The notes below the pieces were generated by a model. It was given only the letters and a program-made list of their open reading frames with translations. It did no database searches and had not been told where the DNA came from. Positions 1 through 64,000 of a stretch of DNA of 64,000 bases are shown here, in pieces; position 1 is the first letter of the stretch, and every line of letters begins with the position of its first letter. The position numbers and the translations under genes are program-made. The stretch comes from Lentisphaeria bacterium (lineage in GTDB: Bacteria; Verrucomicrobiota; Lentisphaeria; Oligosphaerales; Oligosphaeraceae), in assembly GCA_050949415.1 (NCBI GenBank), contig JBMNFR010000015.1, positions 549,093 to 613,092 on the forward strand, in the 5' to 3' direction.

Positions 1-149
1 CGGAATGGTATCAATTCACCTTAGTCGCCAAAGCCCCGGCGGCCGCCCAGGCCGTCACCGTCCGAATCCATTCTTTCAATGCCGCCACCGGCGTCGCTGA
101 TCTTGATGACTTCACCCTCCTGGAACTGACCGCTGAAGAGGCAAAAACC

Positions 150-2501
150 ATGAGAACTACCTTCATCAGAACCAACAATCCCAAAGCCTTCCCTGCCTTC
201 GACCCAGACCGCGTCAAGGCAATCGCCGAGTGGCTGCCGACTCAGCCGACCGGCTTCGGCAAACCGGTCAGCGACCGCCAAGCCTGGGAAAAAATCGCCA
301 GCCAGCCAGGCGCCGCCAGGGTCATCGCCGAGGCCCGCAGAGAAGCAGCCAGCCCACCGCCAGAATTGCCGGACGAACTCTATCTCGAATTCACCCAGAA
401 TGGCAACCGCAACCGCTACGAAGCGCATTATGGCGTGAGGACGCGGCGCATCCTGACCTTCGCCAAAGCGGAAGGCTTCCTCAACCAGGGCGAATTCCTG
501 CCCGCCCTGGAAGCTGAACTAAGGGCTCTTTGCGCTGACCGCAGCTGGGTCATGCCGGCCCATGACGCCGGCCTGGAGAACTTCAACCGCACGCGCTATT
601 ACGGCGACCTCGGCGCTACGGCCCGCGCCCTGCTCGCCGCCACCGTCTCCTGGTGGTTCCAAGACCAGCTGCCTGCCGACCTACATGCCGACATCAAGGC
701 CAATATCATGCTCCGCGTCCTGGAGCCGTACCGCGAAGTCTTCCAGACAGGCGAGATCAAAAACGGCCTGTGGTGGATGACTACCTACAGCAACTGGAAC
801 GCCGTCTGCACAGCCAATACCGTCGCCACCGCCCTCACCGTCTGCGACTCGGCTGAAGAACGCGCCGAATTCGTCGCCGCCATGGAAATCTCCAACCCGC
901 TTTTCCTCGGCGGCTTCACCCCGGACGGCTATTGCAGCGAAGGCATCGGCTACTGGAATTACGGCTTTGGGCATTACCTCTACATGGCGGCTATGGTACG
1001 TCTCGCCACCGGCGGCAAACTCGACATCCTCGACCATCCTGTCGTGGAAAATGCCTGCGCCTACGCCAAGAACATTATGATTGACGAACGCGTAGCGCCG
1101 GCCTTTGCCGACTGCGGCGTGAACGCCAGGCCATCGACGACGATACTTTGGCTGATTCAAAACACCCACCCGCACACCCTGCGCCAACGCATAACCATTG
1201 AAGACACTTCCACCCTCGGCCTCCATGCCTTCGCCCTGATCGCCTTTGCGGAACCGACGGCAGCGGAAAACCTCCCCCCTGAAACGCCGACCATTGATCC
1301 GCGCCACCTGTTCGCTGACGGCAGCGTCTTCATCTGCCGTTCCCTGCACGGCGAGCAGACCTTTGGCGCTGCTATCAAGGGCGGTCATAATGCCGAAATG
1401 CACAACCACAACGACGTCGGCTCCTATCTCGTCGTCATCAACAACCACGCCTACCTGGTCGACCCCGGCGCCGAGCGATACACCCGCCGAACCTTCAGCA
1501 AAGACCGCTACGTCAGCAAAATCCTCAATTCTTACGGCCACCCTGTGCCGGTCGTCGCCGGCAAGCTGCAAAGCACTGGCCGCGCTGCCAAGGGCGTTTT
1601 CACCAAGACCGACTTCACCGATGCGCAGGACACCCTCGTCATCGACCTGGCCCAAGCGTATGACGTGCCAGAGCTGACTGCCCTCACCAGAACCTTTACC
1701 TTCTTCCGGACACGACCGGAAATCATCATCCGCGACGAGGTCTCCTTCGCATCCCCACAGACCTTCTCCACTGCGGTTGTGACCCTTGACAAACTGTTCA
1801 TCCGCAATCAACGCTCTCTGACCGTCTACGATGGCAACGGAGCCTGCGCTGTCGACATCGCCGTGACCGGCGCCGACTGGAGCCTGGACTCCGAAGTCAT
1901 TGAGAACCCCGGCGTCCGCAACGTCCCCACCCGCGTCGGCATCAACCTGACCACGCCGGTCACAGCCGCGACCGTGACCGTGACCATCAAGCCCACGCCA
2001 CTGAGCGACGACCTCCCAGGCTTCTATCGCGAACCTGACATGACCGGCCTCAACCCGGCTGTCAATGACGCCATCACCATCCAGGCGGAAAACATCGCCG
2101 AGGAAACCGGGGGCGCCGTTATCCGGGAGCCGAAAGTCGACAGCGACGAAGACGCCATCAAGTTCTGGGACAAGGCCGGCCACGCCCTGACCTGGGAGTT
2201 CACGGTTCCGGCTGATGGCCGCTACGCCCTCCTGGTCCGCGCCTGCCACTCCTTCGGAGACGGCGTCGCCCGCCACATCGCCGTGGACGGCGCCCCGCTC
2301 AACCAGGAAGACACCCCATTCCTCTTCCCCGGCACCGGCGGCTGGAGCACAAACGCAAACCAGTGGCGGGAAGTCTGGGTCGCCCACAACCGCAAAGCGC
2401 TGATCCTTGAACTCAAGGCAGGTCAACACCGCCTTACCATGACTAATGCCGACAACTGCGGCCTGAACCTCGATTGGCTCAAAATCGTGCCCCTGCCCTG
2501 A
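150..2501 (+). CDS. Heparinase II/III-like polysaccharide lyase with C-terminal CBM6/35-like carbohydrate-binding module
   Basis: 783-aa ORF. The HNHNDVGSY segment resembles the His-rich heparinase II/III core. The C-terminal ~130 aa looks like a beta-sandwich CBM (segments YALLVRA, GQHRLTMTNADNCGLNLDWLKI). The reading frame is open upstream to the window edge at position 3, so the true start may lie outside the window. Confidence 0.65.
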   Translation: MRTTFIRTNNPKAFPAFDPDRVKAIAEWLPTQPTGFGKPVSDRQAWEKIASQPGAARVIAEARREAASPPPELPDELYLEFTQNGNRNRYEAHYGVRTRRILTFAKAEGFLNQGEFLPALEAELRALCADRSWVMPAHDAGLENFNRTRYYGDLGATARALLAATVSWWFQDQLPADLHADIKANIMLRVLEPYREVFQTGEIKNGLWWMTTYSNWNAVCTANTVATALTVCDSAEERAEFVAAMEISNPLFLGGFTPDGYCSEGIGYWNYGFGHYLYMAAMVRLATGGKLDILDHPVVENACAYAKNIMIDERVAPAFADCGVNARPSTTILWLIQNTHPHTLRQRITIEDTSTLGLHAFALIAFAEPTAAENLPPETPTIDPRHLFADGSVFICRSLHGEQTFGAAIKGGHNAEMHNHNDVGSYLVVINNHAYLVDPGAERYTRRTFSKDRYVSKILNSYGHPVPVVAGKLQSTGRAAKGVFTKTDFTDAQDTLVIDLAQAYDVPELTALTRTFTFFRTRPEIIIRDEVSFASPQTFSTAVVTLDKLFIRNQRSLTVYDGNGACAVDIAVTGADWSLDSEVIENPGVRNVPTRVGINLTTPVTAATVTVTIKPTPLSDDLPGFYREPDMTGLNPAVNDAITIQAENIAEETGGAVIREPKVDSDEDAIKFWDKAGHALTWEFTVPADGRYALLVRACHSFGDGVARHIAVDGAPLNQEDTPFLFPGTGGWSTNANQWREVWVAHNRKALILELKAGQHRLTMTNADNCGLNLDWLKIVPLP

Positions 2502-3346
2502 ATGCCGAGGCAACGCCGCCAGCATCATCCACCTACCAACACATCATCGCGTTTATGATCAATTGCGCCATCCGTATCGACGACTCGCGTTGGCAAGATT
2601 GGCTGCAAGCCTTGACAGCCAGCCAACGCTTAGACGGCTTTGAATGTGACGCCGGCAACTTCAACAGCCAGGCTTTTGTCAGCGCCGTCACCAAGCACAA
2701 TCTGCATTGCCTGCACGCCCGCGACCTCCTCCCCGGCGACTCTGTCGCCATCCTCACCCACGCCGTGGAACACGACGCCATGGGTGCACTCCGGCGCAAT
2801 ATCTTCGACGCTATGGTCTACGCCGCGCCAGCCGAAACCGCTGTGTTCAGCCTCCAGCTCCGGCTCGACCGCTGCGCAGAAGCCGACTTTCCGGCGCAAT
2901 CCCTGCGCCTGGCCAGCTTTCTCCAGTCTCTGCTTGACGCTCCCCTGGACACGCCCTACGCCATTGCCATCCAAGTGCGCCAGCCGCCGCCTTTCCCCCA
3001 ATCCCTGGAATGGCAGCGCGCCATTGATATCTGCGGCATCGCCAACTCCAATCGCATCGGCCTCTGCCTCCATTTCCACCCAGATGACTTCACCGCCGCC
3101 CCCAGGTTGTCACCAGCACAAATTTTGGCCGAATGTGCAGACAAACTCCGCGCCATCTGCTTCCACTACAACCCACTGGCCGGCGAAACCCTGTTTGACG
3201 ATGAACAGCAGGAATGGGCCGCCCTCCTCTTGCAGCAACACTACAATGGCCTCGTCACCTTCTGCCCTGAAGTCAATGCATCCACCAACCCTGCCGACCT
3301 CTGCGAAGACGCCGAGTCCTGGGCTGACTTCTACCGCGCCAGCTGA
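2474..3346 (+). CDS. hypothetical protein
   Basis: 290-aa ORF with protein-like composition and no recognisable motifs. It overlaps the end of the upstream lyase gene by 28 nt; an alternative start at 2552 (MINCAIR) is possible. Confidence 0.4.
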   Translation: MAQNRAPALNAEATPPASSTYQHIIAFMINCAIRIDDSRWQDWLQALTASQRLDGFECDAGNFNSQAFVSAVTKHNLHCLHARDLLPGDSVAILTHAVEHDAMGALRRNIFDAMVYAAPAETAVFSLQLRLDRCAEADFPAQSLRLASFLQSLLDAPLDTPYAIAIQVRQPPPFPQSLEWQRAIDICGIANSNRIGLCLHFHPDDFTAAPRLSPAQILAECADKLRAICFHYNPLAGETLFDDEQQEWAALLLQQHYNGLVTFCPEVNASTNPADLCEDAESWADFYRAS

Positions 3347-3394
3347 ATCCACACCGCCCAACCACTCGACCGCACTTGCTAAAAATACGTTATT

Positions 3395-3720
3395 GTACTG
3401 CTATCGACCAACTTCTTGTTTTTTGGGAAAGATTTTCTGCAAAGCGGCGTTTATGTGTCACCCCTGGCGGGGCTCAAAATTGTTATACGCCTCACCCAGG
3501 GCTTCGCCGAGCCGCCAGGCACGGCGAAGCCCTGGGTGAAATGGCATAGATTTGGAGCCCTGTAAGGGAGACACATAAATTAGGTTGTGGACGCTATGTC
3601 CACCCTATGCAAAATCTTGTGATGATTGCTTGCATGCCTTGTTGCAAGCACGCATGACAAGACTTCACACAATAAAAATAAATTTCCGTGTATTCTGTGT
3701 GTTCAGTGGTTATCAAATAA
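3395..3720. repeat. Family-1 intergenic element: long imperfect hairpin (about 3450-3590) plus a conserved tail motif aaatttccgtgtattc..ttcagtggtta
   Basis: The arms tttatgtgtcacccctggcggggctcaaaa...cctcacccagggcttcgcc and its reverse complement flank a short loop. A related copy lies at 16475-16800 and a partial inverted copy at 33040-33135. Confidence 0.6.
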
Positions 3721-3729
3721 GGCCATGCC

Positions 3730-4521
3730 ATGCCAGACAAAATCCAGCTTTCCGCCCCTATACTGCGTAACCAGCGGATTCAAAAAGACTACTATCAACT
3801 TGACCTAGACGCAGCGCCCATTGCCAAACTGGCCAAGCCAGGGCAATTCGTCCACGTCCAGTTCCCTGAATTGCAGCACCGCATTCTCCGTCGTCCCTTC
3901 AGCATCTTCAATGTCGACCTTGAATCCGGACGCCTGAGCATCATCTATAAGATTGTTGGCGAAGGCACGGAACACTTGAGCAAGCTGGCGCCTGGCGACG
4001 TCCTGAACCTGCTCGGACCGCTCGGCAACGGCTATACCCTGTTCCCGAAAAACCAGAAAGGCATCATCGTCGCGGGCGGCTACGGCAGCGCCGCGACCTA
4101 CCTATTGGCCAAAAGCGCCCCGGTTCCGCCGATCATTCTCATTGGCGGACGCAGTGCGGACGATATCCTCCTCCAGGAAGACTTCAAACGCCTGGGCTGC
4201 GAATTGAAAATAGCAACCAACGACGGCTCGGCCGGGCATCAAGGCATGGTGACTGAACTGCTGACCGAAGCCATCGCCAAGGTCAGCAACCCGCCCATCG
4301 CCGCTTGCGGCCCCAACCCAATGCTCAAAGCAGTCAGCAAAATCGTCGAAAAAAATGGCATCGACGCTGAAATCAGCCTCGACCACGTCATGTGCTGCGG
4401 CGTTGGCGCCTGCTTCGCCTGTGTCGTCAAACGCAAAGCTGACACCCCTGAGGGATGGGCCTACTCCCGCGCCTGCGTTGACGGGCCGGTCTACAAAGCC
4501 TCAGAAATCTGGTGGGATTGA
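3730..4521 (+). CDS. pyrK: PyrK-like FAD/NAD(P)-binding oxidoreductase with C-terminal 2Fe-2S cluster (dihydroorotate dehydrogenase electron-transfer subunit family)
   Basis: 263 aa. It has a ferredoxin-reductase-type FAD/NAD fold and the C-terminal cluster motif CCGVGACFACV. No pyrD is adjacent, so the physiological partner is unknown. Confidence 0.7.
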   Translation: MPDKIQLSAPILRNQRIQKDYYQLDLDAAPIAKLAKPGQFVHVQFPELQHRILRRPFSIFNVDLESGRLSIIYKIVGEGTEHLSKLAPGDVLNLLGPLGNGYTLFPKNQKGIIVAGGYGSAATYLLAKSAPVPPIILIGGRSADDILLQEDFKRLGCELKIATNDGSAGHQGMVTELLTEAIAKVSNPPIAACGPNPMLKAVSKIVEKNGIDAEISLDHVMCCGVGACFACVVKRKADTPEGWAYSRACVDGPVYKASEIWWD

Positions 4522-4598
4522 ACCGGCAAGACGAAGGACGCCAAGAAAAAGAGTCTTGGCGTCCTTGGTGTTCTTTGGCGGTTGGTGGCTCTCTTACG

Positions 4599-5783
4599 TC
4601 AATTGCTGCCGTCCAGCCAGGCTTGGAAATACGCCAGGTTGGCCGGATCGACTGGCGGGATGTCAAACGGCTGACCGCCGGAGCGCAGGGACTCAGCGCC
4701 ATAGCAGCCCGCCGCCACGCTGTTGCGCGCTGCCACCGCCGACGTCGTAATCTTGCCGCCATCACGCACAAAGCGGACGAATTCGGCGACAATCGCCGGG
4801 TCAGCGCCACCGTGCCCGCCGCTGACTTCAGGAATAAAATACTGCTCATCGCCGTATGGATTGTAGCTGCAGCGGCGATTCCACACCCGCACCACACAGC
4901 GACCTGGCGAGTCACCGAAATTCTCAACCCTGCCTTCGGTGCCGATGATGGTATAGTTACGCCAGCCATCGGGGGTGTAGTGGCATTGCTGGTAGGAGCA
5001 GAGCACCTCATTGTCAAGCTGCATGGTAATCATGCTCAAGTCTTCGACATCAATAATCGGGTTCATGCCCTTCTGGCTGAGCGGCGGCCAATTGCTCAGA
5101 TGCCAAGACGCGTCGCCGCGCTCTGAGGGGTCATGGCGATCCGTGATCTGATTGTAGACGGTCAGGTTACCGAAGCCGATGACGCGCTTCGTGTAGCCGT
5201 GGCAGAGCCAATGCAGGATATCGATGTCATGCGCGCCCTTCTGCAGCAGCATGCTGGTCGCCTTGCTCTGCTCGGCATGCCAATCCTTGAAATAGGCGTC
5301 GCCGCCATAGGCCACGAAATGCCGGCACCAACCAGCCTTGACCTCGCCAATCCCGCCGCTGTCAATAATTTCCTTCATCTTGCGCACAAAAGACATGTGG
5401 CGCATATTGTGCCCCACATATAGCTTCAGGCCCTTTTCGCGCGCTTTGGTCAGCACCCGGTCAGCGCCCGGCACTGTAATCGCCATCGGCTTCTCCAGGT
5501 ACACATGCTTGCCTGCCTCCAACGCCGCCAAGGCATGTTCTTCATGCCAATAGTCCGGCGTGCAGACGAAAACCGCGTCAATGCCAGGCTGCGCCAGCAG
5601 ATCGCGATAGTCATTGCAAACAAAGGCATCTTCGCCATGATTAGCCTGAAATTCATCCAGGGCGACCTGCCGGATATCGCATCCAGCGACCAGGCGCGAA
5701 CCCTCGCCAGGCTTGTGAGCATGACGCGCCAACCGACCACGGCCACCACAGCCAATCACACCAATGCGTAAATCTTCCGCCAT
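4599..5783 (-). CDS. Gfo/Idh/MocA family oxidoreductase
   Basis: 394 aa. N-terminal Rossmann motif IGVIGCGGRG and an EKP motif (YLEKPMA) typical of the family. Confidence 0.85.
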   Translation of the reverse strand: MAEDLRIGVIGCGGRGRLARHAHKPGEGSRLVAGCDIRQVALDEFQANHGEDAFVCNDYRDLLAQPGIDAVFVCTPDYWHEEHALAALEAGKHVYLEKPMAITVPGADRVLTKAREKGLKLYVGHNMRHMSFVRKMKEIIDSGGIGEVKAGWCRHFVAYGGDAYFKDWHAEQSKATSMLLQKGAHDIDILHWLCHGYTKRVIGFGNLTVYNQITDRHDPSERGDASWHLSNWPPLSQKGMNPIIDVEDLSMITMQLDNEVLCSYQQCHYTPDGWRNYTIIGTEGRVENFGDSPGRCVVRVWNRRCSYNPYGDEQYFIPEVSGGHGGADPAIVAEFVRFVRDGGKITTSAVAARNSVAAGCYGAESLRSGGQPFDIPPVDPANLAYFQAWLDGSN

Positions 5784-5842
5784 CTCAACTTCGTCCTTTC
5801 TCTATGACACACTCATATAACGCGCCCTGGCGCACTTTCTCG

Positions 5843-7117
5843 TTAAAACTTCGATTTCACCACAACCACATTGCTGGTTCCGGCGCAGTACCACTTACCG
5901 TCTGCGTCCTGCTCGTCAAAAGCTGCCAAGTAGGCCATGACTGTTCCCTCCGGCAAAACGGCTGCGATTTCGTTGTTGCGGACGGTCGCTGCCGCTGTCT
6001 TCCAGGGCCGCTTGCACAAGGGGCCGTCATCCGTCGTAAAGCACAGCTGCGCCAGTTTGATGCCTTTGCCGACACCTTCCACTGGCGCTGCCAGCACATT
6101 CCCTTCCCTCACTGTCGCCCGACCCAACACCGGCAGCGGCGTGCCGCCGCGCAGAACCGCGTCCACGATCCGGAATGTCGGCGACAGCTGATAGCCGACA
6201 TGGGAATGTGGCAGGTTGATGATCAGCGTCCGGTTGGCCGTCGTCGGCGCCGTATCCCAGGAACGCTGCATCGCCGGAATCAGGAAATTAAGGTCGTTGG
6301 TGCCTGCAAACCAGTAGAGCGGCACTTTCGCTCCGGCCAGGTAATGCCCCGGGTCCCAGCTAATCCCCGACCATTTGCAAAAGCTTGAACTGCCGTCGCC
6401 TTCGCCGAAAAAGCCATGACCGTACACTGGCACCACAAACTTAAGACGGTCGTCTATACAGGCGACGACTGACGAAAACACACTCCCCCAAGAAATGCCA
6501 ATCGCGCCTGTCCGGGCCGGATTCACTTTAGGCAACGACAGCAGCAGCGAATGCGCCCGGACAATGTCGCCGATGTTCTTGTGCACCTGGTCTGGATTCG
6601 GGCCAAACTCAGGACGGCTCGAGCCATACAGCAGAATGCGGTCACGGCTCGGGTCAGCCACTCGCGGCCGGGAGTTGTACAAATCCATCGTAATCGCTGC
6701 GTAACCGCGACTGTTCCATAATTTCATGTAGGAGGGATACGCCGTACCGCCGCCGCCATGCACCAGCACCACCCCGGGAAAACCGCCAGGCGGAACCGGC
6801 CCGTCCGGATAACCGATGTACGCGAAAACCGGCTTGCGCACGCCGTCAATAAGCATGCCTTCATACAAAATCGACTCCAAGCCGTCGCAATTGCTCTCCT
6901 CAAGATGTGCGGCCGACTGATACTGCGGCGTCTGAAACAGGTCAGCCACATCCCAGTATTTCGACACCGGGAACTCGGGCACCTCTACCGGCGGGCGCAA
7001 ACCATTGTATGTCTTCGGCAACTCCATGACAACTCCTTTAGCTCGGCTAGACCCAGCCGGCGCTGGCGTACCTGACCAAGCGACCACCGGCAAAACGCAC
7101 AGCAGCAACCAAGCCAT
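5843..7117 (-). CDS. Secreted alpha/beta-hydrolase-fold esterase (acetyl-xylan-esterase / dienelactone-hydrolase-like)
   Basis: Nucleophile elbow GISWGS (GxSxG) and motif HGGGG. The ORF track extends to 7252, but a signal-peptide-like MAWLLLCVLPVVAWSG suggests the real start is near 7117. Confidence 0.65.
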   Translation of the reverse strand: MAWLLLCVLPVVAWSGTPAPAGSSRAKGVVMELPKTYNGLRPPVEVPEFPVSKYWDVADLFQTPQYQSAAHLEESNCDGLESILYEGMLIDGVRKPVFAYIGYPDGPVPPGGFPGVVLVHGGGGTAYPSYMKLWNSRGYAAITMDLYNSRPRVADPSRDRILLYGSSRPEFGPNPDQVHKNIGDIVRAHSLLLSLPKVNPARTGAIGISWGSVFSSVVACIDDRLKFVVPVYGHGFFGEGDGSSSFCKWSGISWDPGHYLAGAKVPLYWFAGTNDLNFLIPAMQRSWDTAPTTANRTLIINLPHSHVGYQLSPTFRIVDAVLRGGTPLPVLGRATVREGNVLAAPVEGVGKGIKLAQLCFTTDDGPLCKRPWKTAAATVRNNEIAAVLPEGTVMAYLAAFDEQDADGKWYCAGTSNVVVVKSKF

Positions 7118-7219
7118 CCAGCGCAGGCAACGACCAGCGCGAAGGACATTAGGTAAAACAGACGATGTAAGTGATGTAAGCACAGCAACAAAGAGGATGA
7201 TTGTATGCAGTTCAGGCCG

Positions 7220-7370
7220 TATGTACCTCGCTTGCACGAGCATGTAGTTCAAACTTTAGTTTGCTGTATGTCCCGCAGGCTTTAGCCTGCTTACATCTCA
7301 CGTATCTCGCATGTAGTTCAAACTTCAGCTTGCAGTATGTACCTCGCTTGCAGGAGCATATATTTCAAGC
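7220..7370. repeat. Tandem hairpin repeats, unit about 25-32 bp (catgtagttcaagctttagcttgc...)
   Basis: Near-palindromic unit caagctttagcttg repeated with variants. The same family forms a larger array at 39760-40095, sharing the sub-motifs gtcccgcaggctttagcctgc and cctcgcttgcacgagcatgtagttcaagc. Confidence 0.7.
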
Positions 7371-7405
7371 ACACCCTTCTCGCCCCTCGCCCCTCGCCCC
7401 TCGCC
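7369..7405. repeat. (GCCCCTC)4 heptamer array followed by an A7 run; (GGGGCGA)n G-quadruplex motif on the minus strand
   Basis: Direct reading: cgcccctcgcccctcgcccctcgcccctaaaaaaagccc. It lies between the lctD-like stop and the esterase start. Confidence 0.8.
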
Positions 7406-7420
7406 CCTAAAAAAAGCCCT

Positions 7421-8842
7421 TCAGACCGTGAATATCTTACCTGGGTTCATAATATTATTCGGGTCCAACGCCCGCTTTATCGACCGCAGCACATTAAGAT
7501 ACGTCTCGGAAACGACGGTGGACATATACGACAGCCGTTTGCAGCCGATGCCATGCTCGCCGGAAATGCGTCCGCCCTGCTGCGCCACCAGCGCATACAA
7601 ATCATTCAGGATTTTCGGCAGCGTCTCTTCCCAGCGCTCGTCGCTCCAGCTATCCGGCGCGCTGACCCGACTATGCAGATTGCCATCGCCGGCATGACCG
7701 TAGCACGGTATGGTCACGCCGTATTTCTCAGCCAACTCCTGGAACTGCTCCACCACCAGGGCGATGCTTGCTGGCGGCACCACAATGTCCTCGCCTGACT
7801 GCCGTGGGAAATACAGGCTGAACGCCTCAGCCACGTTGCGCCGAATCTTCCAAATCCGCTCTGAATTGGCTGGCGTGTCCGCCACATAAACCACGCTCGC
7901 GCCGTGCTTCTCCAGGAACGTCCCCAGCGCCTCGCAGTCATCCGCCATCTTCTCCGGGTCATTGCCGTCAACCGACACCAGCAGCATTGCTCCGGCGTCC
8001 TGGTACGGCAGCGTCTCGTTCAAATATTCGCAAGCGGAACGGAACGACTCCTGGTCCATATACTCGACGGAGGTCGGCGTAATGCCGGATTCGACCATGG
8101 TTGCCGGCACGGCCTCAATCGCAGTCCGGCTATCCGAGAATAAAGCCAGCAGGTCGTACTGGTACTTTGGCAGCGGGATCACCTTCAGGATGACCTTGGT
8201 GAAAATGCCGAGCGTGCCTTCCGAACCGGTCATCAACGGCAGCAGATTGTAGCCGGTCACGTCTTTTAAAAGCTTGCCGCCAAGCTCCATGACCTCGCCA
8301 GACGGCAACACCACTTCCAGACCAAGGACATACCGGGACGTGACACCGTACTTGATCGCCTTGCCGCCGCCAGCGTTCTCTGCCACGTTGCCGCCGATGT
8401 AGCACGTCTCCATGCTCATCGGATAACCGGCGTAAAACAATTCATGCGGATGCAGGTACTCGTTGATGTCGTTGGCGATCACGCCGGGCTCGACGACGAT
8501 CATCATGTTCTGCTTGTCCAACTCCAGGATTTGGTTCATCCGGTCGGTCGCGACCACGATCCCGCCGAACACCGGCACCGCTCCGCCTGAGAGGCCGGAG
8601 CCGGCGCCGCGCGGCGTCACTGGGATGCGCTCAGCATTCGCCAACTTCATGATCTCAGACACCTCAGCCGTCGTCTGCGGCCGCACCACTACCTCCGGCA
8701 TCCGCCGATAATGATGGCCGGGAATCTCGTCCCGCGAATACGGCTCCAAGCGTTCTTCGTCTCGGTAAATCACATAATTCTTGCCGCAGATCGCTTCCAG
8801 TCGAGCCGCGATCTCCGGAGTCACAGGCGCATATCCACTCAC
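7421..8842 (-). CDS. FAD-binding oxidase, GlcD / D-lactate dehydrogenase family (LctD-like)
   Basis: 473 aa. FAD-binding PCMH domain (segment RGAGSGLSGGAVP) and a C-terminal FAD-linked oxidase domain. It is last in an operon with etfB and etfA. Confidence 0.8.
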   Translation of the reverse strand: MSGYAPVTPEIAARLEAICGKNYVIYRDEERLEPYSRDEIPGHHYRRMPEVVVRPQTTAEVSEIMKLANAERIPVTPRGAGSGLSGGAVPVFGGIVVATDRMNQILELDKQNMMIVVEPGVIANDINEYLHPHELFYAGYPMSMETCYIGGNVAENAGGGKAIKYGVTSRYVLGLEVVLPSGEVMELGGKLLKDVTGYNLLPLMTGSEGTLGIFTKVILKVIPLPKYQYDLLALFSDSRTAIEAVPATMVESGITPTSVEYMDQESFRSACEYLNETLPYQDAGAMLLVSVDGNDPEKMADDCEALGTFLEKHGASVVYVADTPANSERIWKIRRNVAEAFSLYFPRQSGEDIVVPPASIALVVEQFQELAEKYGVTIPCYGHAGDGNLHSRVSAPDSWSDERWEETLPKILNDLYALVAQQGGRISGEHGIGCKRLSYMSTVVSETYLNVLRSIKRALDPNNIMNPGKIFTV

Positions 8843-9822
8843 AAGGCACCTCCCGCACGCAAACGCGCATTCAAAGCTGGCACGACCTCCAGCAAATCAC
8901 CCACAATGCCGACGTCGGCCAAGGAAAAAATTTGCGCTTCGCTGTCTGTATTGACGGCCACAATCCGCTTCGACGTCTGCATGCCGGCCAAATGCTGAAT
9001 AGCGCCGGAGACGCCGACGCCGACATAGAGTTCCGGCGTAATCGTCCGCCCCGAAAGTCCAATCTGGCAGCTATATGGCAGCCAGCCCCGGTCAACGACT
9101 TCGCGGGTGGCGCCGATGGCCGCGCCCAGAAGCTGCGCCAATTCGCGCACCATGCCGAGGTTCTCCGGTTTCTTAATGCCTCGACCGACCACGACAACGC
9201 GCTCTGCCGAAGACAGCTCCTGCGTTTCATCAATTGGCGTGAATGACAGCTCGGTCAAGCCGGACTGCTGCCAGGCTGGCAGCGCTTCGCGCCGATGCAG
9301 CCGACCGCGTCGACCGGCTTGAGGCGTGGCTGGCCGCGTCGAACGCGGTCGGATAGTAGCCATCTGCGGACGATGATGCGGGGTCTTAATCGTCGCCATG
9401 ATATTACCGCCGATGGCTGGCCGCGTCTGCAACAAAAGTCCGCTGCCTTCTTCGATGCTGAGCTCTGTGCAATCGGCTGTCAGCCCGGTGTGCATTTTCA
9501 TAGCTGCGTAGGGCAGCCAAGTCCGCCCCGTGCTGGTAGCGCCGCCGAGCACAATCTCGGGCTTGAATTCCGCCACCATGGCCTGCAAGGCCGCAGTGTA
9601 CGGCTCGGGGCGGAATCGCTCCAGCCAGGGCGCCTCGTACGCTATGATCTCATCGGCGCCAGCAGCGCCGAGCTTTTCATATTCCTCTTCCGGGACGCCG
9701 CCACTGACCACCAGAGCGCCGATTTCGCCCGGTGACGCCAGGCCCAGCGCCCGCGTCAACAATTCGTAAGTCACCGGCAGAATCCGATGATGCGCGACTT
9801 CCGCCAATACGCAGACTTTCAT
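8839..9822 (-). CDS. etfA: Electron transfer flavoprotein alpha subunit
   Basis: 327 aa with the characteristic EtfA C-terminal FAD domain (PELYVGVGVSGAIQHLAGM). A 4-nt overlap with the downstream gene indicates translational coupling. Confidence 0.85.
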   Translation of the reverse strand: MKVCVLAEVAHHRILPVTYELLTRALGLASPGEIGALVVSGGVPEEEYEKLGAAGADEIIAYEAPWLERFRPEPYTAALQAMVAEFKPEIVLGGATSTGRTWLPYAAMKMHTGLTADCTELSIEEGSGLLLQTRPAIGGNIMATIKTPHHRPQMATIRPRSTRPATPQAGRRGRLHRREALPAWQQSGLTELSFTPIDETQELSSAERVVVVGRGIKKPENLGMVRELAQLLGAAIGATREVVDRGWLPYSCQIGLSGRTITPELYVGVGVSGAIQHLAGMQTSKRIVAVNTDSEAQIFSLADVGIVGDLLEVVPALNARLRAGGAL

Positions 9823-10616
9823 ACCGCCGACACCTCCGCCATATACTTCGCCATAGCCTCAACCGAGTCTGCCAGCGACGCTTCATCGACTACCCGATAT
9901 TGACGTCCCTTCCGCGCCAGGGTTGGATAGAAAATTTTCACGACCCGCGTTGGCGAGCCTTTCAAGCCGATAGTAGCCGGGTCCAGCCCGAGGTCAGCAG
10001 CAGTGGTGATAGGAATCTCCCGCCGCCGCGCCGCCATTTTGCCAGCCAGAGTCGGCAAGCCGATTTCGCCGATAGCCTTGGTGACGCTGATCAAAGCCGG
10101 CAGACGCAGGCGCCAGCGCTCCAGGCCGGTCTCAACCTTGCGCTCGACTTCCAGGCCCTCTTCATTCACGCTGACCTCGTCAACAAACGTCGCCAGAGAC
10201 AGATTGAGACGGGCGGCGACTTCCGGGCCGACCTGGCCGGTGTCGCCATCCGTCGCCCGTTCGCCAGTGACCACCAAGTCAAAAGGACCGTGCTTCTGCA
10301 ACGCTGCTGACAGCACCACGGCCGTCGCCCAGGTGTCGCTGCCAGCACAGGCGCGATCGCAGACCAGAACCGCGTCATCAGCTCCCAGCGCCAGCACTTC
10401 GCGCAGCGCCTTTTCTGCGGACGCCGGGCCCATGCTCAGCGCCGTCACCGTCGAACCAGGCGCCGCGTCCTTCACAAGCAGCGCCGCCCGCAACGCATAA
10501 GCGTCCAAGGGATTCAAAATTGCGTCGCTGCTTTTGCGCACAACCGTGCCTGTCGTCTCATCCATTTGCACCGAACGCGTGTCCGGAACCTGCTTAATCA
10601 GTACCGCTAATCTCAT
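9819..10616 (-). CDS. etfB: Electron transfer flavoprotein beta subunit
   Basis: Start chosen at MRLAVLIKQVPD, the canonical EtfB N-terminus, with a GGAG ribosome-binding site upstream. The ORF track extends to 10646. Confidence 0.85.
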   Translation of the reverse strand: MRLAVLIKQVPDTRSVQMDETTGTVVRKSSDAILNPLDAYALRAALLVKDAAPGSTVTALSMGPASAEKALREVLALGADDAVLVCDRACAGSDTWATAVVLSAALQKHGPFDLVVTGERATDGDTGQVGPEVAARLNLSLATFVDEVSVNEEGLEVERKVETGLERWRLRLPALISVTKAIGEIGLPTLAGKMAARRREIPITTAADLGLDPATIGLKGSPTRVVKIFYPTLARKGRQYRVVDEASLADSVEAMAKYMAEVSAV

Positions 10617-10807
10617 AAAGCGCTCCGAAAATCTTGAAAACTGCAAAAATAATACTAAAATGCATCTGTCTGAATTTGCAAACTGCCACAGCAGCTTCCA
10701 TCGGCAAAATCAACCCTGGCGGCTTTCCTTTACCGCTGCTGGCACGTATATTGTAATTTTAATCTCAACCCGTCCGCCCCTTGTCCATCATCCCTGGATT
10801 TACGACT

Positions 10808-11470
10808 ATGCTGCATGCTGCCTTGGACACCTCGATTGGAAGCTCCTTTGCCGTTGCCGACGGCTCGACCATCCTTTTCAACACGCATCTGCAAACGCCT
10901 GCGCGTGACAGTGACCGCGAACTTGCTCCCTGGCTCATCGGCCAGCTGGCTGAACACAATATGCAACTGGCCGACATTCGCCGCTGGACTATCGGCATCG
11001 GCCCTGGCAGTTTTTCCGGACTGCGCTTTGGCATCGCCTTTCTGAAAGGCGTCGTCGCTGTCACCGGCGCTGAGCTGCGCGGCGTGCCGTCCTCCCAGGC
11101 TTTGGCTGATGCCGCTGCAGAACACGCCGGCAGCGCCAACCGCGTCGGCGTTCTCCATGATGCGCGTTGCAGCCAAGTTATCCTGACCGTGTATGAACGC
11201 AAGGCTGCCTCCACGCTCAAACTCGTGGCTGAACCAGCCATTCTCCAGCCGGAACAACTTCTGCTGCCGGAATATGCCTGCGACGCCTGGACGACGGCCC
11301 AGCCGGAACTGCTGCCCTCCTTGCCAAAACGCGTGGCCGAGGCGACTTTTGTCCAGCCCTTCCCGGATGCGTCACGTCTCTTGCAAGCCCAAGATGGCGA
11401 CGCGGCCTGTGAACCAGTCTACGTGCGCCCGCCCGTCTTTGTCAGCCCGCAACCGATCCGCAAGCCATAA
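10808..11470 (+). CDS. tsaB: tRNA threonylcarbamoyladenosine biosynthesis protein TsaB (YeaZ family)
   Basis: IGIGPGSFSGLR motif typical of TsaB/YeaZ, and about 220 aa in length. Confidence 0.7.
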   Translation: MLHAALDTSIGSSFAVADGSTILFNTHLQTPARDSDRELAPWLIGQLAEHNMQLADIRRWTIGIGPGSFSGLRFGIAFLKGVVAVTGAELRGVPSSQALADAAAEHAGSANRVGVLHDARCSQVILTVYERKAASTLKLVAEPAILQPEQLLLPEYACDAWTTAQPELLPSLPKRVAEATFVQPFPDASRLLQAQDGDAACEPVYVRPPVFVSPQPIRKP

Positions 11471-11496
11471 CTTCCCGGTGTTGTACGGGGCGCTAA

Positions 11497-13692
11497 TCAA
11501 ACCAGGCGCAGTTGTTCGCCGGGCTTCATGGTGACTGTACGAATGTCCGCCCCTGGCTCCAGGCAGATGCGCAAAGTGCCGCCCTGGGGCGCTTCCACTT
11601 GACAGAACACGGTCTTGCCGCCGGCCCGTCGAGCGCTGATGCGGAAAGCGCCTGGGAAGACGACATCGCGGAATTCGGCCTCGCTCCAAGTCTTCGGGAT
11701 AGCCGCAAACAGGTGAGCCACGCCAGCGCGTTCATGGATCAGCAGGTCAAGCAGAGCAGTGGCGGCCGCCATGGTGCCATCCAGCTGCATCACTTCATGC
11801 GTCTCCTTCGGCTTCAGCATATCGTCCTTGCGGTGCGCGGTAAAGCCCTGGAAGCGAGGAAGGTACGCAGTTGCCAGCGATTCATTCAGGAATATTTCTT
11901 TCCAAATCCGGAACAGCAGCATGGGAGATTCCTGGAAACCACGCCGAGCCTGAATCTGAATCGCCCAGGGGAAGCACCATTCGCTCCACTGTCCCATGCC
12001 GCGCAAAATCCACAAGTCGATAGCAGCGCTGACTGCCGCCTGCTCTTCCTCGTTGAGTTCGCCGCTAAGGTCAAAGGGATAGACCATCGCCAGGTGTGAA
12101 TGATGGCGATGGCAGACATCAAGGTCCTGGCCTTCCCAAATCGCCACCCGACGCTCGGCGCCCTCGCCAATGCAGGTGAAATGCGGCAGGCGCTCTTTAA
12201 GTTCCCGCCAGAACGGGTCTGGCGCCTCGCCCAGAAGCTCGCTGCCCTCCAGCAGGGCATTTGCCAGCACATGCATGCAGGCCAGCTGATACGACGGATC
12301 ACGGCCTGTGTTTTGATTGACCAACCGACCATTGTGCCTGACTTTGAACGAACAGCCGTACTCCGCCGAAATGCTCACCGGCAATGACAACCGGCCCTCA
12401 TGCTCACGCAGAGCCGATTGGTACACCCGCATCACCCCACGCATAAATGGCATGGCACGGCGCCGCAAAAACTCCTGGTCGCCGCTGTAGCGATAATAAT
12501 TCCAGTACAGCATCGCAGTCCAGCCCCCGCAGACAAAATCCAGCGTGGCGCCAGCGCCCATGCCGCCGACCTGCCAACCCCGGTCGTCAACCGCATGCGG
12601 CAACAGCAGTCCGTCATCAATCCCAAACAACGCTTTTGCATTGCTGCGCATGACCGCCTGGAATTCCTCCTGCTCAAGCATGTCAAACAAAGGCAGCGCA
12701 TGCTGGAAATTTCCGGTTGCAAAGGCCAGTGTATAAATCAGTTGGATGTTGACGTTGAAATGATAATCGCAACTCCAGGGCGGACGCTGATAATCCTCCA
12801 GCCAAGGCCCTTGCAGCGACGCCGCCCAGCCCCCAGGCATGGTCGCACAACCGAATTTGTAGAGCGCAAGAAGGAAGAAGTCATTCCAGAATGTCTCTGG
12901 CACGATGAATGTCGGCTGCCGACGCCAGAAGTCAGCCCACCAGCTTGCGATTGACTGCTGCGCTGCTGGCCAGTCCTCCCATCCGTCCAGGCTCTGCTCG
13001 TCACCGTCTGAACTGCGTTCCGCGACCAGACAATAGCCGTAGGAAGTCTGGCGCAAAATAGCCAGAGTGCCAGGGTCTTCGGGACAAGGCTGGAACCACC
13101 CGACCTGCCCGGAGCCGCTCTTGTCAGTCGGCGGCTGATAACCAACTGACTCGAACAAGGCCGACAGCCGGTTCCACATCGGCTCGGCCGTCGTCGAGGT
13201 CACCAGCCGGCACGGGTCCAGCACGTAAAGACGATTGCGTCCTGGTGTCAGCCCCAAGTGCACCTCGCCGGCCGTCGTCACCACCGCGACCATGCCGGTT
13301 CCGTACGCCAGCCGGATATGCTTCAAATCCGCCCCCAGATGCAACACAAGACGACCGCCTGGCACCCGGGTGCCGCGCCAGGACACGCCGCCAAAGTCGT
13401 TCAGCGGCGTCGAGGCCTCAATCAAACGCCGGCTGACGGGCGAGGCGTCTTCCGGCGTCCAGGCCGCAATCAACTCGTCATACGGACACGGCTTCTCAAA
13501 GCGTTGGCTATTGCGATGATCCCAGCACGATGCCAGGCACATGACAATCTCCAGGCGGCGGCCCTCGCCTATAATCAGCACTCCGAGGTCGCCATTAGCC
13601 ATCGGCATCCCGCAATGCACCCTGCGAATAGGGAAATCAAGTCTGAAATCACGCGAGCCAATCTCCATGCCCTTCTCCTTCACAATCGCCAC
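11497..13692 (-). CDS. Glycoside hydrolase, GH95-like (alpha-L-fucosidase-type N-terminal domain plus (alpha/alpha)6 barrel)
   Basis: 731 aa. The N-terminal MANGDLGVLIIG resembles the GH95/GH65 N-terminal motif. The HRHHSHL segment and overall length fit GH95. This is a family-level call only. Confidence 0.5.
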   Translation of the reverse strand: MAIVKEKGMEIGSRDFRLDFPIRRVHCGMPMANGDLGVLIIGEGRRLEIVMCLASCWDHRNSQRFEKPCPYDELIAAWTPEDASPVSRRLIEASTPLNDFGGVSWRGTRVPGGRLVLHLGADLKHIRLAYGTGMVAVVTTAGEVHLGLTPGRNRLYVLDPCRLVTSTTAEPMWNRLSALFESVGYQPPTDKSGSGQVGWFQPCPEDPGTLAILRQTSYGYCLVAERSSDGDEQSLDGWEDWPAAQQSIASWWADFWRRQPTFIVPETFWNDFFLLALYKFGCATMPGGWAASLQGPWLEDYQRPPWSCDYHFNVNIQLIYTLAFATGNFQHALPLFDMLEQEEFQAVMRSNAKALFGIDDGLLLPHAVDDRGWQVGGMGAGATLDFVCGGWTAMLYWNYYRYSGDQEFLRRRAMPFMRGVMRVYQSALREHEGRLSLPVSISAEYGCSFKVRHNGRLVNQNTGRDPSYQLACMHVLANALLEGSELLGEAPDPFWRELKERLPHFTCIGEGAERRVAIWEGQDLDVCHRHHSHLAMVYPFDLSGELNEEEQAAVSAAIDLWILRGMGQWSEWCFPWAIQIQARRGFQESPMLLFRIWKEIFLNESLATAYLPRFQGFTAHRKDDMLKPKETHEVMQLDGTMAAATALLDLLIHERAGVAHLFAAIPKTWSEAEFRDVVFPGAFRISARRAGGKTVFCQVEAPQGGTLRICLEPGADIRTVTMKPGEQLRLV

Positions 13693-13709
13693 CGTCTACC
13701 GCCTGTTAA

Positions 13710-14150
13710 ACTCCCCTCGCCCCTAATGAATTATGAATTATGAATTATGAATTATGAAATGCGCCTCATTCAGCATTCAACATTCAGCATTCAGCATTCA
13801 GCCCCTCGCCCCTCGCCCCTAACGAATTATGAATTATGAATTATGAATTATGAAATGCGCCTCATTCAGCATTCAACATTCAGCATTCAGCATTCAGCCC
13901 CTCGCCCCTCGCCCCTAACGAATTATGAATTATGAATTATGAATTATGAAATGCGCCTCATTCAGCATTCAGCATTCAGCATTCAGCATTCAGCCCCTCG
14001 CCCCTCGCCCCTCGCCCCTCGCCCCTCGCCCCTAAAAAAAGCCCCTCGCCCCTCGCCCCTCGCCCCTCGCCCCTAAAAAAAGCCCCTCGCCCCTCGCCCC
14101 TAAAAAAAGCCCCTCGCCCCTCGCCCCTAAAAAAAGCCCCTCGCCCCTAT
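13710..14150. repeat. Composite microsatellite array: about 120-bp higher-order unit repeated about 3 times, each with (GCCCCTC)n + (GAATTAT)n + (CATTCAG)n, then further (GCCCCTC)n-taaaaaaa units
   Basis: Direct reading. It sits immediately upstream of the GH95-like start (13692, minus strand) and downstream of the 14147-15394 gene. Confidence 0.85.
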
Positions 14151-15394
14151 TCAAACTTTGGGAACGTCTGTTCATTCAGCTGTCTATATCGTTCCACGAT
14201 ATCGAGGTAGGCGTCAAAGCGCTGTTGCGGCGGAACATACTCGAGCTCATATTGGTCCACCACTTGTTCAATCTGGCGTTGTTGCGCCAATGCTTCTGCG
14301 AACGCAGCTCGTGCTTTCCGGAACTCGGTTCGGAACCGTCGTTCGCGGCCGTCAACCAGCAAACCCAGCGCCGCTACATACTGGTCCAAGGCTGGCTGCA
14401 GCAACGGCGATGCATCCTGTCGGATTTCAAGGAAACGTTGCTGCAAATTAGTCAACGCCACTCTATCGAGCTTGTAGTCCTTGAGGATATCAGGCAACTC
14501 ATCCAGCCGGACTCGCTTAACTGCCGCTGGCCCATTGCCGCCAACCACGGCGATAGACTCCAACGCCTCCACCCGGGCTTCAATGGATTCCCGAACATCG
14601 ACTCGTCGACCGCGCCGGCTGACCTGGATAACCTGCTGCTCATACCAGCCCTGCAATGTCTGCCCTGGCTTGAGGTTATTGCTCAGGAGGAACGCGCACG
14701 CCTCCACCGGCGCCCGGCCAAACGCCTCCATTTCCAGCATCTTTCGGAAAATCTCGCCGCGTTGCCCGGGCAACTCCGCCAGGCACGCTGCCAGCAGTTC
14801 AGCATGCAGCATATACAATTGAAACAGGGGCGGCGTCTCGGGAGTGACTCCGCCTTGCAGCAAAATCTCAATCCGCGGGAAATGCCGTTGCGAAAACTGC
14901 TGCCGTGCGACCTGGTAATCCGGCTCATACGCGCCCAGGCGGCCCTGGCCATGCATCACCACTCGATTCGTCAAGGCAGCTGCCAGCCAGTCTGTCGTCG
15001 CTGTCTGCCCTGATGACCGGTCGAACAACTCGCGAGCGCGGCGCGTCAGCAGTCCGCGCATCAGCCGATAGGTGACCGCCATGACGCCTTCATTTTCGTC
15101 ATACTCAATGCGCAGGGCATCGGCGTCATTGCGTTTGGCGCCTGGCTCGATAACGACGACGGCGAGAGTCTTTTCCGGCTGCGAACGGCACTGCAAGAGC
15201 TGGTCAACGACAGTCGAACAAGTGTCGACATAACGGCCGATGTGCCGCGCCTGCTCCACGGTGTGAGCACTAACCCGGAGCCGGCTGCTGGGGATGTTCT
15301 CGAAAAAAGTCAGCGCATGGCAGGCCAAGGTCATCGTCACCAGGAGGGCGACGACCCGGGCAATCCTGCTGTAATGCGCTTTTGCAACAGTCAT
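14147..15394 (-). CDS. hypothetical secreted protein
   Basis: 415 aa with an N-terminal hydrophobic signal-like segment (VVALLVTMTLA). No motif recognised. Confidence 0.45.
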   Translation of the reverse strand: MTVAKAHYSRIARVVALLVTMTLACHALTFFENIPSSRLRVSAHTVEQARHIGRYVDTCSTVVDQLLQCRSQPEKTLAVVVIEPGAKRNDADALRIEYDENEGVMAVTYRLMRGLLTRRARELFDRSSGQTATTDWLAAALTNRVVMHGQGRLGAYEPDYQVARQQFSQRHFPRIEILLQGGVTPETPPLFQLYMLHAELLAACLAELPGQRGEIFRKMLEMEAFGRAPVEACAFLLSNNLKPGQTLQGWYEQQVIQVSRRGRRVDVRESIEARVEALESIAVVGGNGPAAVKRVRLDELPDILKDYKLDRVALTNLQQRFLEIRQDASPLLQPALDQYVAALGLLVDGRERRFRTEFRKARAAFAEALAQQRQIEQVVDQYELEYVPPQQRFDAYLDIVERYRQLNEQTFPKFE

Positions 15395-15441
15395 AGCTGA
15401 TTCCTGTAACTACTCCTGGCGCTGCCAGCCAGCTAGGGCGG

Positions 15442-16491
15442 CTATTCCAAGGCGTTCACAGCGGCGAGGAAATCCATGGCCTGCGCCAGCCAGGACGGCG
15501 GGATATCGTGCGGCCCGGACATCTCGTCTTTGCTTAAAAGCAAATCCGGCTGCAACATCGGCGCTGCCTTCTCGGCAGTCTCTGCCGCAGGGACTAGCAG
15601 CCGATGGCCACCCTGGAGAGTGACGACCTTGACCGGCCCAGGCAAGCCATGCGTCTTTTCTCCAATTAAAAGAGCACCATTTTGGCGCAACTGTCCAGCC
15701 AGAACCTCGGCACTGCCGCTGGTCATATGGTCGACTAAAACCACGACTGGCAAGGCCATCTCCTGGATAACGGCGGCAAACGCGGCCGCTGCCGCAGGGT
15801 CAGCGCCACTGCCCCCCAACAACGACAGGACAACGCCTTTGTTCTTCGCTTGGCGCACCTCCTGTTGTCGTTGCTGCAACTGCTCGACACAGGCAGCGTC
15901 AACCTGCCACACCTGCAACAGCACAAAGTCATTCTCAGCCCCGATCAGGCTTTTCTTGCAACCGCCGACCGGGCTTTCCCCGGAGCCGATGACCGCTGGG
16001 AGCGTATCTTCCAAAATCGCCCTGGTTCCGGTCAAGGCCAACAACTGACGCACAAACTCATCCTGCTCAGCCTCGCTCAACTCAGGCGCCAAGCCGTGTT
16101 CAGACAACACTTGCAGCACTTCAATGCCGATATCGGCAACCGTTACCCGCTTAACCTCTGCTGAACCGCCCGAAGGCGAAGCCGCAGAAGCGTCACTCGA
16201 TGACGACAGCGACTCAGGCGCAGGCGGCGGCTTTGCTGACGCGCTGGACGACGGCGGTTCAGGCGAAGGCGGAGATTTAACTGCCGTGCTGGACGGTGCC
16301 GGTTCAGGCGCAGACGTCGGCTCCGCTGCCGCACTTGCCGACAACGGTGCCGCTGGCTTAGGCAAGCGGATTGGGCTGGTCATCTGGGCGCTAGCCACGG
16401 CGCTTGCGAGCGCCAACGCCCAGAACCACCCCAGCCGCCTCAGCCGAATCTTCAACCTCTGTTGAATTGTCATCATATTACTATCGACCAA
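15442..16491 (-). CDS. S41-family (C-terminal processing peptidase-like) domain protein with Pro/Ser-rich linker
   Basis: The segment VVLVDHMTSGSAEVLAGQLRQNGALLIGEKTHG matches the S41 catalytic-Ser region. It has a signal peptide and a low-complexity PS-rich stretch, and no obvious PDZ domain. Confidence 0.55.
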   Translation of the reverse strand: MVDSNMMTIQQRLKIRLRRLGWFWALALASAVASAQMTSPIRLPKPAAPLSASAAAEPTSAPEPAPSSTAVKSPPSPEPPSSSASAKPPPAPESLSSSSDASAASPSGGSAEVKRVTVADIGIEVLQVLSEHGLAPELSEAEQDEFVRQLLALTGTRAILEDTLPAVIGSGESPVGGCKKSLIGAENDFVLLQVWQVDAACVEQLQQRQQEVRQAKNKGVVLSLLGGSGADPAAAAAFAAVIQEMALPVVVLVDHMTSGSAEVLAGQLRQNGALLIGEKTHGLPGPVKVVTLQGGHRLLVPAAETAEKAAPMLQPDLLLSKDEMSGPHDIPPSWLAQAMDFLAAVNALE

Positions 16492-16800
16492 CTTCGTGTT
16501 TGTTGGAAAAGATTTTTTTCAAATCAGCACTTATGTGTCACCCCTACGGGGCTCAAAATTATATTCCATCTCACCCGGGGCTTCGCTACGCTCACCCTGG
16601 GCTTTTATGTTGCTTGCCCTTCGTGCCGCCAGTACGCCCATCAACGTGAATTCTTCACTACAAGCGCTCATGGCAAAATTTTACACATTAAACAAAATTT
16701 CCGTGTATTCCGCGTATTCAGTGGTTACAAAAACAACCAAAAAAACAAAAATTTCGTGTCCTTTCGTGTTTTTCGTGGTTAAAAAAAATAGGTTATAGTC
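16475..16800. repeat. Family-1 intergenic element (second copy)
   Basis: Shares ctatcgaccaacttc..tgtttt..aaagatttt...ttatgtgtcacccct.cggggctcaaaatt...ctcacccggggcttcgc and the tail aaatttccgtgtattccgcgtattcagtggttacaaa with the 3395-3720 copy. Confidence 0.6.
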
Positions 16801-16863
16801 GGATAGTCCACCCTAAATTTACGCTGCTCTTTGCCCTCCAGCGGCCGGCTTGCCGGGCATACC

Positions 16864-17358
16864 TCAGCGTCCGCGCAATTCCTGGTCAGCCTCCACGACT
16901 TTCTGCCGACGTTTGGCGCGGTCTTCCAACAGTTTTTCGCGCAAGGCAGGGTCTTTGCGGGCTAGGATTTGGGCGGCCAGCAGGGCTGCATTGGTTGCGC
17001 CGCCGCTGCCAATCCCGACCGTCGCCACGGCAATGCCCCCTGGCATCTGCACGGTTGACAGCAAGGCATCAAGCCCATTCAGAGCCCCGCCCTCAACCGG
17101 AATGCCAATCACCGGCAAAATCGTATGCGCAGCAACGACGCCAGCCAGATGCGCCGCCCCGCCTGCCGCCGCGATGATGACCTCCAGGCCGCGCTGCTCT
17201 GCCTGGCTCGCAAACTCACTGACGACTTCCGGCGTCCGATGCGCTGACATCACCCGGACTTCGCATGCGACCCCGAGATTTTTCAAGGTATCCAAGCATC
17301 CCTGCAACTTCGGCAAATCGGAATTGCTGCCCATCAATAATGCCACCCGTGCGCTCAT
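16864..17358 (-). CDS. purE: N5-carboxyaminoimidazole ribonucleotide mutase
   Basis: Start at MSARVALLMGSNSDL with an upstream GGAG. PurE-like glycine-rich segments (IAAAGGAAHLAG, VATVGIGSGGATNAALLA). Confidence 0.85.
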   Translation of the reverse strand: MSARVALLMGSNSDLPKLQGCLDTLKNLGVACEVRVMSAHRTPEVVSEFASQAEQRGLEVIIAAAGGAAHLAGVVAAHTILPVIGIPVEGGALNGLDALLSTVQMPGGIAVATVGIGSGGATNAALLAAQILARKDPALREKLLEDRAKRRQKVVEADQELRGR

Positions 17359-17429
17359 ATAGCCGTCCTTTCTCCGTTTTAATTTCGTGCCCGCAGCCAC
17401 GCGCCTGGCCTGGCCGTGGCCAAGGTCTC

Positions 17430-18224
17430 TCACAAGCCCAGCCTGGAACCGTTGGTCAAAATTTCTTCCAGCTCCGTGTCAGTCAAGCGCAGGCGTTCTT
17501 GCAGCCGCTCTATCTCCGACCCCGGGTCCCACAGCGGATAATCGCTGCCATACAAAAACAAATGCCGTGGAAACGTCTGAAATATCTGCTCCAGGTAATT
17601 CTGTGGAATAGCGAACAGGCTGCTGGAGGTGTCCATGTAAATCTCCATTCCCACCATAGCTTCCACCACATACTGCCAGTGTCGATAGCCGCCAAAATGC
17701 GCGGCGATGATTTGCAGCCGCGGAAAACGCCGCTTGATTGCAGCGACTTTCCAGGGGCAACTGGGATTCTCCGCAGGCGGCAGACTATCGCCGACATGAA
17801 CCATCAGCGTAAATTGACCCTCCATCGCCCCAAACAGCGGCAGCAGCCCGGGGTCGTCAAGCCGAAACCCCTGGAAATCAGGATGTAACTTAATCCCGCG
17901 CACGCCCTGATCCCATAAAAATGCCAGTTCTTCAGACATTTTCTCGTAGGCGGGATGCATCGTCCCAAATGGCGTCACCGCCGGATTCTTCAGCAAGGAG
18001 CACGCCCATCGATTGGCGGGAATGACTTGTTCCGGAGCCGTGGCTGCCGAATGGACAAAGGCGCGACTGATGTGACACCGCGCCAGACGCGGCTGCAAAT
18101 CCTCCCACAAACCCGTCCCTACCGGCGGAATTCGATAATGAGCTTCTAGTTGACGCAGGACTTTCGCCGCTATTTTCGGATGAAAAGCATGCGTATGGAC
18201 ATCAACTCGTTCGGAATCTGACAT
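17430..18224 (-). CDS. Amidohydrolase-2 family metal-dependent TIM-barrel hydrolase
   Basis: 264 aa. N-terminal VDVHTHAF and a later HxH/D pattern typical of amidohydrolase_2. Confidence 0.65.
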   Translation of the reverse strand: MSDSERVDVHTHAFHPKIAAKVLRQLEAHYRIPPVGTGLWEDLQPRLARCHISRAFVHSAATAPEQVIPANRWACSLLKNPAVTPFGTMHPAYEKMSEELAFLWDQGVRGIKLHPDFQGFRLDDPGLLPLFGAMEGQFTLMVHVGDSLPPAENPSCPWKVAAIKRRFPRLQIIAAHFGGYRHWQYVVEAMVGMEIYMDTSSSLFAIPQNYLEQIFQTFPRHLFLYGSDYPLWDPGSEIERLQERLRLTDTELEEILTNGSRLGL

Positions 18225-18341
18225 GATTCTCGCCTCGACTGCTTTCTGTCACCCCACGACCGCGAAAAACGCTCGTGGCGGCCGCCAATCGTTCCTTATT
18301 TAGTTTGACTCATACAATGCCGTCGCCCACGGCGGCCGTGT

Positions 18342-19505
18342 TCAGCATTCATAGACCAGCAACCGGCAATCAATGTTGCCATTTTTCAACGGATGTTCGG
18401 CCAGCGGCCGTATCGGTATGTATTTCATCAGCTGCGGGTTGCCTGTTAACAAACAAACGCGCCAGCCTTGCAGTCGGCGGACTGCCGCGCCCAACTCTTG
18501 GTACAACTGATGGTCTGCGTCCAAACGCACACCGTATGGCGGGTTTGAAATCAGCAGCCGCCGCTGTCCGTCCGCCTGCAATTCGCGCAACGGCATGCAC
18601 CGGAAACTGAGCCGCAGGCCCGCTGCCCGAGCATTGGCCCGGGCGCTCTCCAAAGCCGTCTCATCCAGGTCAAAACCCGTAATCCGCGGCGGATGCCCAT
18701 AAACCTGACCGCGCAACTCACCGCGCAGTCGATTCAGGCGCTCTGCTTCCTTATCGCCAAAATTGGCCCAGCGCTCAAAACCAAAACGCTCCCGCCAAAT
18801 GCCCGGCGGCACCCGACAAGCCCACAGCGCCGCCTCAATCACCAATGTGCCTGAACCGCACATAGGGTCAACCAACGGTATCTTCCGGTCCCAGCCAGAC
18901 AGGCGCAGCGCTGCCGCCGCCAGCGTCTCCTTCAAGGGCGCTTCCCCGCCCGACTGGCGATACCCGCGCTTAAACAACGGCACGCCAGACAAATCAAGGT
19001 AAACCGTAGCCCGCCCCCGCGTCCAATACAAGAACACACGCACATCCGGATCGTCGCGATGCACGTCCGGCCGCACGCCAGTCTCTTCGCGCAAGCGGTC
19101 GACGATGGCGTCCTTGACCCGCAAAGCCGCCAGGTTATTGGCGACACCGCAGCTCTCATGCACAAAAGCCGCCACCGCAAAGGTCTGGTTTCTGGTGAGA
19201 TATTCGCGCCAGTCCAGAGCTTTCGCGCCCTGGTACAACTCATCCTGATCCTGAGCCGGATACCGCCCCAGCACAACCATCACCCGCTGGCCGATTCGGC
19301 TCTGCAAGCAGGCGCGCCAGCCGTCTTCCCAAACTCCAAAAAACGGTATGCCGCCGCGATTCAGGCGCACAGACCGAAAGCCAAGTTCGGAAAGTTCATC
19401 CCGCAAAGCGCCTTCTGCGCCCGGCCCTGACGTGACATAGAACTCCAAGGCGCCCCTGCCGCTGCCCGGCTTCCGGGACGCGCGTTTGCTGTTCGACGTG
19501 ACCAT
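18342..19505 (-). CDS. THUMP-domain class I SAM-dependent RNA methyltransferase (RlmL/RlmK-like, rRNA m2G)
   Basis: 387 aa. SAM motif I VDPMCGSGTLVIEAA and the catalytic NPPYG motif. Confidence 0.75.
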   Translation of the reverse strand: MVTSNSKRASRKPGSGRGALEFYVTSGPGAEGALRDELSELGFRSVRLNRGGIPFFGVWEDGWRACLQSRIGQRVMVVLGRYPAQDQDELYQGAKALDWREYLTRNQTFAVAAFVHESCGVANNLAALRVKDAIVDRLREETGVRPDVHRDDPDVRVFLYWTRGRATVYLDLSGVPLFKRGYRQSGGEAPLKETLAAAALRLSGWDRKIPLVDPMCGSGTLVIEAALWACRVPPGIWRERFGFERWANFGDKEAERLNRLRGELRGQVYGHPPRITGFDLDETALESARANARAAGLRLSFRCMPLRELQADGQRRLLISNPPYGVRLDADHQLYQELGAAVRRLQGWRVCLLTGNPQLMKYIPIRPLAEHPLKNGNIDCRLLVYEC

Positions 19506-19511
19506 GCACTC

Positions 19512-19769
19512 TTATCCCTTGCGCGGCTTGCCGCGCCGTTTCACTAAATCCATTTCCGCTTCCAAGCACTGACCGCGCTGCTGGCGATCAGCTAAATGGC
19601 CTTCCAGCCTGAGCCAGTCCGCCTCAGTCGCAGGCGTGTCATAATCCCACTTCTCCGCCCCCTCCACCAAAAACTGCCATTTGACCTGCCCAGCATGAAC
19701 TCTGACCCGCACCTCCCGACGCAATCCGTCCTCAGTCTTGTCTTTCCAACCTATCCGACGACGCATCAA
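19512..19769 (-). CDS. small hypothetical protein
   Basis: 85 aa; ends 7 nt before the methyltransferase start in the same orientation. No motif recognised. Confidence 0.3.
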   Translation of the reverse strand: MMRRRIGWKDKTEDGLRREVRVRVHAGQVKWQFLVEGAEKWDYDTPATEADWLRLEGHLADRQQRGQCLEAEMDLVKRRGKPRKG

Positions 19770-19924
19770 TCTGCACTCCTCTATTGTCTTCCCTTCCTCC
19801 TGCCAACGCTGAAGTCAAACCGGCGCCGACTTATTATATCTATAAATATGTAATATATGCCATCTTTTCGGCTCTGCACCCCACTAGCCCGGAGTTTGAC
19901 CTCCCGCAAGTAAGCGGTCAGCCA

Positions 19925-20120
19925 TTAATAACGGCCATCCCAACAGCATGCGTTCAGTGCTACATTCGCTCCACCGCCCAACGTCCTCTACAGTCCGCTA
20001 ACGTCCACTTCTGTCCACAGTCCATCGTCTACTAATGTCCATTAAAGTCCACTAACGTCCATTGTCCACTTAAGTGCCTTACCCAGAGCGCTTGGCGCCG
20101 CAGCTTGCCGGAACTCCTCG
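19925..20120. repeat. Family-2 GTCCAC-rich intergenic element (copy A)
   Basis: Conserved core gtccacagtccatcgtctact.a.gtccat.aaagtccact..cgtccattgtccact ... ccctgggtgcc..gccgcaacttgccggaactcc. Its 5' extension ttaataacggcc...ttcagcgctgcattcgctcc is shared with copy C. Confidence 0.7.
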
Positions 20121-20214
20121 CATCAATTGGTGACCGATTACATGATAAAACAGAAAAAACGACGCCACGGTAGGACAATCCGAATGAATGACTTATATTG
20201 TTAATATGTGATAA

Positions 20215-20345
20215 GTGGTGATAAGCACGCGCGTTGCCAACCGGGATCAACGCATTGCCAGGCTTCAGCCTGCCACAAAAGCAGCAGGATGTATCAGATG
20301 GGACGCAAATAGCTCATCCGAAAAGCATAGCTTTTGGGACAAATT
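20215..20345 (+). promoter_or_regulatory. Possible cobalamin (or NiCo) riboswitch-like 5' leader of the cbiM operon
   Basis: A roughly 270-nt untranslated leader lies upstream of cbiM. The segment gccaggcttcagcctgccac resembles the B12-box 3' half (GCCAGGAnACCTGCC). No clear GGTG..TCC or GCCACTG elements were found, so this is weak. Confidence 0.2.
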
Positions 20346-20375
20346 CAAACCGGCACTGAATCAAGGAGACTTCTC

Positions 20376-21473
20376 ATGCACATGGCAGATGCTCTAATCT
20401 CTCCCCAGGTCGGGGGCACAATGTGGGTCGCATCATTGGGGCTGGCAGCCTACTCGGCGCATCGGCTCAAACCTGAGATGAGCGAACGCAATATTCCGCT
20501 CATGGGCGTGATGGGAGCATTTGTCTTCGCTGCCCAAATGATCAATGTCACCATCCCGGGTACGGGTTCAAGCGGACACCTGGGCGGCGGCATGATTCTG
20601 ACGATTCTTCTCGGCCCCCATGCGGCCTTCCTAGTCATGTTTTCAATTCTAGCAGTCCAAGCGCTATTTTTCGCGGATGGCGGGCTGTTGGCGCTGGGCT
20701 GCAATGTCTTCAACTTAGGCTTCTGGCCATGTTTTGTGTTCTATCCCCTGTTCAAAAAGATAATCGGCAAGTCGCCAACTCATGGACGAATTCTTACCGC
20801 ATCGATTGTCTCCGGGGTGCTCAGCCTGCAACTCGGCGCCTTCGGCGTTGTTTTGCAGACGCTTCTGTCCGGCATCTCCGAATTGCCCTTCGGCACATTT
20901 TTGCTGCTGATGCTGCCAATCCACCTCGGGGTCGGCATCATCGAGGGGCTAGTGACCGCAGCCGTGGTGTCCTTCGTCTGGCGCGCACAGCCAGAACTGC
21001 TGAAACCGCCAACAGAAAGTAAACCTGAATCAGAACCTGAATCTACTACGTCTCTGAAGCCAATCCTGACGACGTTCGCCATCGTCGCACTGGCCGTAGG
21101 CATATTCTTGTCTTGGTTCGCTTCAACCCAGCCAGACGGCCTGGAATGGGCGCTGTTCCGAACCACCGGCAAAGAGGAATTAGAGGCACCAGCCGATGGC
21201 GTGCACACAAAGCTAGCGAAACTCCAGGAAAAGACGTCATTCATGCCTGACTATGACTTTCCGGAAGCAGCAGCAATCCAAGAGCTTGAGGCCGAAGAGC
21301 AGGCGACTGAAACTGAGGCTGAAGCCGAGATATGGCCGGCAATCAACACCGGCACCTCAGTAGCCGGCGTGATAGGCGGAGGCATAGTTCTGGCATTGGC
21401 AGTTCTCATCGGCACCTTGTTGCGACTACTCCAACGCCCACAGGACATCGCTGCATCACATGACGCGGCTTGA
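20376..21473 (+). CDS. cbiM: ECF transporter substrate-capture component CbiM/NikM fused to a CbiN/PDGLEW-domain segment
   Basis: Start MHMADALISPQ, the CbiM-type N-terminus, preceded by AAGGAGA. Multiple transmembrane helices and a C-terminal TQPDGLEW motif. Confidence 0.8.
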   Translation: MHMADALISPQVGGTMWVASLGLAAYSAHRLKPEMSERNIPLMGVMGAFVFAAQMINVTIPGTGSSGHLGGGMILTILLGPHAAFLVMFSILAVQALFFADGGLLALGCNVFNLGFWPCFVFYPLFKKIIGKSPTHGRILTASIVSGVLSLQLGAFGVVLQTLLSGISELPFGTFLLLMLPIHLGVGIIEGLVTAAVVSFVWRAQPELLKPPTESKPESEPESTTSLKPILTTFAIVALAVGIFLSWFASTQPDGLEWALFRTTGKEELEAPADGVHTKLAKLQEKTSFMPDYDFPEAAAIQELEAEEQATETEAEAEIWPAINTGTSVAGVIGGGIVLALAVLIGTLLRLLQRPQDIAASHDAA

Positions 21474-22272
21474 CACGGCTATCAGCGACGTCGATGCGCT
21501 GGATCGCCTCGCGACCAGGGTTTCGCCAATCCATCGGCTCGACCCGCGCGCCAAGCTCATTGTGACTGCGCTATTCCTGCTGACGGTCGTTTCGTACCCT
21601 AAGTACGACATTGTCGAAATGACGCCGTTGTTCCTCTACCTGGCCGTGCTTCTGTCCCTGGGGCGAATTCCCGCGTTGGTGCTCGCCCGCTACTTGCTGC
21701 TGGCGAGTCCATTCGCGGTATTGGCGGGTCTTTTCAACCCGCTCATCGACCGGCAGGTCGTCATCCACCTGGGGTCGCTTGCCGTGACCGGTGGATGGCT
21801 GTCGTTCGTCTCCATCCTAATCCGGTTCGCACTCACCGTCAGTGCTGCCTTGCTGCTGCTGGCCTGCACAGGATACGTAGCCATGTGTGCGGCACTGGGC
21901 AAGCTTGGCGTGCCGCGCTTGCTGATCATCCAGTTCCTGATGCTGTACCGGTTCATTTTTATCTTGATGGATGAAGCCTCGCGGATGGTGCGAGCGCACA
22001 GCCTGCGGAGCCCCGATAAACCAAATCCCCCGCTTCGAGTCTGGGGATCGCTGGCAGGACATCTCCTACTGCGCGCCTACGACCGCGGACAACGCGTGCA
22101 TACCGCCATGCTGGCGCGCGGGTTTGACGGAACCCTCCACCCCCCGCAAGGATTTCACTGGTCGATGGCAGACACGCTTTTCGTTGTCGGCAGCTCCGCG
22201 TTCCTGCTCCTGGCTCGCTATGGTCAATTGGCAACCCGCGTGGGACAATGGACAATGGAGTTGGCCGCATGA
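21460..22272 (+). CDS. cbiQ: ECF transporter transmembrane T component CbiQ
   Basis: 270-aa polytopic membrane protein, overlapping the cbiM end, in the standard cbiMNQO order. Confidence 0.8.
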   Translation: MTRLDTAISDVDALDRLATRVSPIHRLDPRAKLIVTALFLLTVVSYPKYDIVEMTPLFLYLAVLLSLGRIPALVLARYLLLASPFAVLAGLFNPLIDRQVVIHLGSLAVTGGWLSFVSILIRFALTVSAALLLLACTGYVAMCAALGKLGVPRLLIIQFLMLYRFIFILMDEASRMVRAHSLRSPDKPNPPLRVWGSLAGHLLLRAYDRGQRVHTAMLARGFDGTLHPPQGFHWSMADTLFVVGSSAFLLLARYGQLATRVGQWTMELAA

Positions 22273-23033
22273 GCCATCACATCATCGAAGTCAAAGAGCT
22301 GGAATACCGCTATGCGGACGGCACCACCGCCTTGCGCAATGTCTCGTTCCGCATCGAACATGGCGAATCCGTCGGTGTGATTGGTGAAAACGGAGCCGGG
22401 AAAAGCACGTTGCTGCTCCATCTCAACGGCTGTCTGCTAGCCACCAAGGGAACGGTGCGAGTCGGTGACATACCGGTTCTGCGCGATACCCTGAAGCAAA
22501 TTCGTCGCAGCGTGGGCACCGTATTCCAGGACCCCAACGACCAGCTCTTCATGCCGACCGTGGCAGAGGACGTGGCCTTCGGGCCGATGAATATGCACCT
22601 GCCGCCGGATGACGTGGAAAGCAGGGTGCAAAAAGCGCTTGAGGCCGTCAACGCCCTGCACCTCCGCACTCGCTCTCCGCACCGACTGTCAAACGGCGAA
22701 AAACGCACTGCTGCCATGGCCACTGCCCTGTCCATGTCCCCGGACATCCTGGTGCTGGACGAACCGAGCGCCGGACTCGATCCTCAGGCTCGACGCCGAC
22801 TGATCCACCTCCTTGCCGGCTTCAAACACACCAAGATCATCGCCTCACATGATCTCGATATGATCCTCGCCCTCTGCCCGCGAACCATCATCATGCATCA
22901 AGGCGCCATTGTTGCAGATGGAGCAACTGCCGCCTTGTTGTCAGACCAGGACTTGCTTGCCAAGAGCGGGCTTGAGCTCCCCTTGGGCGCCCAGGGCTGC
23001 CCAATCTGCAACGCCAAACGCCCGGAGAATTAG
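22269..23033 (+). CDS. cbiO: ECF transporter ATPase CbiO (ABC family)
   Basis: Walker A GENGAGKST, ABC signature LSNGEKR, and Walker B ILVLDEP. Confidence 0.85.
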   Translation: MSHHIIEVKELEYRYADGTTALRNVSFRIEHGESVGVIGENGAGKSTLLLHLNGCLLATKGTVRVGDIPVLRDTLKQIRRSVGTVFQDPNDQLFMPTVAEDVAFGPMNMHLPPDDVESRVQKALEAVNALHLRTRSPHRLSNGEKRTAAMATALSMSPDILVLDEPSAGLDPQARRRLIHLLAGFKHTKIIASHDLDMILALCPRTIIMHQGAIVADGATAALLSDQDLLAKSGLELPLGAQGCPICNAKRPEN

Positions 23034-23066
23034 GGGCGAGGGGCGAGGGGCGAGGGGCGAGGGGCA
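23034..23066. repeat. (GGGGCGA)n G-quadruplex-type array (plus-strand orientation here)
   Basis: ggggcgaggggcgaggggcgaggggcgagggg, immediately after the cbiO stop codon. Confidence 0.8.
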
Positions 23067-23247
23067 AAGTCCACTAAAGTCCACTTCCGTCCATGTCCAC
23101 TCTCCACTAAAGTCCACTTCAGTCCACAGTCCATCGTCTACTGATGTCCATTAAAGTCCACTGGCGTCCATTGTCCACTGTCCATATAAAATGCCTTATC
23201 CTGGGTGCCTAACGCCGCAACTTGCCGGAACTCCGAGTATCAACCGC
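23059..23247. repeat. Family-2 GTCCAC-rich intergenic element (copy B)
   Basis: Same core as copy A. Confidence 0.7.
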
Positions 23248-23332
23248 TGGGCGCTTACAACCGCTTTTGCCGTTTTACGATGGCCGCCTTGAAAAAACGC
23301 GTTCCGATGTCATATTTTATGAAGTAGCATAC

Positions 23333-23408
<76 letters not shown>

Positions 23409-23414
23409 TTCTAA

Positions 23415-23450
23415 AAGCCCCAACTTCAACAGGTTGGGGCTTTTGTTTTA
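23415..23450. terminator. Bidirectional rho-independent terminator
   Basis: Hairpin gccccaac-ttcaacag-gttggggc followed by ttttgtttta. The reverse strand also ends in a T-run. It sits between the tRNA-Arg and the DUF1559 array. Confidence 0.6.
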
Positions 23451-23560
23451 TTCGGCTCAGTTGACGCTGAATTGCCTTGTTTTATGCTATTTCCCTGCTG
23501 TAAAATTGCATGAAAGGGTACCAAACGTCAACCATCGTTTCACCTGCTCGGCTCCGGATT

Positions 23561-24235
23561 TCAAGGATTCGTTCCTGTGTAGGTCGGGGACCAATACTTG
23601 CCATGACTGCCGAAGGCCGGATAAATCGGCACGGCAATGCGCCGCAGCCAGTCTACATGCCCATCCGCATACGTATTGTTCAAGCCTTCGTTGTGGCGAC
23701 CGACCATTTCGACGTTGCTGGCGCCTGTGGACCAGTCAGTGGTGCTTGCGCCGCTGTTGAGATGGTAGGAATCGACGCCTTCGGCCTCGGAAAAGAACAT
23801 GCAGGCGCTCGGATTGACAAACTGTGAGAGCGCATAGTTTCCGGCCAAACTGTTTATGCCGTAGTCGCTCCTGCCGCTGTAGCCGCCGGTCCAGACGTAC
23901 GTGTTGCTGGGACAGTCAAAGACTTTCAGGTCACCCACATACTCATAAATCAGGCTGGGCCAAAGCCGAAAACCGCTGCTGGCACTGGTATTGGAATAAA
24001 CATCGCCGTTCGGAAGCACGTAGTAGTGGCAGGAATATGCCACCGGCAAACGCTGATAATCATCCGTGTACATAATCATGCCGAGACCCAGCTGCTTCAT
24101 GTTCGATGTGCAGGAAATGGCGCGAGCCTTCTCGCGCGCCTTGGCCAAGGCAGGCAAAAGCATCGCCGCCAAAATCGCAATGATCGCAATGACGACGAGA
24201 AGCTCAATCAACGTGAATCGCAAAAATCTCTTCAT
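23561..24235 (-). CDS. Prepilin-type N-terminal cleavage/methylation domain protein with H-X9-DG motif (DUF1559 family), paralog 1
   Basis: Start [37 protein letters not shown], a type IV pilin-like N-terminus. C-terminal [16 protein letters not shown] is the H-X9-DG motif. AGGAGGA ribosome-binding site. Confidence 0.8.
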
Positions 24236-24370
24236 GTCACTTCCTCCTGAGTCTAATGGAAAGCGCAACACTATGCTCAGAGCTTCAATCACCTCAGCAT
24301 GATTGACTGCTAAAAACTGCATCGCACCAATAAAATATTCCCTTCGCCATCAAAAAGCAAATTAAAAAAT

Positions 24371-24402
24371 AAAGGCACCCGAAAATAACTTTCGGATGCC
24401 TT
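24371..24402 (-). terminator. Rho-independent terminator for DUF1559 paralog 2 (conserved copies at about 25243-25275 and 26125-26160)
   Basis: Minus-strand hairpin aggcatccgaaagttattttcgggtgcct followed by a T-run, conserved in each inter-paralog spacer. Confidence 0.5.
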
Positions 24403-24435
24403 TAACTTTGCCGGACTTTGCCAGCAGCTCATGGC

Positions 24436-25110
24436 TCAGGGGTTCGTCCCTTTGTAGGTCGGGGACCAGTACTTGCCTGGGCTGCCGTAGGCCGGATAAA
24501 TCGGCACAGCGACGCGTCGCAGCCAATCCACATGCCCGTCTGCATACGTATTGTTCAAGCCTTCGTTGTGGCGACCGACCATTTCACCGTTGGCGGCGCC
24601 CTGGACAGCACTCCCGGGTTCTACGTCGCTGTCGAGATTGTAGGAGTCAGAGCCTTCAGCCTCGGAAAAGAACATGCAGGCGCTCGGGTTGACAAACTGC
24701 GAAAGGGGTTGGGCACCGGCGTAAAAATTAATGCCATAGTCGCTCGTGCCGCTGTAATTGCCGGTCCAGACGAACGTGTTGCTGGGACAGTCAAAGACTT
24801 TCAGGTCACCCACATACTCATAAATCAGACTGGTCCAGAGCCGGTAACCGCTGCTGGGACTGGTATTGGCATAAATATTACCGTTCGGAAGCACGTAATA
24901 GTGGCAGGGATATGCCACCGGCAAACGCTGGTAATCATCCGTATACATGATCATGCCGAGACCCAGCTGCTTCATGTTCGACGTGCAGGAAATAGCACGA
25001 GCCTTTTCGCGAGCCTTGGCCAAGGCAGGCAAAAGCATCGCCGCCAAAATCGCAATGATGGCAATGACGACCAAAAGCTCAATCAAAGTAAATCGCCGAG
25101 AATTCTTCAT
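24436..25110 (-). CDS. H-X9-DG prepilin-like protein (DUF1559), paralog 2
   Basis: Start [15 protein letters not shown] and the same C-terminal H-X9-DG block. The central region diverges from paralog 1. Confidence 0.8.
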
Positions 25111-25310
25111 GTCACTTCCTCCTGGGTTTGATGGAAAACGCTAGTCTATGCTTTGAGCTTCAGCCGTCGTTGCATGATTGACTGCTAAAAACCACATTGC
25201 ATCAATAAAATATTCCCTTCGCCATCAAAAAGCAAATTAAAAAATAAAGGCACCCGAAAATAACTTTCGGATGCCCTTAACTTTGCCGGACTTTGCCAGC
25301 AGCTCATGGT

Positions 25311-25967
25311 TTAGGGATTTGTCCCTGTATAAGTCGGGGACCAGTACTTGCCTGGGCTGCCGTAGGCCGGATAAATCGGCACAGCGACACGCCGCATCCA
25401 GTCCACATGACCATCCGCATACGTGTTGTTCAAGCCTTCGTTGTGGCGACCGACCATTTCGCCGTTGGCGGCGCCCTGGACATTCTGCGTGGGGCTTATA
25501 TCGCTGTCGAGATTGTAGGAGTCGGGGCCTTCGGCCTCGGAAAAGAACATGCAGGCGCTCGGGTTGACAAACTGCGAGAGCGGCTGGGTGCTGGCTCAAT
25601 AATTAATGCCGTAGTCGCACGCGCCGCTGTAATTGCCGGTCCAGACGAACGTGTTGCTGGGGCAGTCAAAGGCTTTCAGATCGCCGACATAGTCAAAAAC
25701 CAGGCTGGGCCAGAGCCGGTATCCAGTATGGGTGTTGCCGTTCGGAAGCACGTAGGTGGTGTTGGGATAGTTCACTGGCAAACGCAGGTAATCATCCGTG
25801 TACATGATCATGCCGAGACCCAGCTGCTTCATGTTCGACACGCAGGAAATGGCGCGAGCCTTCTCGCGTGCCTTGGCCAAGGCAGGCAAAAGCATCGCCG
25901 CCAAAATCGCAATAATCGCAATGACGACCAAAAGCTCAATCAACGTGAATCGCAAAAATCTCTTCAT
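25311..25967 (-). pseudogene. H-X9-DG prepilin-like protein (DUF1559), paralog 3, interrupted by an in-frame TGA
   Basis: ORFs 25596-25967 and 25311-25550 are in the same frame. They are separated by a TGA (plus-strand tca at about 25596-25598), where paralog 2 has GINFYAG and this copy reads GINY*. Confidence 0.6.
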
Positions 25968-26198
25968 GTTTCTTCCTCCTAAGGCTTGATGGAAAACTAA
26001 GGCTTGATGGAAAACGCTAGTCTATGCTTTGAGCTTCAGCCGTCTCTGCATGATTGACTGCCAAAAACTGCATTGCGCCAATAAAATATTCCCTCCGCCA
26101 CCAAAAACAAATTAAAAGATGATGGCAAAACATAAGGGCATCCGAAAAAGCTTTTTGAATGCCCTTGGTCTTGGCGGGCTTTGCCAGCAGCGCCTGTT

Positions 26199-26855
26199 TC
26201 AAGGATTCGACCCTTTGTAGGTCGGGGACCAGTATTTGCCTTGACTGCCGAAACTCGGATGAATCGGCACGGCGGCGCGCCGCAGCCATTCCACATGCCC
26301 GTCTGCATACGTATTGTTCAAGCCCTCATTGTGGCGACCGACCATTTCGACGTTGCTGGCGCCTGTGGACCAGTCGGTGGTGCTTGCGCCGCTGTTGAGA
26401 TTGTAGGAGTCAACGCCTTCGGCCTCGGAAAAGAACATACAGGCGCTCGGGTTGACAAACTGCGAGAGTGCATAGGCGCCCGCCAATTGGTTCATGCCAT
26501 AGTCGCTTGTGCCGCTATAGCCGCCTTTCCAGACGTACGTGTTGCTCGGGCAGTCAAAAGCCTTCAAGTCACCGACATAGTCAAAGACCAAGCTGGTCCA
26601 GAGCCGATAGCCGGTATAGGTGTTGCCGTTCGGAAGCACATAGGTGGTGTTGGGATAGTTCAACGGCAAACGCAGGTAATCATCCGTGTACATGATCATG
26701 CCGAGACCCAGCTGCTTCATGTTCGACACGCAGGAAATGGCGCGGGCCTTCTCGCGAGCCTTGGCCAAGGCAGGCAAAAGCATCGCCGCCAAAATCGCAA
26801 TGATGGCAATGACGACGAGAAGCTCAATCAACGTGAATCGTAGAAAAGTCTTCAT
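26199..26855 (-). CDS. H-X9-DG prepilin-like protein (DUF1559), paralog 4
   Basis: Start [15 protein letters not shown]. The C-terminal block [16 protein letters not shown] is conserved. Confidence 0.8.
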
Positions 26856-27077
26856 GTCTCTTCCTCCTAAAGCTTGGTGGAAAACGCCAGCAGTATAATC
26901 CAAAATTAAAAAGACGCTTCAGAAAATTTCAGCGCTTTAAAAATCTTCGCCGCAAGCTAATCATAAATATAACAAATTTTTATCAAAAAAACAAATCTGC
27001 TATCGTCTGCCAGCCTTTCCGCCTCTCCCTCTTTCGCGTTTCTCTTGTCTATCTCTCCTTCACTCATCTCTGCCGGG

Positions 27078-27614
27078 CTATTTTCCCTCTTCCGGGAACA
27101 GATTGAACCTCCTCAGCGTTCCATTGCGGTCGAATTCGAATTCCAGCACGTGTTGCAGGCGTCGGTACTGGAGGACGGTTTTGCTTTCATCCTGCTCGGT
27201 CCGCGCTGGTTCGCCGGCCAGCCGTCGAATGTCAGCGAGTTCTGTTGTCGCCGAAAAAAATTGCATTTCGTCGTGCAGGTTATCGACTGGCAGACGTCGC
27301 TGTGGGTGGTCAGCGCTGAATTCAAACCCGATGTAAGCGAGCGACTCGTTCTCAAATTCAAGCGCCAGGCCGCGTTCGGGATAGGTGATTTGCAGCAGGC
27401 GGTCGGCCGGCAGGGCGATATGTTCGGGCCGCCCCCAGATGGCGACGCTCCCCAGCGACGCCCCGCAGCGCATGCCGTCCAAAGTCAAATCCAGCCAGTT
27501 GAAACGAAGCACTCGATTGCCTGCTGGCGGCCAGGCTGCCAGCAGGCGTCGGTAGTGCCATTGTCGATAACGTCTTCGCCACCACAACCACAACATGACT
27601 CTCTCCCATGCCAA
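27078..27614 (-). CDS. hypothetical protein
   Basis: 178-aa ORF with no recognisable motif. Confidence 0.3.
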   Translation of the reverse strand: MAWERVMLWLWWRRRYRQWHYRRLLAAWPPAGNRVLRFNWLDLTLDGMRCGASLGSVAIWGRPEHIALPADRLLQITYPERGLALEFENESLAYIGFEFSADHPQRRLPVDNLHDEMQFFSATTELADIRRLAGEPARTEQDESKTVLQYRRLQHVLEFEFDRNGTLRRFNLFPEEGK

Positions 27615-27927
27615 CGCTTCTGCTCCGGGTCTGCCTGACCAGGCAGCGCGTCAGGATTCCCATCAGTATTCCGCAGCCAGACGTTTCCGGCTCTCGCTTT
27701 CAATCAGATACCCCATGACAGACTCCTTTCGTTCATTCCCGGCACCCGCTTAAACAGCCGTCGCCAACCACAACGGCCAGGCATGCATATCTTAGAACAA
27801 ATATACCCCCCCTTCACGCAAAAACCATGCCTGCATCAACAGCCAAGACAATTTTTCAGACTTTTCCCTAGACAACGCACCTCAAAAAATCTGCGTCATC
27901 AGCGTAATCTGCGGATAAAACAACAGT

Positions 27928-28031
27928 TCCTCGCCCCTCGCCCCTCGCCATTCAGCATTCAGCATTCAGCATTCAACATTCAGCCCCTCGCCCCTCGCCC
28001 CTCGCCCCTAAACAAAGCCCCTCGCCCCTCG
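27928..28031. repeat. Heptamer array: (GCCCCTC)n-(CATTCAG)n-(GCCCCTC)n
   Basis: Direct reading: cctcgcccctcgcccctcgccattcagcattcagcattcagcattcaacattcagcccctcgcccctcgcccctcgcccctaaacaaagcccctcgcccctcgc. It abuts the exonuclease stop codon. Confidence 0.85.
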
Positions 28032-28574
28032 CTAAAGCGTACCTGCATAGACGAACTGCCGCAAGCAGTCGCTGGGCAGGCCAGTGCAGGCGACAATCTT
28101 GGCGCAGGCGATAGCGTCCTCAAGAGCGTTATGATGATGACGAACATGATGCCCAATGTGCGCTGCGACGCAGTCCAGGGAATGACTCCGCAGCTGCGGA
28201 AAACAGCGGCGGCTGATCTGCAAGCTGCATGCATATGAAAAAGACACCGGCGGCGCTGCGTACAACTCCAAGACAGCCCGCAAATGGCGCAAATCAAACG
28301 ACGCATTGTGGATTATCACGCAATCAGCGCTGACCAGCAACTCCGCCAGCGACGGCCAAATCTCCCAGAATTCCGGCGCTCCCCGGACATCCTCCGGATA
28401 AATGCCGTGGATGGCGATGAAGCCCGGGAAAAAGCGGTTGCGGGTCGGGTGCGGTCGAATGAGCCACTCGCGTTCAGCGATGCTCTGGCCGTCCATCAGC
28501 AGGGTCGCGCCGGCCGCGCAAATACTGCCATTGCACGGATTGGCAGTCTCAAAATCCAGCCCAGCCAATATCAT
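28032..28574 (-). CDS. DEDDh 3'-5' exonuclease (DnaQ / RNase T-like)
   Basis: Exo I motif LDFETANP, Exo II HNASFDLRHL, Exo III H-x4-D HNALEDAIA. Confidence 0.75.
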   Translation of the reverse strand: MILAGLDFETANPCNGSICAAGATLLMDGQSIAEREWLIRPHPTRNRFFPGFIAIHGIYPEDVRGAPEFWEIWPSLAELLVSADCVIIHNASFDLRHLRAVLELYAAPPVSFSYACSLQISRRCFPQLRSHSLDCVAAHIGHHVRHHHNALEDAIACAKIVACTGLPSDCLRQFVYAGTL

Positions 28575-28607
28575 CGTTTCGTCACCTCTTCCGGGGAGCG
28601 CCTGGCC

Positions 28608-29579
28608 TCAGTCCCGCCAGGCGCCCCAGCGTTGGCGGAGGAAATCGCGGTTATCCAGCAGCAGCCAGATGAAATCAAGTTCCTGGCACATCATGTCCAC
28701 GCGTTGACGCCAACACCATTCCCGCATCCATCCAAACCGCTGCGCAGCAATATATTCAGGCAGCCAATGCCACGTTTCCGCACTCAGCAGACCAGCCTTC
28801 GCCAGCCGGGTGCAGACGGCTTCGGCCATGGCGCCAGTGAGAAATTCGGGATTGTCCATGCCGAGGCATCCCAAGAGATTGGCCAGGTCATAACATTCCG
28901 CTTTGCGGCCAGTGAATTCCCAATCGATGATTCCGTTCAAGCCATCCTCGGTCCAAAGTGCGTTGAGGGGATGTAGGTCGCCATGATTCCAAGCCAAGGG
29001 AAGCTGGTCGTGCGCCGCTCGGAAATCTTCCAGCTGCGCCCAAATCGGCAGCAGGTCCGTATGCAAGGCGGCATTGCGCACGGCAATCATCGGCAACAGC
29101 ATCTCAATGTAATCGACAATCGAAAAGACGCTCCCCTGCAATGCTGGCGCCAGCAGCTCGCCGCCAAGCTGAAGGCGGATGAGAAAATCAGCCAGGGCAT
29201 CACCACGCCAGGCATGACGACCATATTCCTCCCGGGGCAGTTCAACGCTATCCAGCCAGCGCCGCAGCTGCCAGAACAAGCCGTCGGCAAAAACGCCCCA
29301 GGCGCCATCTGGCGTGGCCATCCAGGGAATCAACGGCGCCACGCCCGCGTCAGCCAGAGCCTGGAGTATCTGCGCTTGCCGACCCCGAAAAGAAGCCCGG
29401 TCTGAACGAACGCCTTCAAGAACAAAACGCCCGCCGCCCGCGTCCGCAAACACTAAACGGCGAGCCGAGCGCTCTGGACTGCCAGCCGGAACCAGCCCCG
29501 GAATCACCTGAACCGAACCAAACCGCCAATGCGCTGACAGCTCAGCCAAACAAGACTCGTGACCAGACATATCCGACAT
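28608..29579 (-). CDS. Phosphotransferase-family protein (APH / choline-kinase-like small-molecule kinase fold)
   Basis: Brenner-type catalytic motif WNHGDLHPLN and a later IDWEF (DxE-type) segment. Confidence 0.6.
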   Translation of the reverse strand: MSDMSGHESCLAELSAHWRFGSVQVIPGLVPAGSPERSARRLVFADAGGGRFVLEGVRSDRASFRGRQAQILQALADAGVAPLIPWMATPDGAWGVFADGLFWQLRRWLDSVELPREEYGRHAWRGDALADFLIRLQLGGELLAPALQGSVFSIVDYIEMLLPMIAVRNAALHTDLLPIWAQLEDFRAAHDQLPLAWNHGDLHPLNALWTEDGLNGIIDWEFTGRKAECYDLANLLGCLGMDNPEFLTGAMAEAVCTRLAKAGLLSAETWHWLPEYIAAQRFGWMREWCWRQRVDMMCQELDFIWLLLDNRDFLRQRWGAWRD

Positions 29580-29699
29580 GCAATCCGCTTCCCGCCCCGT
29601 CGCAAAAACTGACTACGTTTTTCAAATGGACTCATAATACTATACCCGCCTCCACTCAGTCTGCGTTTCAAATGCCCCCGAAATATTGTAATCGGTCTG

Positions 29700-29920
29700 C
29701 CATTGATAACGGCCGCCTTGACAACATGTTTTCAGCGCTGCATTCGCTCCATTGTCTAACGTCCACTAAAGTCCACTTCCGTCCACGTCCACTCTCCACT
29801 AATGTCGACTAAAGTCCACAGTCCATCGTCTACTGACGTCCATCAAAGTCCACTGGCGTCCATTGTCCATTGTCCACTAAAATGTCTTACCCTGGGCACT
29901 TGGCGCCGCAACTTGCGAGA
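29700..29920. repeat. Family-2 GTCCAC-rich intergenic element (copy C)
   Basis: Shares both the 5' extension and the core with copy A. Confidence 0.7.
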
Positions 29921-30063
29921 ACAATGGACATCAATGGCTGACCGCCCACCCCCGAAATATTCATCTTCTTGCATCGTGACCACTTGAAAATGTTGTTTTC
30001 GGCAACATCTTCTCTTAAGAGCGATTTTCCGGCAGCAAGTCTAAGGGAAAGGGAAAATCAGCG

Positions 30064-30912
30064 ATGACGGGATTCCTCGATTTCTTGAGATTCATCTTCA
30101 GCGGCGGAATGTTGTTCTTTACCATTCCAATGCTCCTTGTGATTCTCTATTGGTTGATTTTCGTCTTCGGAATGGTCGATATCGACTGGCTCGACGCTGC
30201 CGACGGAACCGCCGAGGGCGCCGCCGAAGCAATGGCCGAGGGCGCTGCCGAAGCAATGGCCGAGGGCGCTGCCGAAGCAATGGCCGAGGGCGCTGCCGAA
30301 GCAATGGCCGAGGGCGCTGCCGAAGCATTAGCCGAGGGCGCAGCTGGCGGGCTGGCTCAGGCTTCCGAGGCTTTGGCCGGCGGGGTCATGGCCGGCGAAG
30401 TGGCTGGCAGCGGCATGGCGCACACCGTTGGCCGGGGCGTGGCGACGTCCTTGCTGTCGCGCTCTATGTCCTTTCTGAACATCGGTCACGTGCCGACCAC
30501 CATTGTCGCCAGCATCTTCATCACTGCCTTCTGGTTGCTCGGCTTTTTCAGCATGGTATGGCTGCCCGCATCTCGCTGGCCCTCTGTCCCGCCATCCCTG
30601 ATTATGGTGCTGCGCCTGATCCTGACGGCGACCGCCAGTTATTTTATCGCCGGCCTGGCCTCACGACCCCTCCGGCATATCTTCGGCTCGGTCACTGTCC
30701 ATGCCCACGGACACCTCGTTGGACACGTCTGCACCGTCCGCAGCTCCACGGTCGACAGCAACTTCGGCGAAGGCGACCTGACCATCAAGGGCTCGTTTCT
30801 GACCCTTTCCCTGCGCACGCAGAACGGCGAAACGCTCACCAAGGGCGACTCCGCCCTGATTACCGGCTATGACGAAAATCAGGACGTCTATTTCGTCCGG
30901 CTGTGCCGATGA
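30064..30912 (+). CDS. NfeD/YqiJ-like membrane protein (C-terminal OB-fold) with internal 8-residue tandem repeat
   Basis: N-terminal transmembrane helices. A 24-bp repeat x5 at 30211-30330 encodes (AEGAAEAM)5. The C-terminal segment HVCTVRSS...GDLTIKGSFLTLSLRT...GDSALITGYD is an NfeD-type OB fold. It lies upstream of a flotillin gene, as for yqiJ-yqiK. Confidence 0.6.
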   Translation: MTGFLDFLRFIFSGGMLFFTIPMLLVILYWLIFVFGMVDIDWLDAADGTAEGAAEAMAEGAAEAMAEGAAEAMAEGAAEAMAEGAAEALAEGAAGGLAQASEALAGGVMAGEVAGSGMAHTVGRGVATSLLSRSMSFLNIGHVPTTIVASIFITAFWLLGFFSMVWLPASRWPSVPPSLIMVLRLILTATASYFIAGLASRPLRHIFGSVTVHAHGHLVGHVCTVRSSTVDSNFGEGDLTIKGSFLTLSLRTQNGETLTKGDSALITGYDENQDVYFVRLCR

Positions 30913-30992
30913 CAGAATAACGTTTTCACCACCTCCTGCCACTGCCAAGATTAGGTTTAAATAACGCTTCCGAACATCAAAGGGGACATGCC

Positions 30993-33008
30993 ATGTCGGC
31001 CATCATTTCCATTGCGCCCGGGGCTCTCAACTCATTGACCGGTTGGGGAGCGCTCTCCGCCGCAGTCCTGATTTTCCTCCTGTTCATTTTCATTTGCGCC
31101 GTGGCCGTGCGCTTCTACCGCAAGGTTGACCAAGGCACTGCCTTAATCATCAATAAATTAAAGTCAACGCCTGACGTCACCTTCACCGGCGGCATCGTCA
31201 TCCCCATCCTGTACAAGGCCGAAGAAATGGACATCTCGGTCAAGGCCATGGAAGTCAACCGAACTGGCGCCAATGGCTTGATTTGCGCTGACAATATCCG
31301 AGCTGACATCCGCGTGTCCTTCTATGTGCGCGTCAACAAAACCCAGGAAGACGTCCTCAAGGTCGCCCAGACCGTAGGCTGCAAGCGCGCTTCCACCAAG
31401 GACACTCTCGAAGAGCTGTTCCAGGCCAAATTCTCCGAAGCGCTCAAAACCGTCGGCAAGCAAATGGAGTTCACGACGCTGTTCACGGAACGCGAAGCCT
31501 TCAAGGAACGCATCATCCGTGTCATTGGCGCTGACCTCAATGGCTACCGCCTCGAAGACGTCGCCATCGACTACTTGGAACAAACACCGCTGGCATCCCT
31601 GGACCCCTACAACATTTTAGACGCCCAGGGCATCCGCAAAATCACTGATCTGACCTCGCGCGAAGCCATCTCGACCAACGAATTCAACCGCAACCGCGAG
31701 ACTGTCATCAAAAAGCAAGACGTAGCCGCCAAGGAGAAAATACTGGAGCTGGAACGCCAGCAGGCTGAAGCCGCAGCCCGTCAGAGGCGCGAAATCGACA
31801 GCGTCCAGGCACGCGAACAGGCCGAAGCGACCAAAATCAAAGCCGAAGAACACCTGAAGGCCGAACTCGCCAATATCCAGACCGAAGAAGAACTGCGTAT
31901 TGCGGAAGAAAATAAGGAGCGCCAAGCCCAGATCGCTGCCAAAGCCAAGGAAAAAGCCGTCCAGGTCGAAACGGAACGCGTCAACCGCGACCGCGAATTG
32001 GAAGCCGTCGAACGCGAACGCCAGGTCGCTCTCCGCAGCATCGAAAAAGAAAAAGAAGTCGAAATCCAGAAAAAGACTATTGCTGATGTGATCCGCGAGC
32101 GCGTCAAAGTCGAACGCACCGTGGCAGAAGAACAGGAACGCATCAAGGACACAGTTGAATTTGCTGGCGCTGAGCGTCGGAAGAAAGTCGAAGTGACCAA
32201 GGCGGAACAGGAAGCCGAACAGGCGCTAGTTCGCGAAACCAAAGCCGCTGAAGCCAAGGAACTGGCCGCCCATAGTCTGTACAAGCAGCGAGTGACCATG
32301 GCTGACGCGGTGAAGGCTGAAGCCGAACGCGAAGCCGAAGCGGTACGCATCCGCGCTGACAAAGAAGCCGAAGCCAAGAAGATTCTGGCAGAAGGCACTA
32401 TCGCCGAAGAGTCGGCCACCGGCCTGGCCACCGTCAAAGTCCGCGAAGCCGACGCCAACGCGATTGAACTGCAAGGCAAGGCCGAAGCCAGCGCCCTCCT
32501 GGTCAAGGCCGAAGCAGAAGCAAAAGGCATTGACCAAAAGGCCGCAGCCATGAAAAAGCTGGACGCGGTCGGCAAAGACCACGAGGAATTCAAACTGCGC
32601 CTGGCTAAGGACGAACGCGTCCAGCTGGCTGCCATTGACGTTGACCGACAGATTGCCGAGGCGCAAGCAAAAGTACTCGCCGAAGCGATGAAAACAGCTA
32701 AAATCGACATCGTGGGCGGCGATGGACAATTCCTGGAAAAATTCTTCCGTTCCATCAGCCTGGCGAAGTCCGTGGACGGTTTGGTCGACCGCAGCGCCGA
32801 AGCACGCAAACTAGTGGCAGGCGAAGAAGACAACTTAGTCAGCCGTCTGTCTGAAGCGATCGCCGCAACCGGCTTGAAAGGCGATGACCTGAAAGACCTG
32901 AGCGTGGCAGCGCTGCTGAGCCGCCTGGCTGCATCAGGCAAAAGCGAAACCATCGTCGAAGAAGTGAAAAAAATCATCGATAACAAAAACACGACGACAG
33001 CCCCGTGA
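30993..33008 (+). CDS. Flotillin-like SPFH/band-7 protein with long EA-rich coiled coil (YqiK/FloT-like)
   Basis: 671 aa. N-terminal transmembrane segment, SPFH domain, and an extended stretch of A/E/K/R heptad-like repeats. Confidence 0.8.
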   Translation: MSAIISIAPGALNSLTGWGALSAAVLIFLLFIFICAVAVRFYRKVDQGTALIINKLKSTPDVTFTGGIVIPILYKAEEMDISVKAMEVNRTGANGLICADNIRADIRVSFYVRVNKTQEDVLKVAQTVGCKRASTKDTLEELFQAKFSEALKTVGKQMEFTTLFTEREAFKERIIRVIGADLNGYRLEDVAIDYLEQTPLASLDPYNILDAQGIRKITDLTSREAISTNEFNRNRETVIKKQDVAAKEKILELERQQAEAAARQRREIDSVQAREQAEATKIKAEEHLKAELANIQTEEELRIAEENKERQAQIAAKAKEKAVQVETERVNRDRELEAVERERQVALRSIEKEKEVEIQKKTIADVIRERVKVERTVAEEQERIKDTVEFAGAERRKKVEVTKAEQEAEQALVRETKAAEAKELAAHSLYKQRVTMADAVKAEAEREAEAVRIRADKEAEAKKILAEGTIAEESATGLATVKVREADANAIELQGKAEASALLVKAEAEAKGIDQKAAAMKKLDAVGKDHEEFKLRLAKDERVQLAAIDVDRQIAEAQAKVLAEAMKTAKIDIVGGDGQFLEKFFRSISLAKSVDGLVDRSAEARKLVAGEEDNLVSRLSEAIAATGLKGDDLKDLSVAALLSRLAASGKSETIVEEVKKIIDNKNTTTAP

Positions 33009-33039
33009 GCCGGAATCCGCAGCTACAAAGCGGCAAAAG

Positions 33040-33135
33040 CCCGGAGGGCGACACATAGAAGCCCAGGGTGAGCGAAGCGAAGCCCTGGGTAAGGCGTATA
33101 ATATTTTGAGCCCTGAAAGGGAGACACATAAGTGC
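33040..33135. repeat. Family-1 element, partial inverted copy
   Basis: Reverse complement matches cttatgtgtctccc..ggggctcaaaatattatacgccttacccagggcttcgc. Confidence 0.5.
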
Positions 33136-33174
33136 CCTAAAGCTGTTGGGCGTTGTGGACGACACCTGTGCCTT

Positions 33175-33350
33175 CGCTCCACCGTCCACTGATGTCCACT
33201 AATGTCTACGTCCACTCGCCACTAACGTCCACTTCTGTCCACAGTCCATCGTCTACTAACGTCTATAAAAGTCCACTAACGTCCATTGTCCACTGTCCAC
33301 TAAAGCGCTTCACCCTGGGTGCCTGGCCCCGCAGCTTGTCCGAACTCCGA
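33175..33350. repeat. Family-2 GTCCAC-rich intergenic element (copy D)
   Basis: Same core. It ends ccctgggtgcctggccccgcagcttgtccgaactccga. Confidence 0.7.
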
Positions 33351-33366
33351 GGTGCCCTCCCGCGCA

Positions 33367-34254
33367 TCATCTCGCTCCGACGGCAAACAGCCCGCTGGTC
33401 CATTCATCGATAGTCCGGCGTGCTACTTCCCGGGCGCCGAGCTTTTGAAAGCGTTCAAGCACCTCTTGGTACTGCTCGTTCAGGATTCCGGAAAGGATCA
33501 GGTGCCCTCCTGCGCCGCTTTGATCCACCAGCTGGATAACATCCTCAGCCAGTGCATTCAGGACGACTGCAAGAATATTGGCAGCCACCAGCCGAGCCGG
33601 CTGTTCCGGCTTAAATTCGCCCAAGGCGCCATATTCCAGGACAACGTCATCAACTCCGGCTCGCGCCAGGTTCTCCCTGGCCGTATCCACCGCCTGCGGG
33701 TCATTGTCAAACGCGACCACCGGCGAGTAGCCCAGCAGCCGCGCCCCAAGCGACAAAATGCCCGAGCCGCAGCCAGCATCCAGAAAAGACACCGGCCCCT
33801 GCTTGCGCTCCAGCTCATCGATGAACTGCAAACACGCCTTGGTCGTCCCGTGATATCCGGTGCCAAAACACATGCCGGGGTCTAGCGATAAAATGACATC
33901 GCCGGCCTGGGCCTCGTAAGTCTCCCAGCTGGGTTTGACCACTAGGCGCTCTGAAGCGCGAAACGTGTGGAAGTGCTTCTTCCAGCTTTCCGACCAGTCC
34001 TCCTGCTGCATGGTCTGACCGGAAATCACCGGCTTCTCTTGCAGCAAATCATCCCAGCCAGCCAAAGCGTCTTCCGCTGCTTGGCGCAGAGCCTCGACGT
34101 TTTCCGGTCCGTCCGCAATCAAATAAGTCGTTCCCAGGCCGGTCTCGCGGCTGGTGTGCGAAGACGGCGTCAACCCGGCTGCCGCCAAGGCTTCCTCCAA
34201 GATCGGCACATCAGCGCCCGGGCTAGTGATGACAACAACATGCAACAGCTTCAT
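33367..34254 (-). CDS. prmA: Ribosomal protein L11 methyltransferase
   Basis: Start MKLLHVVV. SAM motif LDAGCGSGILS and overall PrmA architecture. Confidence 0.8.
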   Translation of the reverse strand: MKLLHVVVITSPGADVPILEEALAAAGLTPSSHTSRETGLGTTYLIADGPENVEALRQAAEDALAGWDDLLQEKPVISGQTMQQEDWSESWKKHFHTFRASERLVVKPSWETYEAQAGDVILSLDPGMCFGTGYHGTTKACLQFIDELERKQGPVSFLDAGCGSGILSLGARLLGYSPVVAFDNDPQAVDTARENLARAGVDDVVLEYGALGEFKPEQPARLVAANILAVVLNALAEDVIQLVDQSGAGGHLILSGILNEQYQEVLERFQKLGAREVARRTIDEWTSGLFAVGAR

Positions 34255-34277
34255 AGACTGACTCATAGGACATCCCA

Positions 34278-35444
34278 TCAGTGGCCGTAGGGCGAAAGGC
34301 GGCGCAGTTCCTTGATAATCGGCGGCGTCGCCGCGATAATCGCATCAATTTCCGCTTCCGTGTTGTAGCGAGAAAGACTGAAGCGGATCGACCCGTGCAG
34401 AGCCTGGTAGTCAAGACCCATGGCACGAAGAACATGCGACGGCTCCAAAGAACCTGACGTGCAAGCCGAACCGGAAGACGCGCAAATGCGCGCAGCGTCG
34501 TACATGCGCAACAGGATGGCCTCGCCCTCAATGTACTTGAAGCACATGTTCAGGGTGTTGGGGAGACGATGCTCAGGATCGCCATTGACCAACGGGTCAG
34601 GACACGCAGCGACCAGGCCTCGCTCCAACTTGTCCCGCAACGCCTTGACGGTGGTATTCTCTTCAATCATGTGAGCCTTAGCCAACTCCGCCGCCTTGCC
34701 GAGACCGGCAATGCTGGCGACATTCTCGGTGCCGGCGCGACGCCCATGCTCCTGGCCCCCGCCAATGAGGTACGACGAAAAAGGCGTGTGACGACGCACA
34801 TACAGCGCCCCGACTCCCTTTGGCGCATGCAATTTGTGGCCGCTCAAGGCCAAAAAGTCAATCTTGGTCTCCCGCAGGTTGATCGGCACTTTTCCGACTG
34901 CCTGCACCGCGTCGGTATGGAAAAGCGCGCCATTGGCATGCGCAATCTCGGCCAATTCCACGACCGGGTAGATGTTGCCGATTTCGTTGTTGGCCCACAT
35001 GACTGAGACAATGGCCGTCTCGTCATTGATCACGGCCCGCGCTTCGTCCAGGTCAAGACGCCCTTGCTTGTCAACCGAGAGAAAATCAACAGGCCAGCCG
35101 CGTTTCCGCAAAACATGGCAAAGGCTGAACACGGCGTGATGCTCAACCGCCGTCGTGACAATCCGACGTCGGCCTTTCTGCGTCTCCAGCGCACTCATGA
35201 TTGCCGTGTTGTCGGCCTCTGTCCCGCAGCTGGTGAAGACGATCTCGTCCTCATCCGCGCCGATTAAATCGCCTATTGACTTCCGGGCGTCAGCAATGAC
35301 CTCGGCGGCGTCACTGCCAAAAGGATGGGGGCTGGACGGATTCCCGTACCATGTCGTAAGATACGGCGTCATCGCCGCATAGACCTCCGGCGCTATCAAC
35401 GTCGTGGCATTGCTGTCCACATAAATGATATCTTGCTCGCTCAT
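34278..35444 (-). CDS. Cysteine desulfurase (NifS/IscS class)
   Basis: 388 aa. PLP-lysine region SGHKLHAPKG and the catalytic-Cys loop SSGSACTSG. Confidence 0.85.
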   Translation of the reverse strand: MSEQDIIYVDSNATTLIAPEVYAAMTPYLTTWYGNPSSPHPFGSDAAEVIADARKSIGDLIGADEDEIVFTSCGTEADNTAIMSALETQKGRRRIVTTAVEHHAVFSLCHVLRKRGWPVDFLSVDKQGRLDLDEARAVINDETAIVSVMWANNEIGNIYPVVELAEIAHANGALFHTDAVQAVGKVPINLRETKIDFLALSGHKLHAPKGVGALYVRRHTPFSSYLIGGGQEHGRRAGTENVASIAGLGKAAELAKAHMIEENTTVKALRDKLERGLVAACPDPLVNGDPEHRLPNTLNMCFKYIEGEAILLRMYDAARICASSGSACTSGSLEPSHVLRAMGLDYQALHGSIRFSLSRYNTEAEIDAIIAATPPIIKELRRLSPYGH

Positions 35445-35678
35445 CGAAAATGTCCATTCATAGATAGGTGTAAGGCTGTGTTGTCACGACCCAACTGGCC
35501 GGCCGCCGCCAAAACGGCGACCCGTTAACTATATCGCCAAAACATGCCGCTGCAATGCGCTGACCGCTTTTTTGGTCAATGAAGATTTGAGAATTCGGAG
35601 TCGGGCAATAGGTTATTCGATTGGCATGCGCACCGCTCTCGCCTTCTTCCGAATGTCGCAAACAAGAAACCTTACCCC

Positions 35679-36422
35679 ATGACCTACTTAACCATCGCCT
35701 TGATCCTAATGCTATGCGCCTTTCTGCAAACCGTCGCCGGATTCGCCTTTTCACTGATGGCCATCCCTTTGCTGCTGCTCTGTGACTTGACCCTGCCCCA
35801 GGCTGTGGTGACCAGCATGATGGGCTCCACCGTACAACGCCTGCTCATGGTCGCCAAGTACCACCGCCAAGTCGACTGGCCCCCGCTGTTCCGCATGTAT
35901 CCATGGGCCGTGCTCGGCATCTTCATCGGCATCTGCCTGCTGCGAAAAATTTCCGGCTTGGACGCTAATATCATCCGGCAGCTTTTCGGCGGCATCATCC
36001 TGGCCGTCGTCGGTCTCCAGGCATTCACCCGCGTCAAGCCACGCGAGCATGTTCCTGCCTGGTGCGGGTGGGTAGCGGCCTTCTTCTCCGGCATCCTGAA
36101 CGGTTTTGCCAACATCGGCGGCCCGCCCATGGTGTTCTGGATACTCGCCCACGGCTGGGGCCGAGACCAGCTCCGCGCCACCATGCCCTGCTTCACCGTC
36201 ATGATGGTTCCCATCCAAACCATCTTCCTCTTCCTCTCCTTTGGCAGCGCTATTCTCTGCGGCTTTGGCCAGGGCGCAGCCTCGGCGCCAGCCATCATCC
36301 TGGCCGTCTTCCTCGGCAACAAAGCCAGCAGCTACCTATCCGTGCCTAAGCTGCGCCTGACCATCATGCTGCTCCTGGTCGCCACTGGACTCTATTACAT
36401 CATCGCGCCTTTCTGTAAATAA
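35679..36422 (+). CDS. TSUP-family (TauE/SafE) membrane permease
   Basis: 247 aa with about 8 transmembrane helices and a duplicated 4-helix architecture. Confidence 0.65.
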   Translation: MTYLTIALILMLCAFLQTVAGFAFSLMAIPLLLLCDLTLPQAVVTSMMGSTVQRLLMVAKYHRQVDWPPLFRMYPWAVLGIFIGICLLRKISGLDANIIRQLFGGIILAVVGLQAFTRVKPREHVPAWCGWVAAFFSGILNGFANIGGPPMVFWILAHGWGRDQLRATMPCFTVMMVPIQTIFLFLSFGSAILCGFGQGAASAPAIILAVFLGNKASSYLSVPKLRLTIMLLLVATGLYYIIAPFCK

Positions 36423-36504
36423 CTTCCCCGCCCAGGCGACGACGAAATCACCCCATACAGGCCATCTCAATCTTCCGCCACCCAACAGCAACGGAGCAAA
36501 AATC

Positions 36505-37605
36505 ATGCTTGATGTCACTGACCGCAAACTCTTCACACCTGTCAAAGGCGCCGAAAAAGACATCGTGTTCTATGTCTTGAACCGCCGTGTCGCGCCAGCC
36601 CAGACCGGCTTCTACTTCGTTAACGACTCCATGTCTGCCGACGGCCGCTACCTCTGGTTCTATTGCGCCTTCCCACCCGGGCTGACGCGGTCGCTCGGCG
36701 TGGTCGACTTCCAAACCGGCGAAGTCCATAATTACCCGGAAACCCAATTCGTCCACGCCTCGCCCTATATCGACCCAACCACCGGATGCGCCTACTGGAC
36801 CGTGGGAAACGGCCTCTGGCGACGCGGGCCAAAACCGCAAGACACGGCGGAATTGCTCAACCGAATCCCGGACGAATACATCGGTCAGCGCGCCGTCAGC
36901 AGTTTGGCGACCCACCTGACCCCAACCCCGGACGGCAAGGAATTCTTTGTCGACGCGGCCTTTGGACTGCAATACTTGTTCGGAACCCTGCCGGTTGATG
37001 GCAGCGACTTCGTCCCCTGGTGGCGCTTTGACCGCCATTACAATCATGCGCAAGTCTGCCCGACTGACCCCGACCTGGTGCTCTTTGCCGAAGAAAACCA
37101 TCCCGACCCGATTACCGGCCTGAAATTCGCCATTGTCGACCGCCTCTGGCTCATTCGCCGCGGGGAAAAACCGCGCCCGCTCATGCCTCAGCCCACCAGG
37201 GTCACCCATGAATGGTGGGACCCCGACGGCCAGCACGTCTGGTGCGTGAGCGGCAAGGCGACCTGGCGCATCAACACCGCTGACAGCGCCGTCGAAACCA
37301 TCGACTTCCCGCGCCACTGCTGGCATTCGCACAGCAGCGCCAATGGCCGCCTGATCGTCGGCGACTCAACCGAGCGCTTCTACCGCGGCTGCGCCTCAGC
37401 CGTCCATTTCCTCAATCGCGACACCGGCAACTACCTGCTGATCGCCAACAACCCGGAACGCACCGACTACATCGGCGCCAACTATCACATTGACCCGCAT
37501 CCGCGCTTCTGCTGCCAAGACCAGTTCGTCGTCTTCACCACCACCGTGCTCGGCAACGTCGATGTGGCAGTCGTCCCCGTAAAAGACCTCCTGGACAGAA
37601 CGTAA
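36505..37605 (+). CDS. Beta-propeller protein, oligogalacturonide-lyase (PL22)-like
   Basis: 366 aa. TolB-like propeller composition. The C-terminal segment ANYHIDPHPRF resembles the Ogl-family HPHP motif. This is a tentative family assignment. Confidence 0.4.
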   Translation: MLDVTDRKLFTPVKGAEKDIVFYVLNRRVAPAQTGFYFVNDSMSADGRYLWFYCAFPPGLTRSLGVVDFQTGEVHNYPETQFVHASPYIDPTTGCAYWTVGNGLWRRGPKPQDTAELLNRIPDEYIGQRAVSSLATHLTPTPDGKEFFVDAAFGLQYLFGTLPVDGSDFVPWWRFDRHYNHAQVCPTDPDLVLFAEENHPDPITGLKFAIVDRLWLIRRGEKPRPLMPQPTRVTHEWWDPDGQHVWCVSGKATWRINTADSAVETIDFPRHCWHSHSSANGRLIVGDSTERFYRGCASAVHFLNRDTGNYLLIANNPERTDYIGANYHIDPHPRFCCQDQFVVFTTTVLGNVDVAVVPVKDLLDRT

Positions 37606-37906
37606 ACTAAAAAAGCCGGCCGCCCCTCCCCCCAAAAAAGTGCTTTTTTTGAACGCAAAACATAAAAGCACCTGAAAAGTTGACTGTGCTGAGCCGGGAA
37701 CGCACGGTGCAGACAACCTTTTGGATGCATCCAAAATACAACCACCGTAAACCGCGCACAAGTCTGCCTATCTTTTTCTGTCCAAGCTGTGCGTGGAATA
37801 GACAAAATCATTTGTTTTTAACCAAAAATTAGTGTATACTATATAACAAAGTGGTATCAAGCGCCCTTCAATGTACCGTAAGCATCAAAATAGGAAAGGG
37901 CTGGAT

Positions 37907-38632
37907 ATGAAATCAAAGCGACACTTCACCTTAATTGAGCTCCTCGTCGTCATCGCCATCATCGCCATCCTGGCAGCCATGCTCTTGCCGGCCTTGTCCA
38001 AGGCGCGGGAGAAGGCGATGAGCATCTCCTGCACCAGCAACGCCAAACAAATCGCCATGGCCAACATCATGTATGCCGATGACTTTAATTCCGTCTTGAC
38101 GCATGGCCAGTATTCGCACGATTTTAGAGTCACTACCCTACGCAACGGCGCCGAGGTCACCCTGATGTGGTTTGACAACCTCGCAAACTACACCGGCGAC
38201 TACAAGGTCTTCAACTGCCCGTCAAAAATCAATCTCGACGTCCTGGCCGGACGCCCCGGCTACGGCTGGAACTTCCAAAACATGCCTTATCGGCCGACCA
38301 CCGCCAATGCGGCCGTCCTCATCACCAGCTATAATTATCCCAGTGAAGTCATGGCCTTCGCCTGCCATTGCGACACCGTCAAGACCGGCAGTTTCGCCAG
38401 CGGCGGCACCGCCTACAGTTCAACCTACGCTTCGTACATCTACAGCCCAACCCGCGTCCGCACAATGCTCATTTACTGGGATGTGGCCAACGGCCTCTAT
38501 GGCCATGTCGGAGACCTCCACAACGAGGGCTCTAACATAGGACACCTGGACGGGCATGTGTCATGGCTGAAAAAAATTTCCTTCGACGACATGACCACCG
38601 CCGGCAAACGACTCTGGGGAGACATTAAATAA
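37907..38632 (+). CDS. H-X9-DG prepilin-like protein (DUF1559), paralog 5
   Basis: Start [38 protein letters not shown]-terminal [16 protein letters not shown] motif. Confidence 0.8.
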
Positions 38633-38985
38633 GCGCGACCAGAAAAAAAACACGGTCTTCCGGCCCTGTCCAGCCTCACCCGTACCCTCGTCACCGCAGA
38701 TAACACCAAAACTGACCGCATGTCAACCGTGGACAAGGCAGCATAATGTCCTCATCTAAAAAGCCTCGACTGACATTTTTCCGCAAGGACTGACTTTCGC
38801 CAGGCCGCTTTTTCATTATAGTATCACCGTAACAGCCCTAACAGCAAAAAGTTCTTAATCCTTCACGTCCTAGTTCGAAAAACGATAAGTTTGAAAACAC
38901 CAGTGGGTGAAAAGGCTCCCCTGCCCTTTTGCCACACCCACATAACTTTTGCAACCACAACTCCTTACCCATGGAAGGTCAACCC

Positions 38986-39723
38986 ATGAGTGCCAAACGA
39001 CACTTCACTTTAATTGAGCTCCTTGTCGTCATCGCCATCATCGCGATTCTAGCAGCCATGCTCCTGCCGGCTCTGTCCAAGGCGCGTGAGAAGGCGCATG
39101 GCATCTCCTGCACCAGCAACGCCAAGCAGATCGCCATGGCTAACATCATGTATGCCGATGACTATGATTCCACTATGACGCATGGCCAGTATTCGAAGCA
39201 TACCGGCGTCGATGCGATCACAACCATACGCAATGGCCAAACGGTCACCCTGATGTGGTACGATAACCTCTCAAACTACACCGGCGACTACAAGGTCTTC
39301 AACTGCCCGTCAAAAATCAATCTCGATGTCCTTTCCGGTCGCCCTGGCTACGGCTGGAGCCGCAACGGCATGCCTTATCGGCGGACGGCAAACGGCGCAC
39401 AAGAGGGCGTCCTCATCACCAAATTCAAATACCCCAGCGAAATCATGGTCTTCACCTGCCATTGCGACATCGCCAAAACCGGTCATTTCGCCAGCAACAG
39501 CTACGGCACGGTCTACTCCACGTACGTCTACACTCCTAACATCAACTCATATCGCACTCTCGACATCTGGGACTTGCCCAACGGCCTCTATGGCCATGTC
39601 GGAAACCTCCACAACAACGGCTCTAATATCGGCCATCTCGACGGGCACGTGTCATGGATGAAACAAACCTCATTCCTCGACACCAGCACTGCCGGCAAAC
39701 GGCTCTGGGGAGACATTAAATAA
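38986..39723 (+). CDS. H-X9-DG prepilin-like protein (DUF1559), paralog 6
   Basis: Start [16 protein letters not shown]-terminal [16 protein letters not shown] motif. Confidence 0.8.
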
Positions 39724-39759
39724 GTGTGCATTCCTTCGCTGGCGGCTTTTCAGATGCTG

Positions 39760-40095
39760 TGTACATGCGAGCATGTAGTTCAAGCTTTAGCTTGCAGTAT
39801 GTAGGAGCATGTAGTTCAAGCTTTAGCTTGCCGTATGTAGTTCAAGCTTTAGCTTGCTGTATGTAGGAGCATGTAGTTCAAGCTTCAGCTTGCTGTACGT
39901 CCCGCAGGCTTTAGCCTGCCAACATGCAACTCAAGCTTCTGCTTGCCGTACGAACCTCGCTTGCACGAGCATGTAGTTCAAGCTTCAGCTTGCTGTATGT
40001 AGTTCAAGCTTTAGCTTGCGGTATGTAGTTCAAGCTTCAGCTTGCTGTATGTACGAGCATGTAGTTCAAGCTTCAGCTTGCAGTATGTTTCGCGC
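39760..40095. repeat. Tandem hairpin repeat array (about 12 units of gtatgtagttcaagcttYagcttgc)
   Basis: Head-to-tail units of 25-32 bp with no unique spacers. Same family as 7220-7370. Confidence 0.8.
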
Positions 40096-40289
40096 TTTTA
40101 GCGTTTCAGCCGCTACGCGTCGATGGACGCGGTGACATGGCCGAGAGCGTAATCCAAACTCACTCTCGCCCTTCGCCCTCGTATCAATCTGTGACCGCTT
40201 ATAAAATCACGCCACAGGTCTGTAAAAACTCGCCCTCCACCAGTTGACCTGCGCCATTTCAACTATATATTATAGACAGTAAAATTTTC

Positions 40290-40366
40290 GGGGCATTAGC
40301 TCAGTTGGCTAGAGCGTCTGCATGGCATGCAGAAGGCCATCGGTTCAACTCCGATATGCTCCACCA
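40290..40366 (+). tRNA. tRNA-Ala (anticodon GGC)
   Basis: Manual cloverleaf: acceptor GGGGCAT/ATGCTCC with the G3:U70 alanine identity pair, anticodon loop ATGGCAT, T-loop TTCAACT, CCA encoded. Confidence 0.85.
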
Positions 40367-40774
40367 CCCCAATTTTCAACCCGCCGAGTCCACCGATTCG
40401 ACGGGTTTTCTGTTTCCGGTGCAAGTGCCGATGGGACAGCGTGTTGCGTGGGCGCTTCTCCGCCTGTTTGCCACCCCAGGAGACGACGGTTTGGCCACGT
40501 TTGCCGCCGGAAGGCCCGAAATCTCCGCCGCTGTCTCTGTGCCTGACGGCCGAAGTCCTCGGTTTTATGCGATTTTAAGCCTGGGGATATTTCCGCGCAT
40601 AAACGCGTCTCTTTTTGCGTCGCGCGTGCCTGTCGCCAGTCTCTGTTTGGCCGTTTTGAGGCGGACGCCCAGGTCACGAAAGTTATTGTTCACAGAGACA
40701 AACCTTCGCTTTGAGTATCAACCGGCGACCACGGGTTGCGTCACCTGCGGAGCCAGGCGAGGCGGATACGGGCA

Positions 40775-40810
40775 CAAAAAAGCCGCCAGCCATTTGGCCA
40801 GCGGCTCCTT
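40775..40810 (-). terminator. Rho-independent terminator downstream of the recombinase operon
   Basis: Minus-strand hairpin gccgctggcc-aaat-ggctggcggc followed by tttttt. Confidence 0.5.
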
Positions 40811-40823
40811 TGTCCCAGTTACC

Positions 40824-41216
40824 TCATTGCGTCAGCAGTTCTTTCTGCTCGCTCCACAGGTCTGGAATCGTCTTTCGGGCCAGGGCGACGGACAGGCCAT
40901 TGATGCATTCGCCGTTGATGACCCGCCCGATGATTTCCGGCGCCAGCATGGACAGGCGGATGACGCGGGCCACATAGCTGAAGTCACGCCCGATGAGCGC
41001 CGCCAGGGCCTTGATGTTCTCCACCTTGCCCGCGTCGATGAGCTGCTGCCAGCGCCGTCCGCGCGCCACGGCCAGCAGGAACGCCTGGCGACCCGGATCG
41101 GCGGCTTCCTCCCCCGGTACGATGATCCGCGTGACGCCGCCCGTCTGCTTCACGCTCAACGGCACCGATACATGCAGGTTGCCATTGGGCAGGAGTTCAG
41201 CCGTTACGGTTTTCAT
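40824..41216 (-). CDS. hypothetical protein cotranscribed with the serine recombinase (possible directionality/accessory factor)
   Basis: 130 aa. Its start overlaps the recombinase stop by 20 nt. No motif recognised. Confidence 0.4.
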   Translation of the reverse strand: MKTVTAELLPNGNLHVSVPLSVKQTGGVTRIIVPGEEAADPGRQAFLLAVARGRRWQQLIDAGKVENIKALAALIGRDFSYVARVIRLSMLAPEIIGRVINGECINGLSVALARKTIPDLWSEQKELLTQ

Positions 41217-42483
41217 GGTCGATTTCCTCCTTGAAGGCCCTGATGCCCTCCGCCTTGAGTTCCAGGTCCATTTTATCCTCGTAGAGCCGGATGCGCTCGA
41301 TCAGGAGCTCCGCCAGCCGATGCTTCTCCACGCTGGTCGCCTCGTGCCAGAACGGCCGGCCCAGGACATCCGCCAGACCGTGGGCGTCGATGCCGTTCAA
41401 CCCGGCCAGGCTGGCCGCCATCAGCGGCGTGCGGAATACCGCCGACATCTGCGCGAACACCGCATCCTCCAGCCGCGCGGCGGGAACCTGGCGCACGGGG
41501 CAGCGCGAGATGGCCCGCCGCGAGTCCCTGGAGCACTTGTAGTACGAATAGCGCTTCCCGTTCTTCTTGGTCGTCGACACCGCCGTCATCGTGCCGCCAC
41601 AGTGGCCGCAGTAGAGGACGCCATTCAGGGCCGACACGTATTCAGACTTCCGCGTCAGGTCGGTCCTGGCCGGGCTGGCATCCATGAAGCGCTGGACCCT
41701 CTCCCAGGTCTCCCGGTCCACGATGGCCGCGTGTTCGCCCTCGAAGATTTCGCCCTTGTGGCTCACCTTCCCGTCGTAGAGGCAGTTGCGCAGGATATGG
41801 TGCAGCTTGTTCTTGTCCCACGGGCGGCCGCGCTTGGTCTTGCAGCCCTGGGCATTGAGCTCGATGGCAATCTGCTTGGGCGACTGCAGGTCCAGGTAGC
41901 GCCGGTAGATGTGGCGCACGGTCTCGGCCTCCTCGTCCACCACCACTAGCTTGCGGTTCTGGACGCAGTAGCCCAAGGGCACCATGCCGCCCATCCACAT
42001 CCCCTTCCGCTTGCTGGCCGCGAACTTGTCACGGATACGCTCGCCGATGATTTCACGCTCGTACTGCGCGAAGGTCATCAGGATATTCAGCATCATCCGG
42101 CCGGACGAGGTCGAGGTATTGATGTCCTGGGTCACCGAACAGAAGCTGACGTTGTACTGGTCGAAGAACTTGGTCAACTCCGCGAAGTCGCAGATGCTGC
42201 GGCTCAACCGGTCGATTTTATAGACCAGCACCACGTCGATGTTGCCGGCGCGGCATTCGGCCATGAGGTGCTTCAACGCCGGCCGGCTGGTGTTGCCGCC
42301 GCTGAAGCCCCCGTCGTCAAAGCGCTCCGGCAGACACACCCACCCGTTCGCCTTCTGCGAGGTGATATAAGCCTCGCCGGCCTCGCGCTGGGCGTCAAGG
42401 CTGTTGAACTCCTGCTCCAGCCCTTCGTCAACGCTCTTGCGCGTGTAGATCGCGCAGCGCTTCTTCTGTGGTTTGGGTTCCAT
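41197..42483 (-). CDS. Large serine recombinase (resolvase/invertase catalytic domain + recombinase domain + zinc ribbon)
   Basis: N-terminal CAIYTRKSVDE...LDAQRE with the catalytic Ser, and RLSRS. C-terminal CxxC...CxxC (YCGHCGG ... YYKCSRD). Confidence 0.9.
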   Translation of the reverse strand: MEPKPQKKRCAIYTRKSVDEGLEQEFNSLDAQREAGEAYITSQKANGWVCLPERFDDGGFSGGNTSRPALKHLMAECRAGNIDVVLVYKIDRLSRSICDFAELTKFFDQYNVSFCSVTQDINTSTSSGRMMLNILMTFAQYEREIIGERIRDKFAASKRKGMWMGGMVPLGYCVQNRKLVVVDEEAETVRHIYRRYLDLQSPKQIAIELNAQGCKTKRGRPWDKNKLHHILRNCLYDGKVSHKGEIFEGEHAAIVDRETWERVQRFMDASPARTDLTRKSEYVSALNGVLYCGHCGGTMTAVSTTKKNGKRYSYYKCSRDSRRAISRCPVRQVPAARLEDAVFAQMSAVFRTPLMAASLAGLNGIDAHGLADVLGRPFWHEATSVEKHRLAELLIERIRLYEDKMDLELKAEGIRAFKEEIDHENRNG

Positions 42484-42935
42484 CAGTTCACTCCAAAGAA
42501 CCGTTTGCCATTCCAGTGCGTGCCGGTGATTTCCGAGGCGATGGCGCTCAAGGACTTGTACGTCCTGCCGTTATACTCGAAGCAGCGCGCGCCCTGGACG
42601 ATGACCTCGTAGGTCGTGCCTTGCCATTCCCGCAGGAAGCGCGTGCCCCTGGTGCTGGTGTATTTCCGCGTCCGCGGGCTTTCCAGCCTGGCCAGCGGGT
42701 CGCCATCGGCCAGTTCGGCAAGGAACTGAGCGGCCGACGGCGGGAAGCCGCCAAACTGGAGTTCCTGCAGACGGTAGGCGATGCGGCGCCGGAGCGTATC
42801 CGCGTTGGCCACCCTCGACGGGAAGCCGTACAGCTCCTCGAACTTATCCCTCAAGCCGTCCAGTGCCAGCCCGTCGAGGGCGGCTATCTGGCGCCTTATC
42901 AGTGCATGTTTGTCAATCATCTTTGCAGCCTCCAT
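42483..42935 (-). CDS. DUF2924-family protein (recombinase-associated)
   Basis: 150-aa protein immediately upstream of the serine recombinase and translationally coupled to it, a commonly observed pairing. The family assignment is from memory of that architecture. Confidence 0.6.
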   Translation of the reverse strand: MEAAKMIDKHALIRRQIAALDGLALDGLRDKFEELYGFPSRVANADTLRRRIAYRLQELQFGGFPPSAAQFLAELADGDPLARLESPRTRKYTSTRGTRFLREWQGTTYEVIVQGARCFEYNGRTYKSLSAIASEITGTHWNGKRFFGVN

Positions 42936-43094
42936 TAGCAGTTGGTACCGCGTTAATTAAGCTGTCATTGCCAGGCTTATCCAGTCGCTTCTCCGAGATT
43001 CGACGCAGAATATTGGCGGCGATGATGAGCGCCTGCTGCAGGTGGACGGGGAGACGCTTGCCTGGCTCTTTGGACGGGATGCTGCGGCCTTCCT

Positions 43095-43721
43095 TCATTT
43101 CATGCCTCCCAACAGCCTGATGACCTTGGGGGCGATGTGGTGATGGAAACGATTCAGAAACGTCGTGAAGGGGCACTGGCGGCTCCGGGCAATGGCCCGG
43201 AGGGAGGCGCCCACCATGAGTTGCCGGCAGATGTCAGCGTCCTCTACCGGAAGCTGGGCGAGGGCTGCGGCCACCGTATCTTTGAGTTCCAGATACTCAA
43301 TATCCGTGCGGTTCTGGCAGCCAATGGCGATGCGGTACTCATCACTGGAGATGCAGTCGCCAAGCGTATAGTCCCCCTGGCCAACTTCCTGCTCCAGCGA
43401 AGCCTCACAGGTCCCTTTGGCCAGGCTGCGGGCACGGTTCCTGCACATGGTATTCGCCGTCTGATTGCAGACCATGTTGGCATAGGTGTAGCGGCTGCTC
43501 AGCGCGGGGTTGAACTTCGGCATCTGCTGCCAGAGGGAAAGGCGCAGTTCCTGCTTGATGTCGTCGTTCTCGTGCTGCGGGAACCGGCCGGAGCGTACCA
43601 GCCGCAAGGCAGTCAGACGGATGATTTTCTCGGTGCGCTCGTCGAACAGTTCGTTGTCGGTGATGTGGCCGCTTGGGGCGACGGCGGGGGTCGGGTTGGA
43701 TTTGCTCTGATGCATGGACAT
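43095..43721 (-). CDS. ECF sigma-70-like protein (regions 2 and 4)
   Basis: DDIKQELRLSLWQQMPKFNP resembles sigma region 2.2. LPVEDADICRQLMVGASLRAIARS resembles the region 4 helix-turn-helix. The N-terminal about 40 aa may not be part of the protein. Confidence 0.45.
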   Translation of the reverse strand: MSMHQSKSNPTPAVAPSGHITDNELFDERTEKIIRLTALRLVRSGRFPQHENDDIKQELRLSLWQQMPKFNPALSSRYTYANMVCNQTANTMCRNRARSLAKGTCEASLEQEVGQGDYTLGDCISSDEYRIAIGCQNRTDIEYLELKDTVAAALAQLPVEDADICRQLMVGASLRAIARSRQCPFTTFLNRFHHHIAPKVIRLLGGMK

Positions 43722-43870
43722 AATCCTCTTGGGTTGAGGAGGAGTCCAGGAACACCGTCAGGACACAAAAAAACGGAGGCAGCCGAAATTCGCCAGTGTA
43801 CTGGCGGCATTCCTGGCTACCTCCTTCTACGGTCGGTAGGTCAGTGATTACCGGTTGGGTTGTGGTCGGA

Positions 43871-44194
43871 TCAGATGGCGTTCAGCGCCTTTTCAATCTC
43901 AAAACGGATGGGGAGACCATCCTGGATGACGATGCTACGGATGAAGCCGTTGCCGACGGCGTGGAGCTGGTTGAGAAAGTCCGCCTGGCAGTCTTTCAGC
44001 GTGAAGGGGTTGTCGCCGGCCACCCTCCCGGCCACGTTCCCGCCTTCCTGCTTAAAACTTTGCACCTCGCGGCTGGTGGGAATGGTCACCGCGATGCCGT
44101 CCCTCAGTTCCAGGTTTTCGATGGAGCCAAAGCCGATGCGGTTGATATGCGCCAAGAGCTTTTTGTCCGATAGAGAGATGTGGGCTGAATTCAT
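43871..44194 (-). CDS. small protein with two YezD/DUF2292-like motifs
   Basis: Start at MNSAHISLSD (the ORF track extends to 44398). Two repeats of the pattern G.GSI....qDG..v.i. Confidence 0.35.
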   Translation of the reverse strand: MNSAHISLSDKKLLAHINRIGFGSIENLELRDGIAVTIPTSREVQSFKQEGGNVAGRVAGDNPFTLKDCQADFLNQLHAVGNGFIRSIVIQDGLPIRFEIEKALNAI

Positions 44195-45032
44195 TGTTAA
44201 CTCCAGAGTTGTTTTTGCGGCCAGATTGTCTGGCACTTGCGGGCTTGTGTGATAGATTATGAATCTATCGGATCGAGTCGGGCTTGCGCGGCAAACCCGT
44301 TTCCGGCATGGCCAGCGCCATGCTTGTTCAACACCGCCAAAGGTGGGAAACAAGGTCCAGGCGTTCCCCAGGTTTGGGTGTCCGGCCCGGTTTCCCATTT
44401 CATTATGGTATCGGACGGGAGGGATGCCCTCCCTGGTGGCGGCTGTGTGGCCGGTTAATGGCGGCTGCGACTTTCATGACTACGTTGGCTATGGTCGTTT
44501 AGCGGGCCAAGTGCCCTTGTCTTTCCTGTGCCAACGGCCTGTTCGCGTTCTTGACCGCCTGCCCTGCTACATACGAAGTGGTTCAGCTCATCGGCTTCAT
44601 GCATTCAGCTCCCTGGTGCGGCTATGTCGGATAGTGCTCCTATGGTGCCTTGGACGGGATTGGTTACTGCTTCTTGCCTTAGCGCTCTATGCCTTCTGCG
44701 GGGCGAGTCACCATGCGGCTTGCCTTTAGAGTTCTGCTTACATGGTCAGCTGATTCAGCAAACAGAAATTTTGCAGGTATTGCCAATAACGATGACTCCA
44801 ATTCTTCATCATAACATTCTGTACTGTAATCGCTTTCCTCCCTTCTCCTGCGTGCCATTAGCCCATGTCTTTATGGCTTTCAATGCCGTGCCGGCCTTCG
44901 TAACAATGTTTACTATATGACATGCAAGGGACATATCAAGTCCCACACAAATATTTTTGTTGCAAAGAGGAAGAAACGGGGTACTGTATTGTGGATGTCA
45001 TTCTGACTACACTACTTGGGATAAGACGCACA

Positions 45033-46037
45033 ATGCCGACCAATAAACCGTTCGTGGCCTCGAAGAAACAGCTCCACCGCCTAACCTGCATCGTGTCGCT
45101 GCTTAAAAGGAGCGACGATGTCACGGCTGATAAAATCATAGGTGAGCTTAGGGGGGCTGAACAGGATACGGGCATCTCGTTGGGGACCGGGGCCAAGACC
45201 GTCTACCGTGACATGCAGACCCTGCGGGAGGAATACAAGTGCCCCGTGGTGTACGACTCGCGCCGTGCCTGCTACACCCTGTCTGACAAACAGTGGTCCT
45301 TCCCGGTGCCGACGCTCCTCAACGACACGGAAATCCTTGCGGTCATCATCGGGGCCAAGTTTGCCGAAAAGTTATTTGCGCCGGAAATTGCGGACCAGAT
45401 TAGCCAGGCCGCCGCGCAAATCATGCAGACGAACAGCACCGGTTCCACGGCAGCCAACCGCATGGACTCGCTCCAAATCCTGTCCACGAAGGTGGTCAGG
45501 GTCACAAACAAGCACTTCCCGGCGGTGTTTAACGCATGGTCCCAATGCCGCTGTTTGGACATGAAGTATAAAGACACCCACGGGAAAGTGGGGGGGCGTA
45601 TCATTGAGCCGCATGGGCTTGTCTACTATGGCACCAACTGGTATATACTGGCCTACTGCCGCGAAGCCAAGGACCGACGGCTGTTCAACGTGTCGCGCAT
45701 CTTGGGAGCCACTATAGAGGACGATACGTTTACACCGCGAGAGGACATCATCAAAAGTTTCACCGTGGATGAGATGATGATCTTTTCCAAGATGCGCGGT
45801 ATTGTAGTAAAGTTGACTGACGCTGGCGCCAGGTTTGCGCGGACATACAAGCTGCATCCAGGGCAAAAGCTGTCCAAGGGTGACGATGGCAGCTACAAGC
45901 TAACCGCACCGGCGGCCAATGAAAAACACGCGGTATCCTGGATATTGCAGCAAGGTGGCGAAGCAACGCCGCTGGAGCCGGAGCTTCTGGTGACGGCAGT
46001 CAAAGAGGCCGTGAAGAAGCTGTCGTCGCTGTCATAG
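45033..46037 (+). CDS. WYL-domain transcriptional regulator (N-terminal helix-turn-helix + WYL)
   Basis: N-terminal HTH (GISLGTGAKTVYRDMQTLREEY). Central GLVYYGTNWYILAYCREAKDRRLFNVSRI is the WYL motif. The ORF track starts at 44922; 45033 was chosen at MPTNKP. Confidence 0.7.
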   Translation: MPTNKPFVASKKQLHRLTCIVSLLKRSDDVTADKIIGELRGAEQDTGISLGTGAKTVYRDMQTLREEYKCPVVYDSRRACYTLSDKQWSFPVPTLLNDTEILAVIIGAKFAEKLFAPEIADQISQAAAQIMQTNSTGSTAANRMDSLQILSTKVVRVTNKHFPAVFNAWSQCRCLDMKYKDTHGKVGGRIIEPHGLVYYGTNWYILAYCREAKDRRLFNVSRILGATIEDDTFTPREDIIKSFTVDEMMIFSKMRGIVVKLTDAGARFARTYKLHPGQKLSKGDDGSYKLTAPAANEKHAVSWILQQGGEATPLEPELLVTAVKEAVKKLSSLS

Positions 46038-46377
46038 CCCGCCGCTGCCGGGAATCGTAGCGGGGAAAGCATCAGGACACAATGGGCCGCCAGGCAACAG
46101 GTGGATAGCGACTTTACAACGCGTTGTAAAATTGCCCTTCCAGCTGTAATGACCGTCACCAACCGGACCGACGCACGCATATAGGAGGCAAGGTATCGGC
46201 GTCGACCTACGTAATTGGTAGGCAAGCTGACACTACTTGGGCCATTCGGCCTTGCCGGCCTGTCACGGGTCGCATAAACTGAGCCAGTAGAGGGTCGCAT
46301 CCAAACTGAGCCACCTGCAAACAGGAACATGCCATATATTACCTTTTTTGCCACTTGAAGAACAAAGGAGGTAGCAA

Positions 46378-48018
46378 ATGGCTAACATCAAGCAGGTGAA
46401 CGTGATAGAACGAATACAACAGCTCTGCCGGCAGGGTGCCAGCCAACGCCGGATAGCCCGTGAACTGGGCGTCAGCCGCAACACCGTGGCCCGTTATGCG
46501 GGCAAAACACCCGGGGCCCCGGTCGGGGGTGGCTCAGTTTCAGACCATGCGACCCACGGGGCGCCGGCTGGCCCGGACGGGCAAAATGAGCCACAAGCGA
46601 CCCACGGGGTGGCTCAGTTTGAAAATCATCCTTTCGTGCCTGATGCGACCCACGGGTCTGAAACGCCGACCGGTGCCGTCCCGCCGGCGCCGGAAGCTGA
46701 CGCCCGGTCGCTTTGCGCCCCCCATGCCGACTTCATCCGGCAAGAGCTGGCCATGGGACTTTCCGGCCGTCGCATCTTCCAGGACTTACAGGATGATTTC
46801 GCCTTTTCCGGCAGCTACGCCAGTGTGAAAAGATACCTTCGCCACCTTGGCCGGACCGCTCCCCCTGTTCCCTTCCGCCGCCTGCGCAAGGAACCGGGCC
46901 TGGAGATGCAGGTCGATTACGGTACTGGAGCGCCTGTCTATGACGACCGCGGGCGCCTACGCAAGACCTGGCTTCTGTGCTGCACTCTCAGCTACAGCCG
47001 CCGAATCTATTGCGAGGTCCATTATCGCCAGGATACCCAGAGCTTCATCCGCGGCATTGAAAACGCCTTCATCTATTTTGGCGGGGTCCCCGCCACCCTT
47101 GTCATCGACAACCTCAAGGCCGGCGTCACCAAGGCCGACCTGTACGATCCCGTCCTGAACCCCATGCTGGCATCCTTCGCCCGTCACTACGACACGTGCG
47201 TGCTTCCCTGCCGCCCGGGGATGCCGCGGCACAAGGGGAGGGTCGAGAACACGGTCGGGTATGTCCAGGACAATGCTCTCAAGGGCCGCCGGTTCGATGC
47301 GATCAACGAACAGAACGGGTTCCTCTGGAAATGGCAGGGGAACGTGTCGGACCACCGCTTTCACGGCACCGAGAAACGCCACGTCATCGACATGTACGCC
47401 GAGGAGAAGCCATACCTGCAGCCCCTGCCGCCGATGATCTTCCCCTGCTTCAGCGAATCCCGGAGGAAGGTCCACAGCGATGGCCATGTCGAAGTCATGG
47501 GCGCCTATTATTCAGTTCCGCCCGAATACACGGGACGCGAGGTCTGGGTCAGATACGACGGCCGAGTCGTCACCATCCTGAACGACGGCCAGGAAGAGCT
47601 GTGCATCCACACCGTCACGCCCAAAGGGAAGACGTCCACGCTCCGCGGGCACGTTCCGGCCGAGAAGACCTGGGGGCCTGAGCAGGGCGGCAGCTGGCTG
47701 TCCAGCCGCATCGGAGCGGAAATCGGGGAAGGCGCCAAGGCATGGGCGGAGGAAATGGCACGGACGCGGAAGGCGGCGGCGCCCAAGGTGATGTTCGGGC
47801 TGCTGGCCCTGCTCAAGAAACATTCCCGAAGCAGCATTGAGTTCGTCTGCAACATGGCGCTGGAAACACGAGCCGACAGCCTGCAGGACATCAAGGCGCT
47901 CCTGGAGCATAACCGGGACGGCAGGCAGGGAGAGCTCCACTTCGACGCCCGCGGCGAGGACATCAGGGAACTCGACTACTATGAAACGCAGGCAAAGACC
48001 AGGGAGGCCTTCGCATGA
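46378..48018 (+). CDS. istA: IS21-family transposase IstA
   Basis: N-terminal HTH RRIARELGVSRNTVARY. DDE core QVDYGTG ... SYSRRIY ... FGGVP..LVIDNLKAGV. Contains an unusual in-frame roughly 60-aa insert (ATHG..AQF x3) encoded by copies of the IS terminal-repeat motif. Confidence 0.85.
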   Translation: MANIKQVNVIERIQQLCRQGASQRRIARELGVSRNTVARYAGKTPGAPVGGGSVSDHATHGAPAGPDGQNEPQATHGVAQFENHPFVPDATHGSETPTGAVPPAPEADARSLCAPHADFIRQELAMGLSGRRIFQDLQDDFAFSGSYASVKRYLRHLGRTAPPVPFRRLRKEPGLEMQVDYGTGAPVYDDRGRLRKTWLLCCTLSYSRRIYCEVHYRQDTQSFIRGIENAFIYFGGVPATLVIDNLKAGVTKADLYDPVLNPMLASFARHYDTCVLPCRPGMPRHKGRVENTVGYVQDNALKGRRFDAINEQNGFLWKWQGNVSDHRFHGTEKRHVIDMYAEEKPYLQPLPPMIFPCFSESRRKVHSDGHVEVMGAYYSVPPEYTGREVWVRYDGRVVTILNDGQEELCIHTVTPKGKTSTLRGHVPAEKTWGPEQGGSWLSSRIGAEIGEGAKAWAEEMARTRKAAAPKVMFGLLALLKKHSRSSIEFVCNMALETRADSLQDIKALLEHNRDGRQGELHFDARGEDIRELDYYETQAKTREAFA

Positions 48019-48767
48019 GCATCGATAACATCCGTACGCAGCTGAAGCAGCTCAGGCTGTCCGGAGCCTCAACGGCCCTGGATCTGCGCCTGCAGGAAGC
48101 AAGAGCCAACTGCCTGGACCATGCCCAGTTCCTTGAAATACTCATGCAGGACGAGCTGCTCAACCGGTCGAACAACAAGATGAAAGCCGCCCTCCGGCTG
48201 GCCGGCTTCAGGGGCTTGAAGCCGCTTTCCGACTTCGACTGGCAGTTCAACCCGAACCTGGACCGGAGGGCCTTCTACGAACTCGCCGGGGGCGATTTTG
48301 TGCGCAAGGGAACCAACGTCCTGTTCGTCGGGCCTTCCGGGACGGGCAAGACCTGCCTGGCGCAGGCTATCGGCTACGAGGGGCTGAAACTCGGCTTCTC
48401 GGTCATCTACCGGTCAATCTTCGACGTGGTCGGCAGTCTGCAGCGGTTCAACGCGCTCAGTGACCGGAATGCGGAGTTCGACCGGTACCTCAAGGCAGAC
48501 CTGCTGCTCATCGACGACATGGGGCTTAAGCAGCTGCCGGAAAAGTCAGGGGAGCTGCTCTTCGAGATCATCTTCCGCCGGCACGGGCTCAAATCCACGC
48601 TGATGACCAGCAACCGGCCGCTGGAAGAGTGGGGAAAGCTCATCCGCGACGTGCCGACGGCGGGGGCGATCCTGGACCGCTTCCTGGAGCAGTCGCTGGT
48701 CATCCGGTTCAAGGGACGAAGCTACCGGCTGGCAGGGACACCCGAGCCGGCCGCCACCGAGCACTAG
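48015..48767 (+). CDS. istB: IS21-family helper ATPase IstB
   Basis: Walker A GPSGTGKT, Walker B LLLIDDMG, and a 4-nt overlap with istA. Confidence 0.9.
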   Translation: MSIDNIRTQLKQLRLSGASTALDLRLQEARANCLDHAQFLEILMQDELLNRSNNKMKAALRLAGFRGLKPLSDFDWQFNPNLDRRAFYELAGGDFVRKGTNVLFVGPSGTGKTCLAQAIGYEGLKLGFSVIYRSIFDVVGSLQRFNALSDRNAEFDRYLKADLLLIDDMGLKQLPEKSGELLFEIIFRRHGLKSTLMTSNRPLEEWGKLIRDVPTAGAILDRFLEQSLVIRFKGRSYRLAGTPEPAATEH

Positions 48768-49441
48768 CCGTCGCTGCCCGTCTCCGTCTCCGACGAGATG
48801 GTGTCCCATTCTCGACGGAGACGGACGGCGACGGCAGAAAGGCAGGCCATGCGACCCACGGGGCGAAGTGGCTCAGTTTGCGAATCGCAATCTTGTCCTG
48901 TTTTGTCAATAACGGCCGTCAAACTGAGCCACAAGCGACCCACGGGGCGGCTCAGTTTGACAAAAAAACAACGATACGTCGAAAGGAGGTTGGAAACAGA
49001 ACCAAACACAGGCATGCAACTATTTTACCAACGATGAGTTATGACTTTGGTTGTTGTAAAAATATAACCAGGCATTAACTTAGGGAAGTGGCTCATTTTG
49101 ATGCGACCCACAGGTGGCTCATTTTGATGCGACCCGTGACAATATTGCACAAGAGCTGCTGGAACGGAAGGCAATCCCCCAGCAGGAACTGCGAAGCTAT
49201 TTACCGCCGTCTTGACCAACAGTACAACATGGTTGAACGGCCACCCAAATCTGACATGGTCTGCCGGATGATTGCCAACCAATTCGGGTGGAATGTACCG
49301 GACAAGCAAGCGTTGGGCTGGGACTTCAAGCCGCTGCTAGATGACTATACCACACCAGTGCGGATTAGGCTGGTGCAGATGGCGAAAAAGTGTCAGCTCA
49401 ATTTTCAATCCAGCCTCAAAATGAAAGGAGTATAAACGCAA

Positions 49442-50110
49442 ATGAAAGTACTTTTGATCGAAGACAACAGCCAGTGCGCTGATTTCATTATCCAGGGATT
49501 GCAACAGTCGGGTTTTCAGGTGCTCCACAGTTCGGATGGTCTGGATGGCCTGTTCAAAGCCCGTACTGAGCCGTTTGATATTGCGGTTATCGACATCATG
49601 CTACCGAAACTCGACGGACTGGCGGTCATCGAGGAAATCCGGCGGGCCAAAATCAAGACTCCAATCATCGTACTCAGCGCCCGGGATTCTGTTGAAAGCA
49701 AAGTCAAGGGGCTGGAAACCGGCGCGGATGACTACTTGGCCAAGCCGTTTTCCTTCTCCGAACTGCAGGCGCGGATCTATGCCCTGCTGCGTCGGGCAGG
49801 CGGTGAGAGTGAGCTGTCGGTGCTGCGCCTGGAAGACCTCGAGCTTGACCTTTTCGGACACCGCGTCACACGGGGAGGGAAAAAACTGGACCTAGCTCCC
49901 CTGGAATTCAAATTGCTGGAATATCTGCTGCGGAACAAAGGAAGAATAGTCTCCAAAACCACCATTTTGGAACATGTCTGGGAATACGGTTTCGACCCCC
50001 AAACCAACGTGGTCGAGGCACAGGTATGCCGCCTCAGGGAAAAACTGGACAAGGATTTTGAACGAAAATTGCTCAAAACGGTACGGGGATTCGGATATGT
50101 CCTGGAATAA
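49442..50110 (+). CDS. OmpR/PhoB-family response regulator
   Basis: Receiver domain (DIAVIDIMLPKLDG) plus a winged-helix output domain (LEFKLLEYL...GFGYVL). Confidence 0.9.
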   Translation: MKVLLIEDNSQCADFIIQGLQQSGFQVLHSSDGLDGLFKARTEPFDIAVIDIMLPKLDGLAVIEEIRRAKIKTPIIVLSARDSVESKVKGLETGADDYLAKPFSFSELQARIYALLRRAGGESELSVLRLEDLELDLFGHRVTRGGKKLDLAPLEFKLLEYLLRNKGRIVSKTTILEHVWEYGFDPQTNVVEAQVCRLREKLDKDFERKLLKTVRGFGYVLE

Positions 50111-51785
50111 AATGGCTACCTTATTCAATACGGTTCGGGCAAAAATGTGCGTCATCAATGTTGCCCTTATCCTGGTGGCATTTCTCCTTAGCCTCACCGG
50201 AATCTATTTTTTTCAGCGAAATTATTTTCTGGATGAAATGAAAGAAAAAATCACGATTTTCAGCAATGAGTTCGAATACGAATATCTGACGGGTGACGAG
50301 GAGATACCAGGTGCAGTGGTCATTCAGACTCAGACGGTCAGCATCCCTGATTTTGCGGCAACCGCCATACAGCGGAACAGCCCGGATGCGACTGTTGTTT
50401 TCGCCTGCCACAGCTTAAGTCAAACAGGTGAGGATGCCATCACGGCCATTGCCAATATCGGTGGGATGCTTTTCGAGTTCATGATCACCCCCAGCCGCAT
50501 CGAAAAACGTGAGCTTACTGCGAGTTTGCCGGAGCGGATCGCCAGCATGCATGAAGAATTCACTGAGGAGTCCTATGGCGAAGACGACCAGCAGTTATTT
50601 TTTCTTTTGCTATCATCCGAAGGAAGGATTCTGGCTCATTCCAGACAGGATCCCGACGATCTGCGTTTTCTGACCAAACCGGTTCGTCCTCAGACTGACA
50701 AAACTTGGTTGATACGTCACCACCATGGGGAGCATTCGGTTATGGCTCTCTACAAGCGTTTCTATGACGGCAACCTTCTGGTGATCGCCGGCAGTCTGGA
50801 GAAAGCGGAACGCAACCTGGCGTACCTGGCGAGTATTTTAGGCATCATCATGGCTTTCATGATGGTGATCAGCCTTGCCGGCAGCTTGTTGCTGTCCGGC
50901 ATGTTTTTGAAAGGTCTTAACCGAGTCAAAAAAACAGCGGCGCAAATTGCGGACGGAGACTTTAGCCAAAGGGTAGAAATGGGTCGTGAGGGACGGGAGA
51001 TCAACGACCTGGTAGCCGTTTTCAATGACATGGTCGACCAAACCGAAAAACTGTTGCGGGAACTCAAAACCGTTTCCGACGATATTGCCCATGACCTTCG
51101 GACACCATTAACTGCCTTGCGAGGGAGAGCCGAACTTGCCTTGACCAGTGGCGATTGCTCAAATCTTCCCATCCAGGTGCTGGAGGGCTGTGATCATCTT
51201 CTATCCATCATTAACACCACATTAATCATCTCCCAAACCGAGGCAGGCCTTTTCCCTACCAGTCAAGAAGAGTTGGACCTGTTGGAAGTGGCACAGCAAA
51301 CGATCGACATTTTTCTGCCAACGGCAGAGGCACAGGGCATCACCCTTAAATTCTCTTCCGATCAAAAAAAGAGTTTTTTGAAAGCCAACCGAACGGCCAT
51401 GCAGCGGATGCTCGGCAATCTGGTTGACAACGCCATCAAGTTCACCCCGCCCGGAGGCCGGGTGGAAATCCGCATAACGGAAGAGACCGGAAGACTGTCT
51501 TTGATAGTGTCTGATACAGGAAGCGGAATTCAACCGCAGGACAAAGAAAAAATCTTTAAACGTTTTTACCGTGGCGACGGCAGCCGTTCCACACCCGGCA
51601 ACGGTCTTGGCCTGAGTCTGGTCAGGGCCATTGTCATCGCCTATGGAGGTACCATTGAGGTGGAGAGCACCCCGGGAAATGGAACCACTTTCCGAATTGA
51701 CTTTCCTATCGCATCGCCGACAACCGGACAACCACCAGCCCACCACGAAAGGCCGGCAACGCCTGGAACGCATCGCGTTTCCTAA
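50097..51785 (+). CDS. Sensor histidine kinase (two TM segments, HAMP, HisKA, HATPase_c)
   Basis: H-box HDLRTPLTAL, N-box LVDNAIKFT, G-boxes DTGSGI and GLGLSLV. The start could be 50097 (overlapping the response-regulator stop) or 50112. Confidence 0.85.
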   Translation: MSWNKMATLFNTVRAKMCVINVALILVAFLLSLTGIYFFQRNYFLDEMKEKITIFSNEFEYEYLTGDEEIPGAVVIQTQTVSIPDFAATAIQRNSPDATVVFACHSLSQTGEDAITAIANIGGMLFEFMITPSRIEKRELTASLPERIASMHEEFTEESYGEDDQQLFFLLLSSEGRILAHSRQDPDDLRFLTKPVRPQTDKTWLIRHHHGEHSVMALYKRFYDGNLLVIAGSLEKAERNLAYLASILGIIMAFMMVISLAGSLLLSGMFLKGLNRVKKTAAQIADGDFSQRVEMGREGREINDLVAVFNDMVDQTEKLLRELKTVSDDIAHDLRTPLTALRGRAELALTSGDCSNLPIQVLEGCDHLLSIINTTLIISQTEAGLFPTSQEELDLLEVAQQTIDIFLPTAEAQGITLKFSSDQKKSFLKANRTAMQRMLGNLVDNAIKFTPPGGRVEIRITEETGRLSLIVSDTGSGIQPQDKEKIFKRFYRGDGSRSTPGNGLGLSLVRAIVIAYGGTIEVESTPGNGTTFRIDFPIASPTTGQPPAHHERPATPGTHRVS

Positions 51786-51809
51786 GCCTTCCAAGGCGCT
51801 CCGGCAATA

Positions 51810-52571
51810 TCATCGGTTGGTGTCCAGGCGGAAGAAGATGGCCAGCAGCCCCGCCACCAGCCATGCCAGCAACATCGTGACGATGGTGTGCGAGAGATAA
51901 TGGTTGCCGGCCAGCATTTGGTAAGTACCCATCAGTGAGCCGGCGGCTAAGGCAATCATCAGGCCACGCCGACGTCCTGACCGGCTCAAAGGGGCAAAAG
52001 CCAAGCCGAACAAAGCATAGCCCCCGGAGGCGTGTCCGGCTGGCCAGCCCTTATAGCGTTTTTCCCCGACATGACGTGGTATTGACTGCCAGACGGTCCG
52101 ATAGGGAATGCTGCCACCGCCGTACCGGTCAATCTTGCGTGGATAGGCCACGCCAGTATGGGCTTTGAGGATGGCTACCAGAGAAGGAATCAGGGCCAGG
52201 CAAAGCAATACGTAAACGAGGCGGAGCCGGTTCCAGGGGCAGGTTAGCCGGCCCCAGCGCTGGCTGATGGTGAGCAGAAGCAGCGAACCGGCAAAAAATC
52301 CCAGCAGAAACTTGGGGATCACGTAGAAAGTAAGCCCCAAAGGGCTGTGTTTATCGAATTTAACCAGCCACTGCTGTGAGTCCCAGTCATACAGACAGTC
52401 CTGCACCCATAGATCAAAGGGTATCCATTCCCCCGCCACCAAAACCAGCAGCAGAAGCCCGAGGGGCAGAACGACGCGGGAGTACAGAGCTCCGTTCCAA
52501 GGTGTCAGTCTATGCGATTTTTTGTTTTCGGTCAGGTTATCAGCCCTACATGGATGCTCCCTCGCTGGCAT
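51810..52571 (-). CDS. PAP2-superfamily lipid phosphatase (LpxE/PgpB-like)
   Basis: Polytopic membrane protein. Motifs KAHTGVAYPRK (KxxxxxxRP-like), GWPAGHASG (PSGH-like), and SHT.V (SRxxxxxHxxxD-like, degenerate). Confidence 0.55.
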   Translation of the reverse strand: MPAREHPCRADNLTENKKSHRLTPWNGALYSRVVLPLGLLLLVLVAGEWIPFDLWVQDCLYDWDSQQWLVKFDKHSPLGLTFYVIPKFLLGFFAGSLLLLTISQRWGRLTCPWNRLRLVYVLLCLALIPSLVAILKAHTGVAYPRKIDRYGGGSIPYRTVWQSIPRHVGEKRYKGWPAGHASGGYALFGLAFAPLSRSGRRRGLMIALAAGSLMGTYQMLAGNHYLSHTIVTMLLAWLVAGLLAIFFRLDTNR

Positions 52572-52591
52572 GCTCTATCCTTCATTTTTTC

Positions 52592-53221
<630 letters not shown>

Positions 53222-53361
53222 GATTTTTTCTTTTTTCGGTGGGTGAAAAGATCGTATCAATTTGGTCAGCACGGATTAAATGCGTTATGTATTCACATCG
53301 GGAACCTCCTTTCAGCAGTTGAATATTAAAAACACCAGCTCCGCAGCAAAATTCCTTTCTG

Positions 53362-54801
53362 TCAACGGGAAACAAGCAGTTGCCAGATAGCCAATACCCA
53401 GGCGATTCCATTTATGGCAAGGCACAAGCCGACCGCTGCGCTGCCCAGATCTTTGGCCTTTTTGGCCAGGGGATTATATTCAGGCGATACCAAGTCTACG
53501 ACCGCCTCCACGGCAGTGTTCAGAATTTCAATAACCAAAACACCTGCCCAGAGCAGGCAAAGAATCAGTGCCTGCCATACGGGAAACGGAAACAACCATG
53601 CTGCGGGAACAAGCAGACAGCCCGCCAGTAATTCATGACGAAACGCTGTCTCTCCAACCACAGCTTTCAGACCACTGCCGGTATAGCATGTGGCGTGCCA
53701 AAGATGGCTGATCCCCGTTTTTTTGCCGGAATGAAGCAATACAGGTTGTAATTCATCGGGATTAATGGGGCTTGGGCAAAAGCCTGTTCGAGCTATCCGG
53801 GCAGTTGCAATGTTTTTCTGGTTCAACAGTATACTCCCGATAACAATCAAGGCAAGACCTGCCCAAAAAATGCTCGATTTATTGCCCAAAACCGTGCTGG
53901 CAAAAAATTCCAACCGTTCCCGTCCGGTCTCGGCAGTGACATCCACTTGTTTGACTTGGATGGTGCCATCCGCTTTGAAGTCGAACATCGCATAGCCAAA
54001 CATGCGGTTGTCGGGGTCCCGGATAACTTGTCCACTGGAAGGCAGATGGATCAGCCGGATGCCGGCGAAGATGCCTTCCATATACTGATGGATATGCCCA
54101 GAGATAATCAGATCGATCTTATATCCGGAGATAATTTTCCGAAAGGCTTCTGCTTCCTCCGCCGGCAGGCAATGGGAAGCTTTCGGGCGCAGATCCACTG
54201 GCGGGATATGGCAGAGGATGACGCAACGCCGATAACGTTCCCTTTGGCTGGAAAGGGTTTGTTTGAGAAACATGCGCTGATCTTCCGGCAGTTTTCCTTC
54301 TGCTGTGTTCAAGGCGATAAACAGGGTATCTCCATAGCTCCAGTAATAAAAATCCTGACCGAAAAACCGGTGCCAGGTTTCCAGGGAACTCAGAAGTCCT
54401 AGATCATGGTTCCCTGGAATGGCCCAGAAGGGACACTTCATTTCCTCGCGTAATTCTGAAACCACATGACCGTATTCGGCTTCCCGGGCGAACTTCATCA
54501 TGTCACCGGTACAAATTGTAAAATCCGCTTTGCTGCCGATGGAGCGAATCACCGCTTCCATCGAGTCGACCTTGGCGCCAAAGTCGCCGAAAGCCGCCAT
54601 CCGGAAATTTGTTGCCGCTGGATGCAACTCGAGCCCGGCAGGCGGGAGAAATGGCGGCAGATTGGTCAAAAACACCGTCCGTGCGGTGTAACAAGCCAGG
54701 CACATGCCAATTCCGGTTATAAGCAGCATCACACCCGCGATGCGGCGCAACAGCCGGTGTCGCGCATAGCGACATTCTATCCTGGTTTCTGATTCTTTCA
54801 C
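53362..54801 (-). CDS. Fusion protein: calcineurin-like metallophosphoesterase + transmembrane linker + diacylglycerol kinase (DgkA, prokaryotic DAGK family)
   Basis: Phosphoesterase motifs GDFG, GDMM, GNHD, GHIH. The C-terminus IEILNTAVEAVVDLVSPEYNPLAKKAKDLGSAAV closely matches E. coli DgkA EILNSAIEAVVDRIGSEYHELSGRAKDMGSAAV. Confidence 0.7.
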   Translation of the reverse strand: MKESETRIECRYARHRLLRRIAGVMLLITGIGMCLACYTARTVFLTNLPPFLPPAGLELHPAATNFRMAAFGDFGAKVDSMEAVIRSIGSKADFTICTGDMMKFAREAEYGHVVSELREEMKCPFWAIPGNHDLGLLSSLETWHRFFGQDFYYWSYGDTLFIALNTAEGKLPEDQRMFLKQTLSSQRERYRRCVILCHIPPVDLRPKASHCLPAEEAEAFRKIISGYKIDLIISGHIHQYMEGIFAGIRLIHLPSSGQVIRDPDNRMFGYAMFDFKADGTIQVKQVDVTAETGRERLEFFASTVLGNKSSIFWAGLALIVIGSILLNQKNIATARIARTGFCPSPINPDELQPVLLHSGKKTGISHLWHATCYTGSGLKAVVGETAFRHELLAGCLLVPAAWLFPFPVWQALILCLLWAGVLVIEILNTAVEAVVDLVSPEYNPLAKKAKDLGSAAVGLCLAINGIAWVLAIWQLLVSR

Positions 54802-56939
54802 TGGTTTTCCTTTTGCTTTAGAGGTAAAACCATCACCTTTGTTAGATTTGGGAAACGCATAGCCGGGTGAAGCCGGTCAAGACCCAGCTGATGTCGCAGG
54901 GACGCGCTCTGGTAGAGAGCAATGCAATCGGCGGGATCGTTTTGGGTTTCGGCTTCCAGCAGTGAAAATGGTGCCGTCAACGCCCATTTTTCATAAGAGA
55001 GTTTTCGTACCGGCTCAAGTAAAGTCAGAGTACCCGTTTCCGCCACCAGAAGACCGAGAGTCTGGAATGTGCCCAGCGGCGCCCTGCCTTCTTCAGCCGG
55101 CAGATTAAGCACGTCGCGACCAAAGAACTGGCTTTCGTAGGACCATCCCAGCAGGCCGAAAATAGTGGGAGCCACATCAATCTGACTGCAGACGGTGTCG
55201 ACGCTCTGGACGGGGAGCCGCCCCGGGGCGTAAAAGAGCAGCGGTATGTGGTATTTGTCCAATGGAAGTTTTTGGCGTCCGGAGGTGCTGTGGCAGTGAT
55301 CCGCGACAATCACAAACAGAGTATTGGCAAACCAGTCCCTGCCCGCGGCGGCATCGATAAAAGCTCCCAGGGCATGATCGCTGTACCGAACTGCCGAGGA
55401 ACGGCTTTTTTGCGGAGCATCAATCGTCCCCTCCGGGAAAGTGTAGGGACGATGATTCGAGGTGGTCATGATCAACTGATGAAAAGGACGCCCCACCGCA
55501 TGGTCGGCATCTGCGGCCCGAAGCGCCCATTGGAACATGTCGCCGTCGCAGACACCCCAGGCAGTGGAGAAATTCTGTGGCGTGGCATCCGGCGAGGACC
55601 TGTCCAGAATGTTATAGCCATTGGCTGAGTAGAAGGCGTTCATGTTGTCGAAACGCCCGTAGCCGCCATAGACAAAGGTGGTGGTGTAGCCCCGTTCGTG
55701 AAACAGCCTGCCAAGGGAAAACAAGTCACCATTGTCCGGCCGGCGGAGCATGGACTGCCCCGGCGTGGGGGGTATGGAGAGGGTTACTGCTTCAAGGCCG
55801 CGTACCGTGCGAGTGCCGGTGGCAAAACACCGGGTCAACAGCAGCCCTTCGCCGGCGAGGCGGTCGAGATTGGGCGTGCGAGTCTTTCCACCCAGGCATC
55901 CGACGAAGCTGGCGCTGAGACTTTCTTCAACAATGACCACCACATTCCACCTTTTTTCCGGCCCTGGATTGATGATGTTGCGGCGGATGTCCAGCGGTTC
56001 GTCGCTGGTGAAGGCGGCATTGGGTTCGGCTAGATGGCGGCGAAGACGCGGGCCGATTTCCGCCAAAGGCACTTTGAGGTAGAACCGATTATAGTCCAAT
56101 TCGTTCTGATAGTAGGCGGCAAACAGGGAGTGAATGCCGTTGCCGGCCAGTTCCACGTTGCAGGGGTTGCCGTTTTGGGGGATGGCGGTCTGATTGTTGA
56201 AGGTGAACGCAAGAATGACGACGGCGACGATATGGACGGCGGCGGCTGACCAGCGTGTCTTCCACCCGGTTAAAGAATTCAGCCAGGGCGTCAGCAAGCC
56301 GTCACGATGCATCCTCCACGCCAGAATGGCGGCAGTGGCGAAAATAACGGCCAGTAACCAGAGAACGGGGTACGACTCCCAAATGTTGGTCAGGACTTCC
56401 GTGGTATAGATCAGATAATCAATGGCAATGAAATTGAAGCGGGTGGCAAATTCGCCCCAGAACACGCATTCGGCAAGCAGCAGAAAGAGTAGCGTGGAAA
56501 GGGCAAGGAGGATGATTCCCGACATCGCCCGGCGATGCCCGCGGTACGTAAACAGCCGTTGCGGAATCACCGTCAGCCATAAAGTCAGCGGCAATGTTGC
56601 ATAGACCGACACCACTAGGTCGTTGAGCAGTCCATAAAACAAAATCCCGGCCCCGCCGAGTCCACCGAATTCAGCCTCATTCCTTCCCATAACCATCAGG
56701 ATCAACCGGGTCATGGTGAAAAAACAGAGGCCGAGTGCGGCCAGAATGACGGTTCCGCCCAAGCGATGTCCGGTGAGAATACTCCAAAGTTGCCGGAAGC
56801 ATCCTTTGCAGCACAGTGCTTGTTTCCCGGGTGGTGAACATGTTCGCTCACTGCGTATCGGAGTGGAAATGAGATTCTGATCATTACCAGCACATAGGTA
56901 GCCGATGATAAGCAGTTTTATGATTTTCGAACAAGTCAT
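54798..56939 (-). CDS. Sulfatase-family (alkaline-phosphatase superfamily) membrane transferase, LTA-synthase / phosphoglycerol-transferase-like
   Basis: N-terminal polytopic domain followed by a sulfatase-fold domain (VVVIVEESLSASF ... TSNHRPY). Confidence 0.65.
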   Translation of the reverse strand: MTCSKIIKLLIIGYLCAGNDQNLISTPIRSERTCSPPGKQALCCKGCFRQLWSILTGHRLGGTVILAALGLCFFTMTRLILMVMGRNEAEFGGLGGAGILFYGLLNDLVVSVYATLPLTLWLTVIPQRLFTYRGHRRAMSGIILLALSTLLFLLLAECVFWGEFATRFNFIAIDYLIYTTEVLTNIWESYPVLWLLAVIFATAAILAWRMHRDGLLTPWLNSLTGWKTRWSAAAVHIVAVVILAFTFNNQTAIPQNGNPCNVELAGNGIHSLFAAYYQNELDYNRFYLKVPLAEIGPRLRRHLAEPNAAFTSDEPLDIRRNIINPGPEKRWNVVVIVEESLSASFVGCLGGKTRTPNLDRLAGEGLLLTRCFATGTRTVRGLEAVTLSIPPTPGQSMLRRPDNGDLFSLGRLFHERGYTTTFVYGGYGRFDNMNAFYSANGYNILDRSSPDATPQNFSTAWGVCDGDMFQWALRAADADHAVGRPFHQLIMTTSNHRPYTFPEGTIDAPQKSRSSAVRYSDHALGAFIDAAAGRDWFANTLFVIVADHCHSTSGRQKLPLDKYHIPLLFYAPGRLPVQSVDTVCSQIDVAPTIFGLLGWSYESQFFGRDVLNLPAEEGRAPLGTFQTLGLLVAETGTLTLLEPVRKLSYEKWALTAPFSLLEAETQNDPADCIALYQSASLRHQLGLDRLHPAMRFPNLTKVMVLPLKQKENQ

Positions 56940-56985
56940 ATGAGGTTTCTCCCTGGAAAATGCGTTTTTTTCCTGTTTCTGATTT

Positions 56986-58881
56986 TCAGTTTTTCATGAA
57001 TCGGAACATATCGTGTTGAACCTTTTGCAATTCGCTGGCGTTGACACGATAAAAATCATCCTGATTACTGCAGGGCTCATCCTGCAACGTGGTGATCTTA
57101 CGGCTGAAGTATCTCCCTTTGGTTCCCAGAGGCAGCACCATCTTGTGGGTTGTGCTGATAAACGCTGCCGTCTCCCAACCGCAAACGACCATGTGGGAAC
57201 GGTGATATTCCGGCGAGAACAGATTGCCCCCCACCGAGTAGTCCTCCGGTGGATTGACGACTCCAAGCAAAGGTGCCAGCGAAGGAACTATGTCGGTATG
57301 GTGACTCATGCCCTCGTATACCGATGGAGTAACTCCTGGCCCCCGAATGACCAGCGGAACCCGTATCTGCTCCTGCACAAATGTCGAATTGTGTCCAAGA
57401 AAACCCTTTTCATAAAATTCCTCTCCATGGTCGCCGGTGATCACAACAATGGTGTTTTCCAGCAGTTCAGGTGTGTTTTCCAGCGCTGTGAAAAGGCGCG
57501 CCAACTGGTTGTCAATATGGTGCGCCGCGTTGACATCCCGGTTGTACAGCCGTTTGGCGTCTTGAGCTGAAACGGTGGCATAATTAATGTTTTCCAAATA
57601 ATCCTGCGTCATTGCCTGCTCCGGCGGAAAGGTATAGGGCGCGTGCGTCGACTCAAAAAAACCAAACAGGAAAAAAGGCCTGTTTTTATCTCTGGAATCC
57701 AGAAAAGCAACAGCACGGTCAATCAGACGGATATCCCGCTCCCAGGCTTTTCCGTTGCTTTCTTCATGTAAGGCAGATTCTGGCAGGGCGGCAAAAATAG
57801 TCCGGTCAAATTCTGGATAGGTGAAACGGGCTGACGTCATGCATAAAAACTGGTAATTGTCTTCGACGAGCCAGTCAATCAGCAACGGACCACGCTGACT
57901 GTGAAGAAATTTTCCCCAGCAATTTCCGTACAGCCCATAGAACATACTGAACATGCCCGGACGCGTGCCGTGCCCCCCACTGTAGTGTTGTGCGAACCGA
58001 CATCCTTTTCGGGAAAACTCCCAGGTTGATGGCATAATTTCAGGCGAAAGCAGATCCGCCCGCAGAGATTCGCCTACCAACCAAATCACATTGGGACGGC
58101 TTCGCCTCGGTAAACGGTCTATCGGCAGAAGCGGATAACTAACCCGAATCAGGCTGCCGTCTTTCTGCGTAAAGCGGGGAAGGTCAGTCCGTTTCGGCTC
58201 TTTCATCCCAATCTTGCGCAGAAAACGGCGCATGCGCATGGTCGGCGCGTGGGGGAACGCATCGATGGTGCACAATACGTCTTGGTTGAGCAGGAAATCA
58301 GCCATACCAGTACACAGCAATGAAAGCAGCAGTGCGGCTCCTGTCCACAGAGGAAAGGACCATCGCATGGTCTTGACCGGTAAATGCGATGCCAAGCGGG
58401 TGCAGAATTCCGATTTCAAGCAAAAAAACATCAAGCAGTAATGAAACACCAGCAACAGTCCAAGTCCGACTCCGGCGGTAAGCAGAGTATTGGCTTCCAG
58501 CCCCATGGATTCAAAGCCGCCAGGCGTCGTCAGCAGATTGACTACCAGCCCATTGATATGATAACCGAATTTGACGAGCATGACAGCATCGGCAAGGAGA
58601 AAAAAATGTACCAGAAAACCCAGCAGCACGGCCAGACTTCTGCCGGCCCAGGTAATCCACGAAGTGTTTTTGCCCGGTTTGCCGCTGCTGCCGATGGTAG
58701 CCGCCAGAAAAGCCGGTATCAGGACAATGCCAGTGTAGGCCAGCCAGGTAGAGGTAAGATATAATAACCGGAAAAGTCCGGTTCCCCCGTCATTGTGCCA
58801 GGCAAACCAGCCGGTCAAGGGCAAGGTTGCCAAATACAACAAAAGACAATAGGTATAAAAGGCCGTACGTTGTTCCTTCAT
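56986..58881 (-). CDS. Sulfatase-family inner-membrane protein (YejM/PbgA- or phosphoethanolamine-transferase-like)
   Basis: N-terminal multi-TM domain, then a sulfatase fold (NVIWLVGESLRAD ... ITGDHGEEF). Confidence 0.6.
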   Translation of the reverse strand: MKEQRTAFYTYCLLLYLATLPLTGWFAWHNDGGTGLFRLLYLTSTWLAYTGIVLIPAFLAATIGSSGKPGKNTSWITWAGRSLAVLLGFLVHFFLLADAVMLVKFGYHINGLVVNLLTTPGGFESMGLEANTLLTAGVGLGLLLVFHYCLMFFCLKSEFCTRLASHLPVKTMRWSFPLWTGAALLLSLLCTGMADFLLNQDVLCTIDAFPHAPTMRMRRFLRKIGMKEPKRTDLPRFTQKDGSLIRVSYPLLPIDRLPRRSRPNVIWLVGESLRADLLSPEIMPSTWEFSRKGCRFAQHYSGGHGTRPGMFSMFYGLYGNCWGKFLHSQRGPLLIDWLVEDNYQFLCMTSARFTYPEFDRTIFAALPESALHEESNGKAWERDIRLIDRAVAFLDSRDKNRPFFLFGFFESTHAPYTFPPEQAMTQDYLENINYATVSAQDAKRLYNRDVNAAHHIDNQLARLFTALENTPELLENTIVVITGDHGEEFYEKGFLGHNSTFVQEQIRVPLVIRGPGVTPSVYEGMSHHTDIVPSLAPLLGVVNPPEDYSVGGNLFSPEYHRSHMVVCGWETAAFISTTHKMVLPLGTKGRYFSRKITTLQDEPCSNQDDFYRVNASELQKVQHDMFRFMKN

Positions 58882-59529
58882 CGTGTTCTTCCTTTCCGCG
58901 TGGATTTGAAATTCATATCAGTTTTGATATGGTCAATACTATCGCGCAGGGAGTTCACGAAGGGATTGCCTTATCATTAACAACTTGTAATGTTGGTTAC
59001 GCGCGGATTATATTCGTGGACTATAACATTAATCCTAAAGCCTACAGGTTTTGATATTTTTTGGCGCTTCCGTAAATTTCGTGGGTCGCTGCCTAAACAA
59101 GACCGGCACGAAGTGCATATGAAGTATCACTCGACACGACAAGAAGTTATGCATAGGGTGCGGCCCGGCGAGAATGGGACACATTCTCGTCGGAGCCGGG
59201 CCGCACCCTGTGTGTAACTTCTTATTGGCGCCACTAATTTATCGTTGACTACCAAGGAGATATGGCTTTTACACCTAACGATTAGTCGGGAAGGTCGCGG
59301 ATAGCCTGTTTGCTTTTGTCATGTTTTGTCGAATTTTATACATGACTTGTCATGGCTTTCCACCCACGAAAATTCCCGAAGAGCCTATTTTTTTCACAGC
59401 CGTCCCATAGCCACTGAAATGTAAGCGTCCATTCAGGGCATTGAACCGACGGCATCTCTTCCATTGCAGCACTCTCAAGACGGCAACAAGCCATCCAAGG
59501 CGCAATCAGCGCCTTGGATGGCTTATGCC

Positions 59530-60960
59530 TCAAATTCTGCCTCTTCTGGGGTTTGCGAAAAAACGGGGTTATTTTAGGGTGGCTTTGAGCATTTGCTTGG
59601 TTAACGTCATTGACGGCAAATCATAAATTTTCAGTTTCATGTACTTATAGTCACGATATCCATAGGCCTGGGATATCAGATGTCGGATTTTGTTGTTGAA
59701 GCCCTCGGTGGCGGCATTAGTTAGCCGGTCGAACTGCCAATAGGCACAGATACCGTCCAGATGCTGTGCCACCGTCCTTCCCATGGTCTTGAGCTCAGGG
59801 ATGTTCATTCGCTGGCAGATGCCGGCCCAATCGGTCAGCATCCGTCGAGCCTCGTCGGCATCGTCGGCCAGCTGGTAGATTTTGACCAGGCACTCCTTAA
59901 GCGTCCAGGCATCGTAGAGGTCTTTGGAGACCTGCTGCAGGGCTTCAATCGACAGTTTCTCGTCATCGGTGAGGTCGTCGCTGTTATGCAACAGTGCCCA
60001 CCGCTTGCCCTTCAGCTGCTTGGTGGCTTCCTGGTCCAACTCTGACTGGACTTTTCGGCGGACCTTGTCCAGCTTCTGGTTCATCAGCTGGATGACATGA
60101 AAGTGATCGTAAACTACCGTCGCGTTAGGAAGCTGCTCTCTCACCCATTTGGCATAGGCGTTGCTCATGTCCATGCACACGGCCTCAACGTCGGCTTTGA
60201 AGTGGTTAAGCCGGGCCTTGAAGGGGGCCAGCGCCTCGCTACCCTTGCCGTCGCCGACAAACAGCACGGCTCCATTGAGCATGTTACGGACCACCGTCAG
60301 GTACTTTTGCCGGCGCTTGCCTTCAACCCGTTCATGGCCAACGTGAATCTCATCTATCCCGATGATCCTGATCCCCTTCATGTGGATGTGACTGTATTCC
60401 TTTTCCAGCCAGCTCACTTCCACATTTTTGACGGCCTCCCAGTCCAAATCGAAATGGGCAGCGATGGCGCTGATGGTCATCGTGTCCCGCAATTCCAGGA
60501 TCGAACGGGCCATGGCGCGGGTCATGCGAGCCTTGGGGTGGGGGAGGAAATCCGGATTTTCGTAGGACATGGCCTGGCACTTCCGGCAATAAAGACGATG
60601 AACCAACATCTTTAAGTAAAGTCTTTTGCTGCCAATGTTTTGTCTTTGAATCACACGTTCGCGGACAGGATAAGCCTTGACCTCGGCTGATCCACACTCC
60701 GGGCAGCGGAATTCTTTGCATTCGATTTTCTCGTAGCAGGCGCCACCCTTGTATTCCATGGCGATGTGCTTGCAACTTCTGATCCCTTGAGTATGGTAAA
60801 GAACACTGGTCATCATCCGGAAAGCCTCCTTGGTTATGGGTTGGAAATGAACACATAACATAAGGCTGATGATGACCAGCTTCAACTGCTCGTTGCGCCG
60901 GTAAAGTCATGATTGGCTTTGCAAGGGAAATGAAACATTTCCCTTGCAAAGCCGGTCATG
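59530..60960 (-). mobile_element. ISL3-family insertion sequence (boundaries approximate)
   Basis: Single ISL3 transposase gene. Flanking ggctttgcaagggaaatg-type sequences appear at both ends, with a perfect 40-bp palindrome at 60916-60955 and a hairpin at 59490-59522. The exact inverted repeats are not resolved. Confidence 0.45.
59569..60816 (-). CDS. ISL3-family transposase
   Basis: Start MMTSVLYHTQGI with an AAGGAGG ribosome-binding site. N-terminal zinc finger CKEFRCPECG...CRKC and an ISL3 DDE domain. Confidence 0.85.
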   Translation of the reverse strand: MMTSVLYHTQGIRSCKHIAMEYKGGACYEKIECKEFRCPECGSAEVKAYPVRERVIQRQNIGSKRLYLKMLVHRLYCRKCQAMSYENPDFLPHPKARMTRAMARSILELRDTMTISAIAAHFDLDWEAVKNVEVSWLEKEYSHIHMKGIRIIGIDEIHVGHERVEGKRRQKYLTVVRNMLNGAVLFVGDGKGSEALAPFKARLNHFKADVEAVCMDMSNAYAKWVREQLPNATVVYDHFHVIQLMNQKLDKVRRKVQSELDQEATKQLKGKRWALLHNSDDLTDDEKLSIEALQQVSKDLYDAWTLKECLVKIYQLADDADEARRMLTDWAGICQRMNIPELKTMGRTVAQHLDGICAYWQFDRLTNAATEGFNNKIRHLISQAYGYRDYKYMKLKIYDLPSMTLTKQMLKATLK

Positions 60961-61563
60961 ACGAGGTTGCACTTTGGAAAGGACCGGAGGCAAGGGCGTT
61001 CACGTATAAATGGGGGGGACCCGCGTCAGCGGGGAGGAACCCGTTTATGCCGTGAACGCCCTTGCCGGAGGGCATTTCCAAAGTACGGCAGAGGTCGACT
61101 GCGGTTTTCCTGAAGGTCTTGTTCCCCTCTCGGAAAAGTGAAACATTATTCTTTTCCCAAACCCCAGAAGAACCGAACAACGCACGACCAATACGATCAA
61201 GGCCGACACCTCCGACGCAACTCAGTTCATGTGCATAATAGCTTGCATGATAGTCTGTAATCATTCTAATAGGTCTATTGTTGTAATCAGCCATGGGGTC
61301 TATTCTTCGCTGGGTGCCGTCAACTGGACTTGAATATCCCACCGTGTCTCCAAGCATCTCGGACAGCGATAGGCAAGAAGCCAAAAAGTTTTGCCCGGGC
61401 ATCATAGCAGATAGGTGTGTTTCAGAACTTAATTCAGCAAGGATAAAAATCAAATCAACGCGTAAATAGTCCTGCAACTTTTAGGGCACAGGATTTTGCT
61501 TTTCCCTGCACCGTTACACAATATTGGAAACATCAGAGAGCATCAGCCTGATTGACACAACAG

Positions 61564-61944
61564 CTACACGTCAATAAATCGGTAAATGCCATCATGGTTT
61601 GACATATCCATCCCCCCCGGCAGTTTCTTCATGACGTACACCATTGCCGTCACCACGCTCCCGTCAGCCAGCGTTGCGGGCACGGTTTCGCGCACATAGA
61701 GCCTCGGATAGCCTTCCAGGACATCGATCCTGGCCAGCGTCTCCGGGGTTAATTCGAGCAGTTCTGCGGTCACGTCGCGGCCGTCATCGTCCGGCACAAA
61801 GGCCGGATAGCCCCAGCCAGTGTCGTAGAGCGCGCCCTGGATCGTACAGGGCACCCTACTCCTGGCATCGGCGCCCCAGTGCTCATTGCGCTCTCCCTTC
61901 ATCAGCGTGCCGTAAACCGCAAGGCGAATCAGCTTCTCACTCAT
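61564..61944 (-). CDS. Gamma-glutamyl cyclotransferase-fold protein (AIG2/GGACT family)
   Basis: N-terminal YGTLMKG motif and a downstream LEGYP..Y.R catalytic-Glu region. Confidence 0.6.
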   Translation of the reverse strand: MSEKLIRLAVYGTLMKGERNEHWGADARSRVPCTIQGALYDTGWGYPAFVPDDDGRDVTAELLELTPETLARIDVLEGYPRLYVRETVPATLADGSVVTAMVYVMKKLPGGMDMSNHDGIYRFIDV

Positions 61945-62381
61945 TACCCGATCCTCCTTGCGGCAGATGTCCCAAAGGCATCAGGCAACCCGTGCTGCCG
62001 GACTCCAGCCGAGCAGATGCGCCGGTAGTCCTCCGGATAGGATATGCCATCACGCTGGCGCCGCGCCTCGGGCGTCATCACATAGGTAAACACCCGGTAG
62101 AACCTTTGACCGCACTGGACGCAAAAAGTGTCCCTGGTATAAATTCCTTTGGCGACACCCTCACACCGGTCCAGCCGATGCCGATCCTCATCGCTGATGC
62201 GCCACAGCACGCCGTAAACGGCGTTTCCCGGCGCTTCCTCGATGTCCGCGTACAGACGCTCCACCAGACGGTAATCGCGCAGAACTGCCGTACTGAACAG
62301 TCTTGCGCCAGGACAGCGAGCCAGCATCCTGGCGCCATAGCAGTTGCTTGCGTAGCTCAAATATAAGCTGTCCATACGCAT
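61944..62381 (-). CDS. Gamma-glutamyl cyclotransferase-fold protein (GGCT-like), second paralog
   Basis: N-terminal YLSYASNC (compare YGSN in GGCT). AVYGVLWRI ... DRCEGV..YTR. Its start overlaps the downstream gene's stop. Confidence 0.5.
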   Translation of the reverse strand: MRMDSLYLSYASNCYGARMLARCPGARLFSTAVLRDYRLVERLYADIEEAPGNAVYGVLWRISDEDRHRLDRCEGVAKGIYTRDTFCVQCGQRFYRVFTYVMTPEARRQRDGISYPEDYRRICSAGVRQHGLPDAFGTSAARRIG

Positions 62382-62692
62382 TAATCCTCCTTCTTGTCCG
62401 GTTTTTCTTTGTTATCACCATTTCCCTCCGGTTCAAAGGCAGCGTAACCGGCTGCCACCAGCTGCGACAGGAAAGCTTCTGCGGCCTCGTCGGGTTCGTC
62501 GGACAATTCTATCTGACCGGTTCCGATGCTGGCCAGGATTCTCCGCATATAGGCCACGGGGCTGGTTTCCAGGGTAAACGGGTTGATCATCATACCCTCC
62601 ACCACTTCCAGGAAGGTACTGCCGGCAAAATAGTCGCCGGTGCAGCTGACCGGCCTTCCATCTGGGCTGGTACTATGGATTCTGACTTTCAT
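62381..62692 (-). CDS. small acidic hypothetical protein (possible substrate/carrier of the adjacent amidoligase)
   Basis: Start MKVRIH with an AAGGAGA ribosome-binding site. 104 aa with a strongly acidic C-terminus (EPEGNGDNKEKPDKKED). Its stop overlaps the next gene's start. Confidence 0.4.
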   Translation of the reverse strand: MKVRIHSTSPDGRPVSCTGDYFAGSTFLEVVEGMMINPFTLETSPVAYMRRILASIGTGQIELSDEPDEAAEAFLSQLVAAGYAAFEPEGNGDNKEKPDKKED

Positions 62693-62745
62693 ATTGTCTC
62701 CTTTTCTTTGCGGTGCGGAGGGGTTTCCTCCGCACCTGGCTGTTC

Positions 62746-63642
62746 TTAGCGTCCTGCCGGGCGGCCATTCTTCCATGCTGAGCTTCCAGGCAGGTTCTTG
62801 AGGAGGTGCATCCGGGTATTTTTGAACTCTGGGCCATTCATGCCAAGGTTCAGGAGCAGTACGCGGACATCGTACTTGGCGCTGGTCTCGCTGTACTCGC
62901 GCGGCTTCTTGGTCGATGCACACTTGGCGGTGACCGCCTTGGCGGCGAGGGCGAGGGCCAGGAGGATGTTGGCTTTGGCGACTCCGGCATGGCTGACACC
63001 ATTGTAGATTCTCAGCTCAACCGTGCCGGTGCGCCACACGTTGTTAAGGTTCATACCATGGTAGCGGTGCATTTCGTAGTGGTCCGGGTGGGGATTGGCG
63101 TATCCGAACCAGGCTTTGTTGAGCTCCTCTTTGGTGGCCGGCTTGGCGGCTTCGAGGCGTTCGATGAACTCGCGGTCGGTCGGCTTGGTGTAGCGGGCGA
63201 TCCGGGTCGGCAGGGTTCCGACCGCCTTCATGATCAGGGCTTCCTGCTTGTAGTAGATTCTCGCCAGGTTGGCGATCTGGCGCGGCGTCCAGTCTCCGAC
63301 GCCGATGTGCACGTGCTGGCTGGTGCATTCCGGGGTCTCGGCGCCGGCTTTGCGCAGGGCTCTGACGATCTCCTGCAGGGTGTCCATGTCGTCGTAGCGG
63401 AGGATGGGGCTGACCACTTCAGCAGTCGTTGCGCGGTCGCCCAGGCTGCTGTCCGCGACCGCCTTCCAGACGCGGCCGTCGGGGGCGTCCACCGCCCAGG
63501 TGTCGTAGGCGCCGCCTTCGTAGCGGATGCTGCCGCCGACCACGCTCTGGATGGCCTGCGCCGCCTTCTGGCGGCTGATGTGGGTGTACTCAAGTTCGGT
63601 TCCGAAGGTCAGGTTTTGGATGGTCTCGATGGTGTTCGTCAT
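62746..63642 (-). CDS. Glutamine-synthetase-like amidoligase (carboxylate-amine ligase / GCS2-like fold)
   Basis: Start MTNTIETIQ with an AGGAG ribosome-binding site. N-terminal LTFGTELEYTHIS fits the GxExE first-strand metal motif. HVHIGVGD fits the conserved His pair of YbdK-type ligases. About 300 aa, as for the Amidoligase_2 family. Confidence 0.5.
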   Translation of the reverse strand: MTNTIETIQNLTFGTELEYTHISRQKAAQAIQSVVGGSIRYEGGAYDTWAVDAPDGRVWKAVADSSLGDRATTAEVVSPILRYDDMDTLQEIVRALRKAGAETPECTSQHVHIGVGDWTPRQIANLARIYYKQEALIMKAVGTLPTRIARYTKPTDREFIERLEAAKPATKEELNKAWFGYANPHPDHYEMHRYHGMNLNNVWRTGTVELRIYNGVSHAGVAKANILLALALAAKAVTAKCASTKKPREYSETSAKYDVRVLLLNLGMNGPEFKNTRMHLLKNLPGSSAWKNGRPAGR

Positions 63643-64000
63643 GGTCTGGCTCCTGGTGGCTGGGGTTGTGGTTGCACGCTCCTCCGTACGTTCATTACAT
63701 AAGCTGATAACAACCCTTAAGCCAGTCGGAAAGGCCAAAGAATATATCTTTAATCGACTTACTACCAGTCATTTATGTATTTTACCGTGTTTGTTTTCGG
63801 CATCACCGGACCAGAGGCGCCAGGCAGACCATTTGGGGCCGATAGCACAGGCTGTACTCATGCTTTGCTCCTTATGCTGGCCGGCGTTTTGTCAAAAATA
63901 ATGCTCTTGCAGTATTCTTAACTTACTTGCTTTTAGTTGTTTAAGTCTATTTCTTTCTTTATCCTACAGTTTAACTGAAAAATATCCTTGCACTTTGACT

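What the first reader, a model, noticed from the sequence alone, without database searches (positions are those of the whole stretch)
61564..63642. Four-gene operon: GS-like amidoligase + small acidic protein + two gamma-glutamyl-cyclotransferase-fold proteins
The four minus-strand genes are tightly packed. Two junctions are overlapping start/stop codons, implying translational coupling. The first gene product has the N-terminal GxExE strand and the HxH motif of glutamine-synthetase-fold carboxylate-amine ligases. It is followed by a 104-aa acidic protein and two distinct GGCT/AIG2-fold proteins. Amidoligase-plus-GGCT gene neighbourhoods have been predicted computationally (Iyer-Aravind-type analyses) to make and recycle gamma-glutamyl-type amide conjugates or peptide tags. 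They are essentially uncharacterised experimentally. The small acidic protein could be the acceptor or substrate. The operon's promoter and any further partners lie beyond the window end, with an AT-rich region at 63650-64000.
Basis: partly seen in the sequence, partly recalled or inferred. Interest (0 to 1): 0.7.

Follow-up and report, generated by a model that had tools for sequence, protein, structure and literature searches.

The report
Prophage amidoligase and cyclotransferase gene cassette
The four genes are real and form a compact accessory cassette carried by phages of Lentisphaerota: an ATP-dependent amide-bond ligase, a previously undescribed small partner protein, and two enzymes that cut gamma-glutamyl amide bonds. 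This kind of phage module was predicted in 2009 and has still not been tested experimentally.

Summary
Four minus-strand genes (61564-63642) encode an Amidoligase_2 enzyme, a 103-aa (not 104) acidic protein, and two different GGCT-fold proteins. Two junctions are TAATG overlaps, and every gene has a strong ribosome-binding site.

The cassette belongs to a decayed prophage in a Lentisphaeria genome, with an IS66-family element upstream and an ISL3 element downstream. Nothing beyond the window end belongs to the operon, and a promoter-like leader lies inside the window.

The same gene order recurs in viral contigs and prophages whose small proteins are only about 35-40% identical. Some relatives have a class II glutamine amidotransferase in place of GGCT-A. 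Some lack the GGCTs and some lack the small protein.

The small protein founds an orphan family (99 representative clusters). It has no known fold, no conserved charged residue and a variable tail. Every member with readable upstream flank follows an amidoligase.

The most likely mechanism is that the ligase makes a gamma-glutamyl amide and the GGCTs cleave it to 5-oxoproline plus the amine, for phage-host conflict. The substrate is unknown. I rate it a new variant of the known phiEco32/LUZ24-type phage cassette, of moderate interest.

The parts
62746..63642 (-). Amidoligase_2 (GS/GCL-fold ATP-dependent carboxylate-amine ligase), 298 aa, pI 9.3
62381..62692 (-). Small acidic partner protein, 103 aa: a globular alpha/beta domain (residues 1-88) plus a disordered charged tail; orphan family
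   Evidence: No Pfam, PHROG, NCBIfam or PADLOC hit. 22 close homologues and 99 representative clusters by profile search. AF2 pLDDT 76.7, tail below 50. No fold match in the PDB or BFVD. It lies directly downstream of an Amidoligase_2 gene in every locus with readable upstream flank. Strong RBS.
61944..62381 (-). GGCT-A: gamma-glutamyl cyclotransferase-fold protein of the C7orf24/AIG2_2 type, 145 aa
   Evidence: Pfam GGACT 1.1e-10 and AIG2_2 1.7e-10. PHROG 2520. Human GGCT matches at 5e-9; E74 aligns with catalytic E98, and Y10-A-S-N13 aligns with the YGSN loop. The E is conserved in all 14 orthologues; the window copy alone has YASN. The start overlaps the small gene's stop (TAATG).
61564..61944 (-). 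GGCT-B: GGACT/YtfP-type gamma-glutamylamine cyclotransferase-fold protein, 126 aa
   Evidence: Pfam GGACT 3e-24. PDB YtfP 1xhs E=1e-3. The YGTL motif is conserved in all 13 orthologues and the LEG(Y/V/F)PxxYxR motif in 12 of 13. The start overlaps the GGCT-A stop (TAATG).
63643..63745 (-). Promoter-like or 5'-leader element of the cassette (core 63710-63729)
   Evidence: A roughly 41-nt motif is repeated three times in the phage-derived DNA, each about 90 nt upstream of a start codon (alignment). It occurs once in the 64-kb window, with 0 expected by chance. It is also present upstream of the amidoligase in L010. No Rfam family matches. Its function is inferred, not shown.
63973..64000 (.). 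End of an IS66-family insertion that separates the cassette from the phage late genes (boundary, not part of the system)
   Evidence: A perfect 14-nt terminal inverted repeat lies at L005 7870-7883 and 9657-9670, the latter equal to window 63973-63986. The DDE_Tnp_IS66 gene lies between the two arms.
60956..61477 (-). ORF173, an orphan ORF between the cassette and the ISL3 element; unclear whether it is a gene or belongs to the cassette
   Evidence: It is called as a gene in the public assembly. It has no hit in any HMM library and none in plasmids. It is absent from every related locus.
59569..60885 (-). ISL3-family transposase; marks the downstream boundary of the phage-derived DNA, with host sulfatase genes following
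   Evidence: Pfam DDE_Tnp_ISL3 4.6e-68. Neighbouring gene content.

Best explanation
This is a self-contained phage accessory cassette (a 'moron') that makes and breaks gamma-glutamyl-type amide bonds in the host cytoplasm.

Step 1. The basic GS/GCL-fold amidoligase uses ATP to turn a carboxylate into an acyl-phosphate and joins it to an amine. The carboxylate is most probably the gamma-carboxylate of free glutamate, as in every enzyme it structurally resembles. The fold and catalytic motifs are shown; the substrates are inferred.

Step 2. The two GGCT-fold enzymes cleave gamma-glutamyl-amine bonds by cyclising the glutamyl part to 5-oxoproline and releasing the amine. One is of the GGCT type, which acts on gamma-glutamyl-alpha-amino acids. 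The other is of the GGACT type, which acts on gamma-glutamyl-epsilon/alkyl-amines. They would either trim off-target products or remove the glutamyl group after it has served its purpose. The folds and catalytic Glu are shown; the coupling to the ligase is inferred from gene linkage and from a class II glutamine amidotransferase replacing GGCT-A in some relatives.

Step 3. The small acidic protein is a clade-specific non-catalytic partner of the ligase, such as a specificity or regulatory subunit, rather than a Pup-like tag (inferred).

The cassette has its own leader, and IS-free relatives have a terminator in front of it. It sits among DNA methyltransferase/ParB-type accessory genes or next to the packaging genes of temperate phages. 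Its pay-off is therefore probably in phage-host or phage-phage conflict: conversion or sequestration of a host amine or cell-wall precursor, host takeover, or superinfection exclusion. It is probably not housekeeping metabolism. The amine substrate is unknown.
For: Enzymes:
- HMM assignments are well above curated cut-offs.
- Catalytic motifs are invariant.
- The GGCT catalytic Glu is conserved in all orthologues of both GGCTs. The YGSN loop is intact in every GGCT-A orthologue except the window copy (YASN), and the YGTL motif in every GGCT-B orthologue.

Linkage:
- Of 18 non-redundant loci with an amidoligase at least 46% identical, 14 of the 16 that can be assessed carry at least one GGCT within 3 kb, and 14 of 18 carry the small protein.
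- The exact four-gene order recurs in L021 and in IMG/VR contigs L030 and L032, and with one or two genes inserted between the small gene and GGCT-A in L027, L029 and L033. In L021-L024 and L032 the junctions between the small gene, GGCT-A and GGCT-B again overlap.
- In L034 and L037 a GATase_6 class II amidotransferase occupies the GGCT-A slot. It is another enzyme that attacks the gamma-amide of a free glutamyl group.

Phage context:
- The window's own contig has phage late genes upstream (Phage_cement_2 and others).
- IS-free relatives run tail genes, terminator, cassette, two N6_N4 methyltransferases, then host genes.
- In a phage contig the ligase and small gene lie between TerL and portal.
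- The Oligosphaera ethanolica prophage has the pair next to ParB-MTase/terminase and the S24 repressor.
- Ca. Heliusvirales gut phages carry amidoligase+GGCT beside ParB/MTase/terminase.

Precedents and charge:
- GS-like ligase plus a reversing gamma-glutamyl hydrolase in one operon is known from AtdA1/A2 and NpaA1/A2 (PMC11335346).
- The phage amidoligase/GATase/GGCT cassette was predicted by Iyer 2009, as cited in PMC5498523 and PMC11318856.
- The charge pattern fits a complex: ligases have pI 9.3-10.2 and small partners have a median pI of 4.7.
Against: - No substrate, product or phenotype is known for any Amidoligase_2 protein in the literature I could search.
- A ligase and enzymes that undo its product in one co-translated operon is paradoxical unless there is proofreading, timing or a transfer step in between.
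- GGCT-fold proteins could act on unrelated host compounds.
- The window's GGCT-A has YASN instead of the otherwise universal YGSN loop and could be impaired.
- The prophage is decayed (IS66 and ISL3 insertions), so the cassette may no longer be expressed as it was in the phage.
- The small protein's role rests only on gene linkage and charge; no complex prediction could be run.
- The basic pI of the ligase, its neighbourhood of DNA-modification genes, and the published co-occurrence of amidoligases with thymidine-hypermodification genes (PMC8989533) fit a nucleic-acid substrate about as well.
Confidence: 0.5

Rival explanations
1. Protein tagging or modification. The ligase attaches the small protein, or glutamate, to proteins, or modifies the small protein itself, in the manner of Pup-PafA. 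The GGCTs act as removers.
Against: The small protein has a folded domain, whereas Pup is disordered. Its C-terminus is not conserved and is sometimes absent, and the family has no invariant Lys, Glu or Asp. Four cassettes with ligase and GGCTs lack it. GGCT chemistry needs a free alpha-amino group on the glutamyl residue, which a protein-internal or Pup-type C-terminal Glu does not have (established enzymology of GGCT/GGACT). The ligase resembles YbdK/GCL more than PafA.
Confidence: 0.13
2. Nucleic-acid modification. The basic ligase adds glutamate or another amino acid to a modified base in phage DNA (or RNA) as protection against restriction. The GGCTs or GATase trim or mature the adduct.
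For: All 30 ligases have pI 9.3-10.2. The cassette sits next to N6_N4 DNA methyltransferases, ParB_N-MTase fusions or a type III R-M system in several phages. Amidoligase and amidotransferase genes co-occur with thymidine-hypermodification clusters in viral contigs (PMC8989533).
Against: No gene for a precursor base (dUMP hydroxymethylase, 5-HMUDK, aGPT-Pplase, TET/JBP, deazaguanine pathway) appears in the Pfam-annotated or Pfam-scanned neighbours. Methyltransferases are generic prophage cargo. The cassette also occurs away from them.
Confidence: 0.13
3. Peptidoglycan-precursor remodelling for superinfection exclusion. This is the classical reading of the phiEco32/LUZ24 cassette: the ligase adds a residue to the stem peptide and the GGCT or GATase recycles it.
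For: This is the function given in the literature for homologous phage cassettes (PMC5498523; PMC11318856; PMC10580990). A prophage benefits from excluding competing phages. gamma-D-Glu linkages exist in stem peptides (established knowledge).
Against: It is purely a prediction, never tested (same papers). The ATP-grasp and second ligase of the phiEco32 set are absent here. None of the four proteins carried a Pfam, PHROG or NCBIfam signal-peptide, membrane or Mur-ligase annotation. In intact stem peptides the D-Glu alpha-amine is blocked, so GGCT could not act.
Confidence: 0.12
4. Auxiliary metabolic genes that boost host nitrogen or amino-acid metabolism during infection or lysogeny.
For: This was proposed for a Planctomycetes phage carrying amidoligase, GATase, GGCT and glutathione synthase (PMC10945688). 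PHROG places the GGCT family under 'moron, auxiliary metabolic gene and host takeover'.
Against: The cited paper infers the function from annotation. Ligase plus GGCT alone gives a net-consuming cycle (Glu + ATP to 5-oxoproline), not assimilation. The genes have no close host counterparts, and the clade-specific orphan partner protein is untypical of AMGs.
Confidence: 0.06

Closest known systems
phiEco32 / LUZ24 / PaP3 / RIO-1-type phage cassette: Amidoligase_2 + class II glutamine amidotransferase + GGCT (+ ATP-grasp). Predicted by Iyer et al. 2009 and described in PMC5498523, PMC3517423 and PMC10580990.
   Same: The same ligase family (PF12224, PHROG 2443) and the same GGCT PHROG (2520). Both are phage-borne and linked in one block. 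Related loci L034 and L037 even carry the GATase_6 gene.
   Different: The window has no GATase and no ATP-grasp or second ligase. It has two GGCT paralogues of different subfamilies. It has an orphan small partner with no homologue in 50,697 GenBank phage records. It is in a temperate prophage of Lentisphaerota rather than a lytic podophage. The amidoligase is at most 39.5% identical to any GenBank phage hit.
Ca. Heliusvirales gut phages (PV0364xx): amidoligase + GGCT beside ParB/MTase/terminase
   Same: Amidoligase (33-39% identical) followed within about 1 kb by a GGCT-A-type gene, with small hypothetical genes between them in L013, in a temperate-phage accessory region.
   Different: Their small intervening proteins are unrelated to the window's (BLASTP gives no alignment; hhalign probability below 1%). 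There is usually a second amidoligase-like paralogue or an N-terminal extension. There is no GGCT-B. The hosts are Firmicutes.
Bacterial gamma-glutamylation pathways for amines: PuuA/PuuD, GlnA2/GlnA3, AtdA1/AtdA2, NpaA1/NpaA2
   Different: Those ligases are full-length GS-type proteins (Pfam Gln-synt_C), not Amidoligase_2. The reversing enzyme is a GAT-like enzyme (AtdA2/NpaA2), not a cyclotransferase. Oxidative steps lie in between. They are chromosomal or plasmid catabolic operons, not phage cargo.
gamma-Glutamyl cycle (GCL + GGCT) of glutathione metabolism
   Different: Only 9-16% sequence identity to GCLs. No glutathione synthetase, gamma-glutamyl transpeptidase or 5-oxoprolinase is linked. 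The setting is a phage.
Pupylation (Pup, PafA, Dop)
   Same: A GS-fold ligase, a small acidic protein encoded next to it, and an enzyme that removes the modification.
   Different: The small protein is folded, has no conserved C-terminal GGQ/GGE, and has a variable tail. The remover is GGCT-fold rather than a Dop paralogue. There is no proteasome or Mpa. Not Actinobacteria.

Membership tests
Amidoligase_2 (PF12224), GS-like carboxylate-amine ligases | Match to the family HMM above the curated threshold | tested here: met
   172.7 bits against a cut-off of 22, E=1.7e-50, covering profile positions 2-244 of 245. PHROG 2443 E=4.6e-72.
Amidoligase_2 (PF12224), GS-like carboxylate-amine ligases | Glutamine-synthetase/GCL catalytic fold | tested here: met
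Amidoligase_2 (PF12224), GS-like carboxylate-amine ligases | Conserved metal/ATP-binding residues (ExE strand, E, HxH, ExR) | tested here: met
   E16, E18, E75, H110, H112, E209, R211 and H218 are invariant in 30 homologues. The ExE, HxH and ExR motifs and E75 are kept in phage versions down to 27% identity.
Amidoligase_2 (PF12224), GS-like carboxylate-amine ligases | ATP-dependent amide-bond formation | not testable with these tools
   Needs an enzyme assay. No member has been assayed in the literature I searched.
GGCT fold (PF06094 GGACT / PF13772 AIG2_2) | HMM match above threshold for both proteins | tested here: met
   GGCT-A: 42.5 bits (cut-off 22.8) and 41.6 bits (cut-off 27). GGCT-B: 86.3 bits (cut-off 22.8).
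GGCT fold (PF06094 GGACT / PF13772 AIG2_2) | Catalytic glutamate and the YGS(N/L)-type substrate loop | tested here: met
   GGCT-A E74 aligns with human GGCT E98. GGCT-B has YGTL and LEGYP. These are conserved in the orthologues. Caveat: the window's GGCT-A loop reads YASN, not YGSN.
phiEco32/LUZ24-type phage amidoligase cassette | Amidoligase_2 and GGCT genes linked on a phage genome | tested here: met
   Prophage and viral-contig context. 14 of 16 assessable loci carry a GGCT.
phiEco32/LUZ24-type phage amidoligase cassette | Class II glutamine amidotransferase in the block | tested here: not met
   No GATase gene is in the window cassette or within 10 kb on its contig. One is present in relatives L034 and L037, where it replaces GGCT-A.
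phiEco32/LUZ24-type phage amidoligase cassette | ATP-grasp ligase or a second amidoligase in the block | tested here: not met
   No ATP-grasp Pfam hit on any called gene in the Pfam-annotated loci L001/L005, L006, L010 and L019-L024. A second amidoligase-like ORF was seen only in the Heliusvirales-type loci L013, L014 and L025.
Pupylation-like tagging system | Small intrinsically disordered tag with a conserved C-terminal Gly-Gly-Gln/Glu | tested here: not met
   Residues 1-88 are predicted folded. The C-termini are variable (KKED, KKG, KEV, DKP, ITR, or absent).
Pupylation-like tagging system | Ligase of the PafA/Dop family; proteasome/Mpa linkage | tested here: not met
Known anti-phage defence systems (PADLOC-DB 2.0) | Any component matching a defence-system HMM | tested here: not met
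   No hit at E<=0.1 for the four proteins or ORF173.

The most novel reading that the evidence does not exclude
The cassette may be a complete writer-adaptor-eraser set for a reversible gamma-glutamyl mark on a macromolecule. In this reading the small acidic protein steers the basic GS-fold ligase to put free glutamate onto amino groups of a host or phage protein, or of a nucleic acid. The two GGCT-fold enzymes remove the mark by cyclising it to 5-oxoproline, with one specificity each.

A related unexcluded variant: ligase plus GGCTs run a deliberate futile cycle (Glu + ATP to 5-oxoproline), gated by the small protein, which shuts down the cell on superinfection.

Either would be a mechanism with no characterised precedent in phage biology.
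Probability: 0.08. Interest if true: 0.8.

Novelty: new variant of a known kind. Interest (0 to 1): 0.45.

Why it matters
Amidoligase_2 + GGCT/GATase modules are widespread in phages. They occur in LUZ24- and phiEco32-like therapeutic-candidate phages, in the abundant Ca. Heliusvirales of the human gut, and here in Lentisphaerota prophages.

No enzyme of the family has a known substrate. The functions quoted for them (cell-wall remodelling, nitrogen AMG) are untested guesses repeated from one 2009 prediction.

This locus offers a minimal version: four genes in 2.1 kb, without the ATP-grasp or GATase components. It comes with natural swap and deletion variants: GATase in place of GGCT-A, with or without the small partner, with or without the GGCTs. 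There is also a cultured relative, the Oligosphaera ethanolica prophage.

That makes it a practical entry point for finding the substrate. The newly delineated small partner family is a handle for pull-downs and co-structure prediction.

Tried and rejected
Look-ups with GGCT-B and the amidoligase then found the source contig.
- blastn of the cassette against plasmids gave nothing. Against phages it gave one 78-nt hit.
- Fold searches with the small protein model found nothing significant. PDB Foldseek best E=1.6. BFVD best E=0.16, an unnamed 79-aa viral protein with TM 0.48/0.61. The afdb50 library was unavailable.
- tblastn of two small-family members against GenBank phages gave no match.
- The amidoligase has no sequence relative in the PDB.
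- hhalign of the small family against the small proteins of the Heliusvirales cassette showed no relationship. A 78-aa ORF after a 27%-identical amidoligase (L041) gave only 69% probability.
- I tested whether the ligase's conserved disordered C-terminal tail (LPGSxAWKxGR) tracks the presence of the small partner. It does not; it is family-wide.
- An Rfam scan of the cassette and leader gave no family at E<=1, so no glutamine or other riboswitch. The leader fold has z=-2.4, which is inconclusive.
- PADLOC gave no hits.
- ORF173 could not be identified. My recollection that its DYHASYYAHEL motif resembles helicase N-termini could not be verified and I dropped it.
- Iyer et al. 2009 could not be read, so its content is cited only through papers that quote it.
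- My greedy ORF clustering of neighbourhoods was contaminated by antisense ORFs in this GC-rich DNA. I used it only as a guide for the targeted Pfam scans.
- I considered and rejected an ACP-like carrier role for the small protein (the butirosin BtrI/BtrJ/BtrG analogy), because the family has no conserved serine.


Full report
1. WHAT IS IN THE SEQUENCE

The minus strand between 61564 and 63642 carries four ORFs.

- Amidoligase: 62746..63642, 298 aa from the ATG at 63642.
- Small protein: 62381..62692, 103 aa. My first exact-match look-up failed for that reason.
- GGCT-A: 61944..62381, 145 aa.
- GGCT-B: 61564..61944, 126 aa.

The small/GGCT-A and GGCT-A/GGCT-B junctions are both TAATG one-base overlaps. 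The amidoligase and small genes are 53 nt apart. All four starts have an AGGAG or AGGAGG box 5-8 nt upstream. Gene callers of the public assemblies call exactly these genes. The cassette is 60% G+C against 56.5% for the window, and the amidoligase has GC3 of 84%.

2. WHAT THE PROTEINS ARE

Amidoligase.
- It matches Pfam Amidoligase_2 at E=1.7e-50 (172.7 bits, cut-off 22) and PHROG 2443 'amidoligase enzyme' at 4.6e-72.
- It has no sequence relative in the PDB.
- An AlphaFold model built on 30 homologues is confident (pLDDT 91.7, pTM 0.91).
They persist in phage homologues down to 27% identity.

GGCT-A.
- It matches GGACT and AIG2_2 and human gamma-glutamyl cyclotransferase at 5e-9.
- Its E74 lies on the catalytic E98 of the human enzyme. 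Its Y10-A-S-N13 lies on the YGSN loop. The role of E98 is from my knowledge of the human GGCT structures.

GGCT-B.
- It matches GGACT at 3e-24. It is nearest to E. coli YtfP and PH0828, which makes it the gamma-glutamylamine cyclotransferase type.

In alignments of 14 and 13 orthologues from related loci the catalytic Glu and the YGSN/YGTL motifs are conserved. The one exception is that the window's GGCT-A reads YASN. All three enzymes therefore look catalytically competent, with that caveat.

Small protein.
- It hits nothing in Pfam, PHROGs, NCBIfam or PADLOC.
- It is a real gene. It has 22 close homologues at 58-100% identity. A profile search over 1.84 billion representatives finds 99 clusters at E<=1e-3 and 41 at E<=1e-10, almost all 80-120 aa long.
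- AlphaFold predicts a small alpha/beta domain (residues 1-88, pLDDT about 80) and a disordered tail (91-103, pLDDT about 40).
- Neither the PDB nor BFVD holds a significant structural match.
- Across 51 diverse members the nearly invariant positions are M1, G12, G19, G24, P38-F39 (an 'NPF' loop), M49, L53, L63, A71 and F74. These are structural or interface-type residues. No Lys, Glu, Asp, Ser or Cys is conserved, and the tail varies in length and sequence or is missing.
- The family is acidic, with median pI 4.7 and 84% of members below 6. The ligases are uniformly basic, pI 9.3-10.2.

3. WHERE IT SITS

The window is part of a 650,920-bp JGI metagenome contig (3300053716, Ga0534105_00109), and NCBI labels identical proteins 'Lentisphaeria bacterium'.

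Upstream, reading beyond the window end:
- The cassette's 5' region ends after about 330 nt at an IS66-family element. Perfect 14-nt terminal inverted repeats lie at L005 7870-7883 and 9657-9670, the latter equal to window 63973-63986. The transposase gene is on the opposite strand.
- Past the IS lie phage genes: a Phage_cement_2 decoration protein, a 264-aa protein whose orthologue hits Phage_tail_C, a 704-aa protein shared with other phage loci, and small genes.

Downstream:
- An orphan ORF of 173 aa comes first, then an ISL3 transposase (59569..60885), then ordinary host genes such as sulfatases, PAP2 and a sensor kinase.
- No tRNA gene lies nearby.

The cassette is therefore the last intact piece at the edge of an IS-riddled prophage remnant.

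Relatives without the IS elements show the original layout (L021-L024, amidoligase 74% identical). It runs: phage late/tail genes, a canonical intrinsic terminator (GCCCCGGACGGGGCTTTTTT), about 130 nt of leader, amidoligase(299)-small(110)-GGCT-A(142)-GGCT-B(189), an HTH/N6_N4 DNA methyltransferase, a 162-aa gene, a second N6_N4 methyltransferase, then host genes.

Other positions:
- In a phage contig with an SU10-type capsid, the amidoligase-small pair lies between the large terminase and the portal, without GGCTs (L006/L007).
- In the cultured Oligosphaera ethanolica genome, the pair lies between a ParB_N-methyltransferase/terminase/portal/capsid block and the S24 repressor/antirepressor region of a prophage.

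4. HOW CONSERVED THE NEIGHBOURHOOD IS

I collected 42 loci and scanned all ORFs with the window proteins and an HMM of the small family. After removing duplicates, 18 loci carry an amidoligase at least 46% identical.

- Fourteen of the 18 have the small protein immediately downstream. That includes all 13 loci whose amidoligase is more than 60% identical.
- Conversely, every small-family member I could place with readable upstream flank follows an amidoligase. That includes members only 35-40% identical to the window's (L015-L018).
- At least one GGCT lies within 3 kb in 14 of 16 assessable loci. Two contigs end too early to tell.

The variants are:
- (i) ligase-small-GGCT-A-GGCT-B: the window, L021, L030 and L032, and with one or two genes inserted between the small gene and GGCT-A in L027, L029 and L033 (a DUF3846 gene in L033).
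- (ii) ligase-small-GATase_6-GGCT-B: L034 and L037. The inserted gene starts MCG(L/Q)CG and matches class II (Ntn) glutamine amidotransferase domains at 2e-12 and 6e-14.
- (iii) ligase-small only: L006 and L020.
- (iv) no small protein: GGCT-B-ligase-GGCT-A (L036, L038, L039) or ligase-GGCT-A-GGCT-B (L035).

In GenBank phages the amidoligase finds 52 records, all below 40% identity. The listed complete genomes are almost all PV0364xx records, and the two I opened are classified Ca. Heliusvirales. In these the ligase is followed by a GGCT-A-type gene, with unrelated small ORFs between them in L013, next to ParB/methyltransferase/terminase genes. The paper describing that lineage does not mention these genes.

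Expression of the small ORF could not be checked.

5. TRANSCRIPTION UNIT

Instead, a roughly 41-nt motif (core CCGACTGGCTTAAGGGTTGT, window 63710-63729) lies about 90 nt upstream of the amidoligase start. It recurs about 90 nt upstream of two other small genes in the phage-derived DNA (L005 6645 and 7390). It occurs nowhere else in the 64-kb window, where 0 matches are expected by chance.

Together with the terminator in front of the IS-free versions, this indicates an autonomous unit, which is the classic moron layout. This is an inference. The sigma-70 scan is uninformative here, no Rfam family matches, and the leader's predicted fold is only mildly better than shuffles (z=-2.4).

6. MECHANISM

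Shown:
- A GS/GCL-fold ligase with intact catalytic residues.
- Two GGCT-fold proteins of different subfamilies with the catalytic Glu.
- Tight, translationally coupled linkage that survives extensive sequence divergence.
- A phage origin.

Inferred from family chemistry:
- Every characterised enzyme among the structural neighbours phosphorylates a glutamyl gamma-carboxylate and passes it to an amine. The acceptors include ammonia, cysteine, methylamine, arylamines, polyamines and a protein lysine.
- GGCT-fold enzymes cleave gamma-glutamyl-amine bonds by intramolecular attack of the free alpha-amino group, giving 5-oxoproline.
- That requirement for a free alpha-amine argues that the conjugate is built from free glutamate, not from a glutamate inside a protein.
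- In two relatives the GGCT-A slot is filled by a class II amidotransferase. That enzyme also attacks the gamma-amide of a free glutamyl group, which supports the idea that this slot holds a 'gamma-glutamyl-amide breaker'.
- Pairing a GS-like ligase with an enzyme that reverses its product in one operon has a tested precedent in AtdA1/AtdA2 and NpaA1/NpaA2 (PMC11335346).

On this basis I propose a make-and-break module for a gamma-glutamyl amide. The small acidic protein would be a clade-specific, non-catalytic partner of the basic ligase. The biological pay-off would be in phage-host or phage-phage conflict. My confidence in this general scheme is about 0.5. The identity of the amine is open.

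7. RIVALS

- Pup-like tagging is disfavoured. The small protein is folded, its tail is unconserved, it is dispensable in four cassettes, and GGCT chemistry does not fit.
- A nucleic-acid substrate remains attractive. The ligase is very basic, methyltransferase/ParB neighbours recur, and amidoligases have been reported in thymidine-hypermodification clusters (PMC8989533). However, no precursor-base genes are seen among the annotated neighbours.
- The textbook 'peptidoglycan remodelling / superinfection exclusion' reading is an untested prediction, and the ATP-grasp/second-ligase part of that cassette is missing here.
- The 'nitrogen AMG' reading (PMC10945688) rests on annotation and does not fit a net-consuming pair of reactions.
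- No known defence-system model matches.

8. NOVELTY AND VERDICT

The kind of system is known on paper since Iyer et al. 2009 and is annotated routinely by PHROGs. It is a phage amidoligase with gamma-glutamyl-bond-cleaving partners.

New here:
- A minimal four-gene architecture with two GGCT paralogues and no GATase or ATP-grasp.
- Its presence in Lentisphaerota prophages.
- The natural GGCT-A/GATase swap.
- A previously undescribed orphan small-protein family that is a faithful satellite of one amidoligase clade and is absent from GenBank phage records.

I class it as a new variant of a known kind, with interest 0.45. It is not surprising to a specialist, but it is a clean and experimentally tractable entry to a widespread, uncharacterised phage enzyme system.

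Noticed in passing
window 63643-63745 (core 63710-63729, minus strand); L005 6645-6685 and 7390-7430: A roughly 41-nt motif (CCGAYTGGMTTAAGGGTTGT...GCTTAATTAGTGA) is repeated about 90 nt upstream of three separate start codons in the phage-derived DNA. It is absent from the other 63 kb of the window. It may be a phage-specific promoter or 5'-UTR element. No Rfam match; fold z=-2.4.
   Followed up: partly
window 63973-64000 and beyond (L005 7870-9670): An IS66-family insertion of about 1.8 kb, with perfect 14-nt terminal inverted repeats (AACTGAAAAATATC), sits between the phage late genes and the cassette. With the ISL3 element at 59569-60885 it brackets the cassette, so the four genes could in principle move as a composite unit.
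   Followed up: partly
window 60956-61477 and 60906-61084: ORF173 is called as a gene in the public assembly but has no hit in any library and no counterpart in related loci. Its 3' part overlaps two long hairpins (27-nt arms at 60906-60962; 34-nt arms at 60971-61084) next to the ISL3 end. It may be a truncated gene or IS-associated sequence.
   Followed up: partly
window 62746-62790 (amidoligase residues about 284-298); loci L006-L040, L013, L014: The amidoligases share a conserved but disordered C-terminal tail, LPGSxAWKxGR (pLDDT about 53). It is present with or without the small partner and even in Heliusvirales phages. It looks like a short linear motif for binding some conserved partner.
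   Followed up: partly
window 62343-62354 (GGCT-A residues 10-13): The window's GGCT-A reads YASN where all 14 orthologues examined read YGSN in the substrate-binding loop. It also has a one-residue insertion after the catalytic EG. This may indicate relaxed constraint in the decaying prophage.
   Followed up: partly
L034 9402-10175; L037 9292-10080: A class II (Ntn, MCG...) glutamine amidotransferase gene occupies exactly the position of GGCT-A, between the small gene and GGCT-B. This natural swap links the cassette to the phiEco32/LUZ24 type.
   Followed up: yes
L033 9616-10152; L026 10183-10647; L020 11401-11793: Extra small genes are inserted after the small partner in some phages: a DUF3846 protein (E=1.7e-14) in L033 and unannotated ORFs of 154 aa (L026) and 130 aa (L020). 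DUF3846 is unexplained here.
   Followed up: no
GenBank phages PV036410-PV036459 (e.g. L013, L014): Nearly all of the complete phage genomes listed among the 52 GenBank hits are PV0364xx records, and the two opened are Ca. Heliusvirales. They encode an amidoligase, often with a second amidoligase-like paralogue and a GGCT, beside ParB/MTase/terminase. The paper describing the lineage does not mention these genes.
   Followed up: partly
L010 2407-4208: In one related contig the amidoligase and GGCT-A are each split into two or three ORFs by frameshifts. The contig has about 1x coverage, so these are probably assembly errors rather than pseudogenes.
   Followed up: no
window 51810-58881: The host genes next to the element are two sulfatase-family (phosphoethanolamine-transferase-like) proteins, a Metallophos/DAGK fusion, a PAP2 phosphatase and a sensor kinase. 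This looks like an envelope-lipid modification cluster. I did not examine it.
   Followed up: no
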